Source of the DNA: Escherichia coli
Lineage (GTDB): Bacteria > Pseudomonadota > Gammaproteobacteria > Enterobacterales > Enterobacteriaceae
Assembly (NCBI RefSeq): GCF_003334765.1
Contig: NZ_QOWT01000001.1
Strand: one strand, 5' to 3'
Length of the DNA: 64,000 nt
In this document: positions 1-64,000 of the stretch, piece by piece
How positions within the stretch are numbered: the stretch's first letter is position 1
Layout of the letters: each line of letters begins with the position of its first letter
Made by a program: the position numbers and the translations under genes
The notes under the pieces: model-generated
What the model was told of the DNA's origin: nothing
Databases searched by the model: none
What the model saw: only the letters and a program-made list of their open reading frames with translations

Positions 1-10082: not shown

Positions 10083-10793
10083 CTATCCTTCATTTTTTGG
10101 GTGAGTAAGTGGGCTGCGGCGCGAAGCAGACAGATCCACATGTTTGTGTCGGGCGTAGAGTTTTGCGAGCTGGACGAGAATAAACAGCGCCAGGCCCGCC
10201 AGACAGAGTTGTAAAATAAAGCGCAGCGTAATGCCTTCATTGGCGAGATCGCTTGCCATCACGGTATAAATAACAATACCGGGTAGGGTCGTGAGTGCCG
10301 AAATAAGGGTATAAGGCCAGAAGGCGATTGTGGTTAATCCGTAAGCGTAATTTTGAATATTGTAAGGAAACAACGGGATTAAGCGGGTCAGAATAAGAAA
10401 ATCAATACCGTTACGCGCAATGCCTTTTTCAATGGCCTGGAAGGTATTGCTATGGCCAACGTATTTCAGCAGTAAATCACGTCCCAGCCAGCGCGCCAGC
10501 AGGAATGAGCACGAGGAGGCCAGCATGGCGGCAATTAATGAGAGTAGTGTCCCTAAGAGCGGGCCAAAAACTATTCCTCCCGCGATCACCAGTATGCTTC
10601 CTGGTAACAGCAAGAGGGTGGCAATGATGAATAACAGAATATAGAGGCTATAGCCGAAAAATCCGCTCTGGCGGATGAGTGTCTGTAAGTGGGGTAAATC
10701 GGTGAGCAGATCGAATAAACCGAAAGCGTGGATAGCGTAAATGACCAGCGCAAAAATAAGACAGGCAAAAAGAAATTTACGCTCAGCGTTCAT
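10083..10793 (-). CDS. ydjX: TVP38/TMEM64 (DedA-related) family inner-membrane protein YdjX
   Basis: Start taken at MNAERKFLFACLIFAL, giving 236 aa; polytopic; first gene of the minus-strand cluster. Confidence 0.82.
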   Translation of the reverse strand: MNAERKFLFACLIFALVIYAIHAFGLFDLLTDLPHLQTLIRQSGFFGYSLYILLFIIATLLLLPGSILVIAGGIVFGPLLGTLLSLIAAMLASSCSFLLARWLGRDLLLKYVGHSNTFQAIEKGIARNGIDFLILTRLIPLFPYNIQNYAYGLTTIAFWPYTLISALTTLPGIVIYTVMASDLANEGITLRFILQLCLAGLALFILVQLAKLYARHKHVDLSASRRSPLTHPKNEG

Positions 10794-10959
10794 CGTGGAG
10801 TTTCCTATATCAAACTTGATAATAGAGAAGTGGTCAGACAACTAAAAACGCAGAGACGGTATAACAAAGGACGGCAGGCAACAAATCATTACTGACAGTT
10901 TGTTGATTTTTCTCAAGGTTAATTCTCCTGACCCAGTTTGAGCCAGGAGAGCTGCTAAA

Positions 10960-11766
10960 TTAGCGGCGGAAGGTCGCCCAGACGGGGGCGTGATCGGACG
11001 GTTTTTCCATGCTGCGGATTTCATAGTCGATGCCGGTTTCTACGCAACATTCTGCCAGCGGTTGGCTGGCGAGCAGCAGGTCGATGCGCAGACCACGGTT
11101 ATCGTCAAAACCTTTTGAGCGGTAATCAAACCATGAGAAACGATCTGCTGTTTGCGGATTCGCATGGCGGAAGGTATCGACCAACCCCCAGCTCATCAGC
11201 CTGTCCATCCATTCGCGCTCTTCCGGCAGGAAAGAGCATTTACCGGTACGCAGCCAGCGCTTACGGTTTTCTTCGCCAATGCCGATATCCAGATCTGTAG
11301 GGCTGATATTCATATCGCCCATAATCAGTACCGGATTATCACGTTTGAGTTCGGTTTCCAGGTAGTTTTGCAGATTCTGATAAAACTGCGCTTTTGCCGG
11401 GAATTTTATCGGATGGTCGCGGCTTTCACCCTGCGGGAAGTAACCGTTGATCACGGTGACATTACCCAGCAGTGAGGGGATTTCCGCCATAATAATCCGC
11501 CGCTGCGCCTCTTCGTCGTCACCGGGAAAGCCGCGACGCACGGCAATCGGCGTCTCTTTGGTCAGCAGCGCCACGCCATAATGGCCTTTCTGCCCGTGAT
11601 AAAACACGTTGTAGCCGAGCTTCGCCACCTCTTCGAGCGGAAACATATCGTCATGAACTTTTGTCTCCTGCAGGCCAATCACATCCGGTTGGTGCTTTTC
11701 GACGATGGCTTCAAGCTGGTGAGGTCTGGCGCGCAGGCCGTTGATATTAAAAGAGACAAATTTCAT
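10960..11766 (-). CDS. xthA: Exodeoxyribonuclease III (AP endonuclease VI)
   Basis: 268 aa from [36 protein letters not shown]; classic ExoIII sequence. Confidence 0.96.
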
Positions 11767-12040
11767 AGTCGCTGCCATTTATTCAGATAAAGAGTGCGTG
11801 GATGGTAGCAGAATTTCGCGTTGCTTACCGCCTGTTGTTAAGTGATTTGATCGATGGTTGTTAATGATGTCAACGATGGCGCAAAAAATGCCCGCTTTTA
11901 GTGCGCGCTGCGTCAGAATGGCGCAGTAATTTCCAGTAAATTTCGTCAATGATCACAATTCCAGAATTATATTTTACTTCTGCATAACATTGCGTTTTTT
12001 ATTCTTTTTATTCACCCACATCGCAAACGTATTCACTTTA

Positions 12041-12059
12041 TATGCACTTTAAATGCATA
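12041..12059. promoter_or_regulatory. Perfect 6-bp-arm inverted repeat TATGCA-N7-TGCATA in the ast control region; candidate regulator site (ArgR or NtrC class)
   Basis: Palindrome read directly; the ast promoter is known to be ArgR- and NtrC-dependent, but assigning this exact site is tentative. Confidence 0.3.
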
Positions 12060-12123
12060 TGGTTTGGTTATAACTCCTTGATTTCCAGTTAGCCTCCGCC
12101 GTTTATGCACTTTTATCACTGGC

Positions 12124-12139
12124 TGGCACGAACCCTGCA
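12124..12139 (+). promoter_or_regulatory. sigma54 (-24/-12) promoter of the astCADBE operon
   Basis: TGGCACG-N4-CTGCA matches TGGCAC-N5-TTGCW with correct GG/GC spacing, about 70 nt upstream of the astC ATG. Confidence 0.75.
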
Positions 12140-12175
12140 ATCTACATTTACAGCGCAAACATTACTTATTATTAA

Positions 12176-18239
<6,064 letters not shown>

Positions 18240-18412
18240 TACTTACCCGCAGAAATCATTCTGCGGGTATTAAGTTGCTTTCTTATAAATTAATACAGAT
18301 TAATCCTGGTTATTTGCTTTATTTATCACCAGTCATCCGGTATAGTTCTTCATAATCTCTGCAAAATCATCGTGTTGTAATATTCTCTCATCACTCTCCA
18401 TCAAATTTTCTT

Positions 18413-18430
18413 TTTTTCTCCATAATTGGC
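18413..18430 (+). promoter_or_regulatory. BaeR response-regulator box upstream of spy
   Basis: TTTTTCTCCATAATTGGC matches the BaeR consensus TTTTTCTCCATDATTGGC exactly. Confidence 0.7.
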
Positions 18431-18478
18431 GCAAAAGTGTTTTTTACACTTTCATTGTTTTACCGTTGCTCTGATTAA

Positions 18479-18507
18479 TTGACGCTAAAGTCAGTAAAGT
18501 TAATCTC
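18479..18507 (+). promoter_or_regulatory. Candidate sigma70 promoter of spy (TTGACG -35, TAATCT-like -10) with adjacent GTAAA motifs
   Basis: Hexamers read from sequence about 60-90 nt upstream of the spy ATG; Cpx regulation is from knowledge, CpxR box not confidently placed. Confidence 0.4.
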
Positions 18508-18568
18508 GTCAACACGGCACGCTACTTAAGAAAGCCGTAATAAATAACTGAAAGGAAGGATATAGAAT

Positions 18569-19054
18569 ATGCGTAAATTAACTGCACTGTTTGTTGCCTC
18601 TACCCTGGCTCTTGGCGCGGCTAACCTGGCCCATGCCGCAGACACCACTACCGCAGCACCGGCTGACGCGAAGCCGATGATGCACCACAAAGGCAAGTTC
18701 GGTCCGCATCAGGACATGATGTTCAAAGACCTGAACCTGACCGACGCGCAGAAACAGCAGATCCGCGAAATCATGAAAGGCCAGCGTGACCAGATGAAAC
18801 GTCCGCCGCTGGAAGAACGCCGCGCAATGCATGACATCATTGCCAGCGATACCTTCGATAAAGTAAAAGCTGAAGCGCAGATCGCAAAAATGGAAGAACA
18901 GCGCAAAGCTAACATGCTGGCGCACATGGAAACCCAGAACAAAATTTACAACATCCTGACGCCGGAACAGAAAAAGCAATTTAATGCTAATTTTGAGAAG
19001 CGTCTGACAGAACGTCCAGCGGCAAAAGGTAAAATGCCTGCAACTGCTGAATAA
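18569..19054 (+). CDS. spy: Periplasmic ATP-independent chaperone Spy
   Basis: 161 aa with signal peptide MRKLTALFVASTLALGAANLAHA and LTDAQKQQIREI motif. Confidence 0.95.
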   Translation: MRKLTALFVASTLALGAANLAHAADTTTAAPADAKPMMHHKGKFGPHQDMMFKDLNLTDAQKQQIREIMKGQRDQMKRPPLEERRAMHDIIASDTFDKVKAEAQIAKMEEQRKANMLAHMETQNKIYNILTPEQKKQFNANFEKRLTERPAAKGKMPATAE

Positions 19055-19072
19055 TCTTTCAGCCAAAAAACT

Positions 19073-19140
19073 TAAGACCGCCGGTCTTGTCCACTACCTT
19101 GCAGTAATGCGGTGGACAGGATCGGCGGTTTTCTTTTCTC
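19073..19140 (+). terminator. Rho-independent terminator downstream of spy
   Basis: GC-rich nested hairpins (gaccgccggtc; gtccac...gtggac) followed by a T-rich tract. Confidence 0.6.
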
Positions 19141-19178
19141 TTCTCAAACAGTTGTAAAAAAAGCCTGATCACCACTAA

Positions 19179-20679
<1,501 letters not shown>

Positions 20680-20692
20680 TGTTGACTCCGAA

Positions 20693-20712
20693 TGCTGGTT
20701 ATCTATCCAGTG
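20693..20712. promoter_or_regulatory. LexA (SOS) box upstream of cho
   Basis: Reverse complement CACTGGATAGATAACCAGCA is a near-palindromic CTG-N10-CAG LexA-type operator, 14 nt upstream of the cho start. Confidence 0.65.
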
Positions 20713-20761
20713 TAACAGGCGGGAAGCGATTAAAAAAGAGGCGGGTCGATGACAAAGGTTA

Positions 20762-20872
20762 CACCGTCTGACGTGCTACGCCTGTCAGGCCTATTCGACT
20801 CCTGCAATGTATTGAATTTGCATAGTTTTATAGGTCGAATAAGGCGTTCACGCCGCATCCGGCGTGAACAAA
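20762..20872. repeat. Composite REP/BIME-type repeat (two REP-like palindromes flanking a conserved spacer)
   Basis: Contains gcctgtcaggcctat and taggtcgaataaggcgttcacgccgcatccggcgtgaaca; the spacer cctgcaatgtattgaatttgcatagtttta recurs nearly identically at 27949-27978. Confidence 0.7.
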
Positions 20873-20908
20873 TTACTCTTTTTCGCACAATCCAATATGT
20901 GCAAATTA

Positions 20909-21736
20909 TTACTTTTTCCAGAAATCATCGAAAACGGTAATTGGCGGACGGCGTTTATGTTCGGTTTTCAGATACCAGTTCTCTATTGTTCTGGCGACCT
21001 GTTGAGGTACGTTTTTCCCTTCCAGATAGTCGTCGATATTGTCATAGGTCACGCCGAGTGCCACTTCATCTGGCAGAGAAGGGCGATCATCTTCCAGATC
21101 GGCCGTTGGCGCTTTCTTATAAAGGTGTTCCGGGCAAGCTAATGCCGCCAGTAACTGTTTACCCTGACGTTTGTTGAGACGATACAGCGGATTAATGTCC
21201 GTACCGCCGTCACCATATTTAGTGAAGAATCCGGTAATGGCTTCTGCTGCATGATCGGTGCCCACCACGACACCGCTGGTCATACCCGCAATGCTATATT
21301 GTGCTTTCATCCGCTCACGCGCTTTTTCATTGCCACGGACAAAATCGCTCAGTTCAATGCCTGCTTCCCGCAATGCCTGTTCGCTGGCCAATACCGCGCC
21401 CTTGATATTAACGGTTAATACGCGATCCGGTTGAATAAAGGCAATGGCATCCTGGCAATCTTGTTCGTCGGCCTGAACACCATAGGGCAGGCGTACGGCA
21501 ATAAATTGCAGTGATTCGTTGCCGGTTTCCAGGCGCAGCTCATTAATCGCCATCTGGCACAGCTTTCCGGCAAGCGTGGAGTCCTGACCGCCGCTGATCC
21601 CGAGCACCAGTGATTTAATGAACGGATAAGTTTGCAGGTAGCTTTTCAGAAAATCGACACTACGACGAATTTCCTCTTCAGCATTAATCTGCGGTTTTGC
21701 GCCCAGCGCCTTTATTATTTGTTGTTGCAATGTCAT
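20909..21736 (-). CDS. nadE: NH3-dependent NAD+ synthetase
   Basis: 275 aa; [22 protein letters not shown] and PP-loop SGGQDS. Confidence 0.96.
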
Positions 21737-21937
21737 TGAACCCCTCCAGACAGAAAAGACAAAACTTCCTTAAAGCTAACCCGTTGCTACTGAAACGACA
21801 AGCGACAGCGGGCTGAATGGTGGTTAAAACGTCATACAGGAATCCTCTGAAAGCGGAGCCGTTTCGTTCACGGGCTTGAAAAAGCGCCCAATGTATTCCA
21901 GGCTTATCTAACACGCTGATAAACAAGAGGACGGAAT

Positions 21938-22276
21938 ATGAACAAGAATATGGCAGGAATTCTGAGTGCAGCGGCGGTATTAACCATGCTGGCGGGTTGT
22001 ACGGCTTATGATCGTACCAAAGACCAGTTTGTACAGCCTGTGGTGAAAGACGTCAAAAAAGGCATGAGCCGGGCGCAGGTTGCACAAATTGCGGGTAAAC
22101 CTTCGTCTGAAGTGAGCATGATCCATGCTCGCGGTACTTGCCAGACCTACATCCTGGGTCAACGTGATGGTAAAGCAGAAACCTACTTTGTCGCGTTAGA
22201 TGATACCGGACATGTCATCAACTCCGGTTATCAGACCTGTGCTGAATACGACACTGATCCACAGGCTGCGAAGTAA
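21938..22276 (+). CDS. osmE: Osmotically inducible lipoprotein E
   Basis: 112 aa; lipobox LAGC after signal peptide. Confidence 0.92.
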
Positions 22277-22306
22277 TCAATTCGTCTGAAAGCTTGAGTA
22301 ACAACG

Positions 22307-22335
22307 GAAACCGGCCATTGCGCCGGTTTTTTTTG
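22307..22335 (+). terminator. Rho-independent terminator after osmE
   Basis: Hairpin ccggccattgcgccgg followed by T8. Confidence 0.75.
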
Positions 22336-22373
22336 GCCTGAGTTCTTAATTATCTTCGCGAATTATTTGCCCG

Positions 22374-22395
22374 AAATGTGAAGAGGGTCATAACC
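22374..22395. promoter_or_regulatory. CRP (cAMP receptor protein) site in the chb promoter region
   Basis: aaTGTGAagagggTCATAac matches TGTGA-N6-TCACA with one mismatch. Confidence 0.6.
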
Positions 22396-22574
22396 ACAGG
22401 TCAAGGAGAAACAATTTATAAGGTCAAAGAAATACTATTGCTCAGGTCTATACCGTATACTCCTTTCAGCCACAAAAAAAGTCATGTTGGTTTCGCAAGT
22501 TACCCAGAGCATGGAAGCAGGTTAAGGCTTGCGGAGTGTCTGGCTGACAGATAATCGTCGATGAGGGCAGTTTT

Positions 22575-22895
22575 ATGGAAAAGAAACACATTTATCTGTT
22601 TTGTTCTGCGGGCATGTCTACCTCTTTACTGGTATCAAAAATGCGCGCACAGGCAGAAAAATATGAAGTTCCGGTCATTATTGAAGCATTTCCGGAAACA
22701 CTGGCTGGTGAAAAAGGTCAGAATGCCGATGTCGTGTTATTAGGGCCGCAGATTGCTTATATGTTGCCCGAAATCCAGCGTTTGTTACCCAACAAACCGG
22801 TTGAAGTAATTGACTCGCTGCTTTATGGCAAAGTCGATGGTTTAGGCGTGCTTAAGGCTGCGGTTGCAGCGATTAAAAAAGCCGCAGCAAATTAA
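22575..22895 (+). CDS. chbB: PTS chitobiose-specific EIIB component
   Basis: 106 aa; [24 protein letters not shown] with active-site Cys. Confidence 0.95.
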
Positions 22896-22979
22896 TTTAT
22901 TTTAAATTTTCCCGTCAAAGAGTTATTTCATAAATCAATACCGCAATATTTAAATTGCGGTTTTTAAGGGTATTTTTCT
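22896..22979 (+). promoter_or_regulatory. chbB-chbC intergenic region (known ChiX sRNA pairing/decoy region)
   Basis: 84-nt AT-rich spacer inside the operon; function assigned from the literature, the pairing site itself was not verified by eye. Confidence 0.45.
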
Positions 22980-24338
22980 ATGAGTAATGTTATTGCATCG
23001 CTTGAAAAGGTACTCCTCCCTTTTGCAGTTAAAATAGGAAAGCAGCCACACGTTAATGCAATCAAAAATGGCTTTATTCGCTTAATGCCGTTAACCCTTG
23101 CGGGGGCCATGTTTGTATTAATTAACAACGTTTTTCTAAGCTTTGGGGAGGGGTCGTTTTTTTATTCCTTAGGTATTCGCCTCGACGCCTCAACCATTGA
23201 AACACTTAATGGTCTGAAAGGTATTGGCGGCAACGTATATAACGGAACATTAGGAATAATGTCTTTAATGGCACCGTTCTTTATTGGCATGGCGCTGGCA
23301 GAAGAGCGTAAAGTCGATGCGCTGGCGGCTGGGTTGTTATCCGTTGCAGCATTTATGACCGTCACCCCATATAGTGTCGGTGAGGCCTATGCGGTTGGTG
23401 CAAACTGGTTAGGTGGGGCGAATATCATCTCCGGGATTATTATTGGCCTGGTGGTGGCAGAAATGTTTACCTTTATTGTCCGCCGCAATTGGGTCATTAA
23501 ACTGCCCGACAGCGTACCTGCTTCAGTATCGCGTTCCTTCTCGGCATTAATTCCCGGCTTTATTATTCTTTCCGTGATGGGGATTATTGCCTGGGCGTTG
23601 AATACCTGGGGCACCAACTTCCATCAGATCATTATGGATACCATCTCAACCCCACTGGCATCGTTGGGTAGCGTGGTGGGCTGGGCCTATGTGATCTTTG
23701 TTCCACTGCTCTGGTTCTTCGGTATTCATGGCGCGCTGGCGCTGACCGCACTGGACAACGGCATTATGACGCCGTGGGCACTGGAAAATATCGCGACCTA
23801 TCAGCAATATGGTTCCGTCGAAGCGGCGCTGGCAGCCGGTAAGACCTTCCATATCTGGGCCAAGCCGATGCTGGACTCCTTTATTTTCCTTGGGGGCAGT
23901 GGTGCGACTTTAGGCCTGATCCTGGCTATCTTTATCGCCTCTCGCCGTGCTGATTATCGTCAGGTGGCAAAACTGGCGCTGCCGTCCGGCATCTTCCAGA
24001 TTAACGAACCGATTCTGTTTGGTCTGCCAATTATCATGAACCCGGTGATGTTTATCCCGTTTGTACTGGTACAACCGATTCTGGCGGCAATCACCCTCGC
24101 AGCGTACTACATGGGCATTATTCCTCCGGTGACCAATATTGCACCGTGGACCATGCCAACCGGTCTGGGAGCCTTCTTTAACACCAACGGTAGCGTCGCC
24201 GCATTGCTGGTCGCACTCTTCAACCTTGGCATCGCAACGTTAATTTATCTGCCCTTTGTTGTGGTGGCTAACAAAGCACAAAATGCGATTGATAAAGAAG
24301 AGAGCGAAGAAGATATCGCTAACGCCCTGAAATTTTAA
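22980..24338 (+). CDS. chbC: PTS chitobiose-specific EIIC permease
   Basis: 452-aa polytopic membrane protein. Confidence 0.95.
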
Positions 24339-24388
24339 TCGATGCCGGTACGGGTAATCGTGCCGGTAAGAAAAGAGAGGAACGATGT

Positions 24389-24739
24389 ATGATGGATCTC
24401 GATAACATTCCCGATACGCAAACGGAAGCTGAAGAGCTGGAAGAAGTGGTGATGGGGCTGATCATCAACTCCGGACAAGCGCGCAGCCTGGCGTATGCGG
24501 CACTGAAACAGGCGAAGCAGGGCGATTTTGCCGCAGCAAAAGCCATGATGGATCAGTCACGGATGGCATTGAATGAAGCGCATCTGGTACAGACGAAACT
24601 GATTGAAGGCGATGCGGGCGAAGGTAAGATGAAAGTGAGTCTGGTGCTGGTCCACGCTCAGGATCATTTAATGACGTCCATGCTTGCGCGTGAACTGATT
24701 ACTGAATTAATTGAGCTTCATGAAAAACTGAAGGCATAA
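24389..24739 (+). CDS. chbA: PTS chitobiose-specific EIIA component
   Basis: 116 aa; lactose/cellobiose EIIA family. Confidence 0.93.
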
Positions 24740-24746
24740 GGAGTCG

Positions 24747-25589
24747 ATGATGCAGCCAGTGATTAACGCGCCGGAAATTGCCACTGCCCGAGAACAGCAG
24801 TTGTTTAATGGCAAAAACTTCCATGTGTTTATCTATAACAAAACTGAGAGTATCAGCGGACTGCATCAGCACGACTATTATGAATTTACTCTGGTATTAA
24901 CCGGGCGTTATTTCCAGGAGATTAACGGTAAGCGCGTGTTACTGGAACGGGGCGATTTTGTTTTTATTCCGTTAGGTTCGCACCATCAAAGTTTTTATGA
25001 GTTTGGTGCCACGCGCATATTGAACGTTGGGATCAGTAAACGCTTTTTTGAGCAGCATTACCTGCCATTGTTGCCTTATTGCTTTGTCGCTTCGCAGGTA
25101 TACCGGACCAATAACGCTTTTCTCACCTATGTGGAAACAGTGATTTCTTCATTGAATTTCCGCGAAACAGGGCTGGAAGAGTTTGTTGAGATGGTTACTT
25201 TTTATGTCATTAACCGTTTACGTCATTACCGCGAAGAACAGGTGATTGATGATGTACCGCAGTGGCTGAAAAGTACGGTAGAAAAGATGCATGATAAAGA
25301 GCAGTTTAGTGAATCGGCGCTGGAGAATATGGTGGCGTTGTCAGCCAAATCACAGGAATATTTGACGCGAGCGACTCAACGATATTATGGCAAAACGCCA
25401 ATGCAGATTATTAATGAAATCCGTATTAATTTTGCCAAAAAACAACTGGAAATGACCAACTATTCAGTGACGGATATTGCGTTTGAGGCCGGTTATAGTA
25501 GCCCGAGTTTGTTTATTAAAACGTTTAAGAAATTAACGTCCTTTACGCCTAAGAGCTATCGTAAGAAATTGACTGAATTTAATCAGTAA
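24747..25589 (+). CDS. chbR: AraC-family dual regulator of the chb operon
   Basis: 280 aa with C-terminal AraC-type HTH. Confidence 0.93.
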
Positions 25590-25693
25590 GTCGTTATACC
25601 TGACAATTCACATATCTGTCCTGTTGCTGGATTATTTATGTCCGGGGGGGCAGATATGCCAGATATCAGTATTCTGTACTGAAGGGAGAAATT

Positions 25694-27046
25694 ATGAGCC
25701 AGAAATTAAAAGTCGTCACTATTGGTGGCGGGAGCAGCTATACCCCGGAGTTACTGGAAGGATTTATTAAGCGTTATCACGAATTGCCGGTCAGCGAATT
25801 ATGGCTGGTGGATGTCGAAGGTGGTAAAGCGAAACTGGATATTATTTTCGATCTCTGCCAACGGATGATTGATAACGCTGGCGTCCCGATGAAGCTTTAT
25901 AAAACGCTGGATCGCCGCGAAGCATTGAAAGATGCTGATTTCGTTACTACCCAACTGCGCGTTGGCCAATTACCGGCGCGTGAACTGGATGAACGTATTC
26001 CATTAAGTCATGGTTATCTTGGTCAGGAAACCAACGGCGCGGGCGGTTTGTTTAAAGGTCTGCGTACCATTCCGGTGATTTTTGACATCGTAAAAGATGT
26101 CGAAGAACTTTGTCCGAATGCATGGGTGATTAACTTCACTAACCCGGCGGGAATAGTCACTGAAGCCGTTTATCGTCATACCGGATTTAAACGCTTTATC
26201 GGCGTGTGTAATATTCCGATCGGCATGAAGATGTTTATTCGCGATGTTCTGATGCTGAAAGACAGCGATGATTTATCTATCGATTTGTTCGGCCTCAACC
26301 ATATGGTGTTCATTAAGGATGTGCTGGTAAATGGCAAGTCGCGCTTTGCCGAATTGCTTGATGGTGTGGCGTCAGGGCAGTTAAAAGCGTCCTCTGTAAA
26401 AAATATTTTCGATCTGCCATTTAGTGAGGGCTTAATTCGTTCGTTGAATCTGCTGCCATGTTCTTATCTGCTGTATTACTTCAAGCAGAAAGAGATGCTG
26501 GCTATTGAAATGGGCGAATACTACAAAGGCGGCGCACGAGCGCAGGTAGTACAGAAAGTCGAGAAACAACTTTTTGAGCTGTATAAAAATCCTGAGCTGA
26601 AAGTTAAGCCGAAAGAACTGGAACAGCGCGGTGGGGCTTATTACTCTGATGCAGCATGCGAAGTGATCAACGCTATCTACAACGACAAGCAAGCAGAACA
26701 TTACGTTAATATCCCGCATCATGGGCAGATTGATAATATTCCGGCAGACTGGGCAGTAGAAATGACCTGTAAGCTGGGGCGCGATGGCGCGACGCCACAT
26801 CCGCGCATTACGCATTTCGATGATAAAGTAATGGGGCTGATTCACACCATTAAAGGCTTCGAGATTGCTGCCAGTAACGCCGCACTTAGCGGAGAATTTA
26901 ACGATGTGTTACTGGCGCTAAACCTTAGTCCGTTGGTGCATTCCGATCGCGATGCTGAGCTGCTGGCACGCGAGATGATTCTGGCGCACGAGAAATGGCT
27001 GCCAAACTTTGCCGACTGCATCGCAGAGCTTAAAAAAGCACATTAA
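25694..27046 (+). CDS. chbF: Family 4 glycosyl hydrolase, NAD/Mn-dependent 6-phospho-beta-glucosidase
   Basis: 450 aa; N-terminal Rossmann motif KVVTIGGGSSYTPEL. Confidence 0.95.
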   Translation: MSQKLKVVTIGGGSSYTPELLEGFIKRYHELPVSELWLVDVEGGKAKLDIIFDLCQRMIDNAGVPMKLYKTLDRREALKDADFVTTQLRVGQLPARELDERIPLSHGYLGQETNGAGGLFKGLRTIPVIFDIVKDVEELCPNAWVINFTNPAGIVTEAVYRHTGFKRFIGVCNIPIGMKMFIRDVLMLKDSDDLSIDLFGLNHMVFIKDVLVNGKSRFAELLDGVASGQLKASSVKNIFDLPFSEGLIRSLNLLPCSYLLYYFKQKEMLAIEMGEYYKGGARAQVVQKVEKQLFELYKNPELKVKPKELEQRGGAYYSDAACEVINAIYNDKQAEHYVNIPHHGQIDNIPADWAVEMTCKLGRDGATPHPRITHFDDKVMGLIHTIKGFEIAASNAALSGEFNDVLLALNLSPLVHSDRDAELLAREMILAHEKWLPNFADCIAELKKAH

Positions 27047-27808
<762 letters not shown>

Positions 27809-27814
27809 GTGAGG

Positions 27815-28015
27815 ATGTTTGCCAGATGCGGCGTGAACCTTGCATCCGGCGATTAATTCCTACAAAGGCGGCGTAACTGCGCCGCTTGAGACTGCTGACA
27901 AACGCAAAACTGCCTGATGCGCTTCGCTTATCAGGCCTACGTGTTTCCTGCAATATATTGAATTTGCACAGTTTTGTAGGCCGGATAAGGCGTTCACGCC
28001 GCATCCGGCATAAAC
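27815..28015. repeat. Cluster of REP/BIME-type palindromic repeats between chbG and katE
   Basis: Three REP-like units (gccagatgcggcgtgaaccttgcatccggc; tgcctgatgcgcttcgcttatcaggcctac; gtaggccggataaggcgttcacgccgcatccggca) plus the conserved spacer shared with 20795-20830. Confidence 0.75.
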
Positions 28016-28038
28016 AAAGCGCACTATGTAAATCATTT

Positions 28039-28062
28039 GAGGCGGCGCAATTGCGCCGCCTC
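28039..28062 (-). terminator. Perfect 11-bp-stem hairpin immediately 3' of katE
   Basis: gaggcggcgca-at-tgcgccgcctc; sits just after the katE stop codon. No strong U-tract. Confidence 0.45.
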
Positions 28063-28065
28063 CCA

Positions 28066-30327
28066 TCAGGCAGGAATTTTGTCAATCTTAGGAATGCGTG
28101 ACCACACGCGGTGTGCTGCCATCAGCGTTAGCAGTTCATCCATAAAACTACCGTCAGCGCTGTCAGCTTCCACAATCCCTTCTTCACCCTGGTCAGCGAC
28201 CTTGATTGTTGCTTTAAACTTGCGCGCGTCACCCGCCAGCGCAATCGGTTTAAGGTGTTTGTAGGCTTCCATCAGGTAGTAGTTGGCATCGCCGTTGTCA
28301 GCGATATCCGCGATATTGCCGCAAGGGACAATGACCGCATCGACCGTCAGCGAAGGTGCACCGGCAAAGGTAGCGGCTATAGGCAACACCGTACCGTCAT
28401 CCGCAGTCACTTCACCCATTCGGGAGTAGAGCAGTTTGGCATGAACGCCTTTGGCCTTCAGCGCCTTGAGAATGGCCAGAAGGTCTGCCGATCTCACTTC
28501 ATCATTAAGTAAAATCGCTACCACGCGACCTTTCACATCACCGTCAGGAATGGCGTACAAACTTAAGGATGGATCCTTTTTCAGACCGTTGACGTCCGGA
28601 GGTGGGGTGATATTCAGCTGGTCGTCAGTCAGTTCGATACCGAGATTTTTCGCCACCGCCTGGGCCAGAGTGAGATCAATATGCGCCAGCTGGTCAACAA
28701 CGCGCTCACGAATATACGGACGAACGACTTTGCTTAACTCAAAACTGAAACCATCGACAATATGGCGCTGCTCAAATGGCGTCTGACTTAGCCAGAACAG
28801 ACGCGGATGGGAATAATATTCGCCAAACGATGGGCTGCGCTCGCGAACTTTATTGCCTTCCACGCGCTCCTGGTATGATTCAAAACCGCCGCGTTTCGGC
28901 CCCGGCGGTGTTTCGCGCGGCCAGTTATCGTTAATCGAGTTCGGTTCGTAATTCGCCGGGTTAGTGTCGATCCCCATGCGATGCATGCCGTCACGCTGGA
29001 AATTATGGTAAGGGCAGGTCGGACGGTTAATCGGAATCTCATGGAAATTCGGCCCACCAAGACGACTGATTTGTGTATCGGTATAGGAGAACAAACGTCC
29101 CTGCAACAGCGGATCGTTGGTGAAGTCCAGTCCCGGCACGATATGCCCAGGATGGAAAGCCGCCTGTTCGTTTTCAGCAAAGAAGTTATCCGGGTTGCGA
29201 TTGAGCACCATTTTGCCGACACGCTGAACGGGCACCAGTTCTTCCGGGATAAGTTTGGTTGGATCGAGAAGATCGAAGTCGAACTTGAATTCATCTTCTT
29301 CAGGAATCAACTGGAAGCCCAGTTCGTATTCCGGAAAATCGCCTGCTTCAATGGCTTCCCACAACTCGCGGCGGTGGAAGTCCGGGTCACGTCCGGTGAG
29401 TTTTTGTGCTTCATCCCAAACGAGTGAGGCTTTACCTGCCAGTGGTTTCCAGTGGAAACGTACAAACGTTGCCTTCCCTTCGGCATTAATCAGGCGGAAG
29501 GTGTGAATACCGAAGCCTTCCATGGTGCGGTAACTGCGGGGGATGCCGCGATCCGACATCGCCCACATCACGTTGTGCAGAGTTTCAGGTTGCAGAGAAA
29601 CATAATCCCAGAAAGTATCGTGGGCACTTTGCCCTTGTGGAATTGCCCAGTGCGGTTCTGGTTTTACCGCATGAACAAAATCGGGGAATTTATGCGCATC
29701 CTGGATAAAGAAGATTGGCGTGTTATTGCCAACGAGGTCAAAAATACCCTCTTCGGTATAGAACTTGGTGGCAAAGCCACGGATATCACGCACGGTATCA
29801 GCAGAGCCAGCACCACCCTGAACGGTAGAGAAACGTACAAATACTGGGGTGATTTTGTTCGGATCTGAGAGGAAATCCGCTTTGGTAATATCGCTTAAGC
29901 TTTTATATGGCTGGAAATAACCGTGAGCGGCTGATCCGCGTGCATGAACAATACGTTCCGGAATGCGCTCATGGTCAAAGTGGGTGATTTTCTCGCGCAG
30001 AATAAAATCTTCCAGCAGCGTTGGACCACGGCTACCGGCACGCAGTGAGTTTTGATCGTCGGCGATGCGCACGCCCTGATTAGTGGTCAGCGCATAATTT
30101 TCACTGCCTTTGCGTACGTCTTCCAGAGAATTAAGTTTTTCGTTACGCGTATCAGGGGCTTTCAGGCTCCCTGGGGCGGTAGGTTGTGCACCTGGCGGTG
30201 TTGGTTCAGCCGCTGGACGATGAGAGCCGTCCTCAGGTGCCAGTGAGTCCATCCCCGGTTTCGCTTCGCTGGAATCGTGTAGTGGTGACTGGTGCTGATG
30301 TGGGTTCTTTTCGTTATGTTGCGACAT
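28066..30327 (-). CDS. katE: Catalase HPII (large-subunit monofunctional catalase)
   Basis: 753 aa; [21 protein letters not shown]-terminus and catalase core motifs. Confidence 0.97.
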
Positions 30328-30530
30328 TGAACTCGTCTCCTTAATTTATTACTGAAAGGGCCGCTGTTTTGGTCAAAAAACTCTCTAACTATAGACCACC
30401 AGCCAGATCCCGCTTCGGAGACTATTCTGGAAACGGTGTTATGAAATACACGCAAAGCGGGACGTACAGGGGCTAAATCGGCTAAACTACAGTTTTTCTG
30501 ATTTTTAATATGCGTTTAGTGAAGCCAGTA

Positions 30531-30773
30531 ATGAAGAAACCGCTCCGCCAGCAAAACCGCCAGATTATTAGCTATGTCCCACGCACGGAACCCGCGCCGC
30601 CAGAACATGCGATAAAGATGGATTCGTTTCGTGATGTCTGGATGCTGCGTGGCAAATATGTTGCGTTTGTACTGATGGGAGAGTCATTTCTGCGCTCACC
30701 GGCGTTTACTGTGCCTGAATCTGCCCAACGTTGGGCAAATCAGATCCGCCAGGAAGGGGAAGTGACTGAGTAA
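30531..30773 (+). CDS. cedA: Cell division activator CedA
   Basis: 80 aa from MKKPLRQQNRQIISYVPRTEPAPPEH; the 87-aa upstream extension was rejected. Confidence 0.85.
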   Translation: MKKPLRQQNRQIISYVPRTEPAPPEHAIKMDSFRDVWMLRGKYVAFVLMGESFLRSPAFTVPESAQRWANQIRQEGEVTE

Positions 30774-31061
30774 GGATTACATACCTCCCGGTTTTGCCGG
30801 GAGTTACATGACCTGAAATTCTGTATTTCGTTGCTACATTCATTCAAACCACCTGTAACAAAAAGCTGCCTTTGACGATCTATTGCTATAAATAAGTGAT
30901 CTTTTTTCTTTAATTGTTTATTTATTTTAAAATGGTTAAGTTTTGCTAATCATGATGAGCTATTTTTGATAGTTCATCCTGTGGCGTCGCTCTTAAACTT
31001 ATATTGTAAATGACTTAGATTTAAATGAGATAATAATTTTGTTAACAATATGAGGCGGGAG

Positions 31062-31865
31062 ATGTTTTCTACAAACTTAATACAGAGTAATTATGGTGAT
31101 TTAAATATTAAAAGCCTGGCTTTCGACTCTTTTAAAGAAAGGCTGCAGTCTACTATGACAGCACTCACTTTCTTTATATCAACGGGTCAATGTGACTGCG
31201 ATGAAATAGCAGAATCAAACTTTAATTATATGATTGCCTATATGTCTAACATTAACTATGATGCCTCAAAGCCAGGAGCGCCAGCACTTAGTTTTGATAC
31301 ATATCTGCAGGACAATGTTAAATATAGAGTAATAATTAATAATCTTTATGGTAGTGAAATTCGGATAAGAGGTATAAATAAAGATTTTATTGGAATGGAT
31401 GTCACTTCTGTATTTCGCCCAGAAAAAATGACCAATTTGATCAGTATAAAAAACAGGTTGGTTATTCACTATTTAAGGACTATATACTATGAACAAAATT
31501 ATATACATCCTGTCGGGAGCATTTTTGCTGCGATTCAAAAAAATGAGAGTCTCCTAAAGTTTCCTTCGATAATATCAATGCTTAATATCAATCTTCTTTT
31601 TAATCCACTAAATCTTCCGGGAATGGGAAGTGGTGTGCTTGAAGATATTATGAGTATTCCAGATAGTTCACTTAGAAAACGTCTCGGGTATGAGGTTTTA
31701 AGCTTCTCGCTACAGGCACATTCATTGAGCCAGGAATGTATTGATAAGTTGGACATTTTTTTCGCTGACGATCTGTTTAAATATGAGTCAGTATGCATCG
31801 CCGCGATGGAACATTTAAAAAGTAAGGCAACGGCCCCTATACAAAACGGACCGTTGCCAGCATAA
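31062..31865 (+). CDS. ydjO: Uncharacterised protein YdjO (AT-rich gene)
   Basis: 267 aa from MFSTNLIQSNYG; GAGG RBS 6 nt upstream; codon usage visibly AT-rich versus neighbours. Confidence 0.75.
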   Translation: MFSTNLIQSNYGDLNIKSLAFDSFKERLQSTMTALTFFISTGQCDCDEIAESNFNYMIAYMSNINYDASKPGAPALSFDTYLQDNVKYRVIINNLYGSEIRIRGINKDFIGMDVTSVFRPEKMTNLISIKNRLVIHYLRTIYYEQNYIHPVGSIFAAIQKNESLLKFPSIISMLNINLLFNPLNLPGMGSGVLEDIMSIPDSSLRKRLGYEVLSFSLQAHSLSQECIDKLDIFFADDLFKYESVCIAAMEHLKSKATAPIQNGPLPA

Positions 31866-31868
31866 GAA

Positions 31869-33260
31869 TTAATGGTGTGCCAGTTCGGCGTCGTCTTCGC
31901 TATCCAGAATGGCTTTATCGGTTTGCTTCAGCCACTGGCTGGTCAGCGTGCCAGCTGTCATCGAGCCACTAACGTTTAACGCCGTACGGCCCATGTCGAT
32001 AAGCGGTTCAACGGAGATTAACAGCGCCACCAGGGTTACTGGCAGGCCCATCGCAGGCAGTACAATCAGTGCGGCGAAAGTTGCACCACCACCGACACCG
32101 GCAACGCCTGCGGAACTAACGGTAACAATACCGACCAGCGTCGCAATCCACATCGGGTCCAGCGGGTTAATGCCAACCGTAGGCGCAACCATCACCGCCA
32201 GCATTGCCGGATACAAACCGGCGCAGCCGTTCTGACCAATGGTTGCACCGAAAGAGGCGGCGAAACTGGCGATGGATTCAGGAACGCCCAGACGACGCAT
32301 TTGTGCTTCCACATTCAGTGGGATAGACGCAGCACTGGAACGGCTGGTAAAGGCAAACGTCAGCACAGGCCATACCTTACGGAAGTACTTCAGCGGACTC
32401 ACGCCATTAATGCCCAGCAGAATGCCATGCACTGCAAACATAATCAGCAGACCGAGGTAGGACGCGACAACGAAACTTCCCAGTTTGATGATGTCTTGCA
32501 AGTTAGAACCTGCAACCACTTTGGTCATTAGAGCCAGAACGCCGTAAGGGGTCAACTGCATGACCAGGCGAACCAGTTTCATCACCCAGCTTTGTAGGGT
32601 ATCGATAGCGGCTAAGACGCGTTCACCTTTCGGCGCATCATCCTTCAGCAGTTTCAATGCAGCTACGCCGAGGAATGCGGCAAAAATTACCACGCTGATA
32701 ATTGACGTCGGATTGGCTCCGGTAAGATCGGCAAACGGGTTTTTCGGGATAAAGGACAAGACCAGCTGCGGAACGCTCAGATCAGAGACTTTACCAACAT
32801 AGTTACTTTCAATGGCGTTCAGACGTGCAGTTTCTGCACCACCCTGAACCAGACCTTCAGCCGTCAAACCAAACAGGTTGGTGACCAGCACACCGACCAG
32901 CGCCGCAATCAGCGTGGTAAACAAAAGCGTACCGATGGTCAGAAAACTGATTTTGCCTAACTGAGATGCGTTATGCAGACGGGCAACCGCGCTCAGAATA
33001 GAGGCGAAGACTAACGGCATAACGATCATTTGCAGCAGTTGAACATAGCCGTTACCAACGATGTTAAACCACTGTACAGAATCTTTAAGTACCTGGCTGT
33101 CAGAACCATAAATGGTATGCAGGGCAAGGCCAAAAACCACACCCATCACCAGACCCACCAGCACTTTTTTCGCCAGACTCCACTGTTTATGGCGGGTCTG
33201 AGCCAGCGCAAACAGCAGTACAACGAACACCACGATGTTCGCAATTAATGGAAAGTTCAT
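31869..33260 (-). CDS. tcyP: L-cystine transporter, sodium:dicarboxylate symporter family
   Basis: 463-aa polytopic ORF (ydjN). Confidence 0.9.
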
Positions 33261-33392
33261 CCCCGTTCTCCTGATCTTATTATTTCTATCACTGCGTAGC
33301 AGTCATAGTGTTGGCGCAAGATTAACAGAACTGTGAGCTGGCTCTTATATTCAAATGGAATTGCTTATTCCAGAAAGGTGATTTTTGCCTTT

Positions 33393-33983
33393 TTAGTATT
33401 CAACCTGATGCTTAATAAGCCGATGAAACTGGATCTGCAAGGTATTGATCATTTGCGATGACCAACGAACAGCGCTGTTCTCGGGTAATGAATGGGGCAT
33501 CCATACCGACCAGACAAATAATGCCATGCAGATAAAACGTTCCAGTTGGTTGCCCTTTTGGGGAACCAGGATAGGCAAGCGGAAACGCCAGCGGCATGGC
33601 CAGAGCAGGGGAACACCGGCGGGTGTCAGCATATCGGCAAGTATGTGGCTCAAATAACCCAGCACCATTCCTTGTAGCGCATCAGCCGGAATGAACCAGC
33701 CTTCCGGAACCTTAAGGTAAAAGGTTGCCAGCAGCGCAAATACCGCCAGCAGACTGTGGGTAAAACCACGATGCCCAAAAGCGCGGGCGATCGGTTTTGA
33801 TATCCATTTTAATCGCTGCCCAAGAAACGACTTTGGGTGATCGATGTCCGGTAACAAACACGTCAGGATTGCGGAAGGGACAATATGCCACCAGTCACCC
33901 TGTGCCAGCACGGGCGTCAGCTCGGCATTTTTGGCAAATACCGCACAAGCAATAGAAAAGAGAAGGTGACCTTCCGCCGTCAT
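33393..33983 (-). CDS. ydjM: LexA-regulated inner-membrane protein YdjM
   Basis: 196 aa from MTAEGHLLFSIACAVFA; two LexA boxes immediately upstream. Confidence 0.85.
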   Translation of the reverse strand: MTAEGHLLFSIACAVFAKNAELTPVLAQGDWWHIVPSAILTCLLPDIDHPKSFLGQRLKWISKPIARAFGHRGFTHSLLAVFALLATFYLKVPEGWFIPADALQGMVLGYLSHILADMLTPAGVPLLWPCRWRFRLPILVPQKGNQLERFICMALFVWSVWMPHSLPENSAVRWSSQMINTLQIQFHRLIKHQVEY

Positions 33984-33997
33984 GATAAAACTCACTA

Positions 33998-34035
33998 AAC
34001 TGTCGATACGTACAGTATAGGATTTTTATACAGTG
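33998..34035. promoter_or_regulatory. Tandem LexA (SOS) boxes upstream of ydjM
   Basis: AACTGTCGATACGTACAGTA (CTGT-N8-ACAG) at 33998-34017 and CACTGTATAAAAATCCTATA (reverse strand) at 34016-34035. Confidence 0.8.
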
Positions 34036-34145
34036 CACGGAAGTGGTGACGGTGTAACTCTTTCTCTTAAATTGACGATTAATCCGTCAGTTGAATGCAA
34101 TTTCAGATAAAGAACCAGGGGCAGCGAGATCACTGCCCCTGGTCA

Positions 34146-34814
34146 TTAACCGAGAAGGTCTTTTGCGGTGAGTTCTGTCAGCGATGAGAGTTTGACGTCT
34201 GCTAATACAAAACGTGGATCATTTTGCGCTTCTGGCGCAGGAACGACGATGGAACGCATGCGGGCTGCTTTAGAGGCGATCATGCCATTTACCGAATCTT
34301 CCAGCGCTACGCAGGTCAGAGGGTCAACGCCCAGTTTTGCTGCGCAGTCGAGATATACTTGCGGATGCGGCTTGCTGTAAGGCAGTTTTTCGGCCGAGGC
34401 GAGGGCATCGAAACTGTCGCGTAAGTCAAACATGGTCAACACTTTTTCCAGCATATGTAGTGGTGACGCGGAGGCCAGTCCCACCAATAAACCTTGTTCT
34501 TTGCATAACGCAACGGCTTCGCGCACGCCTGGTAATAATGGACGTGTCTCTTCAACCAGTGAAATGGCACGGGCAATAACCCGTTCTACTACTTCCTGAC
34601 GGCTTGGCCCATTCCACGGTTGCCGGGCGTACCAAAGATCGACCACCATATCGATGCGTAAACCTAAGGTGTCCGGCAGCTCGTTACGACGGGAGATATC
34701 CACCCCCAGGCTTGCCATCACATCCAGTTCGGCTCGATCCCATAAAGGTTCTGAGTCGATAAGTAATCCATCCATATCAAAAATTGCAGCAAGAATCTGA
34801 CGCGGGGTTGACAT
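34146..34814 (-). CDS. hxpB: HAD-family sugar-phosphate phosphatase (hexitol/2-deoxyglucose-6-phosphate phosphatase)
   Basis: 222 aa (yniC); HAD motif I AAIFDMDGLLIDSE. Confidence 0.9.
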   Translation of the reverse strand: MSTPRQILAAIFDMDGLLIDSEPLWDRAELDVMASLGVDISRRNELPDTLGLRIDMVVDLWYARQPWNGPSRQEVVERVIARAISLVEETRPLLPGVREAVALCKEQGLLVGLASASPLHMLEKVLTMFDLRDSFDALASAEKLPYSKPHPQVYLDCAAKLGVDPLTCVALEDSVNGMIASKAARMRSIVVPAPEAQNDPRFVLADVKLSSLTELTAKDLLG

Positions 34815-34960
34815 TACAACCTCTCCTTTAGAGCATTATGTGTAAGGTATTAAGCCGTGCTTATGATTAAGCGCCTATCATATCGCCTTTAAAGAATGGG
34901 CGAAAACAGATATCTACAGGTAAACTAAGTGAAACGACGCGTCTTAATCAAGGAGAACTC

Positions 34961-35497
34961 ATGACGTATCAACAAGCTGGACGCATTGCTGTTTTGAAAA
35001 GGATTTTGGGTTGGGTGATTTTTATACCTGCATTGATCTCTACATTGATTTCTTTGCTGAAATTTATGAATACCCGGCAGGAAAACAAGGAAGGCATTAA
35101 TGCGGTCATGCTCGACTTTACTCATGTCATGATCGATATGATGCAGGCGAATACGCCTTTTTTGAATTTATTCTGGTATAACTCCCCGACGCCCAATTTT
35201 AATGGTGGCGTGAACGTTATGTTCTGGGTGATTTTCATCCTGATTTTTGTCGGACTGGCGTTGCAGGATTCCGGTGCCCGGATGAGTCGCCAGGCGCGCT
35301 TCTTGCGGGAAGGTGTTGAAGATCAACTCATTCTGGAAAAAGCCAAAGGGGAAGAGGGGCTAACGCGTGAACAAATTGAGTCCCGTATTGTTGTTCCGCA
35401 CCATACTATTTTCCTGCAGTTTTTCTCACTGTATATCCTGCCGGTTATTTGTATTGCTGCAGGTTATGTGTTCTTTTCTCTGCTTGGGTTTATTTAA
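34961..35497 (+). CDS. yniB: Inner-membrane protein YniB
   Basis: 178 aa with several hydrophobic segments. Confidence 0.8.
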   Translation: MTYQQAGRIAVLKRILGWVIFIPALISTLISLLKFMNTRQENKEGINAVMLDFTHVMIDMMQANTPFLNLFWYNSPTPNFNGGVNVMFWVIFILIFVGLALQDSGARMSRQARFLREGVEDQLILEKAKGEEGLTREQIESRIVVPHHTIFLQFFSLYILPVICIAAGYVFFSLLGFI

Positions 35498-35537
35498 TCA
35501 AAAGGCCGCACGGAGCGGCCATTATCCTCAACCCATA

Positions 35538-36398
35538 TCATGCTGCTAATAATCTATCCAATGACTGCTGAGCAATAACCAAATGCTGACCGCCAAATAA
35601 CCTTGCACGATTTAACAGCGTGTAGAGTTGGTAAACCGGTTGACGTTCAAGGAAATCGGCAGGTAGCGGGGATACTGACTGATAGCCGTCATAGATTTGT
35701 GGCGGCTGTTCAGTATGCAGCGGTAACATCGCCAGGTCGCACTCTCGGTCACCCCAGTAGCAGGCCGGGTCGAAAATGTACGGGCCATCCGGACCCAGTG
35801 CACAGTTGCCGGACCATAAATCGCCGTGCAACAGAGAAGGCTGCGGTTGATGTGAGGCCAGACGCTGCTGAATATGCTCGACGATGGCGTCGATATTGCC
35901 GAAAGCGATCCCTTTTTCTGCAGCCAGTTCCAACTGCCAGCCAATCCGTTGTTCAGCAAAAAACGTTGACCAGCGACGTTGCCAGGTGTTGGGCTGTGGA
36001 GTTGTGGAGAGCGCGTTATCGAAATCAAGGCCAAATTGTGGTTGGTCGCTCCATTGATGTAAACGCGCAATTTGCTGACCAAGAATAAATGCGCTATGCG
36101 CATCCAGCGGACGAGGTGGGAGATAATCCATCACCAGAAAACTGTAGTCACGGTCAGCGCCAACTGCCCAAACCTTAGGCACGGTGACGGTTTTACTACG
36201 CGACAGTAACTCCAGTTGGTCGGCTTCGGCGGTAAAACCGGGAAGCAGTTCCCTTTCATCACATTTGACGAAAAAATCATGTCCTGCATAGCGCAAATGC
36301 CATGCGGCATGGACTTCTCCGCCAGGCAGTTCATTACGCAGTTCGATTTCGCCTTCACCTAACTGCTCGCTCAAAAGACGACTGATTGCCTGCCACAT
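35538..36398 (-). CDS. yniA: Fructosamine-kinase-family protein kinase YniA
   Basis: 286 aa; kinase-like HGDLWSGN motif. Confidence 0.85.
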   Translation of the reverse strand: MWQAISRLLSEQLGEGEIELRNELPGGEVHAAWHLRYAGHDFFVKCDERELLPGFTAEADQLELLSRSKTVTVPKVWAVGADRDYSFLVMDYLPPRPLDAHSAFILGQQIARLHQWSDQPQFGLDFDNALSTTPQPNTWQRRWSTFFAEQRIGWQLELAAEKGIAFGNIDAIVEHIQQRLASHQPQPSLLHGDLWSGNCALGPDGPYIFDPACYWGDRECDLAMLPLHTEQPPQIYDGYQSVSPLPADFLERQPVYQLYTLLNRARLFGGQHLVIAQQSLDRLLAA

Positions 36399-36503
36399 GA
36401 TGTCTCTCCCATGTTGTCTGCCAGATCATAAGGTTAGCGCAAGAATGCGGTGTAAAAACACGAGCTAACGCACACCACAGACTGATTATTGCCCAAAAAC
36501 CAT

Positions 36504-36794
36504 TTATTTTCTGTTGCTATTCCATTCCTCCCAGGTCGTGATGGTGATTTCAGGATCTTTGCCGGTTGCACTTTGGGTAAGCCCCGAAACCAGTTCTCTA
36601 ATTTCTTCTTCACTTTGGGTACTGATAAGTCCAAAAGTGTTAGTTCCCAGCTCATGGATATTTCCCTCATCATCCGTCATAGTGAGCAAAAAACCGTCGC
36701 GAGTCAGGTAATTATTCAACTCGTTAATTTCAGTCAATGTATCCTCATGCAACATGACGGTTATGACATAACGGACAAGATCGCCACTGGCCAT
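36504..36794 (-). CDS. ydiZ: Uncharacterised small protein YdiZ
   Basis: 96-aa acidic ORF in the expected position upstream of pfkB. Confidence 0.7.
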   Translation of the reverse strand: MASGDLVRYVITVMLHEDTLTEINELNNYLTRDGFLLTMTDDEGNIHELGTNTFGLISTQSEEEIRELVSGLTQSATGKDPEITITTWEEWNSNRK

Positions 36795-36894
36795 AGTTCA
36801 CCCCTTTGTTATCACATGACTTTTGAGCATAGTCGGAGAAACGCGTTGCCGACAGGTTGGTGATGATTCCCCCAATGCTGGGGGAATGTTTTTG

Positions 36895-37824
36895 TTAGCG
36901 GGAAAGGTAAGCGTAAATTTTTTGCGTATCGTCATGGGAGCACAGACGTGTTCCCTGATTGAGTGTGGCTGCACTCCCCGCAGCTACGCCAAAACGAACC
37001 ATCTCTTCAAGAGAGGCATTTTCTGCCAGTTTCAGTGTCATCGCGCCGACCATGCTGTCACCAGCGCCAACGGTACTCTGGCTTTTCACCGGTGGTGGCA
37101 CCACCTGAATACAGTTTTCACTATCAACACCCAGCGCTCCTTGTGGACCCAGGGAAACGACAACCCGTTTGGCCTTGCCGCTATTAACGATTTCCTGCGC
37201 GGCTTTGCGGACATCGTCCGGCTGGGTGAGTTCGCGATTCACCAGCGCACTGAGTTCTTTTTGGTTAGGCTTAACCAACTCGATGTTACCAATTGCCAGT
37301 GCTGCACTTAACGCTTCGCCAGAACTGTCGACGATGCAGCGGATCCCTTGTTTTTGCGCAGCGGAAATCAGTTGGGTTAATTTTTCCAGCTTCACACCTG
37401 GCGGCAGGCTTCCGCTTATGACCAGGATGGCCCCGGATTCAATTTCCAGAACTTGCTCTTCAAGCTGGCGAAACTCATCTTCATTTAATGCCGCGCCTGG
37501 CATAACAAAACGATACTGCTCACCGCTTGCTTCCACATGTACGTGTAAATTCTGCCGGGTCCAGTCTTTGGCTTCTACAGTAGCGACGGGGACATTTTCA
37601 TCCGCCAACAGTGAAACCAGGTGTTCGCCGGTCGCGCCACCCGCCGGGAAGATCGCTGTGGCACTGCCTCCAAGATGGGCAATGGCGCGGGCGACGTTGA
37701 TGCCGCCGCCCCCGGGTTCGAACACCGGTGCGGTACAGCGCAGTTTTCCATCGGGATAAATTTGCGGGGTAATTGTTGCGCTATCGAGAGAGGGCGCAAG
37801 TGTCAACGTATAGATACGTACCAT
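36895..37824 (-). CDS. pfkB: 6-phosphofructokinase II (ribokinase family)
   Basis: 309 aa from MVRIYTLTLAPSLDSATI. Confidence 0.95.
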   Translation of the reverse strand: MVRIYTLTLAPSLDSATITPQIYPDGKLRCTAPVFEPGGGGINVARAIAHLGGSATAIFPAGGATGEHLVSLLADENVPVATVEAKDWTRQNLHVHVEASGEQYRFVMPGAALNEDEFRQLEEQVLEIESGAILVISGSLPPGVKLEKLTQLISAAQKQGIRCIVDSSGEALSAALAIGNIELVKPNQKELSALVNRELTQPDDVRKAAQEIVNSGKAKRVVVSLGPQGALGVDSENCIQVVPPPVKSQSTVGAGDSMVGAMTLKLAENASLEEMVRFGVAAGSAATLNQGTRLCSHDDTQKIYAYLSR

Positions 37825-38110
37825 CATTTCCTCCTATAGGCTGATTTCAGTCTGGCACCGAATCAGCGGAAAGTGAAGAAATTAACAATATGATTTATTG
37901 GAGCTTTATTTAAAATTTTGCAGATAAATATATATAAATAAAAATCTGTTTTCGCCACATGCTTATTCAAAAAATGAAATAAGAATACATTGCTAAGTTA
38001 TTCGCGCCTTTTTATAATTCGTTACCTTTCCAGGGACGCTAATCTTTGATCCTTAAGAAAGTTTCCGGGACCGCGATGGTCTCTTTTTTTGTTGTACGGA
38101 CTCTTGATAA

Positions 38111-38869
38111 ATGAAGCTTTTGAAGACAGTTCCTGCCATCGTTATGTTGGCGGGGGGCATGTTTGCGTCACTGAATGCAGCTGCCGATGATTCCGTTTTT
38201 ACTGTCATGGATGATCCTGCCAGCGCTAAAAAACCTTTCGAAGGTAATCTGAACGCAGGATATCTTGCACAATCAGGCAATACGAAAAGCTCCTCACTTA
38301 CGGCTGACACCACCATGACCTGGTATGGACACACCACTGCCTGGTCGCTGTGGGGGAACGCCAGTAATACTTCTTCTAATGATGAGCGTTCTTCAGAAAA
38401 ATATGCGGCGGGCGGGCGTAGCCGTTTTAATTTAACTGATTATGACTATTTATTTGGTCAGGCAAGCTGGCTGACAGACCGTTATAACGGCTATCGAGAG
38501 CGCGATGTGTTGACCGCGGGTTATGGTCGTCAGTTTTTGAATGGCCCGGTACACAGTTTCCGCTTTGAATTCGGTCCAGGTGTGCGTTACGACAAATATA
38601 CCGACAATGCCAGTGAAACCCAGCCGCTGGGCTATGCCTCCGGGGCTTATGCATGGCAGTTGACTGACAACGCTAAATTTACGCAGGGTGTTTCGGTCTT
38701 TGGCGCGGAAGACACAACGCTGAACTCCGAAAGCGCATTAAATGTTGCTATTAATGAACATTTTGGACTGAAGGTGGCTTACAACGTCACATGGAACTCT
38801 GAACCTCCAGAGTCTGCACCGGAACATACCGACCGTCGGACAACCTTATCGCTGGGCTACAGCATGTAA
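38111..38869 (+). CDS. ydiY: Putative outer-membrane beta-barrel protein YdiY (DUF481)
   Basis: 252 aa with signal peptide and C-terminal aromatic residue typical of OMPs. Confidence 0.85.
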   Translation: MKLLKTVPAIVMLAGGMFASLNAAADDSVFTVMDDPASAKKPFEGNLNAGYLAQSGNTKSSSLTADTTMTWYGHTTAWSLWGNASNTSSNDERSSEKYAAGGRSRFNLTDYDYLFGQASWLTDRYNGYRERDVLTAGYGRQFLNGPVHSFRFEFGPGVRYDKYTDNASETQPLGYASGAYAWQLTDNAKFTQGVSVFGAEDTTLNSESALNVAINEHFGLKVAYNVTWNSEPPESAPEHTDRRTTLSLGYSM

Positions 38870-38921
38870 AATTATCTGCCGGACCGTGTTATGCGGTCTG
38901 GCTGTCTTCGTTTGTCACTGC

Positions 38922-39029
38922 TCAGCCCCAAATCATTGCTGCCCAACGTAGCAACAACATAGCGCCACAGATTGCCAGTAGCACCACCACCATCTTCCAG
39001 TGTTTTTTATCAAAGCGTTTAGTCGGCAT
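38922..39029 (-). CDS. yniD: Small membrane protein YniD (35 aa)
   Basis: MPTKRFDKKHWKMVVVLLAICGAMLLLRWAAMIWG, single TM helix; the frame stays open upstream to 39140 (72 aa) but the short form is preferred. Confidence 0.6.
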   Translation of the reverse strand: MPTKRFDKKHWKMVVVLLAICGAMLLLRWAAMIWG

Positions 39030-39200
39030 ACCAGTGTCCTGCATATCTCTTGTGCGTGATAACGGAGTGTAACAAAAGGGACAGGCATCAAGGGATTTTT
39101 TGTTATTACAGCCGTCGGGTGGCGTTGTGCACATGGTCACTGTTTCTGCGTTTTATGAAAAAAATAAAATTATGTATCGATATATATCGTAAATAGCTGG

Positions 39201-64000: not shown

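Follow-up and report, generated by a model that had tools for sequence, protein, structure and literature searches.

The promoter region of the Escherichia coli spy gene is probably activated jointly by BaeR and CpxR, with an 18-mer located between the two genes of the astE-spy spacer serving as the promoter-proximal BaeR box. The box is real and already known, probably functions as the native BaeR site of spy, and is nothing new in kind. An earlier note, written from the letters of the window (the whole stretch of 64,000 nucleotides analysed here), had claimed an exact BaeR box at 18413-18430; all 18 consensus positions indeed agree on the + strand, and the spy ATG follows 139-156 bp downstream. 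The same note had placed envelope-stress control directly on spy, and this control through BaeR is supported by the effect of a baeR deletion and by BaeR ChIP-exo signal in the spacer.

The gene order in the window is astD-astB-astE-spy-ves-cho-nadE (E. coli annotation), and the features of the region are listed in Table 1. Together with about 200 bp of upstream and 500 bp of downstream flank, the spacer is identical to the minus strand of K-12 MG1655 (NC_000913.3), whose coordinate is given by 1844194 minus the window position. The spacer is found in 5424 of 5426 complete E. coli genomes, with at least 99% identity in 4911 of these. (Right after the astE stop codon, at 18245-18268, there is a perfect 10-bp hairpin, ACCCGCAGAA-ATCA-TTCTGCGGGT, without a T tract, for which the terminator scan gave no call; an Rfam scan of 18000-19300 returned just two sub-threshold chance matches.)

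Table 1. Features of the astE-spy region in window coordinates
Feature	Position	Strand	Remarks
astE-spy spacer	18240-18568		329 bp; astE stop codon to spy ATG at 18569
Upstream promoter P2	-10 TATAGT 18341-18346; start A18354	+	published start; 215-nt leader
Distal BaeR-like direct repeat, TCTTCATAA-N2-TCTGCAAAA	18347-18366	+	11-bp period; 70 bp 5' of the proximal core; MG1655 1825828-1825847
Upstream CTCTCCATCA repeat	18394-18403	+	22 bp before the proximal core; CTCC at 18396 and 18418
Proximal BaeR box, TTTTTCTCCATAATTGGC (18-mer of Nishino 2005)	18413-18430	+	consensus match; MG1655 1825764-1825781
CpxR-type half-sites, GTAAA-N5-GAAAG-N1-GTAAA	18443-18463	-	GTAAA at 18443-18447 and 18459-18463
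Stress promoter P1	-35 TTGACG 18479-18484; -10 TAATCT 18501-18506	+	16-bp spacer; weak -10
GTAAA	18494-18498	+	within the P1 spacer
Small stem, ACGGC/GCCGU	18514-18538	+	5' end of the predicted short spy leader; loop hypervariable
spy coding sequence	18569-19054	+	161 aa; periplasmic chaperone Spy; regulated gene

The consensus to which the box conforms, TTTTTCTCCATDATTGGC, is the BaeR motif published by Nishino et al. 2005, a string confirmed in passages of PMC3799227 and PMC3915751, and the box is its single site in the 64-kb window, even when as many as three mismatches are allowed. Among the three E. coli sites that the consensus covers (spy, mdtA and acrD), spy is the sole member with no mismatch; a single mismatch is present in each of the other two, TTTTTCTCCCTTATTGGC at mdtA and TTTTTCTCCACGATTGGC at acrD. 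Set against these three sequences, the consensus reads as a majority call over them. Because spy is thus among the sites behind the consensus, its exact match is partly circular. As a control for this, a pattern, TTTTTCTCCNNNATTGGC, was made only from the bases common to mdtA and acrD. The spy site agrees with it at 15 of 15 specified positions, which removes the circularity, and no other site in the window fits this pattern with two or fewer mismatches. In addition, the core of the 18-mer, TCTCCATAA at 18417-18425, fits a footprint-derived BaeR box, TCTNCANAA, that was proposed by Yamamoto et al. 2008 (as given in passages of PMC3799227 and PMC3915751).

Conservation of the box was followed with a scan of a genome collection for Spy, which yielded 80 orthologous loci (79 of them full-length, and 38 in a non-redundant set) from Escherichia, Citrobacter, Salmonella, Enterobacter, Klebsiella, Raoultella, Kosakonia, Cedecea, Buttiauxella and other genera. 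Nearly all 80 loci have a recognisable box. In 73 of 78 enterobacterial species its core, TTCTCCATAATTG (with up to three mismatches), starts 63-64 bp upstream of a TTGACG that is itself invariant, so that loss of the motif from orthologous spy promoters, which the earlier note had named as evidence that would count against it, was not seen. The distance from the core to the ATG varies from 143 to 270 bp across these loci. Judged by these spacings, the position of the box is locked on the DNA to the -35 element and not to the ATG.

In the 38 non-redundant species, core positions score about 1-2 bits each, roughly double the level of the flanking DNA. Positions A18424 and T18426 are invariant, and a match of the proximal core to TCTNCANAA with at most one mismatch is kept in 34 of the 38 (exactly in 28). 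The final GC of the 18-mer is not conserved (0.06 bits for G18429 and 0.32 bits for C18430). From the aligned loci, then, the constrained part of the motif is shorter than the published 18-mer, comprising TTCTCCATAATTG but not the final GC. Within E. coli, the 45-mer at 18411-18455, which includes the box, is present with at least 99% identity in 5182 of 5426 complete genomes, some of the alignments beginning at its sixth base.

Two kinds of natural variation in the box were observed. E. coli SCPM-O-B-8794 and several Citrobacter and Enterobacter loci carry the variant TTTTTCTCCACAATTGGC, in which T is changed to C at position 11, recreating the CCAC of the acrD site; since the variant occurs in several loci, the consensus accepts T and C equally at position 11 when species are compared. 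In E. coli ECE170, a clinical isolate (locus L085, 2480-2510), the junction with an IS1 end falls 1 bp past the 18-mer, corresponding to window position 18431/18432, and the DNA upstream of the junction is unrelated, containing Hsp70 and J-domain genes. This isolate has lost the upstream promoter as well as both BaeR-like boxes but keeps the CpxR half-sites and core promoter, making it a natural test strain.

The 18-mer is accompanied by further BaeR-like sequences on its upstream side, so that the region is more elaborate than the earlier note had described. The repeat at 18394-18403 is likely a further BaeR half-site; its CTCTCC block (18394-18399) is conserved at 0.7-1.3 bits per position, and the cross-species consensus of the repeats is ACTCTCCAC-N2-TTTATCCTTATTTTCTCCATAATTG. 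In most other species an ATCC unit lies midway, giving three units, CTCC / ATCC / CTCC, with an 11-bp period, and in E. coli this middle unit has decayed to TTTCT. BaeR would contact each of the repeat units. In E. coli the proximal core is left with just an imperfect TCTNCANAA-type partner, TCTCCATCA, 22 bp upstream.

Exact matches to TCTNCANAA occur on the + strand of the spacer at 18347 (TCTTCATAA), 18358 (TCTGCAAAA) and 18417 (TCTCCATAA). The whole window contains 18 such matches against 8.1 expected, and the Poisson probability of three on one strand within 79 bp is about 2e-7. The two-sequence consensus of the distal units is exactly TCTNCANAA, and it is suspected that the published footprint and its 'direct repeat' refer to this distal pair. 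At -132 to -134 from the -35 element, 34 of 38 non-redundant species have the first distal unit with at most one mismatch; the second is weakly conserved, being present at the same threshold in 16 of 38. Among E. coli genomes, the 32-mer around the distal repeat (18340-18371) has at least 99% identity in 5144 of 5426.

The distal repeat lies on a promoter. Table S1 of Kim et al. 2012 places a transcription start at NC_000913.2 1823864 on the - strand (152 reads; 5' UTR of 215 nt), and the 51-nt sequence given for it is that of window positions 18304-18354. The start at A18354 falls 7 nt after TATAGT, and hexamer and start together have the character of a σ70 -10 element and its start. A TAnnnT sequence occupies the place of this hexamer in 38 of 38 non-redundant species, with positions 1, 2 and 6 fixed and positions 3-5 variable; read from the alignment, this pattern is the signature of a real -10 element. 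P2 overlaps both the distal BaeR-like repeat and a BaeR ChIP-exo peak (peak_2), and because of the overlap with the repeat, conservation of the distal block is not cleanly assignable to BaeR. (In most species a conserved block, ACAGATTAATCCTGG..TTGCTTTATTTA, at 18293-18325, also precedes the TATAGT hexamer; it may represent the -35 or UP region of P2, or a site for a different regulator. An entry in the constitutive-promoter catalogue of PMC3946193 was set aside as not relevant, as it lies in the spy-ves spacer and not 5' of spy.)

Downstream of the box, the TTGACG/TAATCT promoter-like pair described in the earlier note is present where it had been placed, and the σ70 scan leaves it uncalled because TAATCT fits TATAAT at only 3 of 6 positions. 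TTGACG fits the -35 consensus at 5 of 6 positions and is found in 78 of 79 full-length orthologous loci; in TAATCT, A18502 (the A at position 2) is kept in a fraction of 0.92 of species and T18506 (the T at position 6) in 0.84. Transcription from P1 is predicted to start at about 18511-18514, and the start list of Kim et al. 2012 holds only the upstream 18354 start for spy. The P1 spacer contains GCTAA-N5-GTAAA as well as TAAAGT (18495-18500), which is found in 38 of 38 species. With a gap of only 10 bp from the -35 element, TAAAGT is more likely a CpxR half-site than the -10 element, though it may serve as an alternative -10. (Both TAAAGT and CGTCAACACGGCA, at 18507-18519, are almost invariant across about 38 species, beyond the usual need of a -10/start region. 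Readings of the conserved blocks as σ54 or σE promoters were rejected, as the spacings, compared by eye, do not fit.)

The GTAAA motifs that the earlier note had seen downstream of the box are likewise real and conserved, as half-sites and not as a canonical CpxR tandem: GTAAA-N5-GTAAA with at most one mismatch is absent from the spacer, 18240-18568. No regulatory stretch upstream of the -35 element is nevertheless better conserved than 18438-18463, which lies between that element and the BaeR box and has 1-2 bits per position, with several positions invariant. The consensus, together with the published dependence of spy on CpxR, points to CpxR as the protein that would bind the half-sites at 18443-18463.

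The small stem at 18514-18538 may act as a 5' hairpin that stabilises the mRNA. In 24 of 24 species its four predicted pairs can form, two of them with compensatory changes; G-C to A-U changes occur in three lineages, and the loop ranges from about 4 to 45 nt. The fold energy of the E. coli stem is not unusual (z = -0.32).

Published expression data give the two regulators a strong effect on spy. The BaeR binding site upstream of spy is one of four reported in E. coli (PMC2731931). Under ethanol stress, deletion of baeR lowers spy by log2 5.76 and deletion of cpxR by log2 3.04 (PMC7657598 supplement). Induction of spy requires both BaeR and CpxR in Salmonella and also in an E. coli biosensor, and a Klebsiella baeS gain-of-function mutant has spy raised by log2 6.1.

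Published binding data are more complex. BaeR ChIP-exo yields two spy peaks, at MG1655 1825677-1825711 and 1825823-1825843 (PMC7657598), which map to 18483-18517 on the P1 core promoter (peak_1) and to 18351-18371 on the distal repeat (peak_2). These peaks are specific to BaeR: the CpxR table (ethanol) and the KdpE table have no peak in the spy spacer, and sticky spots such as raiA appear in all three tables (PMC7657598). The 18-mer is under neither peak, since one is 42 bp to its 5' side and the other 53 bp to its 3' side. Footprint data placing BaeR elsewhere had been named in the earlier note as a possible refutation, and here its reading is partly weakened, in that the ChIP-exo peaks flank the 18-mer and TCTNCANAA fits 18347-18366 at least as well as it fits the core of the 18-mer. 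The flanking peaks may represent exonuclease stops at the outer edges of a complex of BaeR, CpxR and polymerase. The mdtA box (MG1655 2153945-2153962) is fully under BaeR ChIP-exo peak_5 (2153931-2153967; PMC7657598), and this type of motif is therefore occupied in vivo. For the 18-mer at 18413-18430 itself, occupancy by BaeR is inferred from the identity of the motif and from its conservation.

In the mechanism proposed for joint activation, BaeS would phosphorylate BaeR and CpxA would phosphorylate CpxR under envelope stress, both regulators being of the OmpR/PhoB family. BaeR~P would then occupy (T)TCTCCA-type units that recur in direct orientation at intervals of about one helical turn. 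Of these, the 18-mer would be the promoter-proximal and best-conserved unit, fixed at 63 bp from the -35 element and at about -92 from the predicted start, with an auxiliary repeat 22 bp on its 5' side and the second repeat pair (18347-18366) 70 bp further 5'. CpxR~P would sit on the GTAAA half-sites that separate the box from the core promoter, and the two proteins together would recruit σ70 RNA polymerase to a promoter with a good -35 element (TTGACG) and a poor -10. The geometry of the BaeR dimers on the repeats, the position of the stress start site and the mode of contact with polymerase are those that we infer.

A variation on this scheme, which seems rather improbable, is that BaeR switches promoters by means of two sites 70 bp apart. 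The distal repeat spans about -7 to +13 of the conserved constitutive P2, and BaeR~P on this repeat would silence the long-leader transcript, while the stress promoter P1, with its short leader, would be activated from the proximal box in concert with CpxR. Such a switch would, if true, explain why the BaeR peaks are on two promoter cores and not on the 18-mer; the idea may already be in the published footprint work.

The same ChIP-exo data bear on a reading in which the distal repeat is the BaeR site that matters, and the 18-mer is a weak, auxiliary or unoccupied look-alike. Peak_2 is on the repeat, whose two units yield exactly TCTNCANAA with the 11-bp spacing expected for an OmpR-family dimer, and 34 of 38 species retain the first of these units. 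However, the proximal core is better conserved (28 versus 15 exact matches of 38) and has a rigid spacing to the -35 element, and the 18-mer has its 15 of 15 positions in common with mdtA and acrD, of which the mdtA site is occupied in vivo. The distal conservation is, moreover, confounded by the overlapping P2, with the second unit found in only 16 of 38 species, and we consider it unlikely that the distal repeat is the site that matters. Much less likely still is retention of the motif for a cause other than BaeR, either as the site of another regulator or as an RNA element in the long leader, where its U/C-rich sequence would pair with the ribosome-binding site. Transcription from 18354 does carry the box into the 215-nt leader in unstressed cells, and in the minimum-energy structure of the leader the box, as a U/C-rich RNA copy, is paired with the Shine-Dalgarno region; but the fold is not significant (z = -1.1), the pairing is missing from the centroid structure, and there is no Rfam match. 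In addition, mdtA and acrD carry the motif without such a leader context, and the spacing is locked to the -35 element rather than to the ATG.

Chance can be considered the least credible source of the match. The AT-rich spacer is 37% T, and 0.23 matches with three or fewer mismatches are expected per window; an exact match to the consensus, however, is expected only 5e-6 times per window (both strands, at the base composition of the window) and 8e-8 times within the spacer. The position of the box is kept across about 80 species, a degree of conservation that effectively refutes a chance origin.

Joint activation by BaeR and CpxR through the proximal 18-mer can be compared with what is seen at related promoters. 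According to the literature, mdtA (of mdtABCD-baeSR), acrD and spy are all activated by BaeR. Their boxes have TTTTTCTCC-N3-ATTGGC in common, on the coding strand of the regulated gene, and each is preceded by an upstream CTCC repeat, at 10 bp for mdtA, 11 bp for acrD and 22 bp for spy (about one or two helical turns). The mdtA and acrD boxes end 9-14 bp before the best -10-like hexamer (chosen by eye) and probably overlap the -35 region, whereas the spy box ends 48 bp before a separate, invariant -35 element, with CpxR-type sites between. The spy box is thus about 50 bp further from the core promoter than those of mdtA and acrD, and its activation geometry must therefore differ. A second BaeR-like repeat, 70 bp further upstream, likewise sets spy apart from mdtA and acrD. 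In PMC7657598, the mdtA box lies under a BaeR ChIP-exo peak, the spy box does not, and there is no acrD peak.

Like other Cpx-activated promoters, that of spy has conserved GTAAA pentamers upstream of and within the core promoter, and its expression depends on CpxR. Those promoters carry GTAAA-N5-GTAAA, whereas the best sequences at spy are GTAAA-N5-GAAAG and GCTAA-N5-GTAAA. Sites for activators of the OmpR/PhoB family are tandem direct repeats with a period of about 10-11 bp. The spy repeats are likewise phased at 11 bp, as CTCC / ATCC / CTCC in most species and as TCTTCATAA / TCTGCAAAA distally; in contrast to such tandem repeats, the downstream ATTGG part of the 18-mer is no copy of the CTCCA unit.

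Taken as a whole, recovery of a known box from the sequence is a useful positive control for the motif scan, and adds nothing new in itself. The Bae response to envelope stress has spy as its standard reporter gene. The picture of which bases in its box are constrained, a box position locked to the -35 element, and the coincidence of a second BaeR-like repeat with the conserved P2 and a published ChIP-exo peak are modest by-products, useful for BaeR weight matrices and for spy-based biosensors.

Follow-up and report, generated by a model that had tools for sequence, protein, structure and literature searches.

The 20-mer CACTGGATAGATAACCAGCA, which lies 13 nt upstream of the GTG start codon of cho (ydjQ), is the already known SOS operator of that gene: a real and strongly conserved LexA box that is of middling strength and ordinary in position. 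Taken as a whole, the evidence is best explained by a LexA operator of cho that overlaps a putative extended −10 promoter, a reading that we hold with high confidence. The LexA dependence and damage induction of cho are drawn from the literature, and the sequence, score, conservation, and flanking elements of the site are established here.

The segment at 19700..21000 of the 64-kb stretch of E. coli DNA that was analysed (the window) matches K-12 MG1655 with 100% identity and occurs in all 5426 of 5426 complete E. coli genomes. RefSeq places nadE, cho, and ves at this locus, in an order identical to the nadE-cho-ves of K-12, and the window runs in the opposite orientation to K-12; CACTGGATAGATAACCAGCA is the reverse complement of window positions 20693..20712. 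The operator and the gene that follows it comprise these features:

20693..20712, minus strand: LexA (SOS) box, the 20-mer CACTGGATAGATAACCAGCA, identified by sequence, heterology index, the published motif, and the conserved CTG/CAG arms.
20710..20695, minus strand: CTG-N10-CAG core CTGGATAGATAACCAG, an inverted repeat within CACTGGATAGATAACCAGCA.
20686..20689, minus strand: Shine-Dalgarno sequence GGAG, 3 nt past the LexA box and 6 nt ahead of the GTG, conserved across loci.
20677..20679, minus strand: cho GTG start codon, the first start codon of the open reading frame and the start given by RefSeq; the aligned codon is GTG in 76 of 79 related loci.
19792..20679, minus strand: cho (ydjQ) coding sequence, 295 aa, excinuclease Cho, assigned by the NF007833 equivalog and RefSeq.

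The encoded protein matches the NCBIfam equivalog NF007833 with 579.7 bits against a cut-off of 367, with residues 1-287 aligned to profile positions 1-287. Because this alignment begins at residue 1, and because RefSeq agrees, the GTG at 20679 is taken as the cho start. The gap between CACTGGATAGATAACCAGCA and the GTG is 13 nt long (TTCGGAGTCAACA), which places the last base of the box at −14. A sequence-only reading of this DNA had pointed out a palindromic box of the LexA pattern near the cho GTG, and the sequence, place, and distance that it gave are right. A second LexA box, starting from the CTG at −6 to −4, was considered and rejected, as this CTG lacks a CAG partner at the right spacing. 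Cho carries out the 3′ incision at the ninth phosphodiester bond in nucleotide excision repair and aids with interstrand crosslinks (PMC10085695). At the far end of the gene, cho (minus strand) and ves (plus strand) are convergent, and their 3′ ends share 41 bp (19792..19832) in the RefSeq annotation.

Conservation of the operator was assessed in a set of one genome per species, which yielded 80 cho loci, the most divergent of them at 69% protein identity. Upstream sequence was available for 79 loci from about 19 enterobacterial genera, among them Escherichia, Salmonella, Citrobacter, Klebsiella, Raoultella, Enterobacter, Kosakonia, Leclercia, and Lelliottia, as well as Phytobacter, Franconibacter, Pluralibacter, Cedecea, and Buttiauxella. 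At every one of these 79 loci, the best LexA site within 200 nt upstream sits 11–16 nt (mostly 12–13 nt) upstream of the codon that corresponds to the E. coli GTG in the alignment. Bases A2, C3, T4, and G5 of the left arm and C16, A17, and G18 of the right arm are invariant in 80/80 cho operators, and the spacer between them is variable, as would be anticipated for a LexA operator that selection maintains. Only G (48 operators) and T (32 operators) occur at position 6, whereas at position 15 there are 51 operators with A and 28 with C. From these counts, CTGG/CCAG and CTGT/ACAG appear freely interchangeable at the cho operator. Within the species, the 40-mer around the box is identical in 4706 of the 5426 complete E. 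coli genomes, and a further 691 carry 1–2 base differences.

The comparison also delineates elements that flank the box. The five positions just 5′ of the 20-mer, which are outside the LexA motif, read T (77/80), G (80/80), any base, T (80/80), and A (80/80), and, once bases 1–4 of the box are added, they spell TGnTA(C/T)ACT. The ten positions upstream of TGnTA carry almost no information, and positions −15 to −7 of the cho alignment are unconserved. We read TGnTA(C/T)ACT as a putative extended −10 promoter. The E. coli version of the hexamer, TACACT, has four of six consensus matches, and TATACT, with five of six, is found in 36 loci. A strict consensus scan of 20500..21000 found no promoter, which counts against the assignment but would also fit a weak promoter that is without a −35 element. 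The corresponding features of the window are:

20709..20717, minus strand: putative extended −10 element TGtTACACT, proposed from conservation, with the TG at 20717..20716 and the hexamer TACACT at 20714..20709; it covers the first 4 bases of the LexA 20-mer.
20700..20704, minus strand: predicted transcription start zone, placed by sigma-70 geometry 5–9 nt 3′ of the putative −10 and lying in the spacer of the LexA box.
20732..20742, minus strand: conserved block GCCTCTTTTTT (GCCnCTTTTTT), with up to 2.0 bits per position and a constant spacing to the box in 79 distinct sequences.

Exactly 17 nt separate the T-tract of the conserved block (20737..20732) from the putative −10 hexamer downstream of it. 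In many genera, the alignment shows GCCnCTTTTTT to be the U-tract side of a GC-rich hairpin that constitutes the nadE terminator. This U-tract is positioned at the exact −35 distance (17 nt) in all genera; that it doubles as an upstream promoter element is a speculative reading that we consider unlikely. An alternative promoter, composed of TTGTCA (20755..20750), a 17-nt spacer, and TAATCG, was rejected; its −10 has only two of six matches and its TTGTCA occurs in Escherichia alone. In E. coli, the upstream arm of the terminator has apparently been split from the T-tract by an insert with a REP element. The nadE-cho intergenic region contains a REP-like hairpin GTTCACGCCGGATGCGGCGTGAAC at 20787..20869, and minus-strand positions 20787..20829 match the Rfam family of the ES036 (CssrF) sRNA, scoring 42.9 bits where the gathering score is 37.6.

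A genuine LexA site in this place might act mainly as a roadblock to read-through from nadE, with no dedicated cho promoter at the box; nadE and cho are co-directional and 229 nt apart, and the scan found neither a consensus promoter nor a canonical terminator between them in E. coli. Such a roadblock, however, leaves TGnTA(C/T)ACT unexplained, given that its bases beyond the LexA motif hold a fixed register in 77–80 of the 80 loci. Polymerases reading through would moreover face a strongly structured intergenic RNA, since the 182-nt spacer transcript is far more stable than its shuffled counterparts (z-score −5.4) and ends in a U-tract, and in many genera a clear GC hairpin with its T-tract, the nadE terminator, stands directly upstream of the box. 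We therefore regard the roadblock as very improbable and retain the reading of an operator that overlaps a putative promoter of its own.

Published data connect this same site to the SOS response. The exact CACTGGATAGATAACCAGCA 20-mer is given as the cho LexA motif in a list of UV-induced genes (PMC3009722 Table 4), and cho (ydjQ) is included among the E. coli genes with a known SOS box, after Fernandez de Henestrosa 2000 and Courcelle 2001 (PMC6590174 Table 1); the published cho (ydjQ) SOS box of K-12 and the site described here share an identical 20-mer, gene, and position. A heterology index of 7.5 and a 5.1-fold dependence of cho expression on LexA cleavage have been reported (PMC11228462 Table 1). 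The same table holds evidence to the contrary, as RNA-seq of the wild type under AZT gave a value of 0.77-fold for cho, which is no net induction (PMC11228462 Table 1). UV induced cho 2.4-fold in exponential phase and 36.6-fold in stationary phase (bioRxiv 10.64898/2026.06.22.733644). For Salmonella ydjQ, the box has an index of 6.69 and nalidixic acid induction was 3.3-fold, but ydjQ-gfp fusions, as counter-evidence, gave no detectable fluorescence (PMC8072944). A 2026 preprint links dcm to cho expression (bioRxiv 10.64898/2026.06.22.733644); a direct connection through Dcm methylation of the cho box was considered and rejected, as the box contains no CCWGG (its arms read CACTGGA and ACCAGCA).

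In order to score the site, we took the 17 other E. coli LexA boxes in print (PMC3009722 Table 4), with cho omitted, and derived a Berg-von Hippel heterology matrix from them. The resulting leave-one-out index of the cho box is 7.9 with the asymmetric matrix and 8.02 with the symmetrised matrix, inside the 0.3–12 range of the 17 published boxes. In its resemblance to TACTG(TA)5CAGTA, the site is accordingly comparable to E. coli-type (gammaproteobacterial) sites that bind LexA. This ranks the cho box between lexA and ruvA/uvrD and ahead of dinG, ftsK, dinB, and polB. The sequence-only reading had proposed a LexA matrix score or heterology index as a check on the box and had named a poor index together with an absence of SOS induction as the outcome that would speak against it; what was found is a mid-range index (8.0 computed here, 7.5 published; PMC11228462) along with published UV induction.

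With the symmetrised matrix, the cho box has the best LexA score among all positions of the 64-kb window. The tandem boxes of ydjM rank second and third and serve as an internal positive control. The window has 27 copies of the bare CTG-N10-CAG core, where dinucleotide-preserving shuffles predict 12.7 and none of 100 shuffles reached 27; CTGG-N8-CCAG is found four times against 0.7 expected. As only 3 of the 27 cores score as plausible LexA boxes, the excess of bare cores likely reflects how frequent CTG and CAG are as codons, and not LexA sites.

With 27 such cores in the window, the core alone means little, and on that ground one might take the cho box for a chance palindrome that has no regulatory role. 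Against this stand the full-length score, the best in 64 kb and matched by any site in only 0.5% of simulated 64-kb sequences, the invariance of the arms over about 19 genera in which the spacer varies, and the published LexA dependence and UV induction, so that coincidence is effectively refuted. Equally negligible in our estimate is that the box serves some other regulator, or folds as a hairpin in the leader RNA of cho, instead of being a LexA operator: no support for either was found, a 4-bp CUGG/CCAG stem is all that the arms could form, the conserved positions agree exactly with the LexA motif (invariant CTG/CAG, an AT-rich spacer, and only T or G at position 6), no Rfam family matches the box, and the left arm would not be transcribed at all if the predicted start is right. 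What stands is a LexA operator, whose arms and position can be compared with those of other SOS genes.

The cho box had been called non-canonical in the sequence-only reading on account of its CTGG and CCAG half-sites. These arms are indeed present, but the label is overstated, and the box is non-canonical only mildly. Its CTG-N10-CAG core is intact; position 15 is C (CCAG) in 6/17 published boxes and position 6 is G (CTGG) in 2/17, amounting to G in 8/34 half-sites of the symmetrised matrix. The box of ruvA, CGCTGGATATCTATCCAGCA, has CTGG and CCAG together. Although this ruvAB operator serves another gene in another promoter context, it resembles the cho box in combining both arms and is identical to it at 16 of 20 bases, and the two have similar indices, with published values of 7.6 for ruvA and 7.5 for cho (PMC11228462) and values of 8.3 and 8.0 computed here. 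G and C at positions 6 and 15 would represent tolerated variants that give mid-range LexA affinity.

The suggestion of a promoter and operator that reach into the translation initiation region holds in part. The box appears to overlap the putative −10 and the predicted start, and the leader would be short, but 3 nt separate the end of the box from the GGAG and 13 nt separate it from the GTG, so that it overlaps neither the ribosome-binding site nor the start codon. A box this close to the start codon is normal for SOS genes. The window itself provides an example in ydjM, a known SOS gene belonging to the same published group of later-found SOS genes as cho. Its two boxes are:

34017..33998, minus strand: proximal ydjM LexA box TACTGTACGTATCGACAGTT, score 10.7, second best in the window.
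34035..34016, minus strand: distal ydjM LexA box CACTGTATAAAAATCCTATA, score 12.3, third best in the window.

Between the proximal box and the ydjM ATG (33983) there are 14 nt, so that the geometry near the start codon is the same as at cho; unlike cho, ydjM carries a pair of overlapping boxes whose arms are CTGT and whose scores are weaker (10.7 and 12.3 compared with 8.0). Many boxes of Salmonella SOS genes are likewise found 6–21 bp from the start (PMC8072944 Table 1).

The orthologous box TACTGGATGAATAACCAGTT of S. enterica subsp. arizonae and diarizonae is located 13 nt before the same GTG, and the Salmonella ydjQ box scores better than that of E. coli cho (6.69 published, PMC8072944; 6.25 here). 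For Salmonella Typhimurium, the distance from the ydjQ box to the start has been given as 0 (PMC8072944 Table 1). In Salmonella and Citrobacter, the box CTGGATGAAT (loci L006, L007, and L009-L018) contains an ATG that is in frame and 27 nt upstream of the GTG. The distance of 0 in PMC8072944 probably arose from an annotation that begins at this ATG. The conserved GGAG-N6-GTG speaks for the GTG as the true start.

These observations suggest a model for the control of cho, an SOS-inducible gene for a UvrC-homologous nuclease. A LexA dimer would bind the inverted CTG/CAG arms of the cho box, the left arm of which would overlap the −10 hexamer of the weak extended −10 promoter, with the likely transcription start in the spacer of the box. 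Bound LexA would then cover both the −10 and the start and would therefore keep RNA polymerase off the promoter, a steric mechanism that we infer from the layout. Occlusion of the −10 and start by LexA is a classical SOS mechanism. Upon DNA damage, RecA-stimulated self-cleavage of LexA would free the cho promoter, and derepression would yield a cho mRNA with a short leader, predicted at ~21–25 nt, that would be translated from GGAG-N6-GTG.

A more speculative proposal concerns a double role for the G of CTGG. With TACACT as the −10 hexamer, this G falls at −5, two bases downstream of the hexamer. A G at that discriminator position stabilises open complexes through sigma region 1.2. The operator might then be a compromise between two readers, in which G6 is kept for the sake of a promoter that lacks a genuine −35, at a small cost in LexA affinity. 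G6 is present in 48/80 cho operators compared with 2/17 LexA boxes in general, and its mirror C15 in 28/80, counts that come from phylogenetically non-independent loci. Counter to such a dual role, CACTGT operators with the weaker hexamer are common, and a comparison across the cho loci gave no clear pattern of compensation between G6 and a weak hexamer. We consider the compromise unlikely.

The literature has contained both the site and its regulation for more than 20 years, and the operator carries little weight as a discovery. What is added here is the comparative footprint, with its putative overlap between the operator and an extended −10 element. The control region of cho is composed, in order, of the terminator T-tract, the putative TGn −10, the LexA box, GGAG, and GTG, and this order is kept at fixed spacing across the Enterobacteriaceae; because of this layout, cho expression would be low and would occur only after LexA cleavage.

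Follow-up and report, generated by a model that had tools for sequence, protein, structure and literature searches.

Two similar blocks of DNA, offset by 7146 nt, are found in the nadE-cho and chbG-katE intergenic regions of E. coli K-12, which raises the questions of what kind of element they represent and whether both have the same history. The analysis was carried out with a 64-kb stretch of the genome, referred to as the window, in which the relevant genes are arranged in the order cho-nadE-osmE-chbBCARFG-katE and where position x equals position 1844194 - x of NC_000913.3 (checked on cho). A 3-kb segment around the first block is 100% identical to MG1655 and related strains, and the locus is found in 5426/5426 complete E. 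coli genomes. A repeat search of the entire window returned a single direct-repeat family of 123 nt (20750-20872 and 27896-28018, 81% gapless identity) and no tandem family. A preliminary description of this DNA had quoted a block at 20762-20872, which is present there, and had placed an almost identical second copy at 27949-28010; a near-copy is indeed found around 27908-28018, but its start had been set too far to the right, i.e., the z1-type REP begins at ~27911 and the full element at 27887.

Both blocks are extragenic and are located at the 3' ends of transcription units. The first, below referred to as copy 1, resides in a 229-nt spacer that extends from the nadE stop codon (20909-20911, minus strand) to the cho start codon (20679, minus strand), and it ends 12 nt past the nadE stop codon. 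The second, copy 2, is found in a 257-nt spacer between the stop codons of chbG (27808, plus strand) and katE (28066-28068, minus strand). The view that both copies are situated between convergent or terminating genes is correct for copy 2, the neighbors of which are convergent; copy 1 is found at the 3' end of nadE, but its neighbors are not convergent as the element is located directly upstream of cho. The RefSeq K-12 record contains no repeat_region feature in this part of the genome, and simple scans of the two intergenic regions identified neither a canonical intrinsic terminator nor a sigma-70 promoter.

With high confidence, both blocks are members of the E. coli BIME-1 family, i.e., a non-coding repeat of ~153 nt that resembles a miniature transposable element. 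The family has been known since the early 1990s, and recognition of the two copies as such is not new. A BIME-1 is defined by a z1- and a y-type REP that are inversely oriented, by an L linker that is long and conserved and often harbors an IHF site, and by the presence of single copies per locus (PMC3333891; also PMC2817692). These elements have a size from 140 bp and are present or absent among isolates (PMC1187871). The terms RIP (repetitive IHF-binding palindromic element) and RIB (reiterative ihf BIME) are synonyms that go back to Gilson et al. 1991, Boccard & Prentki 1993 and Oppenheim et al. 1993, as far as these studies are represented in PMC3333891, PMC2817692 and PMC3184786.

The same order of segments is found in both copies, where direct reading gives the orientation: an inverted z1-type REP (...CAGGCCTAC), a linker of 35 nt and a y-type REP (GTAGGCCGGATAAGGCGTTCACGCCGCATCCGGCA, GTAGGCC...). 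This arrangement agrees with the earlier suggestion of a BIME or RIP type of element, in which REP-like palindromes surround a spacer that is AT-rich and has an IHF-like core. In copy 2 (plus strand unless otherwise stated), the left end motif (TGAGACTGCTGACAAACGCAAAAC, 27887-27910) is a near-consensus match to the left flank of the family. It is followed by the inverted z1-type REP (27911-27940, minus strand), in which CTAC is intact and which differs at one position from the z1 consensus (29/30; hairpin at -9.4 kcal/mol). The L linker (27941-27975), delimited using the linker pattern and a segment comparison and matched by the Rfam model ES036/CssrF, contains the predicted IHF-like core ATTCAATATATTG (27951-27963, minus strand), one mismatch away from WATCAANNNNTTR. 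In the y-type REP (27976-28010) GTAG is intact, the stem holds an internal mismatch and there are no mismatches to the y consensus (35/35; -20.9 kcal/mol). The right end motif (TAAACAAAGCGCACTATGTAAATCATTTGA, 28011-28040) aligns with the family right flank TGAACAAAGCGCACTTTGTCAACAATCTGA, i.e., both end motifs of this copy are well kept.

Copy 1 is built in the same way, but is decayed. Its left end motif (20741-20766) is a degenerate "A"-type flank with a recognizable core, TCGATGACAAAGG, which upon direct reading matches the consensus of 58 family members, TGAGACTGATGACAAACGCAAAATTG, at ~14/26 positions. The inverted z1-type REP (20765-20794, minus strand) has CTAT for CTAC and 7 mismatches to the z1 consensus (23/30; hairpin at -8.5 kcal/mol). 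Its 35-nt L linker (20795-20829), also matched by ES036/CssrF, contains the predicted IHF-like core ATTCAATACATTG (20805-20817, minus strand), again with one mismatch to WATCAANNNNTTR. The y-type REP (20830-20864) has ATAG for GTAG, a weakened stem and 4 mismatches to the y consensus (31/35; -11.5 kcal/mol). The right end motif (20865-20897), placed using the family alignment, the orthologue alignment and the ORF list, is a degenerate "B"-type flank, and in the 58-member alignment both end motifs of copy 1 are weakly kept. The IHF-like core of the two linkers (ATTCAATAYATTG) reads ATTCAATA(Y)ATTG on the minus strand; its one-mismatch agreement with the IHF consensus was scored on a loose nine-position consensus, to which such matches are frequent by chance, and the one local support for the site is its positional conservation in the family, within a region that was fixed by the search pattern.

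A MAFFT alignment of copies 1 and 2 has a mean column identity of 86% over 151 columns. The y REP is identical at 31/35 positions, followed by the AT-rich L linker as the second-best conserved segment (29/33) and the z1 REP (21/30). Because the linker is conserved to this extent, the similarity of the two copies is not limited to the GC-rich REP cores, and the possibility that identity outside these cores is at the level of chance was not borne out. With up to 3 mismatches allowed, each of two 34-nt patterns, one for the linker and one for the y REP, matches copies 1 and 2 only in the 64 kb, and neither pattern was matched in 100 dinucleotide-preserving shuffles. Each locus in the window has one match to the linker pattern, i.e., the element is a single unit rather than a tandem array.

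An alternative interpretation is that both blocks are small-RNA genes, where the linker is a functional RNA (ES036/CssrF) rather than part of a DNA repeat element. The alignment of the 43-nt model Rfam RF02751 with the L linker is end to end for both copies, on the minus strand at 20787-20829 (42.9 bits) and 27933-27975 (55.5 bits), and both scores exceed the gathering score of 37.6. Furthermore, the RNA from which the model was built, located between dacB and yhbZ of Shigella flexneri, is known from a Northern blot (PMC3071730). However, the model represents the linker as RNA and comprises neither the REP arms nor the element at the DNA level, while this same linker belongs to a repeat that is found at ~19-31 or more places per genome. 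Simple scans found a promoter-like site in neither region. For both copies the minus strand is also the sense strand of the upstream gene (nadE and katE, respectively), so that a signal is expected from read-through into the 3' UTR. An independent small-RNA gene is therefore improbable, and the Rfam matches agree with the BIME-1 assignment rather than compete with it; we read them as the BIME-1 linker inside 3' UTRs. For annotation, this means that the nadE-cho and chbG-katE spacers can be labeled BIME-1, with the ES036 matches found there read as its linker. The Rfam model of naRNA4 (REP325) was also considered at the y REPs, but its scores (39.7 and 26.9 bits) fall below the threshold of 59.5 and were treated as generic REP similarity.

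The proximity of the two copies and their identical orientation could also indicate a local segmental duplication over 7146 nt, rather than two members of a dispersed family. Yet, the similarity stops at the ends of the element, and the outer flanks are identical at only 14/27 and 17/36 positions (~50%). In addition, every E. coli genome has the z1-L-y unit at tens of unlinked loci, other genera have it as well, and the ages of the copies differ, where copy 1 is fixed and common to sister species, while copy 2 is polymorphic. The dispersal of the unit led us to reject this explanation, to which we assign almost no probability. A chance pairing of independent REP hairpins with a meaningless similarity of the spacers, as the abundance of REPs, their frequent pairing and the presence of a third REP doublet in the window (377-470) might suggest, is just as remote and was rejected in view of the shuffled sequences, the identity of the linkers, their conservation across 58 relatives and the clearly different linker of the third doublet, from which it follows that REP pairing alone does not yield an L-type spacer.

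The dispersed nature of the BIME-1 family is evident from searches of other genomes. The 111-nt block has matches in 5426/5426 complete E. coli genomes, with at least 40 pieces. A count of the spacer alone, proposed earlier as a check, gave matches of the 36-nt linker in all 5426 genomes at a median of 19 places and up to at least 40; among the strains listed, the six with the best match (100% identity to the query) have 30-31 places. The exact 20-mer of the linker core, TGCAATRTATTGAATTTGCA, occurs in 84 stretches among 100,044 species genomes (one genome per species), nearly all of which belong to Escherichia (E. albertii, E. coli, E. whittamii and two further species) and Pseudocitrobacter; other enterobacterial genera in this set have no match. 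Five matches outside the Enterobacteriaceae (L011, L039, L040, L068 and L070) have no surrounding REPs and were treated as chance. The 20-mer is also matched in contigs assigned to Desulfosporosinus sp. OT (L012, 262 nt) and Methylobacterium frigidaeris (L069, 261 nt), which are too short to place; the latter contains a complete z1-L-y unit and further REPs. Enterobacterial contamination of these two assemblies is the most likely explanation.

The extent of the unit was defined from an alignment of 58 non-tandem members, in which the central 20 nt of the linker are fixed by the search pattern. Conservation is at least 70% from TGAGACTG... (TGAGACTGATGACAAACGCAAAAT, left) to ...AATCTGA (right) and then drops to ~30%, giving a unit length of 152-155 nt. 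The unit ends in conserved, mutually inverted motifs, AGACTGATGACAAA and AGATTGTTGACAAA, which agree at 12/14 positions. We equate them with the extra-PU motifs termed "A" and "B" by Gilson et al. 1991. A different arrangement is found in Escherichia sp. MOD1-EC7003, where z1-L-y units without the outer end motifs form tandem arrays, one with 7 units at a period of 107 nt (L074 2719-3380) and one with 5 units at a period of 115 nt, including one gap of 230 nt (L081 388-982). Thus, in a sister species the BIME-1-type linker is also found in a tandem, "atypical BIME" arrangement.

In a comparison with known elements, both copies share with BIME-1 the z1 and y REPs in inverse orientation, the L linker with an IHF-type site, the extragenic location at a 3' end as one unit per locus and the size of ~140-155 bp including the flanking motifs. 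No difference from BIME-1 is found for copy 2, which may also share the presence or absence among isolates, while copy 1 is a decayed member, with CTAT/ATAG for CTAC/GTAG and weak end motifs, that is fixed rather than polymorphic. Both BIME-2 and the atypical BIMEs likewise consist of extragenic REPs of the same superfamily in alternating orientation. However, BIME-2 combines z2 and y REPs with short S linkers and s/l/r flanks, forms tandem arrays, binds gyrase strongly and lacks the L linker (PMC3333891, PMC1475751); neither copy in the window is tandem or has a z2 REP.

More distant elements share parts of this plan. The REPINs of Pseudomonas fluorescens also consist of two inverted REPs and a spacer as the presumed moving unit, served in trans by a single-copy Y1 transposase (RAYT) (PMC3116915, PMC3337134). 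They differ in their REP sequences, and neither an IHF-type linker nor conserved outer inverted end motifs are described for them; moreover, a target duplication is not expected for these Y1/HUH elements, whereas BIME-1 copies are often flanked by a duplicated hairpin. The Correia/NEMIS elements, which are miniature transposable elements of Neisseria, also are small and non-coding, have inverted repeats and a central IHF site, are co-transcribed with their neighbors and affect mRNA processing (PMC3184786), but their sequence is unrelated, they carry promoters, they have a short TA target duplication and they lack REP hairpins. With MITEs the family has the terminal inverted repeats in common, but not the fixed, short target-site duplication; instead of the 2-10 bp typical of DDE elements, the flanking repeats of BIME-1 are 12-30 nt, vary in length and correspond to a locus-specific stem-loop.

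From the outside in, the layout of BIME-1 comprises inverted end motifs, z1 and y REPs whose CTAC/GTAG tetranucleotides face the center and an AT-rich, IHF-type linker of 35 nt. In other copies of the family, the REPs on both sides of the IHF site in the linker are bound by gyrase and Pol I (PMC3333891, PMC3184786, PMC9023263), and binding of IHF to the linker is described for such copies (PMC2817692, PMC3184786). As DNA, the elements may therefore be bound and bent by IHF in the linker, between two REPs that would be able to bind gyrase and Pol I. Transcribed REP hairpins of other copies stabilize upstream mRNA and attenuate transcription (PMC3333891, PMC3184786, PMC9023263). By analogy, at the RNA level the REP hairpins in the 3' UTRs of nadE and katE/chbG could act as barriers to 3'-5' exonucleases, and the hairpins of both copies could provide signals for partial termination or attenuation. 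The family as such would have spread via processing of single-stranded DNA by a REP-associated Y1 transposase (TnpA-REP/RAYT), as suggested in the literature. These proposed roles of copies 1 and 2 are extrapolated from published work on other copies.

The two copies have contrasting histories. A 901-nt query that includes copy 1 has a full-length match in 5426/5426 E. coli genomes, as a single aligned piece in 39 of the 40 genomes listed, and E. whittamii and Escherichia sp. E1V33 have orthologues with CTAC, GTAG and the consensus z1 stem all intact. Along the E. coli lineage, CTAC has changed to CTAT and GTAG to ATAG, i.e., at mirror-image positions, and the y stem has become weaker. The z1 stem (20770-20789), compared to that in E. 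whittamii and Escherichia sp. E1V33, displays a two-sided change from GAT..ATC to GAC..GTC that preserves the pairing. The K-12 allele of copy 2, on the other hand, is found in 1939/5426 genomes. In the other chbG-katE allele the spacer is a different one, of 46 nt and with its own hairpin, which represents a wholesale replacement rather than a clean empty site; clean presence or absence of BIME-1 is found at two other loci, tcdA-mltA and lpdA-yacH.

The REP-associated transposase requires GTAG and a stem mismatch for binding and cleavage (PMC3333891). Of the features of a TnpA-REP substrate, copy 2 has GTAG, CTAC and the internal mismatch loop of the y stem, while copy 1 reads ATAG/CTAT. Judged by its sequence and the criterion of GTAG plus a mismatch, copy 2 is predicted still to be a competent TnpA-REP/RAYT substrate. 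Copy 1, in which both tetranucleotides have been lost, is best read as an old, immobilized relic that would predate the species E. coli, and any activity that it still has may not be the same as in an intact element. The two copies constitute a small natural pair, one fixed and decayed, the other intact and polymorphic, with which one may ask what a BIME-1 does once it is immobile.

In strain cS100a (NZ_CM176582.1; L003 631-905), i.e., in 1 of the 5426 E. coli genomes, a fragment of ~259 nt is found inside the L linker of copy 1, which it interrupts at window position ~20812. The fragment is 100% identical to part of aceF, its annotation is that of a partial "E3 binding domain" pseudogene, and both junctions have a repeat of TGTA/ATGTA. 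Either a real ectopic insertion or an assembly artifact could account for it.

On either side of copy 2, a GC-rich, terminator-like hairpin that is specific to the locus is found as a direct repeat (plus strand), AGGCGGCGTAACTGCGCCGC at 27866-27885 (-15.4 kcal/mol) on the left and AGGCGGCGCAATTGCGCCGC at 28040-28059 on the right, which are identical at 18/20 positions; the stem of the right-hand hairpin spans 28039-28062 and ends 3 nt short of the katE stop codon. This arrangement is not confined to chbG-katE. The two flanks share a direct repeat with a score of at least 12 in 13/57 family members, compared to 2/600 controls that combined left and right flanks from different loci. Overall, flanking direct repeats are found in 13-16/57 copies; they are 12-30 nt long, where the length follows the size of the hairpin, and the hairpin differs from one locus to the next. 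At additional BIME-1 copies the flanking stems are conserved, while the loops have diverged.

Alleles with and without the element can be compared directly at two loci. At tcdA-mltA in E. coli, the empty allele has one mltA terminator stem-loop, and the occupied allele is longer by 162 nt, with the element between two copies of the stem-loop. At lpdA-yacH, a single hairpin, which is a bidirectional terminator, is found in the empty allele, and in the occupied allele, longer by ~172 nt (142 nt in another comparison), the element is again found between two copies. The T-tract at tcdA-mltA is kept by the hairpin copy distal to the upstream gene, and its counterpart at lpdA-yacH is retained in part by the right-hand copy (CTTCTTAATT vs TTTTTTAATT). 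The pattern of hairpin duplication as such is well supported. For copy 2, an insertion with duplication of the hairpin is inferred by analogy, because the alternative chbG-katE allele is a replacement rather than an empty site; this allele was considered as an empty-site control, but is uninformative.

As to how the duplication arises, one tentative proposal is that BIME-1 integrates beside the stem-loops of intrinsic terminators and duplicates the whole stem-loop, i.e., that the target duplication is defined by structure and is variable in length (~12-30 nt), although the comparison of occupied and empty alleles is unpolarized, such that insertion and deletion between repeats both fit the allele pairs. 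Such a duplication would differ from both known modes, where Y1/HUH transposition yields no target duplication and DDE transposons yield fixed, short ones (PMC3333891). The element would end up between a proximal hairpin without a T-tract and a distal hairpin that keeps it, in which case the whole repeat would become part of the 3' UTR. Full-text searches found no prior description of the flanking hairpin duplication, but Bachellier et al. 1997 and Boccard & Prentki 1993 may already report flanking repeats. It is the sole point of this analysis that might extend beyond textbook knowledge and, if not already described, it would constrain the mechanism by which BIME-1 spreads.

Several other features of the window deserve mention. 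Between copy 1 and the cho start codon, a LexA-box-like palindrome, CTG-N10-CAG, is found at 20704-20723 (minus strand CACTGGATAGATAACCAGCA), presumably the SOS box of cho/ydjQ. The decayed copy 1 ends ~20 nt from this palindrome, i.e., the element separates the 3' end of nadE from the regulatory region of cho. In the chbG-katE spacer, an additional degenerate, y-like REP hairpin (TGCCAGATGCGGCGTGAACCTTGCATCCGGCGA, 27820-27852, -13.5 kcal/mol) starts 11 nt past the chbG stop codon and shows 81% complementarity to the y REP in copy 2. REPs within ~15 nt of a stop codon reportedly lower translation of the upstream gene, a finding attributed to Liang, Rudd & Deutscher 2015. The third REP doublet (377-470), located between the convergent genes gdhA and ynjI, is composed of two REPs, the first inverted and GC-rich and the second z1-like, with a linker of 34 nt (ATTAGAGCGTAACTGCAATGAATTGTGCCCATTT) between them; this linker has CTGCAAT and ...ATTTGTAGG in common with the L linker, but is otherwise different, and the doublet could be a diverged BIME-1 or another type of BIME. 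Finally, two Rfam matches above the gathering score and unrelated to the repeats are found at 44918-45042 (Phe leader, i.e., the pheST attenuator, 75 bits) and 48883-49041 (STnc540 sRNA, 67.4 bits).

What the first reader, a model, noticed from the sequence alone, without database searches (positions are those of the whole stretch)
22336..22574. chb promoter region with a CRP site and long untranslated leader
TGTGA-N6-TCATA at 22374-22395 sits about 180 nt upstream of the chbB start, consistent with a catabolite-controlled, multi-regulator promoter (NagC and ChbR sites are expected nearby but I could not place them confidently).
Basis: partly seen in the sequence, partly recalled or inferred. 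Interest (0 to 1): 0.25.

Follow-up and report, generated by a model that had tools for sequence, protein, structure and literature searches.

The report
Known E. coli chitobiose operon promoter

Summary
The window is E. coli. Positions 22277-22574 are the osmE-chbB spacer upstream of chbBCARFG. TGTGA-N6-TCATA is exactly where stated (22377-22392; 22-mer 22374-22395). A CRP matrix gives about 12 bits (rank 3 of about 64,000 positions). That is mid-range for real sites but only modestly above chance.

Conservation is the decisive evidence. In 76 species, aligned without gaps on the -10 box, TGTGA sits at the same offset in 75. The six spacer bases take 29 different forms. The layout persists even in Aeromonas.

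- The published 'chbB distal' NagC operator is 22345-22367.
- Two 19-bp direct repeats, 23 bp apart (22398-22416 and 22421-22439), are the likely ChbR sites.
- A conserved -10 box, TATACT, is at 22456-22461.

The inferred start is near 22468. That puts CRP at about -83.5 and gives a leader of about 107 nt. The leader has no conserved sequence, fixed length, significant fold or Rfam match. The promoter-proximal NagC site could not be placed.

Regulation of chb by NagC, ChbR and CAP was published in 2004. Verdict: observation confirmed, interpretation supported, already known, low interest.

The parts
22302..22335 (+). Intrinsic terminator of osmE (GC-rich hairpin followed by T8). It marks the upstream limit of the chb control region.
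   Evidence: The RNA fold gives -16.6 kcal/mol, z = -2.3. The hairpin and T-run are conserved across genera.
22345..22367 (.). Distal NagC operator, CTTAATTATCTTCGCGAATTATT
   Evidence: The identical string is listed as 'chbB distal' in FITBAR Table 1 (PMC3098098). A NagC matrix built without this site ranks it first in the whole window at 16.4 bits. The median score at this offset in 76 species is 16.5 bits, and 82% score above 5.
22374..22395 (.). cAMP-CRP (CAP) site AAATGTGAAGAGGGTCATAACC, centre 22384.5, about -83.5 from the inferred start
   Evidence: TGTGA is at the same offset in 75 of 76 species with 29 different spacers. The right half is TCATA in 39 species, TCAAA in 25 and TCAAC in 9.
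22398..22416 (+). Direct repeat 1, AGGTCAAGGAGAAACAATT: probable promoter-distal ChbR (AraC-family) half-site
   Evidence: It is the most conserved block of the region (mean 1.78 bits per column over 76 species). It shares 15 of 19 bases with repeat 2 at a 23-bp offset, the only such pair among 63,958 positions in the window.
22421..22439 (+). Direct repeat 2, AGGTCAAAGAAATACTATT: probable promoter-proximal ChbR half-site, lying over the -35 region
   Evidence: Only its 3' part, GAA(A/T)TA(C/T)C at 22429-22436, is conserved outside Escherichia, Citrobacter and Salmonella.
22456..22461 (+). -10 hexamer TATACT, within the invariant block CCGTATACTC (22453-22462). There is no recognisable -35, so the promoter is activator-dependent.
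   Evidence: GTATACT was the alignment anchor, found in 76 of the 81 upstream regions examined, so its own invariance is by construction; the neighbouring bases of 22453-22462 are also conserved. The consensus scan finds no sigma-70-type promoter on the + strand.
22468..22468 (+). Inferred transcription start (A, 7 nt after the -10, within a conserved CA). Not verified experimentally here.
   Evidence: Inferred from the position of the -10 box and a conserved CA dinucleotide. No start-site data could be retrieved.
22460..22482 (.). Tentative promoter-proximal NagC operator, CTCCTTTCAGCCACAAAAAAAGT, overlapping the start site; centre 115 bp from the distal operator's centre
   Evidence: It has the TT/AA pairs that are the only invariant positions of NagC sites. 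It is the best NagC-matrix position downstream of the CRP site in 30 of 76 species, with scores up to 9.8 bits. It scores poorly in E. coli itself, and 22410-22432 (3.7 bits) is an alternative. Inconclusive.
22469..22574 (+). 5' untranslated leader of chbB (about 107 nt), with Shine-Dalgarno GAGGG at 22563-22567
   Evidence: The distance from the -10 to the ATG varies from 78 to 148 nt among species. The sequence is conserved only within Escherichia, Citrobacter and Salmonella. The fold z-score is -0.39, and there is no Rfam match inside the leader.
22575..22895 (+). chbB, the PTS chitobiose IIB subunit and first gene of chbBCARFG

Best explanation
This is the regulatory region of the E. coli chbBCARFG (chitobiose PTS and catabolism) operon. 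The elements, read 5' to 3', are:
- the osmE terminator;
- the distal NagC operator (22345-22367);
- a cAMP-CRP site (22374-22395);
- two 19-bp direct repeats for the AraC-family regulator ChbR (22398-22416 and 22421-22439), the second lying over the missing -35;
- a -10 box, TATACT (22456-22461);
- an inferred start near 22468;
- a leader of about 107 nt.

Proposed mechanism: without chitobiose, NagC and ChbR repress. NagC is bound at the distal operator and at a weaker promoter-proximal one, probably looping the DNA. When chitobiose is taken up, GlcNAc-6-P made from it releases NagC, and a chitobiose-derived signal turns ChbR into an activator. The promoter lacks a -35, so it needs ChbR bound next to RNA polymerase. 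cAMP-CRP, bound one step further upstream at about -83.5, acts as co-activator, which puts the operon under catabolite control.

Shown here: the identity of the locus, the sequence elements, their conservation and their fixed spacing. Taken from the literature: regulation by the three proteins and the identity of the distal NagC site. Inferred: the start site, the assignment of the repeats to ChbR, the proximal NagC site and looping.
For: Locus identity: 100% match in 5426 of 5426 complete E. coli genomes, annotated osmE, chbB, chbC, with the full chbBCARFG order.

CRP site: exact TGTGA-N6-TCATA. One hit against 0.14 expected. About 12 bits, rank 3 in the window.

Phylogenetic footprint: 76 species align without gaps from the NagC site to the -10 box. 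TGTGA is in register in 75 of 76, and there are 29 distinct spacers. Mean information is 1.71 bits per column for the left half (22374-81) and 1.37 for the right half (22388-95), against 1.04 for the spacer and 0.27-0.43 for the unconstrained flanks. The same layout is found in Aeromonas.

NagC: the distal site matches the published list verbatim and ranks first with a leave-one-out matrix.

ChbR repeats: 15 of 19 bases identical at a 23-bp offset, unique in the window.

No -35.

Literature: chb is controlled by ChbR (AraC family, dual repressor/activator), NagC and cAMP/CAP (PMC12791066; PMC3551598; PMC4098024).
Against: - The primary paper with the footprints and the mapped start site (Plumbridge & Pellegrini 2004) is not held. 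I therefore could not confirm that the published CAP footprint is this exact 22-mer.
- The CRP matrix was built from sites recalled from memory. By itself it gives a score that chance reaches about 1.8 times per 64 kb.
- The right half-site is sub-consensus (TCATA, never TCACA, in any species).
- The start site is inferred only, so the -83.5 position carries an uncertainty of at least 1 bp.
- The proximal NagC operator could not be placed with confidence.
Confidence: 0.9

Rival explanations
1. The TGTGA-N6-TCATA match is a chance resemblance to the CRP consensus with no function. Catabolite control of chb would then act through a different site or indirectly.
For: Matrix hits of this strength are expected about 1.8 times per 64 kb of shuffled sequence. 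The right half-site is imperfect.
Against: TGTGA is in register in 75 of 76 species, including Proteus and Buttiauxella, and also in Aeromonas, while the six spacer bases vary (29 versions). No other CRP-like match lies in the intergenic region. The next-best local matrix hit, 22039-22060, is inside the osmE coding sequence.
Confidence: 0.03
2. The conserved block is bound by something other than CRP. One possibility is an extension of the ChbR footprint: GGTCA at 22386-22390 repeats the GGTCA core of the two direct repeats. Another is an extension of the NagC footprint.
For: GGGTCA at 22385-22390 resembles the AGGTCA core of the repeats at 22398 and 22421. The right half is never the CRP consensus TCACA in 76 species.
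Against: It lies only 13 bp from repeat 1, whereas the repeats are 23 bp apart, so a 19-bp ChbR half-site there would overlap repeat 1. The invariant part is TGTGA, which is not part of the repeat motif. Literature names CAP as the third regulator.
Confidence: 0.05
3. The site serves an antisense promoter reading towards osmE: on the - strand, ATGACC, an 18-nt spacer, then AATAAT (22391 to 22362).
For: The consensus scan reports this single promoter-like match, 9 of 12 positions.
Against: One match against 1.6 expected by chance. It overlaps the CRP and NagC sites, which explain the conservation. There is nothing to transcribe on that strand except the antisense of the osmE terminator.
Confidence: 0.02

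Closest known systems
E. coli chbB promoter (chbBp) as described by Plumbridge & Pellegrini 2004, Mol Microbiol 52:437 (NagC, ChbR, CAP)
   Same: Same locus and same sequence (100% identity to E. coli genomes). The published distal NagC operator string is present verbatim. The three-regulator logic is as summarised.
   Different: Nothing differs in the sequence. I could not read the paper to compare its mapped start site and its CAP, ChbR and proximal NagC coordinates with mine.
Promoters co-activated by an AraC-family regulator and CRP: araBAD, rhaBAD, melAB (from general knowledge, not tested here)
   Same: A direct-repeat activator site abuts or overlaps a poor -35, and a CRP site lies further upstream at about -80 to -93.
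   Different: chb adds a second, unrelated repressor (NagC, ROK family) whose distal operator lies just upstream of the CRP site, so two separate sugar-derived signals are required.
NagC two-operator repression loops: nagE-nagB (from general knowledge) and chiP
   Same: A high-affinity 23-bp operator with TT/AA at positions +/-5,6 and C at -11. A second, weaker site is expected about 11 helical turns away.
   Different: Here the presumed loop would enclose the sites of two activators. The second operator could not be placed computationally.

Membership tests
cAMP-CRP (CAP) binding site | 22-bp two-fold symmetric site with TGTGA-N6-TCACA cores | tested here: met
   TGTGA matches 5 of 5 and TCATA 4 of 5 core bases, with the exact 6-bp spacer. 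The pattern occurs once in the window against 0.14 expected.
cAMP-CRP (CAP) binding site | Matrix score within the range of experimentally known sites | tested here: met
   About 12 bits, above 9 of 18 leave-one-out scores, rank 3 of 63,979.
cAMP-CRP (CAP) binding site | Purifying selection on the half-sites but not on the spacer, in orthologous promoters | tested here: met
   TGTGA is in register in 75 of 76 species, with 29 distinct spacers. The right half is TCA(T/A)(A/C) in 73 of 76. The layout is also present in Aeromonas.
cAMP-CRP (CAP) binding site | Centre at a helically phased activating position (-61.5, -71.5, -82.5, -92.5) relative to the start site | tested here: inconclusive
   The centre is 71.5 bp upstream of the first base of the -10 box, which gives about -83.5 for an inferred start at 22468. 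The distance is invariant across species, but the start site was not verified.
cAMP-CRP (CAP) binding site | Binding by cAMP-CRP and crp/cya dependence of transcription | not testable with these tools
   Secondary literature only: chb is regulated by cAMP/CAP. The primary paper is not held. chbB was not found in the held supplements of a CRP ChIP-exo paper.
NagC operator (ROK-family repressor) | 23-bp quasi-palindrome with TT at -6,-5 and AA at +5,+6, and C or G at +/-11 in high-affinity sites | tested here: met
   For the distal site 22345-22367: the TT/AA pairs are present, C is at -11, it is identical to the published 'chbB distal' site, and it ranks first with the leave-one-out matrix.
NagC operator (ROK-family repressor) | A second, promoter-proximal operator allowing cooperative repression | tested here: inconclusive
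   22460-22482 keeps the TT/AA pairs in 31 of 76 species and is the best-scoring position in 30 of 76. 22410-22432 is an alternative. Neither scores well in E. coli.
AraC-family activator site (ChbR) | Two direct-repeat half-sites of about 17-19 bp roughly two helical turns apart, with the proximal one abutting or overlapping the -35 | tested here: met
   22398-22416 and 22421-22439 share 15 of 19 bases at a 23-bp offset, a pair unique in the window. The second repeat covers about -47 to -29 relative to the inferred start.
AraC-family activator site (ChbR) | Binding by ChbR protein | not testable with these tools
   The assignment rests on the anatomy and on my recollection of the 2004 paper. 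chbR is encoded in the operon.
Sigma-70 promoter | -10 and -35 hexamers with a 16-18 bp spacer | tested here: not met
   The -10 box TATACT lies in a conserved block, but the scan finds no promoter on the + strand and by eye no acceptable -35 lies 16-18 bp upstream of it. This fits an activator-dependent promoter rather than a consensus one.
Structured or regulatory 5' leader RNA | Conserved sequence or structure, or a match to a known RNA family | tested here: not met
   No Rfam match inside the leader at E <= 1. Fold z = -0.39. Length and sequence are not conserved between genera.

The most novel reading that the evidence does not exclude
In none of the 76 species examined does the right half of the CRP site reach the consensus TCACA (TCATA 39, TCAAA 25, TCAAC 9). 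Yet it is under constraint and its position is fixed, 21 bp from TGTGA to the first ChbR repeat. This could mean the site is kept deliberately weak, so that CRP occupies it only cooperatively with activator-form ChbR. Catabolite control would then be conditional on the inducer, as at melAB. The 2004 study may already have addressed this; I could not read it.
Probability: 0.25. Interest if true: 0.25.

Novelty: already known. Interest (0 to 1): 0.08.

Why it matters
It matters little for discovery. The chb promoter and its control by NagC, ChbR and CAP have been textbook material since 2004. What this check adds is a precise map of the elements in window coordinates. It also shows that the CRP-ChbR-promoter module keeps base-exact spacing across Enterobacterales and into Aeromonas, whereas the distal NagC operator and the leader are evolutionarily more labile.

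Tried and rejected
- Primary and related papers: Plumbridge & Pellegrini 2004, Verma & Mahadevan 2012 and El Qaidi & Plumbridge 2008 are not held.
- Full-text search for the site sequences found nothing.
- Start-site and CRP ChIP-exo supplements gave no chbB entry (Cappable-seq; Thomason 2015 not held; Latif 2018).
- Leader as a functional RNA: rejected. The only Rfam match in 22200-23100 is a sub-threshold frnS hit at 22852-22965, outside the leader. The fold is no better than shuffles. Length and sequence are unconserved.
- A third AGGTCT unit at 22444-22449, another 23 bp downstream, as a third ChbR half-site: rejected. It shares only 9 of 19 bases with the others and is conserved only within Escherichia.
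- The generic repeat finder did not report the 19-bp repeats. They were tested directly instead.
- Antisense promoter match on the - strand: no better than chance.

Full report
**Identity of the locus.** The 1.2 kb around the finding matches all 5426 complete E. coli genomes, nearly all at 99% identity or more. The features under the match are annotated osmE, chbB and chbC. In one such genome the gene order is astDBE, spy, ves, cho, nadE, osmE, chbB, chbC, chbA, chbR, celF (chbF), chbG. In window coordinates osmE is 21938-22276 and chbB is 22575-22895. The finding therefore lies in the 298-bp osmE-chbB spacer, the control region of the chitobiose operon.

**The observation.** The sequence at 22374-22395 is AAATGTGAAGAGGGTCATAACC. 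TGTGA is at 22377-22381, followed by a 6-bp spacer and TCATA at 22388-22392, exactly as stated. The centre (22384.5) is 190 nt upstream of the chbB ATG, and the 3' edge of the 22-mer is 180 nt upstream. TGTGA-N6-TCAYA occurs once in the window on both strands, against 0.14 expected from shuffles.

It scores the site about 12 bits. That is rank 3 of 63,979 positions and above 9 of the 18 leave-one-out scores of the training sites. However, shuffled windows reach that score 1.8 times per 64 kb, so the matrix alone is weak evidence.

**Comparative evidence.** I fetched 80 chbB loci from species-representative genomes. A gapped alignment of 23 genera shows discrete conserved blocks separated by free sequence. 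In 76 of the 81 upstream regions examined (the window plus the 80 loci), the region from about 125 bp upstream of the -10 box to just past it aligns without a single gap when anchored on GTATACT.
- TGTGA is in register in 75 of the 76. The exception carries a 1-nt indel.
- The six spacer bases take 29 different forms.
- The right half is TCATA (39), TCAAA (25) or TCAAC (9).
- Mean information is 1.71 bits per column for the left half and 1.37 for the right half, against 1.04 for the spacer and 0.27-0.43 for unconstrained flanks.
- The set includes Proteus, Buttiauxella and Cedecea.
- In Aeromonas, which lacks the anchor, the order TGTGA, then AGGTCAA 21 bp further on, then GAAATACC, then a TACAAT -10 box is still present.

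This is the signature of a real CRP site held at a fixed distance from its partners.

- **Distal NagC operator.** The FITBAR paper lists CTTAATTATCTTCGCGAATTATT as the 'chbB distal' NagC site (PMC3098098 Table 1). That string is window 22345-22367, 7 bp upstream of the CRP 22-mer. A NagC matrix built from the other nine listed sites ranks it first in the whole window at 16.4 bits. It has the invariant TT/AA pairs and the C at -11 that mark high-affinity NagC sites.
- **ChbR repeats.** 22398-22416 (AGGTCAAGGAGAAACAATT) and 22421-22439 (AGGTCAAAGAAATACTATT) share 15 of 19 bases at a 23-bp offset. This is the only such pair among 63,958 positions in the window. Repeat 1 is the most conserved block of the region at 1.78 bits per column. 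Repeat 2 keeps only GAA(A/T)TA(C/T)C outside Escherichia, Citrobacter and Salmonella. Two direct repeats, with the proximal one over the -35, is the usual layout for an AraC-family activator such as ChbR. I recall the 2004 paper describing two 19-bp direct repeats, but I could not verify this.
- **Promoter.** CCGTATACTC (22453-22462) is conserved around the anchor, giving a -10 box TATACT at 22456-22461. No acceptable -35 exists, and the consensus scan finds no + strand promoter. This fits an activator-dependent promoter.
- **Start site.** A conserved CA at 22467-22468 suggests a start at A22468. This is an inference.
- **Resulting positions.** CRP is centred at about -83.5, the distal NagC centre at about -112, and the repeats cover about -70 to -29.
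- **Upstream boundary.** The osmE terminator hairpin with its T8 run lies at 22302-22335 (-16.6 kcal/mol).

**Proximal NagC operator.** This could not be settled. Positions 22460-22482 overlap the start site. They keep the TT/AA pairs, are the best NagC-matrix position in 30 of 76 species (up to 9.8 bits in some Citrobacter), and lie 115 bp, about 11 helical turns, from the distal centre. But they score poorly in E. coli itself. The alternative is 22410-22432 at 3.7 bits.

**The leader.** The inferred leader (22469-22574, about 107 nt) is longer than most, but it shows no sign of function of its own.
- The distance from the -10 box to the ATG ranges from 78 to 148 nt among species.
- The sequence is conserved only among the closest genera.
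- The fold is no more stable than shuffles (z = -0.39).
- No Rfam family matches inside it.

**Mechanism.** The literature held here states three things. chb is controlled by ChbR (AraC family, dual repressor/activator), NagC and cAMP/CAP. NagC and ChbR both repress without chitobiose. Two signals are needed for induction (PMC12791066; PMC3551598; PMC4098024; all citing Plumbridge & Pellegrini 2004).

The anatomy found here fits that account. NagC operators bracket the activator sites. ChbR sits against RNA polymerase at a promoter with no -35. CRP lies one step upstream as co-activator, an arrangement like araBAD, rhaBAD and melAB (general knowledge).

**Comparison and novelty.** This is not merely similar to the known chb promoter; it is that promoter. 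Nothing in the window departs from the E. coli reference. The one detail I cannot attribute to prior work is that the right CRP half-site is never consensus in any of 76 species. That could reflect selection for weak, ChbR-dependent CRP binding. It is a modest hypothesis, and the primary paper may already cover it.

**Verdict.** Observation confirmed; interpretation supported, with a corrected split between promoter and leader; already known; low interest.

Noticed in passing
window 22527-22536 (locus L083, E. coli DETEC-S560): One natural isolate carries an IS903B insertion inside the chbB leader, about 40 nt upstream of the ATG, with target duplication around 22527-22536. It separates chbB from its regulated promoter. 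I recall that IS insertions upstream of this operon were described as activating the 'cryptic cel' phenotype.
   Followed up: partly
window 22908-22916 (locus L082, strain LR-72) and about 22767 onward (locus L084, strain FDAARGOS_1249): In strain LR-72, IS1B is inserted in the chbB-chbC spacer, with a 9-bp duplication at 22908-22916. In strain FDAARGOS_1249, two IS5-family copies disrupt chbB and the chbB-chbC spacer. In all, 24 of 5426 genomes lack an 80% contiguous match to 21900-23100.
   Followed up: partly
window 22896-22979: The chbB-chbC spacer is AT-rich and contains an 8-bp-stem hairpin at 22940-22961, which flags as terminator-like on the - strand. A sub-threshold frnS Rfam hit spans 22852-22965 (25.9 bits against a gathering score of 60) and is probably chance. 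Literature says chb mRNA acts as a decoy for the ChiX sRNA. I recall the pairing site being in this spacer but did not map it.
   Followed up: no
window 22388-22392 and the orthologous positions in L002-L081: The right half of the CRP site is never the consensus TCACA in 76 species (TCATA 39, TCAAA 25, TCAAC 9), although it is constrained.
   Followed up: partly
L059, L062-L069, L076 (Proteus) and L065 (Kosakonia oryzendophytica), at the position orthologous to window 22345-22367: These species keep the CRP site, the ChbR repeat and the -10 box at the same spacing, but have no recognisable distal NagC operator at the orthologous position. Only 82% of the 76 species score above 5 bits there. 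NagC control of chb may have been gained or lost independently of the core module.
   Followed up: no
window 37961-37983: This is the second-best NagC-matrix hit in the window: GCTTATTCAAAAAATGAAATAAG, 14.7 bits. It lies in the ydiY-pfkB region. I do not know of NagC control there.
   Followed up: partly
window 55844-55865 and 33329-33350: These are the two CRP-matrix hits that outscore the chb site. AAGTGCGAGGTGTGTCACACCT (14.4 bits) lies in the ppsR-aroH region. AACTGTGAGCTGGCTCTTATAT (13.5 bits) lies in the ydjM-tcyP region. Their conservation was not examined.
   Followed up: partly
window 22348-22373: A 13-bp tandem, AATTATCTTCGCG then AATTATTTGCCCG (77% identity), spans the right part of the distal NagC operator and the gap before the CRP site. 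A weak second NagC-like register at 22358-22380 (2.7 bits) overlaps the CRP left half.
   Followed up: no

Follow-up and report, generated by a model that had tools for sequence, protein, structure and literature searches.

In both Escherichia coli and Salmonella, the chbBC intercistronic spacer is said to act as a decoy for the small RNA ChiX, an observation attributed to Figueroa-Bossi et al. (2009) and Overgaard et al. (2009). Mutational tests of the decoy have reportedly been published for both K-12 and Salmonella. It was the first bacterial case of an mRNA serving as a decoy for a regulatory sRNA, and it links synthesis of the chitoporin with induction of the genes for chitobiose uptake and catabolism. 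ChiX represses chiP, and chitobiose induces the chb operon via ChbR; the chb mRNA then base-pairs with ChiX, which leads to titration and rapid degradation of the sRNA (PMC4098024). The chbBC intergenic mRNA sponges ChiX and speeds its decay, and ChiX is also sponged by the more recently described ChiZ, a separate, chiP-derived RNA of ~90 nt with a Rho-dependent end (PMC7815308). A genomic-library screen for chiP derepression yielded positive clones that all (25 of 25) carried the chbBC intergenic region (bioRxiv 10.1101/2021.05.11.443692), and the sponging interaction between ChiX and chbBC was also recovered by RIL-seq (PMC5145812). The chbBC decoy has been named the first characterised bacterial sponge (PMC8383071).

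Other mRNA-derived sRNA sponges include SroC (from gltIJKL, directed against GcvB), 3'ETS-leuZ (RyhB/RybB), AgvB, RbsZ and FtsO. Like chbBC, sponges of the SroC type rely on a transcribed spacer or mRNA fragment that pairs with an Hfq-dependent sRNA and makes that sRNA less active or less stable. They differ from it in being excised or independently terminated small RNAs, whereas the chbBC decoy is, according to the literature, an intergenic region within an induced polycistronic mRNA. No evidence for a discrete small RNA from chbBC was found in our terminator scan or in the Term-seq supplements of PMC7815308, for which the operon was uninduced.

Here, we examined the chb locus in a 64-kb stretch of E. 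coli DNA (the window). Its open reading frames include, in this order, cho, nadE, osmE, chbB, chbC, chbA, chbR, chbF, chbG and katE, and the six chb genes follow one another on the plus strand, concordant with annotation. A first-pass annotation, made from the letters alone, had described an AT-rich spacer of 84 nt between chbB and chbC. The chbB stop codon and the chbC ATG delimit exactly this length (22896-22979), and its G+C content is 25%, whereas the window as a whole has 50% and the chb operon 47%. The accompanying description of the operon as otherwise compact stands in part: this spacer is the only AT-rich one, but the chbR-chbF spacer is longer. The remaining chb spacers measure 50, 7, 104 and 12 nt and have G+C contents of 42-71%.

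Positions 22277-24338 show no mismatch to E. coli K-12 MG1655 over 2,062 nt, so that K-12 results can be transferred directly to the sequence studied here. Of 5,426 complete E. coli genomes, 5,405 contain the spacer, 5,382 of them with at least 99% identity. The chiX gene lies outside the window; since 5,423 of the 5,426 complete genomes carry it, as does MG1655, we infer its presence in this genome as well.

Compared with the chbBC decoy of E. coli and Salmonella, the spacer lies at the same locus, has the K-12-identical sequence and addresses the same partner through the same pairing region of ChiX; we found no difference, and the present element is that decoy. The spacer is thus almost certainly the published chbBC intercistronic trap-mRNA, or sponge, for ChiX. 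The first-pass annotation had claimed such a decoy role, which the published literature indeed assigns to this spacer: observation and interpretation are both right, and the element is already known. Our analysis makes modest additions: it shows that ChiX and its decoy co-vary in Proteus, delimits the taxonomic range of the site, and describes a conserved hairpin whose position is fixed. The statements that the operon is induced, that ChiX is titrated and decays, and that chiP repression is relieved are taken from the literature; spacer anatomy, complementarity and its uniqueness in the window, identity to K-12, conservation across genera and the Proteus co-variation were computed here. These comparative refinements could inform mutagenesis or synthetic-sponge design and leave the overall picture unchanged.

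Table 1. Features of the chbB-chbC spacer and the flanking cistrons (window coordinates).
Feature	Coordinates	Strand	Remarks
chbB (PTS chitobiose IIB)	22575..22895	+	Upstream cistron; stop codon 22893-22895; ORF list and annotation in E. coli genomes
U-rich tract UUUAUUUUAAAUUUU	22896..22910	+	Single-stranded; directly 5' of the ChiX site; candidate Hfq-binding tract
ChiX-complementary decoy site CCCGUCAAAGAGUUAUUUCAU	22911..22931	+	Helix 1, 2x2 loop and helix 2
Helix 1 CCCGUCAAAGAG	22911-22922	+	Partner ChiX 47-58
2x2 internal loop	22923-22924	+	Between the two ChiX-pairing helices
Helix 2 AUUUCAU	22925-22931	+	Partner ChiX 38-44
Linker, 8 nt	22932-22939	+	Between ChiX site and hairpin
Hairpin, 8-bp stem ACCGCAAU/AUUGCGGU, 6-nt loop	22940..22961	+	-10.5 kcal/mol; conserved
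UUUU run	22962..22965	+	3' of the hairpin; below the canonical tail length of intrinsic terminators
chbC Shine-Dalgarno (SD) AAGGG	22966-22970	+	AAGGG and its spacing nearly invariant in the alignment
SD-to-ATG stretch, 9 nt	22971-22979	+	chbC ATG at 22980
chbC (PTS chitobiose IIC)	22980..24338	+	Downstream cistron; ATG at 22980; ORF list and annotation

To describe the pairing, we used as reference the ncRNA chiX annotated in MG1655 (NC_000913.3, 507204-507287), which scores 82 bits against the Rfam model sroB (RF00368). Of the 21 positions of the decoy site, 19 agree with the reverse complement of ChiX nt 38-58 (CCCGUCAAAGAGGAAUUUCAU). Helix 1 of the resulting duplex has 12 uninterrupted Watson-Crick pairs and is joined through a 2x2 loop to the 7 pairs of helix 2; the local energy is -28.5 kcal/mol. 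When both strands of the window were scanned against ChiX in 40-nt tiles, the site formed the strongest duplex among all 25,584 tiles (mean -10.3, sd 2.9; z ~ -6.3). A pattern search tolerating up to 3 mismatches returned the site as its sole match in the window and no match in 100 shuffles. The local 21-nt duplex and the tile scan replaced an initial folding of the whole-length spacer with full-length ChiX (-36.1 kcal/mol, z = -3.9), which contained long interior loops and was rejected as unphysical. The spacer-ChiX pairing that had been proposed from established knowledge is therefore borne out by 12 + 7 base pairs that rank first among the tiles and are unique in the window, and the RNA-RNA interaction check suggested along with it, once run, returned significant complementarity to ChiX.

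The site is mostly unpaired in both the predicted minimum free energy (MFE) and centroid folds, and opening 22911-22931 is predicted to cost 2.2 kcal/mol in a 381-nt context; the site is hence predicted to be accessible in the mRNA. Target mRNAs of class II sRNAs bind Hfq via single-stranded U-rich sequences (PMC6239178). In line with such targets, the U-rich tract at the 5' end of the spacer may provide an Hfq contact, and every Enterobacterales spacer in our alignment carries a U/A-rich tract 5' of the site. No curated Rfam family reached its gathering score within 22300-23200. The one suggestive hit of a permissive Rfam scan was to sroB, on the opposite strand of the spacer (22.2 bits; gathering score 44), a sub-threshold match consistent with the antisense complementarity of the spacer to the ChiX seed.

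We also compared the site with that in the repressed target of ChiX. The chiP (ybfM) leader and the chb spacer share the core GUCAAAGAG, and in the chiP leader a long U-rich run likewise precedes the ChiX site. ChiX pairs less strongly with chiP (-21.8 kcal/mol; 11-bp core); relative to that duplex, the chb site has 3 extra G-C pairs and a second helix of 7 bp. In chiP, pairing blocks translation because the site overlaps with the SD (AAGAGGA, 8 nt from the AUG), whereas the chb site lies 49 nt from the AUG of chbC. The chb site thus mimics chiP with a stronger duplex, at a position where a ribosome block is unnecessary. The chb duplex also takes in the two bases with which the ChiX terminator stem begins, G57 and G58, and their pairing might contribute to destabilisation of the sRNA.

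Combined with the literature, these features suggest the following course of events. Constitutively made ChiX would, together with Hfq, repress the chitoporin mRNA chiP until chitosugars induce chbBCARFG and the polycistronic transcript builds up. The induced transcript would then expose the single-stranded, U-flanked segment 22911-22931 to the ChiX seed (nt 38-58). Pairing between ChiX and the chb spacer would take place on Hfq and form a duplex longer than that of ChiX with chiP. ChiX would thereby be titrated and decayed and chiP derepressed, and the porin would be made alongside the uptake and catabolic enzymes.

To follow the site across genera, we collected 80 chbB loci by scanning one genome per species; Serratia and Yersinia were not part of this set and are also absent among the 120 ChbB homologues listed, and spacers of Providencia, Pantoea and Vibrio were added separately. 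Of the 80 species-level loci, 55 preserve the 12-nt core CCCGUCAAAGAG unchanged, amid flanking spacer sequence that drifts. Core-bearing genera include Escherichia, Citrobacter, Salmonella, Enterobacter, Lelliottia, Leclercia, Raoultella, Trabulsiella, Yokenella and Pluralibacter. Buttiauxella and Cedecea have a shortened match (UCCGUCAAAGAA, ~10 bp, -16.6 kcal/mol), and Pantoea alhagi (L146) carries a degenerate ChiX site together with the hairpin. We did not find the ChiX site in the spacer of Kosakonia oryzendophytica (L065), which retains the hairpin, nor in the spacers of only 10-14 nt in Aeromonas (L072-L077) and Vibrio mimicus (L148); the 113-nt spacer of Providencia (L144) yielded neither the site nor the hairpin. 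As the site is missing or shortened in some relatives, the trap is not universal among chb operons.

The spacers of Raoultella and its relatives (L049, L053, L055 and L056) are longer, at 167-169 nt (~3322-3490). In spacers of this type, ~85 extra nt separate the chbB stop from the conserved module of ChiX site, hairpin and SD.

ChiX could be recovered near ybaK/ybaP in four more genera, namely Salmonella, Enterobacter, Buttiauxella and Proteus. The seeds of the Salmonella and Enterobacter sRNAs equal that of E. coli. Buttiauxella ChiX has kept the seed and lost the UGAAAU block, and the Buttiauxella spacer is without a matching second helix. In Enterobacter, the last base of the site has changed from U to C, leaving a helix 2 of 6 bp; a compensation of this change (ATTTCAT to ATTTCAC) in ChiX was considered and rejected, as the sRNA still reads AUGAAAU.

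Proteus differs from E. coli on both sides of the duplex. Its ChiX (UGAAAAAUUCCUCUUUGACUGG) contains GACUGG and UGAAAAAUUC, scores 63.6 bits against Rfam sroB, and is identical in 4 metagenome contigs and 8 genome assemblies; the YbaK encoded near this type of ChiX is the exact Proteus protein. The Proteus spacers follow the pattern CCAGUCAAAGAG-N-GAAUUUUUCA and carry CCAGUC, so that a C:G pair of the E. coli duplex is replaced by A:U, and the second helix is remodelled in sRNA and spacer alike. With Proteus ChiX, the spacers of Proteus vulgaris (L067) and Proteus mirabilis (L143) reached -36.4 and -30.9 kcal/mol, respectively, ChiX and spacer being drawn from different species of the genus in all pairs except that of P. 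mirabilis. In the same comparison, the E. coli spacer reached -28.1 kcal/mol with its own ChiX. The mixed combinations gave -21.4 kcal/mol for both Proteus spacers with E. coli ChiX and -18.0 kcal/mol for the E. coli spacer with Proteus ChiX. Independently of the published work, this co-variation supports the interaction between ChiX and the spacer. In Proteus, sRNA and decoy seem to evolve together, which suggests that the decoy duplex itself is under selection. More broadly, the 55 intact cores among 80 loci and the two-sided changes in Proteus and Buttiauxella are the pattern expected of a site maintained by selection together with ChiX.

Several further observations concern the sRNA gene itself. 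In Proteus, chiX adjoins copA, and a gene for a YadA-anchor protein lies between chiX and ybaP-ybaK. The U56 variant of ChiX (GACUGG) is widespread, occurring in metagenome contigs (L088-L130) and in Proteus genomes (L135-L142), and the YbaK proteins encoded beside GACUGG-type ChiX include exact matches to those of Serratia, Yersinia, Rahnella, Hafnia, Ewingella, Rouxiella and Proteus. For the listed E. coli RefSeq genomes (H11-H15), the chiX match carries no annotation other than ybaP; in MG1655, the ncRNA chiX is annotated.

Downstream of the decoy site, the spacer contains a second conserved element, the hairpin at 22940-22961. Across 72 spacers, 93.6% of alignment cells were paired, 5 of the 8 base pairs were changed on both sides, and 58 cells were compensatory; none of 500 shuffles equalled this score, and control stems slid along the alignment were paired in only 18-56%. 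RNAalifold, run on a MAFFT alignment, recovered only 3 of the hairpin pairs because of indels in the hairpin loop, and the pairs of the E. coli hairpin were then counted explicitly. The distance from the hairpin end to the chbC ATG is fixed at 17-19 nt in all 76 spacers examined. A role as intrinsic terminator, defined by a G+C-rich hairpin followed by at least 5 U within ~8 nt, was rejected as the conserved function, given that the 8-nt tail contains 1-4 U in 76 of 76 spacers. Consistently, our plus-strand terminator scan did not call the hairpin, whose tail in E. coli (UUUUAAGG) has 4 U.

Kosakonia, with the hairpin but without the ChiX site, indicates a role of the hairpin that is independent of ChiX. 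Judging from its pattern of conservation, the hairpin probably serves chbC expression or transcript stability and not the capture of ChiX. It might determine the level of chbC translation, for instance as an insulator of the SD, or it could define a stable decay intermediate of chbB and spacer that is the real sponge. A 2026 preprint on synthetic sponges makes no mention of the natural hairpin. That the spacer holds a second functional element in this hairpin is put forward tentatively and with some doubt. In the predicted MFE and centroid folds, CCC at 22911-22913 pairs with GGG of the SD at 22968-22970 and encloses the hairpin; this interaction comprises 3 pairs only, and other reasons account for the conservation of both triplets. 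If the pairing is true, binding of ChiX would free the chbC SD.

Three explanations compete with, or qualify, a decoy embedded in the polycistronic mRNA. One holds that the site is mainly cis-regulatory, with ChiX repressing chbC and the distal operon when inducer is lacking and the decoy effect being secondary. Figueroa-Bossi et al. (2009) reportedly found that ChiX also dampens chb expression in uninduced cells, and the predicted CCC/GGG pairing points to a link between the site and chbC translation. However, the site ends 49 nt 5' of the chbC AUG, and a stable, conserved hairpin lies between site and SD; distance and hairpin together place the site outside the zone in which an sRNA directly occludes the ribosome. 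The chiP-derepression library screen, moreover, yielded only the chbBC intergenic region, which speaks for strong decoy activity in trans (bioRxiv 10.1101/2021.05.11.443692). A primarily cis-acting site is therefore possible but not favoured, and the two roles are mutually compatible in any case. We consider it unlikely that the active sponge is instead a short chbB-spacer RNA whose 3' end is set at the hairpin and UUUU by partial termination or exonuclease stalling, an arrangement that would equip it, like SroC or ChiZ, with a 3' module that binds Hfq in the manner of an sRNA. The covarying hairpin followed by U residues would suit such an RNA, and other sponges are processed or terminated mRNA fragments (PMC7815308; bioRxiv 10.1101/2021.04.25.441314). 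Against it stand the short U tails in all 76 spacers and the missing plus-strand terminator call, the Kosakonia hairpin kept without a ChiX site, and the Term-seq supplements of PMC7815308, which list no chb 3' ends under conditions in which the operon was uninduced.

The remaining explanation, that the complementarity is a functionless chance feature of an AT-rich spacer, has a negligible probability. Short AT-rich sequences do pair readily with the A/U-rich parts of ChiX, and in the whole-length folding 5 of 2,000 shuffled spacers reached comparable energies. The helix 1 segment, however, is a G+C-containing 12-mer that is unique in 64 kb, and it stays intact in 55 of 80 loci amid drifting flanks. 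Conservation of this kind and the co-variation with ChiX in Proteus refute chance complementarity, and experimental literature supports a function (PMC7815308; PMC4098024; PMC5145812; bioRxiv 10.1101/2021.05.11.443692). The embedded decoy remains the preferred reading of the spacer.

Some additional features of the chb region emerged alongside this analysis. Insertion sequences interrupt the operon in individual E. coli strains, and the chb loci of strains 1506 (L131) and 22AR0118 (L132) are disrupted by IS1 in a region equivalent to ~22916-25000 of the window. In some strains, IS1 sits within chbC, ~237 nt into the gene, with chbB and the decoy intact; in 22AR0118, IS1 is accompanied by a deletion that reaches from inside the ChiX site (~22916) to chbR, so that the decoy is gone. 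The longest spacer of the operon, between chbR and chbF (25590-25693; 104 nt, 42% G+C), contains a long predicted stem-loop at ~25611-25658 (-32.2 kcal/mol, z = -2.4), for which we know of no described function. Finally, a 123-nt repeat with 81% identity between its two copies (20750-20872 and 27896-28018) and REP-like palindromes of the GCCGGATGCGGCGTGAACGCC type occupies the cho-nadE and chbG-katE intergenic regions, flanking the nadE-osmE-chb block.

Follow-up and report, generated by a model that had tools for sequence, protein, structure and literature searches.

The chbG–katE intergenic cluster of Escherichia coli: a composite of REP and BIME-1 palindromes that probably serves as the 3′ UTR of katE

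Introduction

The genes chbG and katE of Escherichia coli face each other across a short intergenic gap rich in palindromes, which raises the question of what these palindromes are and which role they play for the genes on either side. The katE gene is expressed from a sigma-S-dependent promoter. The gap was studied within a stretch of 64,000 nucleotides (hereafter, the window). The window belongs to a K-12-like E. coli, and many E. coli chromosomes match a 501-bp query centred on the cluster with 100% identity. A first-pass annotation of the window, made from the sequence alone, described the gap as a dense cluster of REP/BIME elements with an independent perfect hairpin next to katE, and suggested that such clusters can stabilise the upstream mRNA and bind gyrase or IHF. 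Here, the composition of the cluster, its variation among strains and its position relative to the mapped RNA 3′ end are described, and the possible roles of the cluster are compared.

Results

Layout of the intergenic gap

The chbG gene (chitin disaccharide deacetylase; 27059–27808, plus strand) and the katE gene (catalase HPII; 28066–30327, minus strand) were located using the list of open reading frames and the annotation in identical E. coli records. According to the same list, chbG ends with a TAA codon (27806–27808, plus strand) and katE with a TGA codon (28066–28068, minus strand). The genes are convergent, and the gap between them (27809–28065) is 257 bp long. Along the plus strand, it contains REP-1, a GC hairpin H1, REP-2, a 35-nt linker, REP-3, 28 nt of unique sequence and a second GC hairpin, H2. 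It combines repetitive extragenic palindromes of a sort ordinary in E. coli, namely a solitary, decayed y-REP, a BIME-1 and the GC hairpins H1 and H2, which are related to each other but are not REPs.

All three REPs are imperfect palindromes of about 30–40 nt with a mismatch in the stem. They are extragenic, being located in a convergent gap, and highly repeated, with the query matching a median of at least 40 places per genome in 5,426 of 5,426 genomes. The reading of the region between chbG and katE as a REP/BIME cluster is supported, and the three REP-like palindromes and the shared spacer reported earlier correspond to REP-1, REP-2, REP-3 and the segment 27941–27975. The assertion that they fill nearly the whole gap was overstated. 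The REPs and the linker occupy 133 of the 257 nt (52%), or about 70% if both hairpins are counted, and H1 is an additional GC hairpin absent from the earlier list. The RefSeq record of MG1655 carries no REP features at this gap. REPs and BIME-1 are long-known families, so the cluster is of an already known kind, and the site behaves as the current literature predicts.

The BIME-1 element

REP-2 (27909–27940, plus strand; TGCCTGATGCGCTTCGCTTATCAGGCCTAC) and REP-3 (27976–28010, minus strand; GTAGGCCGGATAAGGCGTTCACGCCGCATCCGGCA) were both found by the repeat search. REP-2 is a short-loop, z1-like REP of the z type with the foot GGCCTAC on the right, and REP-3 is a canonical, near-consensus y-type REP, inverted, with the GTAG foot on the left. 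The GTAG/CTAC tetranucleotide that is conserved at the REP foot and forms part of the definition of a REP is present in both, as GGCCTAC ends REP-2 (27934–27940) and GTAGGCC starts REP-3 (27976–27982). The inner stem of REP-2 is about 7 nt shorter than that of the z2 consensus in the naRNA4 model, which suggests a z1-like rather than a z2 REP. REP-3 matches the y half of the naRNA4 consensus except at one position, and its hairpin has a predicted energy of about −21 kcal/mol on either strand.

The linker between them (27941–27975, no strand assigned) was identified through the Rfam family ES036, which matches at full length at 27933–27975 on the minus strand with 55.5 bits against a gathering score of 37.6. 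By the published definition, a BIME-1 is a single-copy unit of a z1 REP and an inversely oriented y REP, joined by one long conserved L linker. The element at 27909–27940 and 27976–28010 has this structure, with no tandem repetition. It does not have the structure of BIME-2 (z2 and y REPs with a short S linker, in tandem), as the linker is of the L type, the z REP is short-loop and the copy is single.

The second ES036 match of the window, also above the gathering score, is located at 20787–20829 (42.9 bits) and represents the second copy of the shared spacer. It falls on another BIME-1-like element; hence, the ES036 family is in effect a model of the BIME-1 linker. What had been annotated earlier as “copy 1” of the cluster corresponds to 20770–20875, a degenerate BIME-1-like element composed of a decayed z-REP, an L linker and a y-REP. 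Elsewhere in the window, matches at the Rfam gathering level were obtained for Phe_leader (44918–45042, 75 bits) and STnc540 (48883–49041, 67.4 bits).

An IHF site is often present in the conserved L linker of the BIME-1 class. The minus strand of the present linker holds ATTCAATATATTG, which agrees with the IHF consensus WATCAANNNNTTR at eight of nine specified positions when compared by eye, so that IHF binding at the linker is plausible. Strong in vivo cleavage by gyrase has been documented for BIME-2 (z2 and y in tandem) and not for BIME-1. Hence, IHF appears to be the more apt half of the earlier proposal of “gyrase or IHF”.

REP-1 and the hairpins H1 and H2

REP-1 (27820–27850, plus strand; TGCCAGATGCGGCGTGAACCTTGCATCCGGC), found by the repeat search and by sequence reading, is a y-type REP with its head on the left, beginning 11 nt past the chbG stop codon. 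Its CCTAC foot is displaced to about 27859–27863 by an 8-nt insertion, GATTAATT, and REP-1 is therefore regarded as a degenerate member of the family. The hairpin of REP-1 is more stable on the katE-sense RNA, where the stem contains a G·U wobble (−18.2 kcal/mol), than on the chbG-sense RNA, where an A·C mismatch stands instead (−14.2 kcal/mol). The adjacent hairpin H1 (27866–27885, no strand assigned; AGGCGGCGTAACTGCGCCGC), also revealed by the repeat search, starts about 57 nt past the chbG stop codon. It is a diverged copy of H2, identical to it at 18 of 20 positions (90%), with hairpin energies of −15.4 kcal/mol on the plus strand and −11.6 kcal/mol on the minus strand.

H2 (28039–28062, no strand assigned; GAGGCGGCGCAATTGCGCCGCCTC) is a perfect 24-nt palindrome with 12-nt arms, located by the repeat search. 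As RNA, it forms a stem of 10 bp with a 4-nt loop, starting 3 nt past the katE stop codon. The palindrome is as perfect as had been reported; however, the stem is not of 11 bp in RNA, and the hairpin stands 3 nt from the stop codon rather than abutting it. Neither is H2 independent, as H1 in the same gap is its paralogue and cryptic Escherichia clades carry a homologue. No other perfect palindrome in the 64-kb window has arms exceeding 8 nt, and 100 shuffled versions of the window yielded no match. At −23.4 kcal/mol on the katE-sense RNA, H2 is also the most stable single hairpin of the gap. A sensitive BLAST search found H2 at the katE locus only, in 2,170 genomes. The possibility that H2 belongs to a dispersed repeat family was rejected, as the matches lie only at katE in strains carrying the long (257-bp) allele of the gap, with H1 in addition.

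Secondary structure and signals of transcription

Folding of both strands had been proposed as a check on the cluster, and strong structure was found. The energy of a 263-nt region was −118.6 kcal/mol on the plus strand (z −7.5) and −118.8 kcal/mol on the minus strand (z −7.1), with none of 200 shuffles folding as well on either strand. A scan of 27500–28400 revealed no sigma-70-like promoter, and hairpin-plus-U-tract terminators were found at 0 sites on either strand of the same region. The tails that follow the hairpins on the katE-sense RNA, AAAUGAUUU after H2 and AAACAUCC after REP-1, are not those of intrinsic terminators. The Rfam model naRNA4 (CssrE) scored 39.7 bits over REP-3 and H2 against a gathering score of 59.5, and the cluster is not assigned to that family.

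The mapped 3′ end of the katE transcript

Supplementary file 1 of Adams et al. (2021) lists a Term-seq RNA 3′ end at MG1655 position 1816378 (+), obtained in LB at an OD600 of 2.0. The position was transferred to the window using the relation w = 28066 − (MG − 1816128), which places it at 27816 on the minus strand, i.e., on the katE strand. The 61-nt flank given for this end, ...GCCGGATGCAAGGTTCACGCCGCATCTGGCAAAC[A]TCCTCACTTA, exactly matches the window from 27866 down to 27806. The end lies 4–5 nt beyond the stem of REP-1 and 8 nt short of the chbG stop codon. It is the sole 3′ end in the MG1655 interval 1816xxx of the curated table and is represented by one entry with a modest read count (1035) from one condition in one study. 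The same table contains no 3′ end at MG1655 18161xx, just past H2. Since the mapped end is at REP-1 and none is at H2, transcription passes through H2, and the whole cluster is probably a 3′ UTR of katE of about 250 nt. Neither the TERMITe supplements nor a published Rho table, which covers the exponential phase only, contains entries for the gap region.

Immediately downstream of REP-1 on the katE-sense RNA, a C-rich, G-poor tract of 80 nt (27746–27825, minus strand) was recognised by base composition. It contains 31 C and 11 G, and the resulting C/G ratio of 2.82 exceeds the 99th percentile (2.33) of 80-nt windows on the same strand. The tract is rut-like and may be regarded as a putative rut site. 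Steady-state ends of Rho-terminated E. coli transcripts are known to lie just past stable stem-loops without U tracts, to which PNPase and RNase II trim the RNA, and rut-like C-rich sequence sits immediately downstream of such protective stem-loops. The katE end fits this pattern, as it follows a REP-1 stem that has no U tract and is succeeded by C-rich, G-poor RNA. The stabilising role for upstream mRNA proposed earlier is backed by these published data, the only 3′ end listed for this region in stationary-phase MG1655 being on the katE strand, just past the REP-1 stem.

Polymorphism of the gap among E. coli strains

The locus was compared in 5,426 complete E. coli genomes. The uninterrupted 257-bp allele is present in 1,931 of them, while 3,242 (about 60%) carry a non-homologous 46-bp allele with one hairpin (AAGGTCAC...GTGACCTT). 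In a further 232 genomes, the long allele bears the insertion sequence IS621 (1,279 bp) in REP-2, and 21 genomes are not accounted for by these three counts. A comparison across strains had been suggested as a check on REP variation at the site, and the existence of long, 46-bp and IS621-bearing forms demonstrates that the arrangement is not identical in all strains. The last codons of katE differ with the allele, reading CCT GCC TGA (then TGG) in the long allele versus CCG GCG TAA in the short allele and in that of the cryptic clades described below, and they encode the same protein. The spelling of the long allele at 28063–28073 creates TGCCTGATG, which reproduces a z-REP head exactly and is complementary to 27910–27919.

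According to the work on bridge RNA, the natural target of IS621 is the 11-nt sequence ATCAGGCCTAC with a CT core, located inside a REP. An exact ATCAGGCCTAC occupies 27930–27940 of the window with the core at 27937–27938, and the core is the point of insertion in the strains that bear the element. REP-2 is a natural landing site for IS621, occupied at this exact site in loci L003, L004 and L013 and empty in the window. The IS621-bearing genomes were counted with a junction query that included 100 nt of unique flank, without which other REP::IS621 junctions reach 80% coverage. Another REP pair of the window (385–470) contains a second exact target at 441–451 on the minus strand.

Some of the IS621-bearing strains (L004, about 2727–2765; L013, about 2991–3030) possess a variant of the L linker, CCAATAAACTGCAATACATTGAATTTATACGACTTT versus GTGTTTCCTGCAATATATTGAATTTGCACAGTTTT, with REP-3 and H2 identical and the flanks otherwise the same. 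The variant may have arisen by gene conversion from another BIME-1 or by recombination between IS621 copies. One more rearrangement was found in L012 (NZ_CP148461.1), where a 40-bp tandem duplication corresponding to 27833–27872 extends the gap to 297 bp; its junctions are in the motif GGCGGCGT, which H1 shares with the loop of REP-1. Little point variation occurs in the long allele, and the H2 stem is spared.

The flanking genes vary to different degrees. In L005 and L011, chbG is far more polymorphic than katE, with 45–74 differences per 809 bp versus 12–13 per 935 bp (28066–29000), and chbG occurs in two forms among E. coli strains, of 750 and 759 nt. A 600-bp tract around the gap in L005 (27630–28230) is identical to K-12 in a chbG background that is 5–9% divergent (5.6% in the strain with this tract). 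The presence of this K-12-identical tract inside a divergent chbG suggests that the long allele moves by recombination.

Alleles of the outgroups

Species-representative genomes were scanned with a pattern of the katE C-terminus. Five loci were found, none of them from E. fergusonii or E. albertii and two of them E. coli contaminant contigs. These two are chbG–katE contigs of 437 bp in a Terrisporobacter petrolearius assembly (L014, short allele) and of 262 bp in an assembly of Desulfosporosinus sp. OT (L015, K-12 allele), and almost certainly represent E. coli contamination of Firmicutes assemblies. The locus L016, about 10% divergent in katE, has a hairpin of the short type with compensatory changes. 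The cryptic Escherichia loci L017 and L018 (10% and 5% divergent) carry a third allele of 139 bp, in which a y-REP just past the chbG stop codon is followed by an L-like linker, an inverted z-REP and GGTGGCGCAGTTGCGCCACC, adjoining the katE stop codon.

The GGTGGCGCAGTTGCGCCACC hairpin of L017 and L018 is a homologue of H2 with one double change of C-G to U-A, and this single compensatory pair among only five sequences does not make the covariation of the H2 stem significant. In each of the three allele classes, a GC hairpin with 9 bp or more begins 3–4 nt past the katE stop codon. REP-1 of K-12 and its left flank next to the chbG stop codon align forward to the y-REP of the clade allele, and the BIME-1 of K-12 aligns to the reverse complement of the clade BIME. 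These alignments weakly suggest that the K-12 allele is a relative of the clade allele that has been rearranged and expanded; the inversion is held weakly because any two BIME-1s in opposite orientation align in this way.

Discussion

The overall best explanation of the cluster, and in our estimation a likely one, is that it is transcribed as the 3′ UTR of katE, which ends at the REP-1 stem-loop as a result of Rho termination and trimming. RNA polymerase starting from the katE promoter would read through H2, the BIME-1 and H1. Termination would most likely be carried out by Rho acting on the C-rich stretch that starts just beyond REP-1, and the REP-1 stem-loop would be left as the stable 3′ end once 3′-to-5′ exonucleases had trimmed the RNA up to it. 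The outcome would be a structured 3′ UTR of about 250 nt, and katE transcription would not extend antisense into chbG. For the chb operon, REP-1 and H1 could play the same role on the opposite strand. The Rho dependence, the exonuclease trimming and any effect on expression at this locus are what we infer. A 2026 preprint describes REPs as terminator-stabilisers of 3′ UTRs, and those located between convergent genes as bidirectional terminators and blocks to degradation. Since 3,242 of the 5,426 genomes do without the cluster, its extra elements are dispensable, and a single hairpin may achieve as much as all of them together.

The stability of H2 allows a different division of labour, in which H2 would be the functional terminator of katE or the main stabiliser of its 3′ end, and the REPs beyond it untranscribed passengers. 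In favour of this are the energy of the hairpin, its start 3 nt past the stop codon, the homologous hairpin with a compensatory change at the same place in two cryptic Escherichia clades and the strong hairpin that stands 3 nt past the stop codon in the non-homologous short allele as well. However, the tail of H2 contains no U tract, the terminator scan was empty, the Term-seq end lies 250 nt downstream at REP-1 with none at 18161xx and the covariation amounts to a single event in five sequences. H2 as an intrinsic terminator is rejected on the lack of a U tract and of a Term-seq 3′ end, and its wider role as terminator or main stabiliser seems improbable. The same position next to the stop codon could have a consequence for translation, if stop-proximal hairpins stall the terminating ribosome and lower protein output, H2 acting on katE and REP-1, 11 nt past its stop codon, on chbG. 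Liang, Rudd and Deutscher (2015) are reported to have found down-regulation of translation by REPs located within 15 nt of the stop codon, and a GC hairpin of at least 9 bp is found 3–4 nt past the katE stop codon in all three allele classes. H2, however, is not a REP, and in a convergent gap this short, a terminator or stabiliser would equally be expected to place a hairpin right after the stop codon; we regard stalling as unlikely, though somewhat less so than the terminator role of H2. A broader reading joins the two questions, with a stop-proximal hairpin selected to tune KatE output and the K-12 allele originating through REPs. Such tuning would act via translation termination and tmRNA or via 3′-end formation. 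The K-12 allele would have arisen from a clade-like element of BIME-1 plus hairpin by REP-mediated (RAYT-type) insertion or rearrangement, an event that would duplicate the hairpin and rewrite the last katE codons synonymously (CCG GCG TAA to CCT GCC TGA) into a REP head. If this were true, the 3′ UTR of a major sigma-S-dependent catalase would vary between E. coli lineages, and its expression would differ measurably; as a whole, we consider this reading about as improbable as termination at H2.

The main role of the cluster could also be sought at the level of DNA, with IHF bound to the L linker and perhaps gyrase to the REPs, which would make it a topological or architectural element between convergent transcription units. 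The linker is canonical (55.5 bits), ATTCAATATATTG is one mismatch from the consensus WATCAANNNNTTR, and y-type REPs are those preferred by gyrase for cleavage. Strong gyrase cleavage, though, is known for BIME-2, to which the cluster does not belong, and the element is absent from most E. coli strains. A DNA-level function is compatible with an RNA-level one; as the main role, it is possible but rather doubtful, and among the alternatives it is the one to be taken most seriously. A discrete small RNA gene, either ES036/CssrF or a two-hairpin RNA like naRNA, is very unlikely. The ES036 match at 27933–27975 (minus strand) is above the gathering score, and a sub-threshold naRNA4 match extends over REP-3 and H2. 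Nevertheless, membership in ES036 does not prove a small RNA gene, because the match is the repeated BIME-1 linker, found a second time on another BIME-1 of the same window, and no promoter-like site was detected in 27500–28400. The naRNA4 score is under the gathering threshold, and an RNA of this kind would derive from decay of the katE 3′ UTR. In recent work, the model naRNA locus itself was found to terminate and stabilise transcripts in their 3′ UTR and not to act as a nucleoid RNA.

The cluster matters little beyond annotation, since it is a classic REP/BIME site of the bacterial genome that has been studied best. What is added is a precise list of parts, the evidence for transcription of the cluster as a katE 3′ UTR that ends at REP-1 and not at H2, and the three-allele polymorphism with the occupancy by IS621. 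The locus unites several published ideas, namely REPs as 3′-end structures of probably Rho-terminated mRNAs, REPs as two-way barriers between convergent genes, differences in REPs between strains as alternative 3′ UTRs of one gene and REPs as docking sites for IS621. Natural alleles with one, three or five hairpins, with or without IS621, would provide a convenient test bed for relating REP content to the expression of katE and chb.

Among known systems, the cluster shares features with the naRNA4/REP325 locus, a BIME-2-type array of y and z2 REPs. REP-3 with H2 resembles the two-hairpin unit of y and z2, the inner stem of H2 resembles that of z2, and TGCCTGATG at the katE stop codon is a z-REP head. 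Unlike z2, H2 has neither the outer stem nor the CTAC foot, and no tandem array is formed. As a target of IS621, an element of the IS110 family with a bridge-RNA recombinase, the REP-2 site is typical and shows no difference from other REP targets, being empty in the window. The resemblance to BIME-1 (RIP/RIB) covers the segment 27909–28010, a single-copy unit in which a z-type and an inversely oriented y-type REP are placed tail to tail, with one long conserved linker bearing an IHF-like site, at the 3′ ends of transcription units. In contrast to BIME-1 as such, the katE cluster is flanked by an extra decayed y-REP and two non-REP GC hairpins, and its orientation is opposite to that of the BIME-1-like element in the same gap of the cryptic Escherichia clades. 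The katE end is also similar to the 3′ ends of those Rho-terminated mRNAs that are protected by REP stem-loops (Newbury 1987; Peters 2012; Dar and Sorek 2018). It differs from them in that the protecting REP is degenerate and comes fifth and last in a series of hairpins, about 250 nt past the stop codon. It shares with them a 3′ end a few nucleotides past a stable stem-loop without a U tract, followed by C-rich, G-poor RNA.

What the first reader, a model, noticed from the sequence alone, without database searches (positions are those of the whole stretch)
30774..31900. AT-rich ydjO locus looks compositionally foreign
The ydjO coding region and its 290-bp upstream spacer are visibly AT-rich (long A/T runs such as ttttttctttaattgtttatttattttaaaatgg, with Asn/Ile/Tyr/Lys-rich protein) compared with flanking cedA and tcyP. 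This is typical of horizontally acquired, H-NS-silenced genes. The protein has no recognisable motif.
Basis: partly seen in the sequence, partly recalled or inferred. Interest (0 to 1): 0.4.

Follow-up and report, generated by a model that had tools for sequence, protein, structure and literature searches.

The report
AT-rich foreign orphan gene ydjO
The AT-rich stretch is an old 1.1-kb insertion of foreign DNA in E. coli that carries the orphan gene ydjO; published data show the silencing protein H-NS bound to it, and the gene is missing or broken in about half of E. coli strains. Its foreign origin and H-NS binding were already known.

Summary
Window 30774-31900 has 35.0% GC against 50.3% for the window, the lowest of any 1.1-kb stretch. 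ydjO ranks last of 46 ORFs for GC3 (32.5%) and for codon-usage match.

- In about 50 other Enterobacteriaceae species, four non-coli Escherichia lineages and 1124 of 5426 complete E. coli genomes (S88, CFT073), cedA and tcyP lie 50-110 bp apart around a shared terminator hairpin.
- K-12 carries a ~1.1-kb insert there. It replaced that terminator and the last five cedA codons.
- Published ChIP-chip and SELEX data place H-NS and RNA polymerase on the spacer, and earlier studies already called ydjO foreign.

YdjO has no match in Pfam, NCBIfam, PHROGs, PADLOC or the PDB, and no relative outside Escherichia/Shigella. One apparent distant homologue is a database artefact.

New details:
- E. albertii has a 32-39% identical copy at the same site.
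- dN/dS is 0.16-0.27, so it is a real coding gene.
- The N-terminal half carries very old haplotypes.
- 8 of 23 sampled carriers have it disrupted.
- tcyP's terminator now lies inside ydjO's last codons.
- ydjO is not a universal E. coli marker.

The main finding is already known; interest is low.

The parts
30755..30773 (+). Derived 3' end of cedA. The last ~5 codons read QEGEVTE* instead of the ancestral QENEVEE*. This is the left junction of the insertion.
   Evidence: Comparison with empty-site genomes and outgroups. The same derived ending occurs in E. albertii and in the L006 deletion remnant.
30774..31061 (+). AT-rich cedA-ydjO spacer (31% GC). Published as a 'promoter island' and as an H-NS / RNA polymerase binding region.
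   Evidence: PMC3661553 Table 1; PMC3946193 Table 2.
30785..30803 (+). Hairpin CTCCCGG-loop-CCGGGAG just after the cedA stop. It has no U-tract. It may serve as the replacement 3' end structure for cedA.
   Evidence: RNA fold of 30768-30830: -19.9 kcal/mol, z -3.0. Conserved in the other filled alleles.
30955..30974 (+). 20-nt block ATGAGCTATTTTTGATAGTT, invariant in every filled locus including E. albertii. Candidate cis-regulatory site of unknown role.
   Evidence: Alignment. Exact match in all 22 filled loci and nowhere else in the window.
31010..31037 (+). Sigma-70 promoter-like site ATGACT-16-AATAAT upstream of ydjO.
   Evidence: Consensus scan. The identical hexamers are given for the RpoD SELEX site of ydjO in PMC3946193.
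31062..31865 (+). ydjO coding sequence, 267 codons, with GAGG six bases upstream of the ATG. Escherichia-restricted orphan protein, soluble, pI 5.6.
   Evidence: RefSeq annotation. dN/dS 0.16-0.27. Excess of third-position changes and Fisher p = 6e-11. No transmembrane segment.
31448..31453 (+). A6 run, a frameshift site (delta-A in strain H6).
31537..31543 (+). A7 run, a recurrent frameshift site. +A and +AA occur in PSS-07 and ZYB62. Large protein clusters end at residue ~160.
31756..31762 (+). T7 run, a frameshift site (delta-T in O157:H7 493/89 and in NJS001).
31812..31858 (-). Intrinsic terminator of tcyP: hairpin at 31826-31858 followed by UUACUUUUUAAAU. It lies inside the last ~12-18 codons of ydjO and replaces the ancestral shared terminator.
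   Evidence: RNA fold -22.4 kcal/mol, z -4.45. Inverted repeat I10. Terminator scan.
30873..30884 (+). Left copy of the 12-nt direct repeat TGACGATCT(A/G)TT. The right copy is at 31766-31777. These are the end points of the ~0.9-kb deletion that left only a ydjO remnant in Escherichia sp. MOD1-EC7003.
   Evidence: Repeat family D5. Junction sequence of L006.

Best explanation
A ~1.1-kb AT-rich segment of foreign DNA (window ~30755-31865) was inserted between the convergent genes cedA and tcyP in an early Escherichia lineage.

Shown:
- The insertion removed the ancestral bidirectional terminator and rewrote the last five codons of cedA.
- It brought its own spacer, a sigma-70-type promoter-like site, a Shine-Dalgarno sequence and one 267-codon gene, ydjO.
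- The 3' end of ydjO now contains the terminator hairpin used by tcyP.
- YdjO has no relatives outside Escherichia/Shigella and no known domain.
- Its coding frame has been kept by purifying selection (dN/dS ~0.2). A 32-39% identical copy sits at the same junction in E. albertii.
- Today the gene is dispensable. It is absent from 21% of complete E. coli genomes, which keep the ancestral empty site. It is disrupted by IS insertion, homopolymer frameshift or nonsense mutation in about a third of sampled carriers.

Taken from published ChIP-chip and genomic SELEX:
- H-NS and RNA polymerase holoenzyme both bind the spacer.

Inferred:
- The AT-richness lets H-NS nucleate on the spacer and spread over the gene. 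Polymerase that binds the promoter is then trapped or excluded, and ydjO stays essentially silent under laboratory conditions.
- The protein is a soluble two-domain cytoplasmic accessory factor, with an alpha/beta N-terminal domain and a helical C-terminal domain. It would be useful only in some niche. Its biochemical activity remains unknown.
For: Composition and codon usage are the most extreme in the window.

Empty ancestral site:
- cedA and tcyP stops lie ~50-110 bp apart in most of the non-Escherichia species loci; a sample of them was read and shows an A-run / GC-stem / T-run hairpin.
- The same holds in E. whittamii, three other non-coli Escherichia genomes and E. coli S88.
- 1124 of 5426 complete E. 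coli genomes carry that contiguous empty junction. 4305 carry the insert.

Shared derived junction: cedA ends in QEGEV(T/A)E in K-12, in the L006 remnant and in E. albertii.

Orphan status:
- A search of 5.8 billion proteins returned only E. coli sequences.
- Exhaustive HMMER against 1.84 billion representatives returned only YdjO fragments, one artefact and one low-complexity hit.
- Foldseek against AFDB50 gave significant hits only to E. coli, Shigella and E. albertii proteins.
- No Pfam, NCBIfam, PHROG, PADLOC or PDB match.

Coding selection:
- dN/dS is 0.16-0.27 in six of the eight allele comparisons with K-12. For the P0006 allele, Sd/S = 55/165 and Nd/N = 69/636, Fisher p = 6e-11.
- Changes by codon position are 34/29/61.
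- Conserved hydrophobic pattern with E. albertii.

Decay: of 23 systematically sampled carriers, 8 are disrupted and 2 are shortened, through at least five independent lesions. IS interruption in O104:H4 is reported in PMC3486847.

H-NS and RNA polymerase binding: PMC3661553, PMC3946193 and RpoS SELEX in PMC5493296.

Promoter ATGACT-16-AATAAT at 31010-31037. tcyP terminator inside ydjO.
Against: - No donor, vector, integrase, tRNA, att site or terminal repeat was found. 'Foreign' therefore rests on the empty ancestral site and on composition, not on an identified source.
- H-NS silencing of ydjO was not tested here. Derepression in an hns mutant was not found in the papers read.
- The Lang H-NS motif TCGATAAATT is not enriched in the region.
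- The simple sigma-70 scan shows no excess of promoter-like sites over composition-matched shuffles, 4 against 4.6.
- The presence/absence pattern does not fit one gain on the accepted tree. E. albertii and a close non-coli relative of E. coli (L006) are filled, while four more distant non-coli Escherichia lineages and B2 strains are empty. Persistent polymorphism or recombination between lineages must be invoked.
- After so long in Escherichia the gene has not drifted toward host GC (GC3 still 32%). That needs an additional assumption, such as AT-biased mutation under weak selection or selection to keep H-NS binding.
- The structure model is of only moderate confidence (pLDDT 64.8).
Confidence: 0.85

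Rival explanations
1. ydjO is not a functional gene. The insert is junk AT-rich DNA, for example a relic of a degraded mobile element, and the 267-codon ORF is fortuitous or already dead everywhere.
For: - No homologues or domains.
- Silent and H-NS bound according to the literature.
- 8 of 23 sampled carriers are pseudogenes and 21% of genomes lack it.
- Low to moderate structure confidence.
Against: - dN/dS is 0.16-0.27 with Fisher p = 6e-11 and a third-position excess.
- An open frame is retained at dS ~0.76 (P0006 allele), and at saturated dS in E. albertii, where AFDB holds a 257-aa protein that is 32% identical.
- In a 35% GC sequence, stop codons arise easily, so an 800-nt open frame would not survive such divergence by chance.
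- The disrupting lesions are different in different lineages and are recent.
Confidence: 0.07
2. ydjO is an ancestral enterobacterial gene that happens to be AT-rich and was lost independently in all other lineages.
For: It is present in two Escherichia species at the same locus, with divergence comparable to or above the species divergence.
Against: - All non-Escherichia loci that could be scored, and four Escherichia lineages, have cedA and tcyP adjacent. Most stops lie ~50-110 bp apart, and every spacer that was read carries the hairpin.
- Within Escherichia the empty spacers are alignable with each other and keep the ancestral cedA ending.
- Deletion of ydjO cannot regenerate that sequence. 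The one real deletion seen (L006) leaves a recognisable remnant.
- No homologue exists anywhere else in 1.84 billion representative proteins.
Confidence: 0.02
3. It is a recent cargo gene of a phage, plasmid, IS element or integrative islet.
For: - AT-rich orphan genes in E. coli have been proposed to derive largely from phages (Daubin & Ochman 2004, recalled from my own knowledge, not read here).
- IS elements do land in this locus (H1).
Against: - tblastn finds nothing in 50,697 phage records. The only 'plasmid' hits are 4.8-4.9 Mb records, which are mislabelled chromosomes.
- No meaningful PHROG hit.
- No integrase, tRNA or flanking repeats; the direct and inverted repeats found are short and internal.
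- Allele divergence (dS up to 0.76, and saturated against E. albertii) shows long residence in the genus.
Confidence: 0.04

Closest known systems
H-NS-silenced xenogeneic genes and 'promoter islands' of E. coli K-12 (Panyukov & Ozoline, PMC3661553)
   Same: - AT-rich, and the gene was predicted foreign by two independent methods.
- The spacer binds both RNA polymerase and H-NS with little productive transcription.
- This very spacer is entry 1811053_320 of their Table 1.
   Different: - It is a single-gene islet with no neighbouring island, integrase or tRNA.
- A simple sigma-70 consensus scan here does not show more promoter-like sites than its composition predicts.
E. coli ORFans / taxonomically restricted genes (Daubin & Ochman 2004, recalled from my own knowledge)
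   Same: AT-rich and fast-evolving, with no homologues outside a narrow clade. It is distributed patchily and often pseudogenised.
   Different: - At 267 codons, I expect it to be longer than most ORFans.
- Clear purifying selection (dN/dS ~0.2).
- An orthologue in E. albertii at the same junction.
- No link to phages could be shown.
YahL and YjfZ, the other 'E. coli/Shigella conserved signature proteins' used with YdjO for qPCR (PMC11057252)
   Same: Similar length (271 and 264 aa). Uncharacterised proteins reported as restricted to E. coli and Shigella.
   Different: - YahL shows no sequence similarity to YdjO (BLASTP E = 0.22).
- YdjO does not hit the DUF2686 family that names YjfZ (no Pfam hit at E <= 10).
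- They are not paralogues.
Type III secretion effectors of attaching-effacing Escherichia
   Same: - AT-rich orphan gene, present in E. albertii and absent from B2 strains. From memory, the ETT2 secretion island has a similar distribution.
- Ser/Thr/Asn-rich N-terminus.
- One weak Foldseek hit to an E. coli 'putative type III effector' (E = 0.07, TM 0.24).
   Different: - The fold hit is not significant.
- No chaperone gene and no secretion data.
- K-12 has no working secretion system.
- This is a lead only, not a classification.

Membership tests
Horizontally acquired (xenogeneic) genomic islet | Base composition and codon usage deviate strongly from the host genome. | tested here: met
   35.0% against 50.3% GC (z -3.4). 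Lowest GC3 and lowest codon-usage index of 46 ORFs.
Horizontally acquired (xenogeneic) genomic islet | Absent from the syntenic site in related genomes, which keep an intact ancestral junction. | tested here: met
   Empty cedA/tcyP junction in all non-Escherichia species loci that could be scored, four Escherichia lineages and 1124 E. coli genomes. The terminator hairpin was seen in every spacer that was read.
Horizontally acquired (xenogeneic) genomic islet | Identifiable donor or mobility machinery (integrase, tRNA site, flanking repeats, phage or plasmid homologue). | tested here: not met
   None found. This feature is supportive rather than obligatory for the class.
H-NS-silenced gene | H-NS occupancy of the promoter or gene in vivo or in vitro. 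| not testable with these tools
   Reported in the literature: ChIP-chip (Kahramanoglou, Oshima) via PMC3661553 Table 1, and genomic SELEX in PMC3946193. The 10-nt H-NS motif is not enriched here.
H-NS-silenced gene | Transcription rises when hns (or hns and stpA) is deleted. | not tested
   No such data for ydjO appeared in the papers read.
Promoter island (PlatProm definition) | Abnormally dense overlapping promoter-like sites over at least 300 bp. | tested here: inconclusive
   It is listed as island 1811053_320 in PMC3661553. A simple two-hexamer scan gives 4 sites against 4.6 +/- 2.4 in shuffles. That scan is a different and cruder algorithm.
Taxonomically restricted (orphan) protein-coding gene | No detectable homologue outside a narrow clade. 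| tested here: met
   only Escherichia and Shigella.
Taxonomically restricted (orphan) protein-coding gene | Evolutionary signature of translation (dN/dS below 1, third-position excess). | tested here: met
   dN/dS 0.16-0.27, Fisher p = 6e-11, changes by codon position 34/29/61.
Type III secretion effector | Secretion or translocation by a type III system; a chaperone or a recognisable effector fold. | tested here: inconclusive

The most novel reading that the evidence does not exclude
YdjO is a functional, Escherichia-specific host- or niche-interaction protein, for example a substrate of a type III secretion system (ETT2 or LEE). Under this reading, balancing or niche-dependent selection maintains three things: the presence/absence polymorphism that crosses species boundaries, the very old N-terminal haplotypes (dS up to 0.76 within E. 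coli), and the strictly conserved 20-nt upstream element. Neutral decay of a silenced alien gene would not be the explanation.
Probability: 0.07. Interest if true: 0.55.

Novelty: already known. Interest (0 to 1): 0.2.

Why it matters
The core claim is that ydjO is an AT-rich, horizontally acquired, H-NS-bound orphan. That is already in the literature, so it changes little.

The details added here have modest practical and evolutionary value.
- ydjO has been proposed as a 'conserved, exclusive' E. coli/Shigella marker for water-quality qPCR. It is absent from about one fifth of complete E. coli genomes, including extraintestinal pathogenic B2 strains. Some alleles have up to 4 mismatches under the probe. 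E. albertii carries a distant copy.
- The locus is a clean, fully resolved example of a single foreign gene replacing a shared bidirectional terminator. The insert itself supplies the new 3' end signals for both neighbours, so loss of the insert is constrained by tcyP termination.
- It illustrates the life cycle of an orphan gene: old acquisition, long purifying selection, persistent AT-richness under H-NS, then widespread recent decay at homopolymer runs.

Tried and rejected
1. An apparent distant homologue, P0038 (299 aa, 26% identity, gap-free, E = 7e-33), was rejected. It is ydjO DNA with A and G exchanged: 257 of 261 residues are identical after swapping. It is a data artefact in the protein library.
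2. P0065 (1125 aa) is a weak match to a low-complexity repeat and was rejected.
3. YahL as a paralogue was rejected (E = 0.22).
4. PHROGs, PADLOC, NCBIfam, Pfam and PDB sequence searches gave nothing usable.
5. Phage and plasmid tblastn gave nothing. The three 'plasmid' hits are records of 4.8-4.9 Mb, so they are chromosomes.
6. Rfam gave only a chance-level snoRNA hit at 23 bits against a threshold of 50.
7. The H-NS motif TCGATAAATT has three 2-mismatch sites in the region, which is not an enrichment.
8. Structure:
   - The first AF2 model was unusable (pLDDT 49). The second was moderate (64.8).
   - Foldseek found only the protein's own family. Even 93%-identical entries superpose poorly (TM 0.32), so neither model can support a fold assignment.
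9. Attempts to retrieve the full E. albertii allele failed.
   - The protein search found only a 79-aa fragment.
   - blastn against E. coli genomes found nothing.
   - An exact 29-mer scan of metagenome contigs found nothing.
   - Its existence as a 257-aa protein is known only from the AFDB hit list.
10. The 21-nt direct repeat D1, shared between the cedA 3' end and the ydjO interior at 81% identity, was judged to be chance.
11. The b1730 literature search returned only irrelevant papers.
Full report
**1. What is there**

The window is the E. coli K-12 region celF-chbG-katE-cedA-ydjO-tcyP-ydjM-hxpB. It is 100% identical to K-12 genomes over the finding.
- cedA is at 30510-30773 (+).
- A 288-bp spacer follows at 30774-31061.
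- ydjO is annotated from the ATG at 31062 to 31865 (267 codons), with GAGG six bases upstream.
- The convergent tcyP ends at 31869.

**2.

GC content:
- The finding 35.0%, the spacer 31.2%, the ORF 35.5%.
- cedA 51.5%, tcyP 52.4%, the whole window 50.3%.
- It is the lowest 1.1-kb stretch of the 64 kb (z -3.4).

ydjO ranks last of 46 long ORFs for GC3 (0.325, z -3.6). It also ranks last for a codon-usage index built from the window's own genes (0.553, z -3.0). No domain or family matches in Pfam, NCBIfam, PHROGs, PADLOC or PDB sequences.

**3. It is an insertion, and the ancestral state is visible**

I anchored on CedA and fetched 54 loci from one genome per species.
- In Citrobacter, Salmonella, Enterobacter, Kluyvera, Leclercia, Atlantibacter and others, the cedA and tcyP stops are mostly ~50-110 bp apart. 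The spacers I read show an A-run / GC-stem / T-run hairpin, a shared bidirectional terminator.
- The same arrangement occurs in E. whittamii, in three other non-coli Escherichia genomes and in E. coli S88. Their spacer sequences align with each other, and cedA ends in QENEVEE.
- In K-12 this spacer and the last five cedA codons are replaced. cedA now ends QEGEVTE, and ~1.1 kb of AT-rich DNA runs up to the tcyP stop.
- Among 5426 complete E. coli genomes, 4305 carry the insert (4238 over at least 80% of its length). 1124 carry the contiguous empty junction, including S88 and CFT073. Those two are B2 strains by my own knowledge.

A deletion cannot recreate the ancestral terminator and cedA ending. 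The one true deletion found, in Escherichia sp. MOD1-EC7003 (L006), joins the two copies of TGACGATCT(A/G)TT (30873-30884 and 31766-31777). It leaves the last 32 ydjO codons behind.

**4. Orphan status and a trap**

A search of 5.8 billion proteins returned only E. coli sequences. Exhaustive HMMER over 1.84 billion representatives returned YdjO fragments plus one full-length 'distant homologue', P0038 (26% identity, no gaps). Swapping A and G in the ydjO DNA reproduces P0038 at 257 of 261 residues, so it is a data artefact. Phage and plasmid collections hold nothing. YahL is unrelated.

**5. A copy in E. albertii**

The E. albertii type-strain locus (L008) has the derived cedA ending, an AT-rich spacer (31% GC) and an ORF 38-40% identical to the N-terminal half of YdjO (roughly residues 22-135). 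The ORF runs off the contig end. Foldseek against AFDB50 lists a 257-aa E. albertii protein with 32% identity over the full length. The insertion is therefore shared by two species. The published statement that YdjO is exclusive to E. coli and Shigella (PMC11057252) is not strictly true.

**6. It is, or was, a real gene**

- dN/dS is 0.16-0.27 in six of the eight allele comparisons with K-12; the two nearest alleles differ too little to estimate it.
- tcyP gives 0.03-0.07 wherever it carries enough synonymous changes to estimate the ratio.
- For the most divergent E. coli allele (P0006, locus L003), changes by codon position are 34/29/61 and the synonymous excess has Fisher p = 6e-11.
- Against E. 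albertii, dS is saturated (~1.2) and dN is 0.53.

An 800-nt open frame in 35% GC DNA would not survive such divergence without selection.

**7. Old haplotypes**

dS in the N-terminal half of ydjO is 0.19-0.25 in five of the eight comparisons, and 0.76 for P0006. In PSS-07, ZYB62 and P0006, cedA and tcyP show dS of 0.00-0.11. For calibration, K-12 tcyP against four more distant non-coli Escherichia lineages gives dS 0.47-0.53. K-12 cedA against E. albertii gives 0.74. K-12 tcyP against Salmonella gives ~1.4.

The spacer and N-terminal half therefore carry haplotypes as old as the genus, or imported from other Escherichia lineages. The C-terminal half is nearly invariant.

E. albertii and a close non-coli relative of E. 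coli (L006) are filled. The four more distant Escherichia lineages and B2 strains keep the ancestral empty site. This pattern needs either long-lived polymorphism or recombination between lineages. I could not discriminate between the two.

**8. Decay**

Hits H1-H29 were taken at even steps down the hit ranking. I scored 23 of these carriers.
- 13 are full length.
- 2 end at codon 260.
- 8 are disrupted:
  - IS1 insertion.
  - Delta-T in the T7 run (31756-31762).
  - Delta-A in the A6 run (31448-31453).
  - A nonsense codon at position 119, in two genomes accompanied by +A or +AA in the A7 run (31537-31543).

Protein clusters tell the same story: 8291 full-length sequences against about 2500 that end at the A7 run. 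O104:H4 isolates have IS-interrupted copies (PMC3486847). Counting the 21% of genomes that lack the gene, only about half of complete E. coli genomes can make full-length YdjO.

**9. Regulation and neighbours**

- The scan finds ATGACT-16-AATAAT at 31010-31037. These are the same hexamers reported for the RpoD-holoenzyme SELEX site of ydjO, in a spacer that also holds an H-NS SELEX site (PMC3946193).
- PMC3661553 lists the spacer as a 'promoter island', bound by H-NS in two ChIP-chip data sets. It notes that ydjO was called foreign by Nakamura 2004 and by Lawrence & Ochman 1998.
- RpoS holoenzyme also binds here (PMC5493296).
- My simple tests add nothing to this. Promoter-like sites are not in excess of composition-matched shuffles, and the 10-nt H-NS motif is not enriched.
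- On the minus strand, the last ~12 codons of ydjO encode a strong hairpin (31826-31858, -22.4 kcal/mol, z -4.45) followed by a U-rich tract. This is tcyP's replacement terminator.
- A hairpin without a U-tract follows cedA.
- A 20-nt block, ATGAGCTATTTTTGATAGTT (30955-30974), is invariant in all 22 filled loci, including E. albertii. It occurs nowhere else in the window. Its role is unknown.

**10. The protein**

YdjO is 30 kDa, pI 5.6, with no Trp and no transmembrane segment.

With a 7-sequence alignment, AlphaFold2 gives pLDDT 64.8. Residues ~20-140 score 76-85 and form a long helix, five strands and a helix. The C-terminal part is helical and scores 60-81.

The biochemical function is not determined. 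My working view is an accessory cytoplasmic protein that is useful only in some niche.

**11. Verdict**

The added anatomy is incremental:
- The exact junctions.
- Replacement of the shared terminator.
- The E. albertii orthologue.
- The selection signature.
- The old haplotypes.
- Widespread pseudogenisation.
- The consequence for the ydjO qPCR marker.

Novelty: already known. Interest: 0.2.

Noticed in passing
window 38700-41800: A second AT-rich stretch. ORFs 39201-40370 (39% GC) and 40627-41100 (36% GC) have low codon-usage indices. It corresponds to the arpB pseudogene region between thrS and ydiY in MG1655.
   Followed up: partly
protein P0038 (from the representative library): A 299-aa 'protein' that looks like a 26%-identical, gap-free homologue of YdjO. 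It is in fact the ydjO sequence with A and G exchanged. It is an artefact in the public protein collection and could mislead remote-homology searches.
   Followed up: yes
window 31704-31802: This is the amplicon of the published ydjO qPCR assay for E. coli in water (PMC11057252). The target is absent from 1124 of 5426 complete E. coli genomes, including S88 and CFT073. The probe has 3-4 mismatches in some alleles.
   Followed up: yes
window 30955-30974: The 20-nt block ATGAGCTATTTTTGATAGTT is perfectly conserved in all 22 ydjO-bearing loci, including E. albertii, although the surrounding DNA is only ~58% identical there. It contains the mini-ORF ATG AGC TAT TTT TGA. Its function is unknown.
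   Followed up: partly
window 31812-31858 (- strand): A strong terminator hairpin for tcyP is embedded in the last codons of ydjO. This may explain why the extreme C-terminus of YdjO is invariant among alleles.
   Followed up: partly
window 31062-33260: ydjN (tcyP) and ydjO are listed together as serum-responsive in an RNA-seq study that used a standard TruSeq mRNA library, which I take to be non-stranded (PMC4145685). Antisense read-through from the convergent tcyP could account for the apparent regulation of ydjO.
   Followed up: no
L006 4262-4461 (Escherichia sp. MOD1-EC7003): A ~0.9-kb deletion between two 12-nt direct repeats left the first ~100 bp of the spacer joined to the last 32 codons of ydjO. 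This is an independent loss, distinct from the ancestral empty site.
   Followed up: yes
window 24747-25589 and 52174-52887: Two further ORFs have moderately low GC (41.5% and 42.3%) relative to the window. They were not examined.
   Followed up: no

Follow-up and report, generated by a model that had tools for sequence, protein, structure and literature searches.

The window, by which we mean the whole stretch of 64,000 nucleotides of Escherichia coli DNA analysed here, comprises a region of the chromosome with the gene order hxpB (yniC)-ydjM-tcyP (ydjN), in which all three genes lie on the minus strand (Table 1). Many E. coli genomes match its sequence at 100% identity, and a 1.6-kb query around the LexA boxes upstream of ydjM found matches at 95-100% identity in 5424 of 5426 complete E. 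coli genomes. In E. coli EEC_W5 (NZ_CM130020.1, 1601583-1604249), the query matched in two pieces across 2.67 kb, and the match overlies an annotated IS903B-family transposase, indicating an IS insertion in the hxpB-ydjM neighbourhood.

The ATG of ydjM (33983-33981) agrees with the RefSeq start, and an ATG was found at the equivalent position in all 80 of the 80 orthologous ydjM loci. A GTG at 33995, abutting the nearest LexA box, was considered as an alternative start codon and rejected, since 33994-33997 varies between species; it is further disfavoured by the conservation of the ATG at 33983 and the codons that follow and by the RefSeq annotation of the ATG. The product showed significant full-length profile matches to the YdjM family, namely to Pfam PF04307 'YdjM inner membrane protein' (E = 2.4e-35, residues 1-158) and to the NCBIfam equivalog NF008651 'metal-dependent hydrolase' (374 bits with a cut-off of 216), and is thus a putative membrane metal-dependent hydrolase, as judged from these profiles. 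The original prediction had named the gene ydjM and described its product as a membrane protein of unknown function; RefSeq and both profiles confirmed the identity of the gene, and the protein is still referred to as a 'poorly characterized inner membrane protein' (bioRxiv 10.1101/2024.02.22.581605). Deletion of ydjM did not significantly affect survival after TisB expression (bioRxiv 10.1101/2024.02.22.581605).

A strong terminator-like hairpin follows hxpB (Table 1). This feature suggests that hxpB is separated from the ydjM transcription unit and that ydjM is transcribed alone in E. coli. Elsewhere in the window, Rfam matches were obtained for the Phe leader (pheM attenuator; 44918-45042, plus strand) and the STnc540 sRNA (48883-49041, plus strand), both of which are expected for this region of E. 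coli. The ES036 (CssrF) sRNA family matched twice on the minus strand, at 20787-20829 (42.9 bits) and at 27933-27975 (55.5 bits), the former match lying in the cho-nadE intergenic region near the LexA box of cho.

Table 1. Features of the ydjM region and the cho LexA box, with positions in the 64-kb window
Feature	Position	Strand	Description
ydjM CDS	33393-33983	-	196 aa; YdjM-family inner-membrane protein; RefSeq annotation metal-dependent hydrolase
LexA box 1 (promoter-proximal, strong)	33998-34017	-	reads TACTGTACGTATCGACAGTT along the gene strand; contains the perfect core CTGT-N8-ACAG (34000-34015)
LexA box 2 (distal, weak)	34016-34035	-	CACTGTATAAAAATCCTATA on the gene strand; one consensus half-site only
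Candidate -10 hexamer TATACT	34014-34019	-	straddles the box junction; with C at 34020, CTATACT
Near-invariant block	34038-34058	-	GTTACACCGTCACC(n)CTTCCG; next to box 2 on its upstream side; most columns at least 97% conserved in 66 distinct sequences
Alternative upstream promoter (predicted)	34078-34106	-	CTGAAA (34106-34101), 17-nt spacer, ATTAAT (34083-34078)
Terminator-like hairpin (intrinsic type)	34113-34144	-	14-pair stem with 9 GC pairs, then CTTTATCT; directly 3' of the hxpB (yniC) stop codon
Known cho (ydjQ) SOS box, best in the window	20693-20712	-	CACTGGATAGATAACCAGCA; HI 5.7; 14 nt upstream of the cho start; in the training set

Two LexA boxes upstream of ydjM

The gammaproteobacterial LexA (SOS) box is a 20-bp site (TACTGTATATATATACAGTA) with a 16-bp palindromic core, CTGT-N8-ACAG. 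On the gene strand, the sequence 5' of the ydjM start codon reads ...CCGTG CACTGTATAAAAATCCTATACTGTACGTATCGACAGTT TAGTGAGTTTTATC ATG, and it contains two sites of this kind. Box 1 carries the core in full and is the sole perfect match to CTGT-N8-ACAG in the 64-kb window, whereas box 2 agrees with the core in part, its distal half (CTGT, 34033-34030) being canonical and its proximal half (CCTA) non-canonical. Taken as 20-mers, the two boxes have 2 nt in common (34016-34017) and are 18 bp apart from centre to centre; a gap of 14 nt (33984-33997) separates box 1 from the ATG, and both boxes fall within 14-52 nt 5' of it. Direct reading of the sequence thus bore out the coordinates and geometry proposed for the two boxes, as well as the description of box 1 as canonical. 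Both boxes are present where they had been placed, but box 2 is not a full CTGT-N8-ACAG site. Its assignment to the opposite strand has no meaning, since box 1 is palindromic and each box obtains its better score on the gene (minus) strand.

The boxes were scored by the heterology index (HI, Berg-von Hippel) using a matrix of 18 E. coli LexA boxes taken from Table 4 of PMC3009722, none of which is from ydjM. Box 1 showed an HI of 10.22 on the minus strand and 10.68 on the plus strand, and box 2 showed 9.75 and 13.2, respectively. The minus-strand values of both boxes are below the threshold of about 15 that is used relative to known sites (PMC11002266). The matrix scan that the original prediction had suggested as a check thus returned both boxes as LexA sites with an independent training set. 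The published HI for E. coli ydjM is 9.0, box 1 being listed by its HI value only (PMC11228462). Among the 127,962 oriented 20-mers of the window, the two boxes occupied ranks 3 and 4; as sites, box 2 and then box 1 were the second and third best in 64 kb behind the known cho box, and they were the best LexA-like sites outside the training set.

Two other LexA-like sites were noted in the window. The site at 26577-26596 on the plus strand (AGCTGTATAAAAATCCTGAG, HI 12.9) lies inside celF/chbF and has a 15-nt run, CTGTATAAAAATCCT, identical to ydjM box 2; this likeness is probably a coincidence among A/T-rich LexA-like matches. The site at 56853-56872 on the plus strand (TATTTTTTATGAAAACAGCA, HI 10.85) has one half-site only and is located in a divergent intergenic region between a 277-aa ORF on the minus strand and a 792-aa ORF on the plus strand. 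About 0.43 sites with an HI of 11 or less are expected by chance per window.

As a bare pattern, CTGT-N8-ACAG would occur by chance 0.68 times per window, and it was present at least once in 47 of 100 shuffled sequences, so the pattern alone is not beyond chance. The significance of the boxes rests on their full 20-mer scores and on their pairing. In 300 dinucleotide-preserving shuffles, sites with an HI of 10.3 or less occurred at 0.23 per 64 kb, and no pair of boxes 15-25 bp apart was obtained even when an HI of up to 12.5 was allowed. By chance, one window would hold about 1e-5 such pairs and a 4.6-Mb genome about 7e-4.

Conservation of the boxes and the adjoining DNA

Of 5423 E. coli genomes, 5370 show an identity of at least 99% over the 101 bp that hold the boxes. 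A cross-species scan with one genome per species yielded 80 ydjM loci from about 25 genera of Enterobacteriaceae, including Escherichia, Citrobacter, Salmonella, Enterobacter, Lelliottia, Leclercia, Kosakonia, Raoultella, Franconibacter, Atlantibacter, Phytobacter, Trabulsiella, and Cedecea. The boxes were compared in 81 sequences (66 of them distinct) anchored on the LexA-like site nearest the ATG. Box 1 was present in 81 of 81 sequences with HI values of 5.3-11.7 (median, 7.7), and its distance from the ATG was usually 14 nt. Its ACAG half-site and the CTG of the other half were invariant, and the fourth base of the CTGT half varied between T and G only; the change from CTGT to CTGG is also found in genuine LexA boxes such as those of ruvA and cho. 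A box 2 with an HI of 12.5 or less was located exactly 18 bp upstream of box 1 in 78 of the 81 sequences, the exceptions, all of which kept box 1, being loci L012 and L026 (Citrobacter amalonaticus S646 and Intestinirhabdus alba) and locus L060, which has a 1-nt insertion. The CTGTAT half of box 2 was conserved in 63-64 of the 66 distinct sequences, and in Escherichia box 2 is the site with the lowest HI. Conservation in orthologous promoters, as looked for in a LexA box, thus extends over about 25 genera. These results confirmed that the tandem LexA sites of ydjM are real and strongly conserved, far beyond chance.

An additional sequence of about 0.9-1 kb separates hxpB from ydjM in Citrobacter, Enterobacter, Franconibacter, Kosakonia, Raoultella, and others. 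This sequence, at about positions 1000-1900 of loci L007, L027, L050, L063, L081, and others, looks like an additional gene; it ends about 90 bp before the ydjM ATG, and Escherichia and Salmonella lack it. Where this extra gene intervenes between hxpB and ydjM, the operator remains with ydjM.

A consensus sigma-70 scan of 33800-34300 returned no full promoter, and no -35 hexamer in this interval reached 4 of 6 matches. The -35 hexamers that could be picked out by eye were poor, both for TATACT (TTCCGT, 2 of 6) and for TATAAA. The sequence CCTATACTG at the box junction (34021-34013) was invariant in 66 of 66 distinct orthologous sequences, and the TATACT within it appears to be a good -10 candidate, in which case the boxes would span about -28 to +10. 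The block directly upstream of box 2 was also nearly invariant across about 25 genera, and conservation ended upstream of about 34068. The block has no good match to a promoter hexamer, and comparison by eye with the CpxR, PhoB, sigma-E, sigma-32, and sigma-54 consensus sequences gave no convincing fit. It may be -35/upstream promoter DNA or the site of another factor.

These features raise the possibility, which we regard as rather unlikely, that the operator and the core promoter are co-encoded, with CCTATACTG serving as the -10 element (CTATACT) and the block either as a -35/upstream element of unusual form or as the target of a second regulator. Such co-encoding would account for the fixed, non-LexA form of the proximal half of box 2 and for the absence of drift in the 18-bp register. 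The form of the -10 element with C at -13 is favoured by sigma-S; as for a published link between ydjM and RpoS, none was found beyond co-mention in general papers. ydjM has been reported to be induced by the membrane toxin TisB (bioRxiv 10.1101/2024.02.22.581605), and a second regulator acting at the block, if there is one, would fit this induction.

SOS regulation of ydjM

The ydjM operator is already known from the same organism (E. coli K-12 b1728) with the same nucleotides, and ydjM has been a member of the SOS regulon since 2000, its two boxes having entered both literature and databases. According to PMC4951493, tandem LexA-binding sites at E. coli ydjM were reported experimentally by Fernandez de Henestrosa et al. 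(2000; Mol Microbiol 35:1560). The ydjM site given at -52 in PMC4576408 is the same 20-mer as box 2 (CACTGTATAAAAATCCTATA), and box 2 is missing from RegPrecise (PMC4576408). ydjM also appears in the standard, or classical, list of SOS genes (PMC6590174). In RNA-seq of E. coli, ydjM was induced 2.5-fold by AZT, and its level in the wild type was 8.6-fold above that in lexA3, showing dependence on LexA cleavage (PMC11228462); after ciprofloxacin, it was up by as much as log2 2.6 (PMC11002266). The induction is modest as compared to that of single-box genes such as sulA and umuD (PMC11228462). The ydjM gene of Salmonella carries a pair of boxes, at distances of 14 and 32 bp from its ATG, with HI values of 9.12 and 12.85, and it was induced 2.11-fold by nalidixic acid; a gfp fusion gave no detectable fluorescence and was too dim to analyse (PMC8072944).

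The tandem LexA operators proposed for ydjM are thus supported by the matrix scores, the fixed 18-bp register, the binding cited in PMC4951493, and the LexA-dependent induction (PMC11228462). As to the 'tight SOS repression' suggested in the original prediction, repression as part of the SOS response stands, and its tightness is plausible in view of the dim Salmonella gfp fusion, but the fold change does not demonstrate tightness. Being already known, the operator carries little weight as a discovery; it is useful as a positive control, that is, as a real tandem operator recognised from raw sequence. The contribution of the present analysis is the footprint of this operator across genera.

Based on these results, the region upstream of ydjM is almost certainly its known SOS operator, composed of two adjoining LexA sites and exerting ordinary SOS repression. 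Its action would be as described below. In the undamaged cell, one LexA dimer would bind to the palindromic box 1 and a second to the adjoining weaker box 2, which has one consensus half-site. Both dimers together would occupy about 38 bp (34035-33998), up to a point 14 nt from the start codon, and, if TATACT is the -10 element, bound LexA would keep RNA polymerase off the promoter. Upon DNA damage, RecA on single-stranded DNA would stimulate the self-cleavage of LexA; the sites would then be emptied and ydjM transcribed. By analogy with the colicin operators, box 1 may help to fill box 2 cooperatively, which fits the pairing of a strong with a weak site and the fixed register.

In this scheme we infer that LexA occludes the promoter itself rather than acting as a downstream roadblock, because the predicted upstream promoter (Table 1) is not conserved outside Escherichia and 34058-34013 is nearly invariant. 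An unlikely alternative is that the boxes form a transcriptional roadblock downstream of a sigma-70 promoter, CTGAAA-17-ATTAAT. A genomic-SELEX peak of the RpoD holoenzyme was located in the yniC-ydjM spacer by Shimada et al. (2014), who proposed the CTGAAA/ATTAAT hexamers (PMC3946193); this published promoter prediction lies about 45-90 bp upstream of the boxes and would speak against occlusion by making them a downstream block. The lack of a canonical -35 hexamer beside the boxes points in the same direction. The hexamers are, however, a prediction within a low-resolution SELEX peak, and the stretch that holds them lacks conservation beyond Escherichia, most genera having an upstream gene that ends about 90 bp before the ATG; by contrast, the DNA from 34058 to 34013 is retained almost unchanged. 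Besides, the Salmonella SOS genes that have known start sites and show LexA-dependent bistability have boxes overlapping the start site (PMC8072944). Promoter occlusion is, thus, the favoured reading.

A further alternative, which we consider distinctly improbable, is that box 1 is the only working operator and that box 2 has been conserved as promoter DNA, for example as TATAAA at 34030-34025 or as a spacer and -10 element around CCTATACT, its likeness to a LexA site being a by-product. What counts against a tandem operator is that box 2 is without a proximal half-site, with CCTA in place of ACAG or CCAG, and that three species have lost box 2 and kept box 1: the box 2 score is lost, and box 1 retained, in L012, L026, and L060. 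Moreover, what is invariant in box 2 is CCTATA, the very half that does not resemble a LexA site, and it overlaps the candidate -10 hexamer. The absence of box 2 from RegPrecise (PMC4576408) and the borderline HI of 12.85 for the Salmonella box 2 (PMC8072944) are likewise consistent with a single working box. On the other hand, PMC4951493 cites an experimental demonstration of tandem LexA binding at ydjM. The CTGTAT half of box 2, conserved at the exact 18-bp register, would sit in the promoter spacer if TATACT is the -10 element, and spacer sequence is usually unconstrained. The HI of 9.75 obtained for box 2 with the independent matrix is also better than several bona fide boxes would allow by chance. 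The idea that both boxes are chance matches with no regulatory role, to which the expected frequency of the bare pattern might lend itself, is next to negligible, being refuted by the rarity of such pairs in shuffled sequence, the conservation across genera, and the published binding and expression data.

Comparison with other LexA operators

The ydjM operator is like the colicin-type tandem operators (e.g. colicin E1/E2) in that a palindromic box 1 is joined to a half-canonical box 2, the ends of which share 2 nt. The colicin boxes overlap more, their 16-mer cores sharing 1 nt, and the spacing between their centres is about 15 bp, as compared to 18 bp in ydjM. Cooperative LexA binding has been demonstrated for the colicin operators. 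Tandem arrangements have been likened to the strong-plus-weak overlapping boxes of colicin genes (PMC4951493).

The multi-box promoters of lexA and recN resemble that of ydjM in having several LexA boxes close to the start codon; their products have known SOS functions, unlike the product of ydjM. The two boxes of lexA are about 21 bp apart, corresponding to two helical turns. In Salmonella recN, the boxes are located 8, 26, and 48 bp from the ATG, so that the first pair is 18 bp apart, as in ydjM (PMC8072944). A gene encoding a YdjM domain is also found under a LexA box in the SAOUHSC_02424 operon of Staphylococcus aureus (PMC11442139). The S. aureus box differs from the ydjM operator in that it is a single box of the Firmicutes type, CGAAAATATGTTCG, and serves a three-gene operon. 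The occurrence of a LexA-controlled YdjM gene in this distant phylum suggests that the link between YdjM and the SOS response is old or recurrent.

Follow-up and report, generated by a model that had tools for sequence, protein, structure and literature searches.

The reading frame of yniD, a small gene of Escherichia coli, remains open well upstream of the annotated start, which raises the question of whether YniD is also made in a longer form. In the window (the whole stretch of 64,000 nt that was analysed), the ORF list gives a minus-strand open frame of 72 codons at 38922..39140 that is continuous with the 35 codons of yniD. A sequence-only reading had offered two accounts of the added residues: a longer isoform with a Cys-rich head reminiscent of a small zinc ribbon, or a coincidental open frame. 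We conclude, with a probability of roughly 87%, that the extension is a coincidental open frame and that YniD is a protein of 35 aa, initiated from the ATG at 39029 behind its own Shine-Dalgarno sequence. The Cys-rich stretch is most likely an ordinary annotation artefact rather than a hidden zinc-binding isoform. Observed directly are the absence of coding constraint in the extension, interruptions of its frame, the missing Shine-Dalgarno sequence at its starts, a conserved element inside it and an insertion junction. The features of the locus are as follows.

38922..39029, minus strand: yniD coding sequence, 35 aa plus stop (RefSeq annotation, NF041491 and third-position substitution bias).
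39030..39140, minus strand: proposed extension of 37 codons, with no coding signature (substitutions even across codon positions).
39201..40616, minus strand: 3′ portion of the frameshifted pseudogene espL1, named arpB in K-12 (ORF list and RefSeq annotation).
38878..38902, no strand assigned: GC-rich hairpin between the convergent yniD and ydiY (terminator scan, scored on the plus strand as the ydiY side).

The source of the window is the E. coli B lineage, and a 901-nt stretch around the upstream frame of yniD is 100% identical to REL606. On the minus strand, espL1 (stop at 39201) is followed by a spacer of 171 nt and then by yniD (39029-38922), the espL1 stop lying 60 nt upstream of a GTG at 39140. 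Convergent with yniD on the plus strand is ydiY (38111-38869), and the hairpin at 38878..38902 is likely the shared terminator of the two genes. YniD is a small single-pass membrane protein with its start ATG at 39029, and RefSeq annotates it as a 35-aa 'small membrane protein YniD' (WP_001142445.1) in all strains examined; no annotated feature lies over the upstream stretch in 60 sampled genomes. Among 5,417 complete E. coli genomes, 5,406 have yniD DNA that is at least 99% identical to that of the window, a level that includes synonymous sites. Identity over the flanking 900 nt goes down to 93%, and the diversity of yniD is unusually low for a gene of 108 nt. Plasmid-labelled records account for 2 of the 5,419 places matching yniD and its upstream region. 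RefSeq labels espL1 here as 'type III secretion system effector EspL1, frameshifted', and arpB is a pseudogene in K-12. The gene, which occupies 39201-40616 and continues upstream to about 41100, is a type III secretion effector homologue with ankyrin repeats. It is frameshifted in the B and K-12 lineages; in O157, O145 and several further strains the annotation shows it as intact. A comparison with Rfam revealed no known RNA family in 38600-41800. In published text, yniD is mentioned with any substance in two connections only: genomic SELEX peaks that fall within the thrS-arpB spacer, and a single detection of YniD by proteomics. Genomic SELEX reports in vitro binding of RNA polymerase, and neither observation informs the start site.

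Three upstream codons could serve as alternative starts, and these are set out here together with the Shine-Dalgarno sequence of yniD.

39132..39140, minus strand: candidate upstream starts GTGACCATG, GTG at 39140-39138 and ATG at 39134-39132 (sequence reading).
39042..39044, minus strand: ATG in frame with yniD and five codons ahead of its start, source of the 40-aa gene models (sequence reading).
39037..39040, minus strand: AGGA, the Shine-Dalgarno sequence of yniD, 7 nt ahead of the start ATG (anti-SD duplex energy).

The frame does reach 39140, being open throughout 38922..39140, but the codon there is GTG and not the ATG that had been reported; the first ATG of the 72-codon frame is codon 3, at 39134. 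Translation confirms the 37 extra residues and their pattern of four cysteines, which stand at ORF residues 4, 11, 20 and 23 and form C-x6-C-x8-C-P-F-C. An upstream frame open for at least 37 codons was obtained in 11% of spacer shuffles, is expected at 17% from base composition and was found in 8 of 60 homologous loci elsewhere (13%), where the sequences are unrelated. Because of these three frequencies, the openness of the upstream frame is at chance level. At least four Cys in such a frame were seen jointly in 0.1% of shuffles, or about 1% given an open frame, a count that concerns a post-hoc pattern; one of its Cys codons corresponds to the TG in the conserved, promoter-like element described below.

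Coding constraint was assessed over 80 yniD loci from one-genome-per-species assemblies, ranging from Escherichia to Pantoea, and 12 further E. coli sequences. The 35 codons of YniD, its ATG and its purine-rich Shine-Dalgarno sequence are kept throughout the homologous loci. Pooling four comparisons within Escherichia, substitutions in yniD fall 8/1/45 on codon positions 1/2/3, placing 45 of 54 at the third position (binomial p = 5e-14 against one third). In the same four comparisons, the 22 extension codons nearest yniD show 27/25/33, with 33 of 85 at the third position (p = 0.30). The variation at synonymous sites thus shows no coding constraint in the extension, 27/25/33 against 8/1/45 in yniD. 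In the comparison with E. albertii, 14 of the 22 residues nearest yniD are changed in the extension, and 1 of 35 in YniD; the E. albertii frame is open and retains, among the four cysteines, only Cys23. In E. coli E69, 10 of 105 nt of yniD depart from the common allele and the amino-acid sequence is unchanged, which points to an old or a recombinant origin of this allele.

Moreover, the upstream frame is not conserved in related species, being cut by stops in three other Escherichia lineages. An in-frame stop lies 22 codons upstream of yniD in Escherichia sp. MOD1-EC7003, and one lies 17 codons upstream in E. whittamii and Escherichia sp. E1V33, in which the codon for Cys20 is TGA. Across the homologous loci, 39 of 60 have a stop within 15 codons upstream. 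The nearer in-frame ATG, at 39044, reads ACG in MOD1-EC7003; conservation is lacking elsewhere as well, and other genera do not have this codon.

The signals for initiation also differ. Anti-SD duplex energy is -4.7 kcal/mol for the yniD ATG, against +0.2 for GTG 39140 and -0.2 for ATG 39134, so that by this measure neither upstream start has Shine-Dalgarno pairing. A purine-rich block (AGGA, GGAA or GAGG) occupies the Shine-Dalgarno position in nearly all 60 homologous loci. The sequence before GTG 39140 is A/U-rich and could allow SD-independent initiation. Furthermore, the terminator scan detected no terminator-like site between the espL1 stop and the GTG, so that the upstream starts could be present on transcripts reading through from espL1. 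In the arpB-yniD spacer of K-12 (NC_000913.3 1804967-1805161, window about 39227-39033), short unannotated plus-strand fragments are recorded by an RNA-seq compendium, and one of them ends at 1805134, coinciding with the transcription start of yniD predicted below. Among the searchable supplements of Cappable-seq, ROSE in vitro transcription, RNA-seq compendium, Ribo-RET/Ribo-API, N-terminomics and PIRT-seq studies, matches to yniD or to positions near 1805134 and 1805165 were confined to these non-decisive transcript fragments.

Part of the upstream stretch is strongly conserved as DNA, and two further features are needed to describe it.

39066..39076, minus strand: TTTGTTACACT, extended -10 promoter-like element, TGn plus TACACT with the hexamer at 39071-39066 (phylogenetic footprinting).
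39057..39060, minus strand: predicted transcription start of yniD, 6-9 nt past the -10 hexamer (from the position of the element).

The element TTTGTTACACT is invariant in 10 Escherichia and Citrobacter sequences, with flanks that diverge on both sides. Of 57 loci, 48 carry the pattern TGnTAnnnT at a distance of 28-36 nt ahead of the yniD ATG; they come from Escherichia, Citrobacter, Enterobacter, Kluyvera, Lelliottia and other genera. This spacing from the -10 to the ATG is 35 versus 36 nt among close relatives. Among distinct sequences, positions lying outside the search pattern are also fixed or nearly so (T-17 in 49/49, A-9 in 49/49 and C-8 in 48/49), and information content drops to background immediately on either side of the element. 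In TGT-TACACT (39074-39066), the TG occupies -15/-14, one base before the hexamer, and both A-11 and T-7 are present. The element therefore combines the geometry of TGn and hexamer with discrete conservation at promoter distance from yniD. There is no usable -35 for it, the nearest candidate, TTGATG, being 14 nt away, and a promoter scan returned nothing on the minus strand because that scan demands a -35 hexamer. We infer that TTTGTTACACT is probably the extended -10 promoter of yniD, which would give a predicted 5′ UTR of about 28-31 nt and a start at about K-12 1805134-1805137.

In the extension frame, the element is read as part of Phe22 followed by Cys23-Tyr24-Thr25, with the TGT of Cys23 being the 'TGn' and Tyr24-Thr25 being TACACT. 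It is because the element is read as codons that 'FCYT' seems to be conserved in frames that are otherwise broken. For the conserved block, sigma-54 was rejected by eye, the GG and GC dinucleotides being absent, and a sigma-E, sigma-32 or sigma-28 promoter and a LexA- or CRP-type operator were likewise rejected by eye. In Enterobacter and Lelliottia (loci L028, L029, L043 and L047-L050), a GC-rich hairpin with a T-run abuts the TTTGGTAGACT element about 60-30 nt before the yniD ATG, and the upstream terminator and the -10 element appear to overlap. Distant YniD homologues (loci L073-L091, from Pantoea, Erwinia and some Enterobacter) have an apparent GTG start after GGAGG and are without TTTGnTAnACT; in these, outside Enterobacteriaceae sensu stricto, the start and promoter of yniD are organised differently.

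The rest of the extension has another origin, which is apparent from genomes that have no espL1.

39086..39087, no strand assigned: junction between the espL1-associated segment and the older DNA with the promoter and leader of yniD (extent of the match to espL1-free genomes).

No espL1 is present in E. coli E69, SCPM-O-B-8794, E. whittamii, C. gillenii and C. sedlakii. These genomes have thrS and yniD in divergent orientation, with about 300 nt between them. In most E. coli, an espL1/arpB-associated segment sits between the two genes, and in the window 2.6 kb separates their starts (41624 and 39029). The espL1-free arrangement matches the window over 41700-41573 at the thrS end and again from 39086/39085 onwards at the yniD end; the window sequence 41572-39087 has no counterpart in espL1-free genomes. 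Since homology resumes at 39086, codons 1-18, both upstream starts, Cys4 and Cys11 belong to the espL1-associated segment, and codons 19-37 fall in the older segment with the yniD promoter and leader. The junction is inside the frame and thus the four-Cys pattern is built from two unrelated pieces of DNA. In E69 (L012) and SCPM-O-B-8794 (L015), over 900-1310, espL1 is wholly missing and the arrangement is as in E. whittamii and Citrobacter. Escherichia sp. MOD1-EC7003 (L014, 474-1201) has a thrS-yniD spacer of 727 nt with short matches to 40411-40372 and 39309-39259, which looks like a remnant of an espL1 deletion and not like an intact or absent gene. In IHE3034 (L092, 390-410), an IS1 ends between …CATCACC and GCCTGTCCC, at the exact nucleotide where espL1-free homology begins; this breakpoint, about 10 nt ahead of the -10 element, is thus common to two independent rearrangements, perhaps by coincidence or perhaps as a preferred target site.

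Within E. coli, the extension is at least 99% identical to that of the window, the K-12/B type, in 1,581 of 5,417 genomes (about 29%). Polymorphism was tallied on 12 E. coli sequences, in which the extension codons T2I, M3R/G, G10D, N13C, D18V, C20F, P26S and S28P vary, giving 8 non-synonymous codon changes versus 1 synonymous (at Cys4); the Cys20Phe change occurs in strain ECE204. GTG 39140 is conserved only within E. coli, and the codon at 39134, ATG in the K-12/B type, reads AGG or GGG in all aligned strains of other types. The IS1 of IHE3034 stands in place of codons 1-18, with the loss of Cys4 and Cys11, and adds an in-frame stop; yniD is intact. Codons 20-37 are nearly invariant in E. 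coli, and within-species data are therefore neutral for that part.

Taken together, the lack of constraint, the interruptions of the frame, the missing Shine-Dalgarno sequence at the upstream starts and a chance frequency of open frames favour coincidence. On this account, codons 19-37 would be an old yniD promoter, a -35-independent extended -10 at 39076-39066, with a leader of about 30 nt, and codons 1-18 are the right-hand end of the espL1/arpB-associated segment. The yniD mRNA would start near 39060-39057, and a start there would leave the upstream GTG and ATG off the usual yniD mRNA.

One alternative retains a non-coding extension and reinterprets the conserved block TTTGnTAnACT as the operator of a regulator or as a sigma-S type -10, and puts the start of the yniD transcript at another site. 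TACACT agrees with TAYRCT, the hexamer known from sigma-S promoters, and about 10 nt before the block there is another short stretch of conservation, CCTG. We nevertheless regard this reading as unlikely, given the exact TGn-hexamer geometry with invariant A-11 and T-7, and given that the block keeps a promoter-like distance from the Shine-Dalgarno sequence and ATG in at least 6 genera and comes right after a terminator-like hairpin in Enterobacter. Moreover, on sequence reading the block lacks the dyad symmetry typical of operators. The remaining alternatives concern translation. An E. coli-specific isoform of 72 or 70 aa, made from GTG 39140 or ATG 39134, would place a Cys-rich and perhaps metal-binding head on the membrane anchor, and the basic N-terminus of YniD suggests that this head would be cytoplasmic. 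The GTG is indeed invariant, and the frame open, in all aligned E. coli strains with an intact spacer; the interval from espL1 to the GTG has no terminator-like site and transcript fragments have been reported in the spacer; four Cys are uncommon by composition; and the model is often called by automated pipelines. Set against this, neither start has a Shine-Dalgarno sequence, only about 29% of genomes have the ATG, and the changes within E. coli are mostly non-synonymous, one of them removing a cysteine (Cys20Phe). IS1 deletes half of the extension in IHE3034 with yniD unaffected, sister Escherichia lineages carry stops, there is no significant domain match, and the frame spans both an insertion junction and a conserved promoter element. 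We therefore consider such an isoform very improbable, and the longer form with a zinc-ribbon-like head that had been proposed is left without constraint, Shine-Dalgarno sequence, conserved Cys or significant domain match.

An isoform of 40 aa from the in-frame ATG at 39044 is also highly improbable. This codon is about 13-16 nt past the predicted 5′ end and so should be transcribed, and the corresponding model has been deposited for DH10B and on 934 contigs; it has, however, no Shine-Dalgarno sequence before it, the AGGA at 39040-39037 being downstream of it and serving ATG 39029. The codon is ACG in MOD1-EC7003 and missing in other genera, and the curated family model, like every homologue, begins with MPT or MPS. 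A separate leader peptide was rejected, as the frame enters yniD without a stop. It is just as doubtful that the espL1 insertion created a very young, E. coli-only extension, translated from GTG 39140 or ATG 39134 at a low level and independently of a Shine-Dalgarno sequence on read-through transcripts, in which a cytoplasmic Cys-rich peptide is fused to the anchor. If true, this would mean that coding sequence had arisen de novo from DNA spanning an insertion junction and a promoter, and a real long isoform would be a modest case of a gene lengthened in one lineage, with no major picture changed. For the coincidental frame that we favour, the relevance is mainly to annotation, as three start calls (72/70, 40 and 35 aa) circulate in public databases; the partial conservation of the longer frame would be accounted for by a promoter-like DNA element read as codons.

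Lastly, we compared the frame with known families and systems. A zinc ribbon consists of two CxxC knuckles that bind one Zn. The extension is similar in having four Cys within 20 residues, one pair of which is C-P-F-C; its other pair, C-x6-C, is unlike a knuckle, the Cys are not conserved and no profile match is significant. In Pfam, the only match to the frame was to the zf-like PF04071, which was not significant (i-Evalue 0.07, 13.5 bits), and the 37-aa extension alone had zero matches in NCBIfam at E <= 10. A zinc ribbon or Cys4 domain was rejected on the absence of two knuckles, of a profile match and of Cys conservation. YniD itself (UniProt YNID_ECOLI, b4535; NF041491; Pfam PF28032) is identical to the C-terminal 35 codons of the ORF, and the NCBIfam equivalog NF041491 scores 82.9 bits (cutoff 40), with model positions 1-34 of 34 lying on ORF residues 39-72 only. 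The family model and its homologues, which extend from Escherichia to Rahnella and share the MPT/MPS start, include none with the 37-residue N-terminal stretch.

The longer frame is an already known start-codon ambiguity. Models of 72 or 70 aa named 'transmembrane anchor protein' have been deposited many times (UniRef B7MAT3_ECO45 and Q0T4T2_SHIF8; GenBank ACB17735.1), with the 70-aa form on at least 1,000 contigs, and the 40-aa form reads MQDTG-MPTKR.... The 72-/70-aa models describe the same ORF as the frame studied here, from GTG 39140 or ATG 39134; they are uncurated longest-ORF start choices, whereas RefSeq/PGAP and UniProt YNID_ECOLI use 35 aa. The comparative evidence supports this curated start. 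As for the DNA beneath the extension, extended -10 promoters (TGnTATAAT) function without a -35 hexamer. The yniD element, whose activity and start site are predicted, has a hexamer, TACACT, that matches the consensus at 4/6 positions, and it resembles these promoters in carrying the TG together with A-11 and T-7 and in being without a usable -35.
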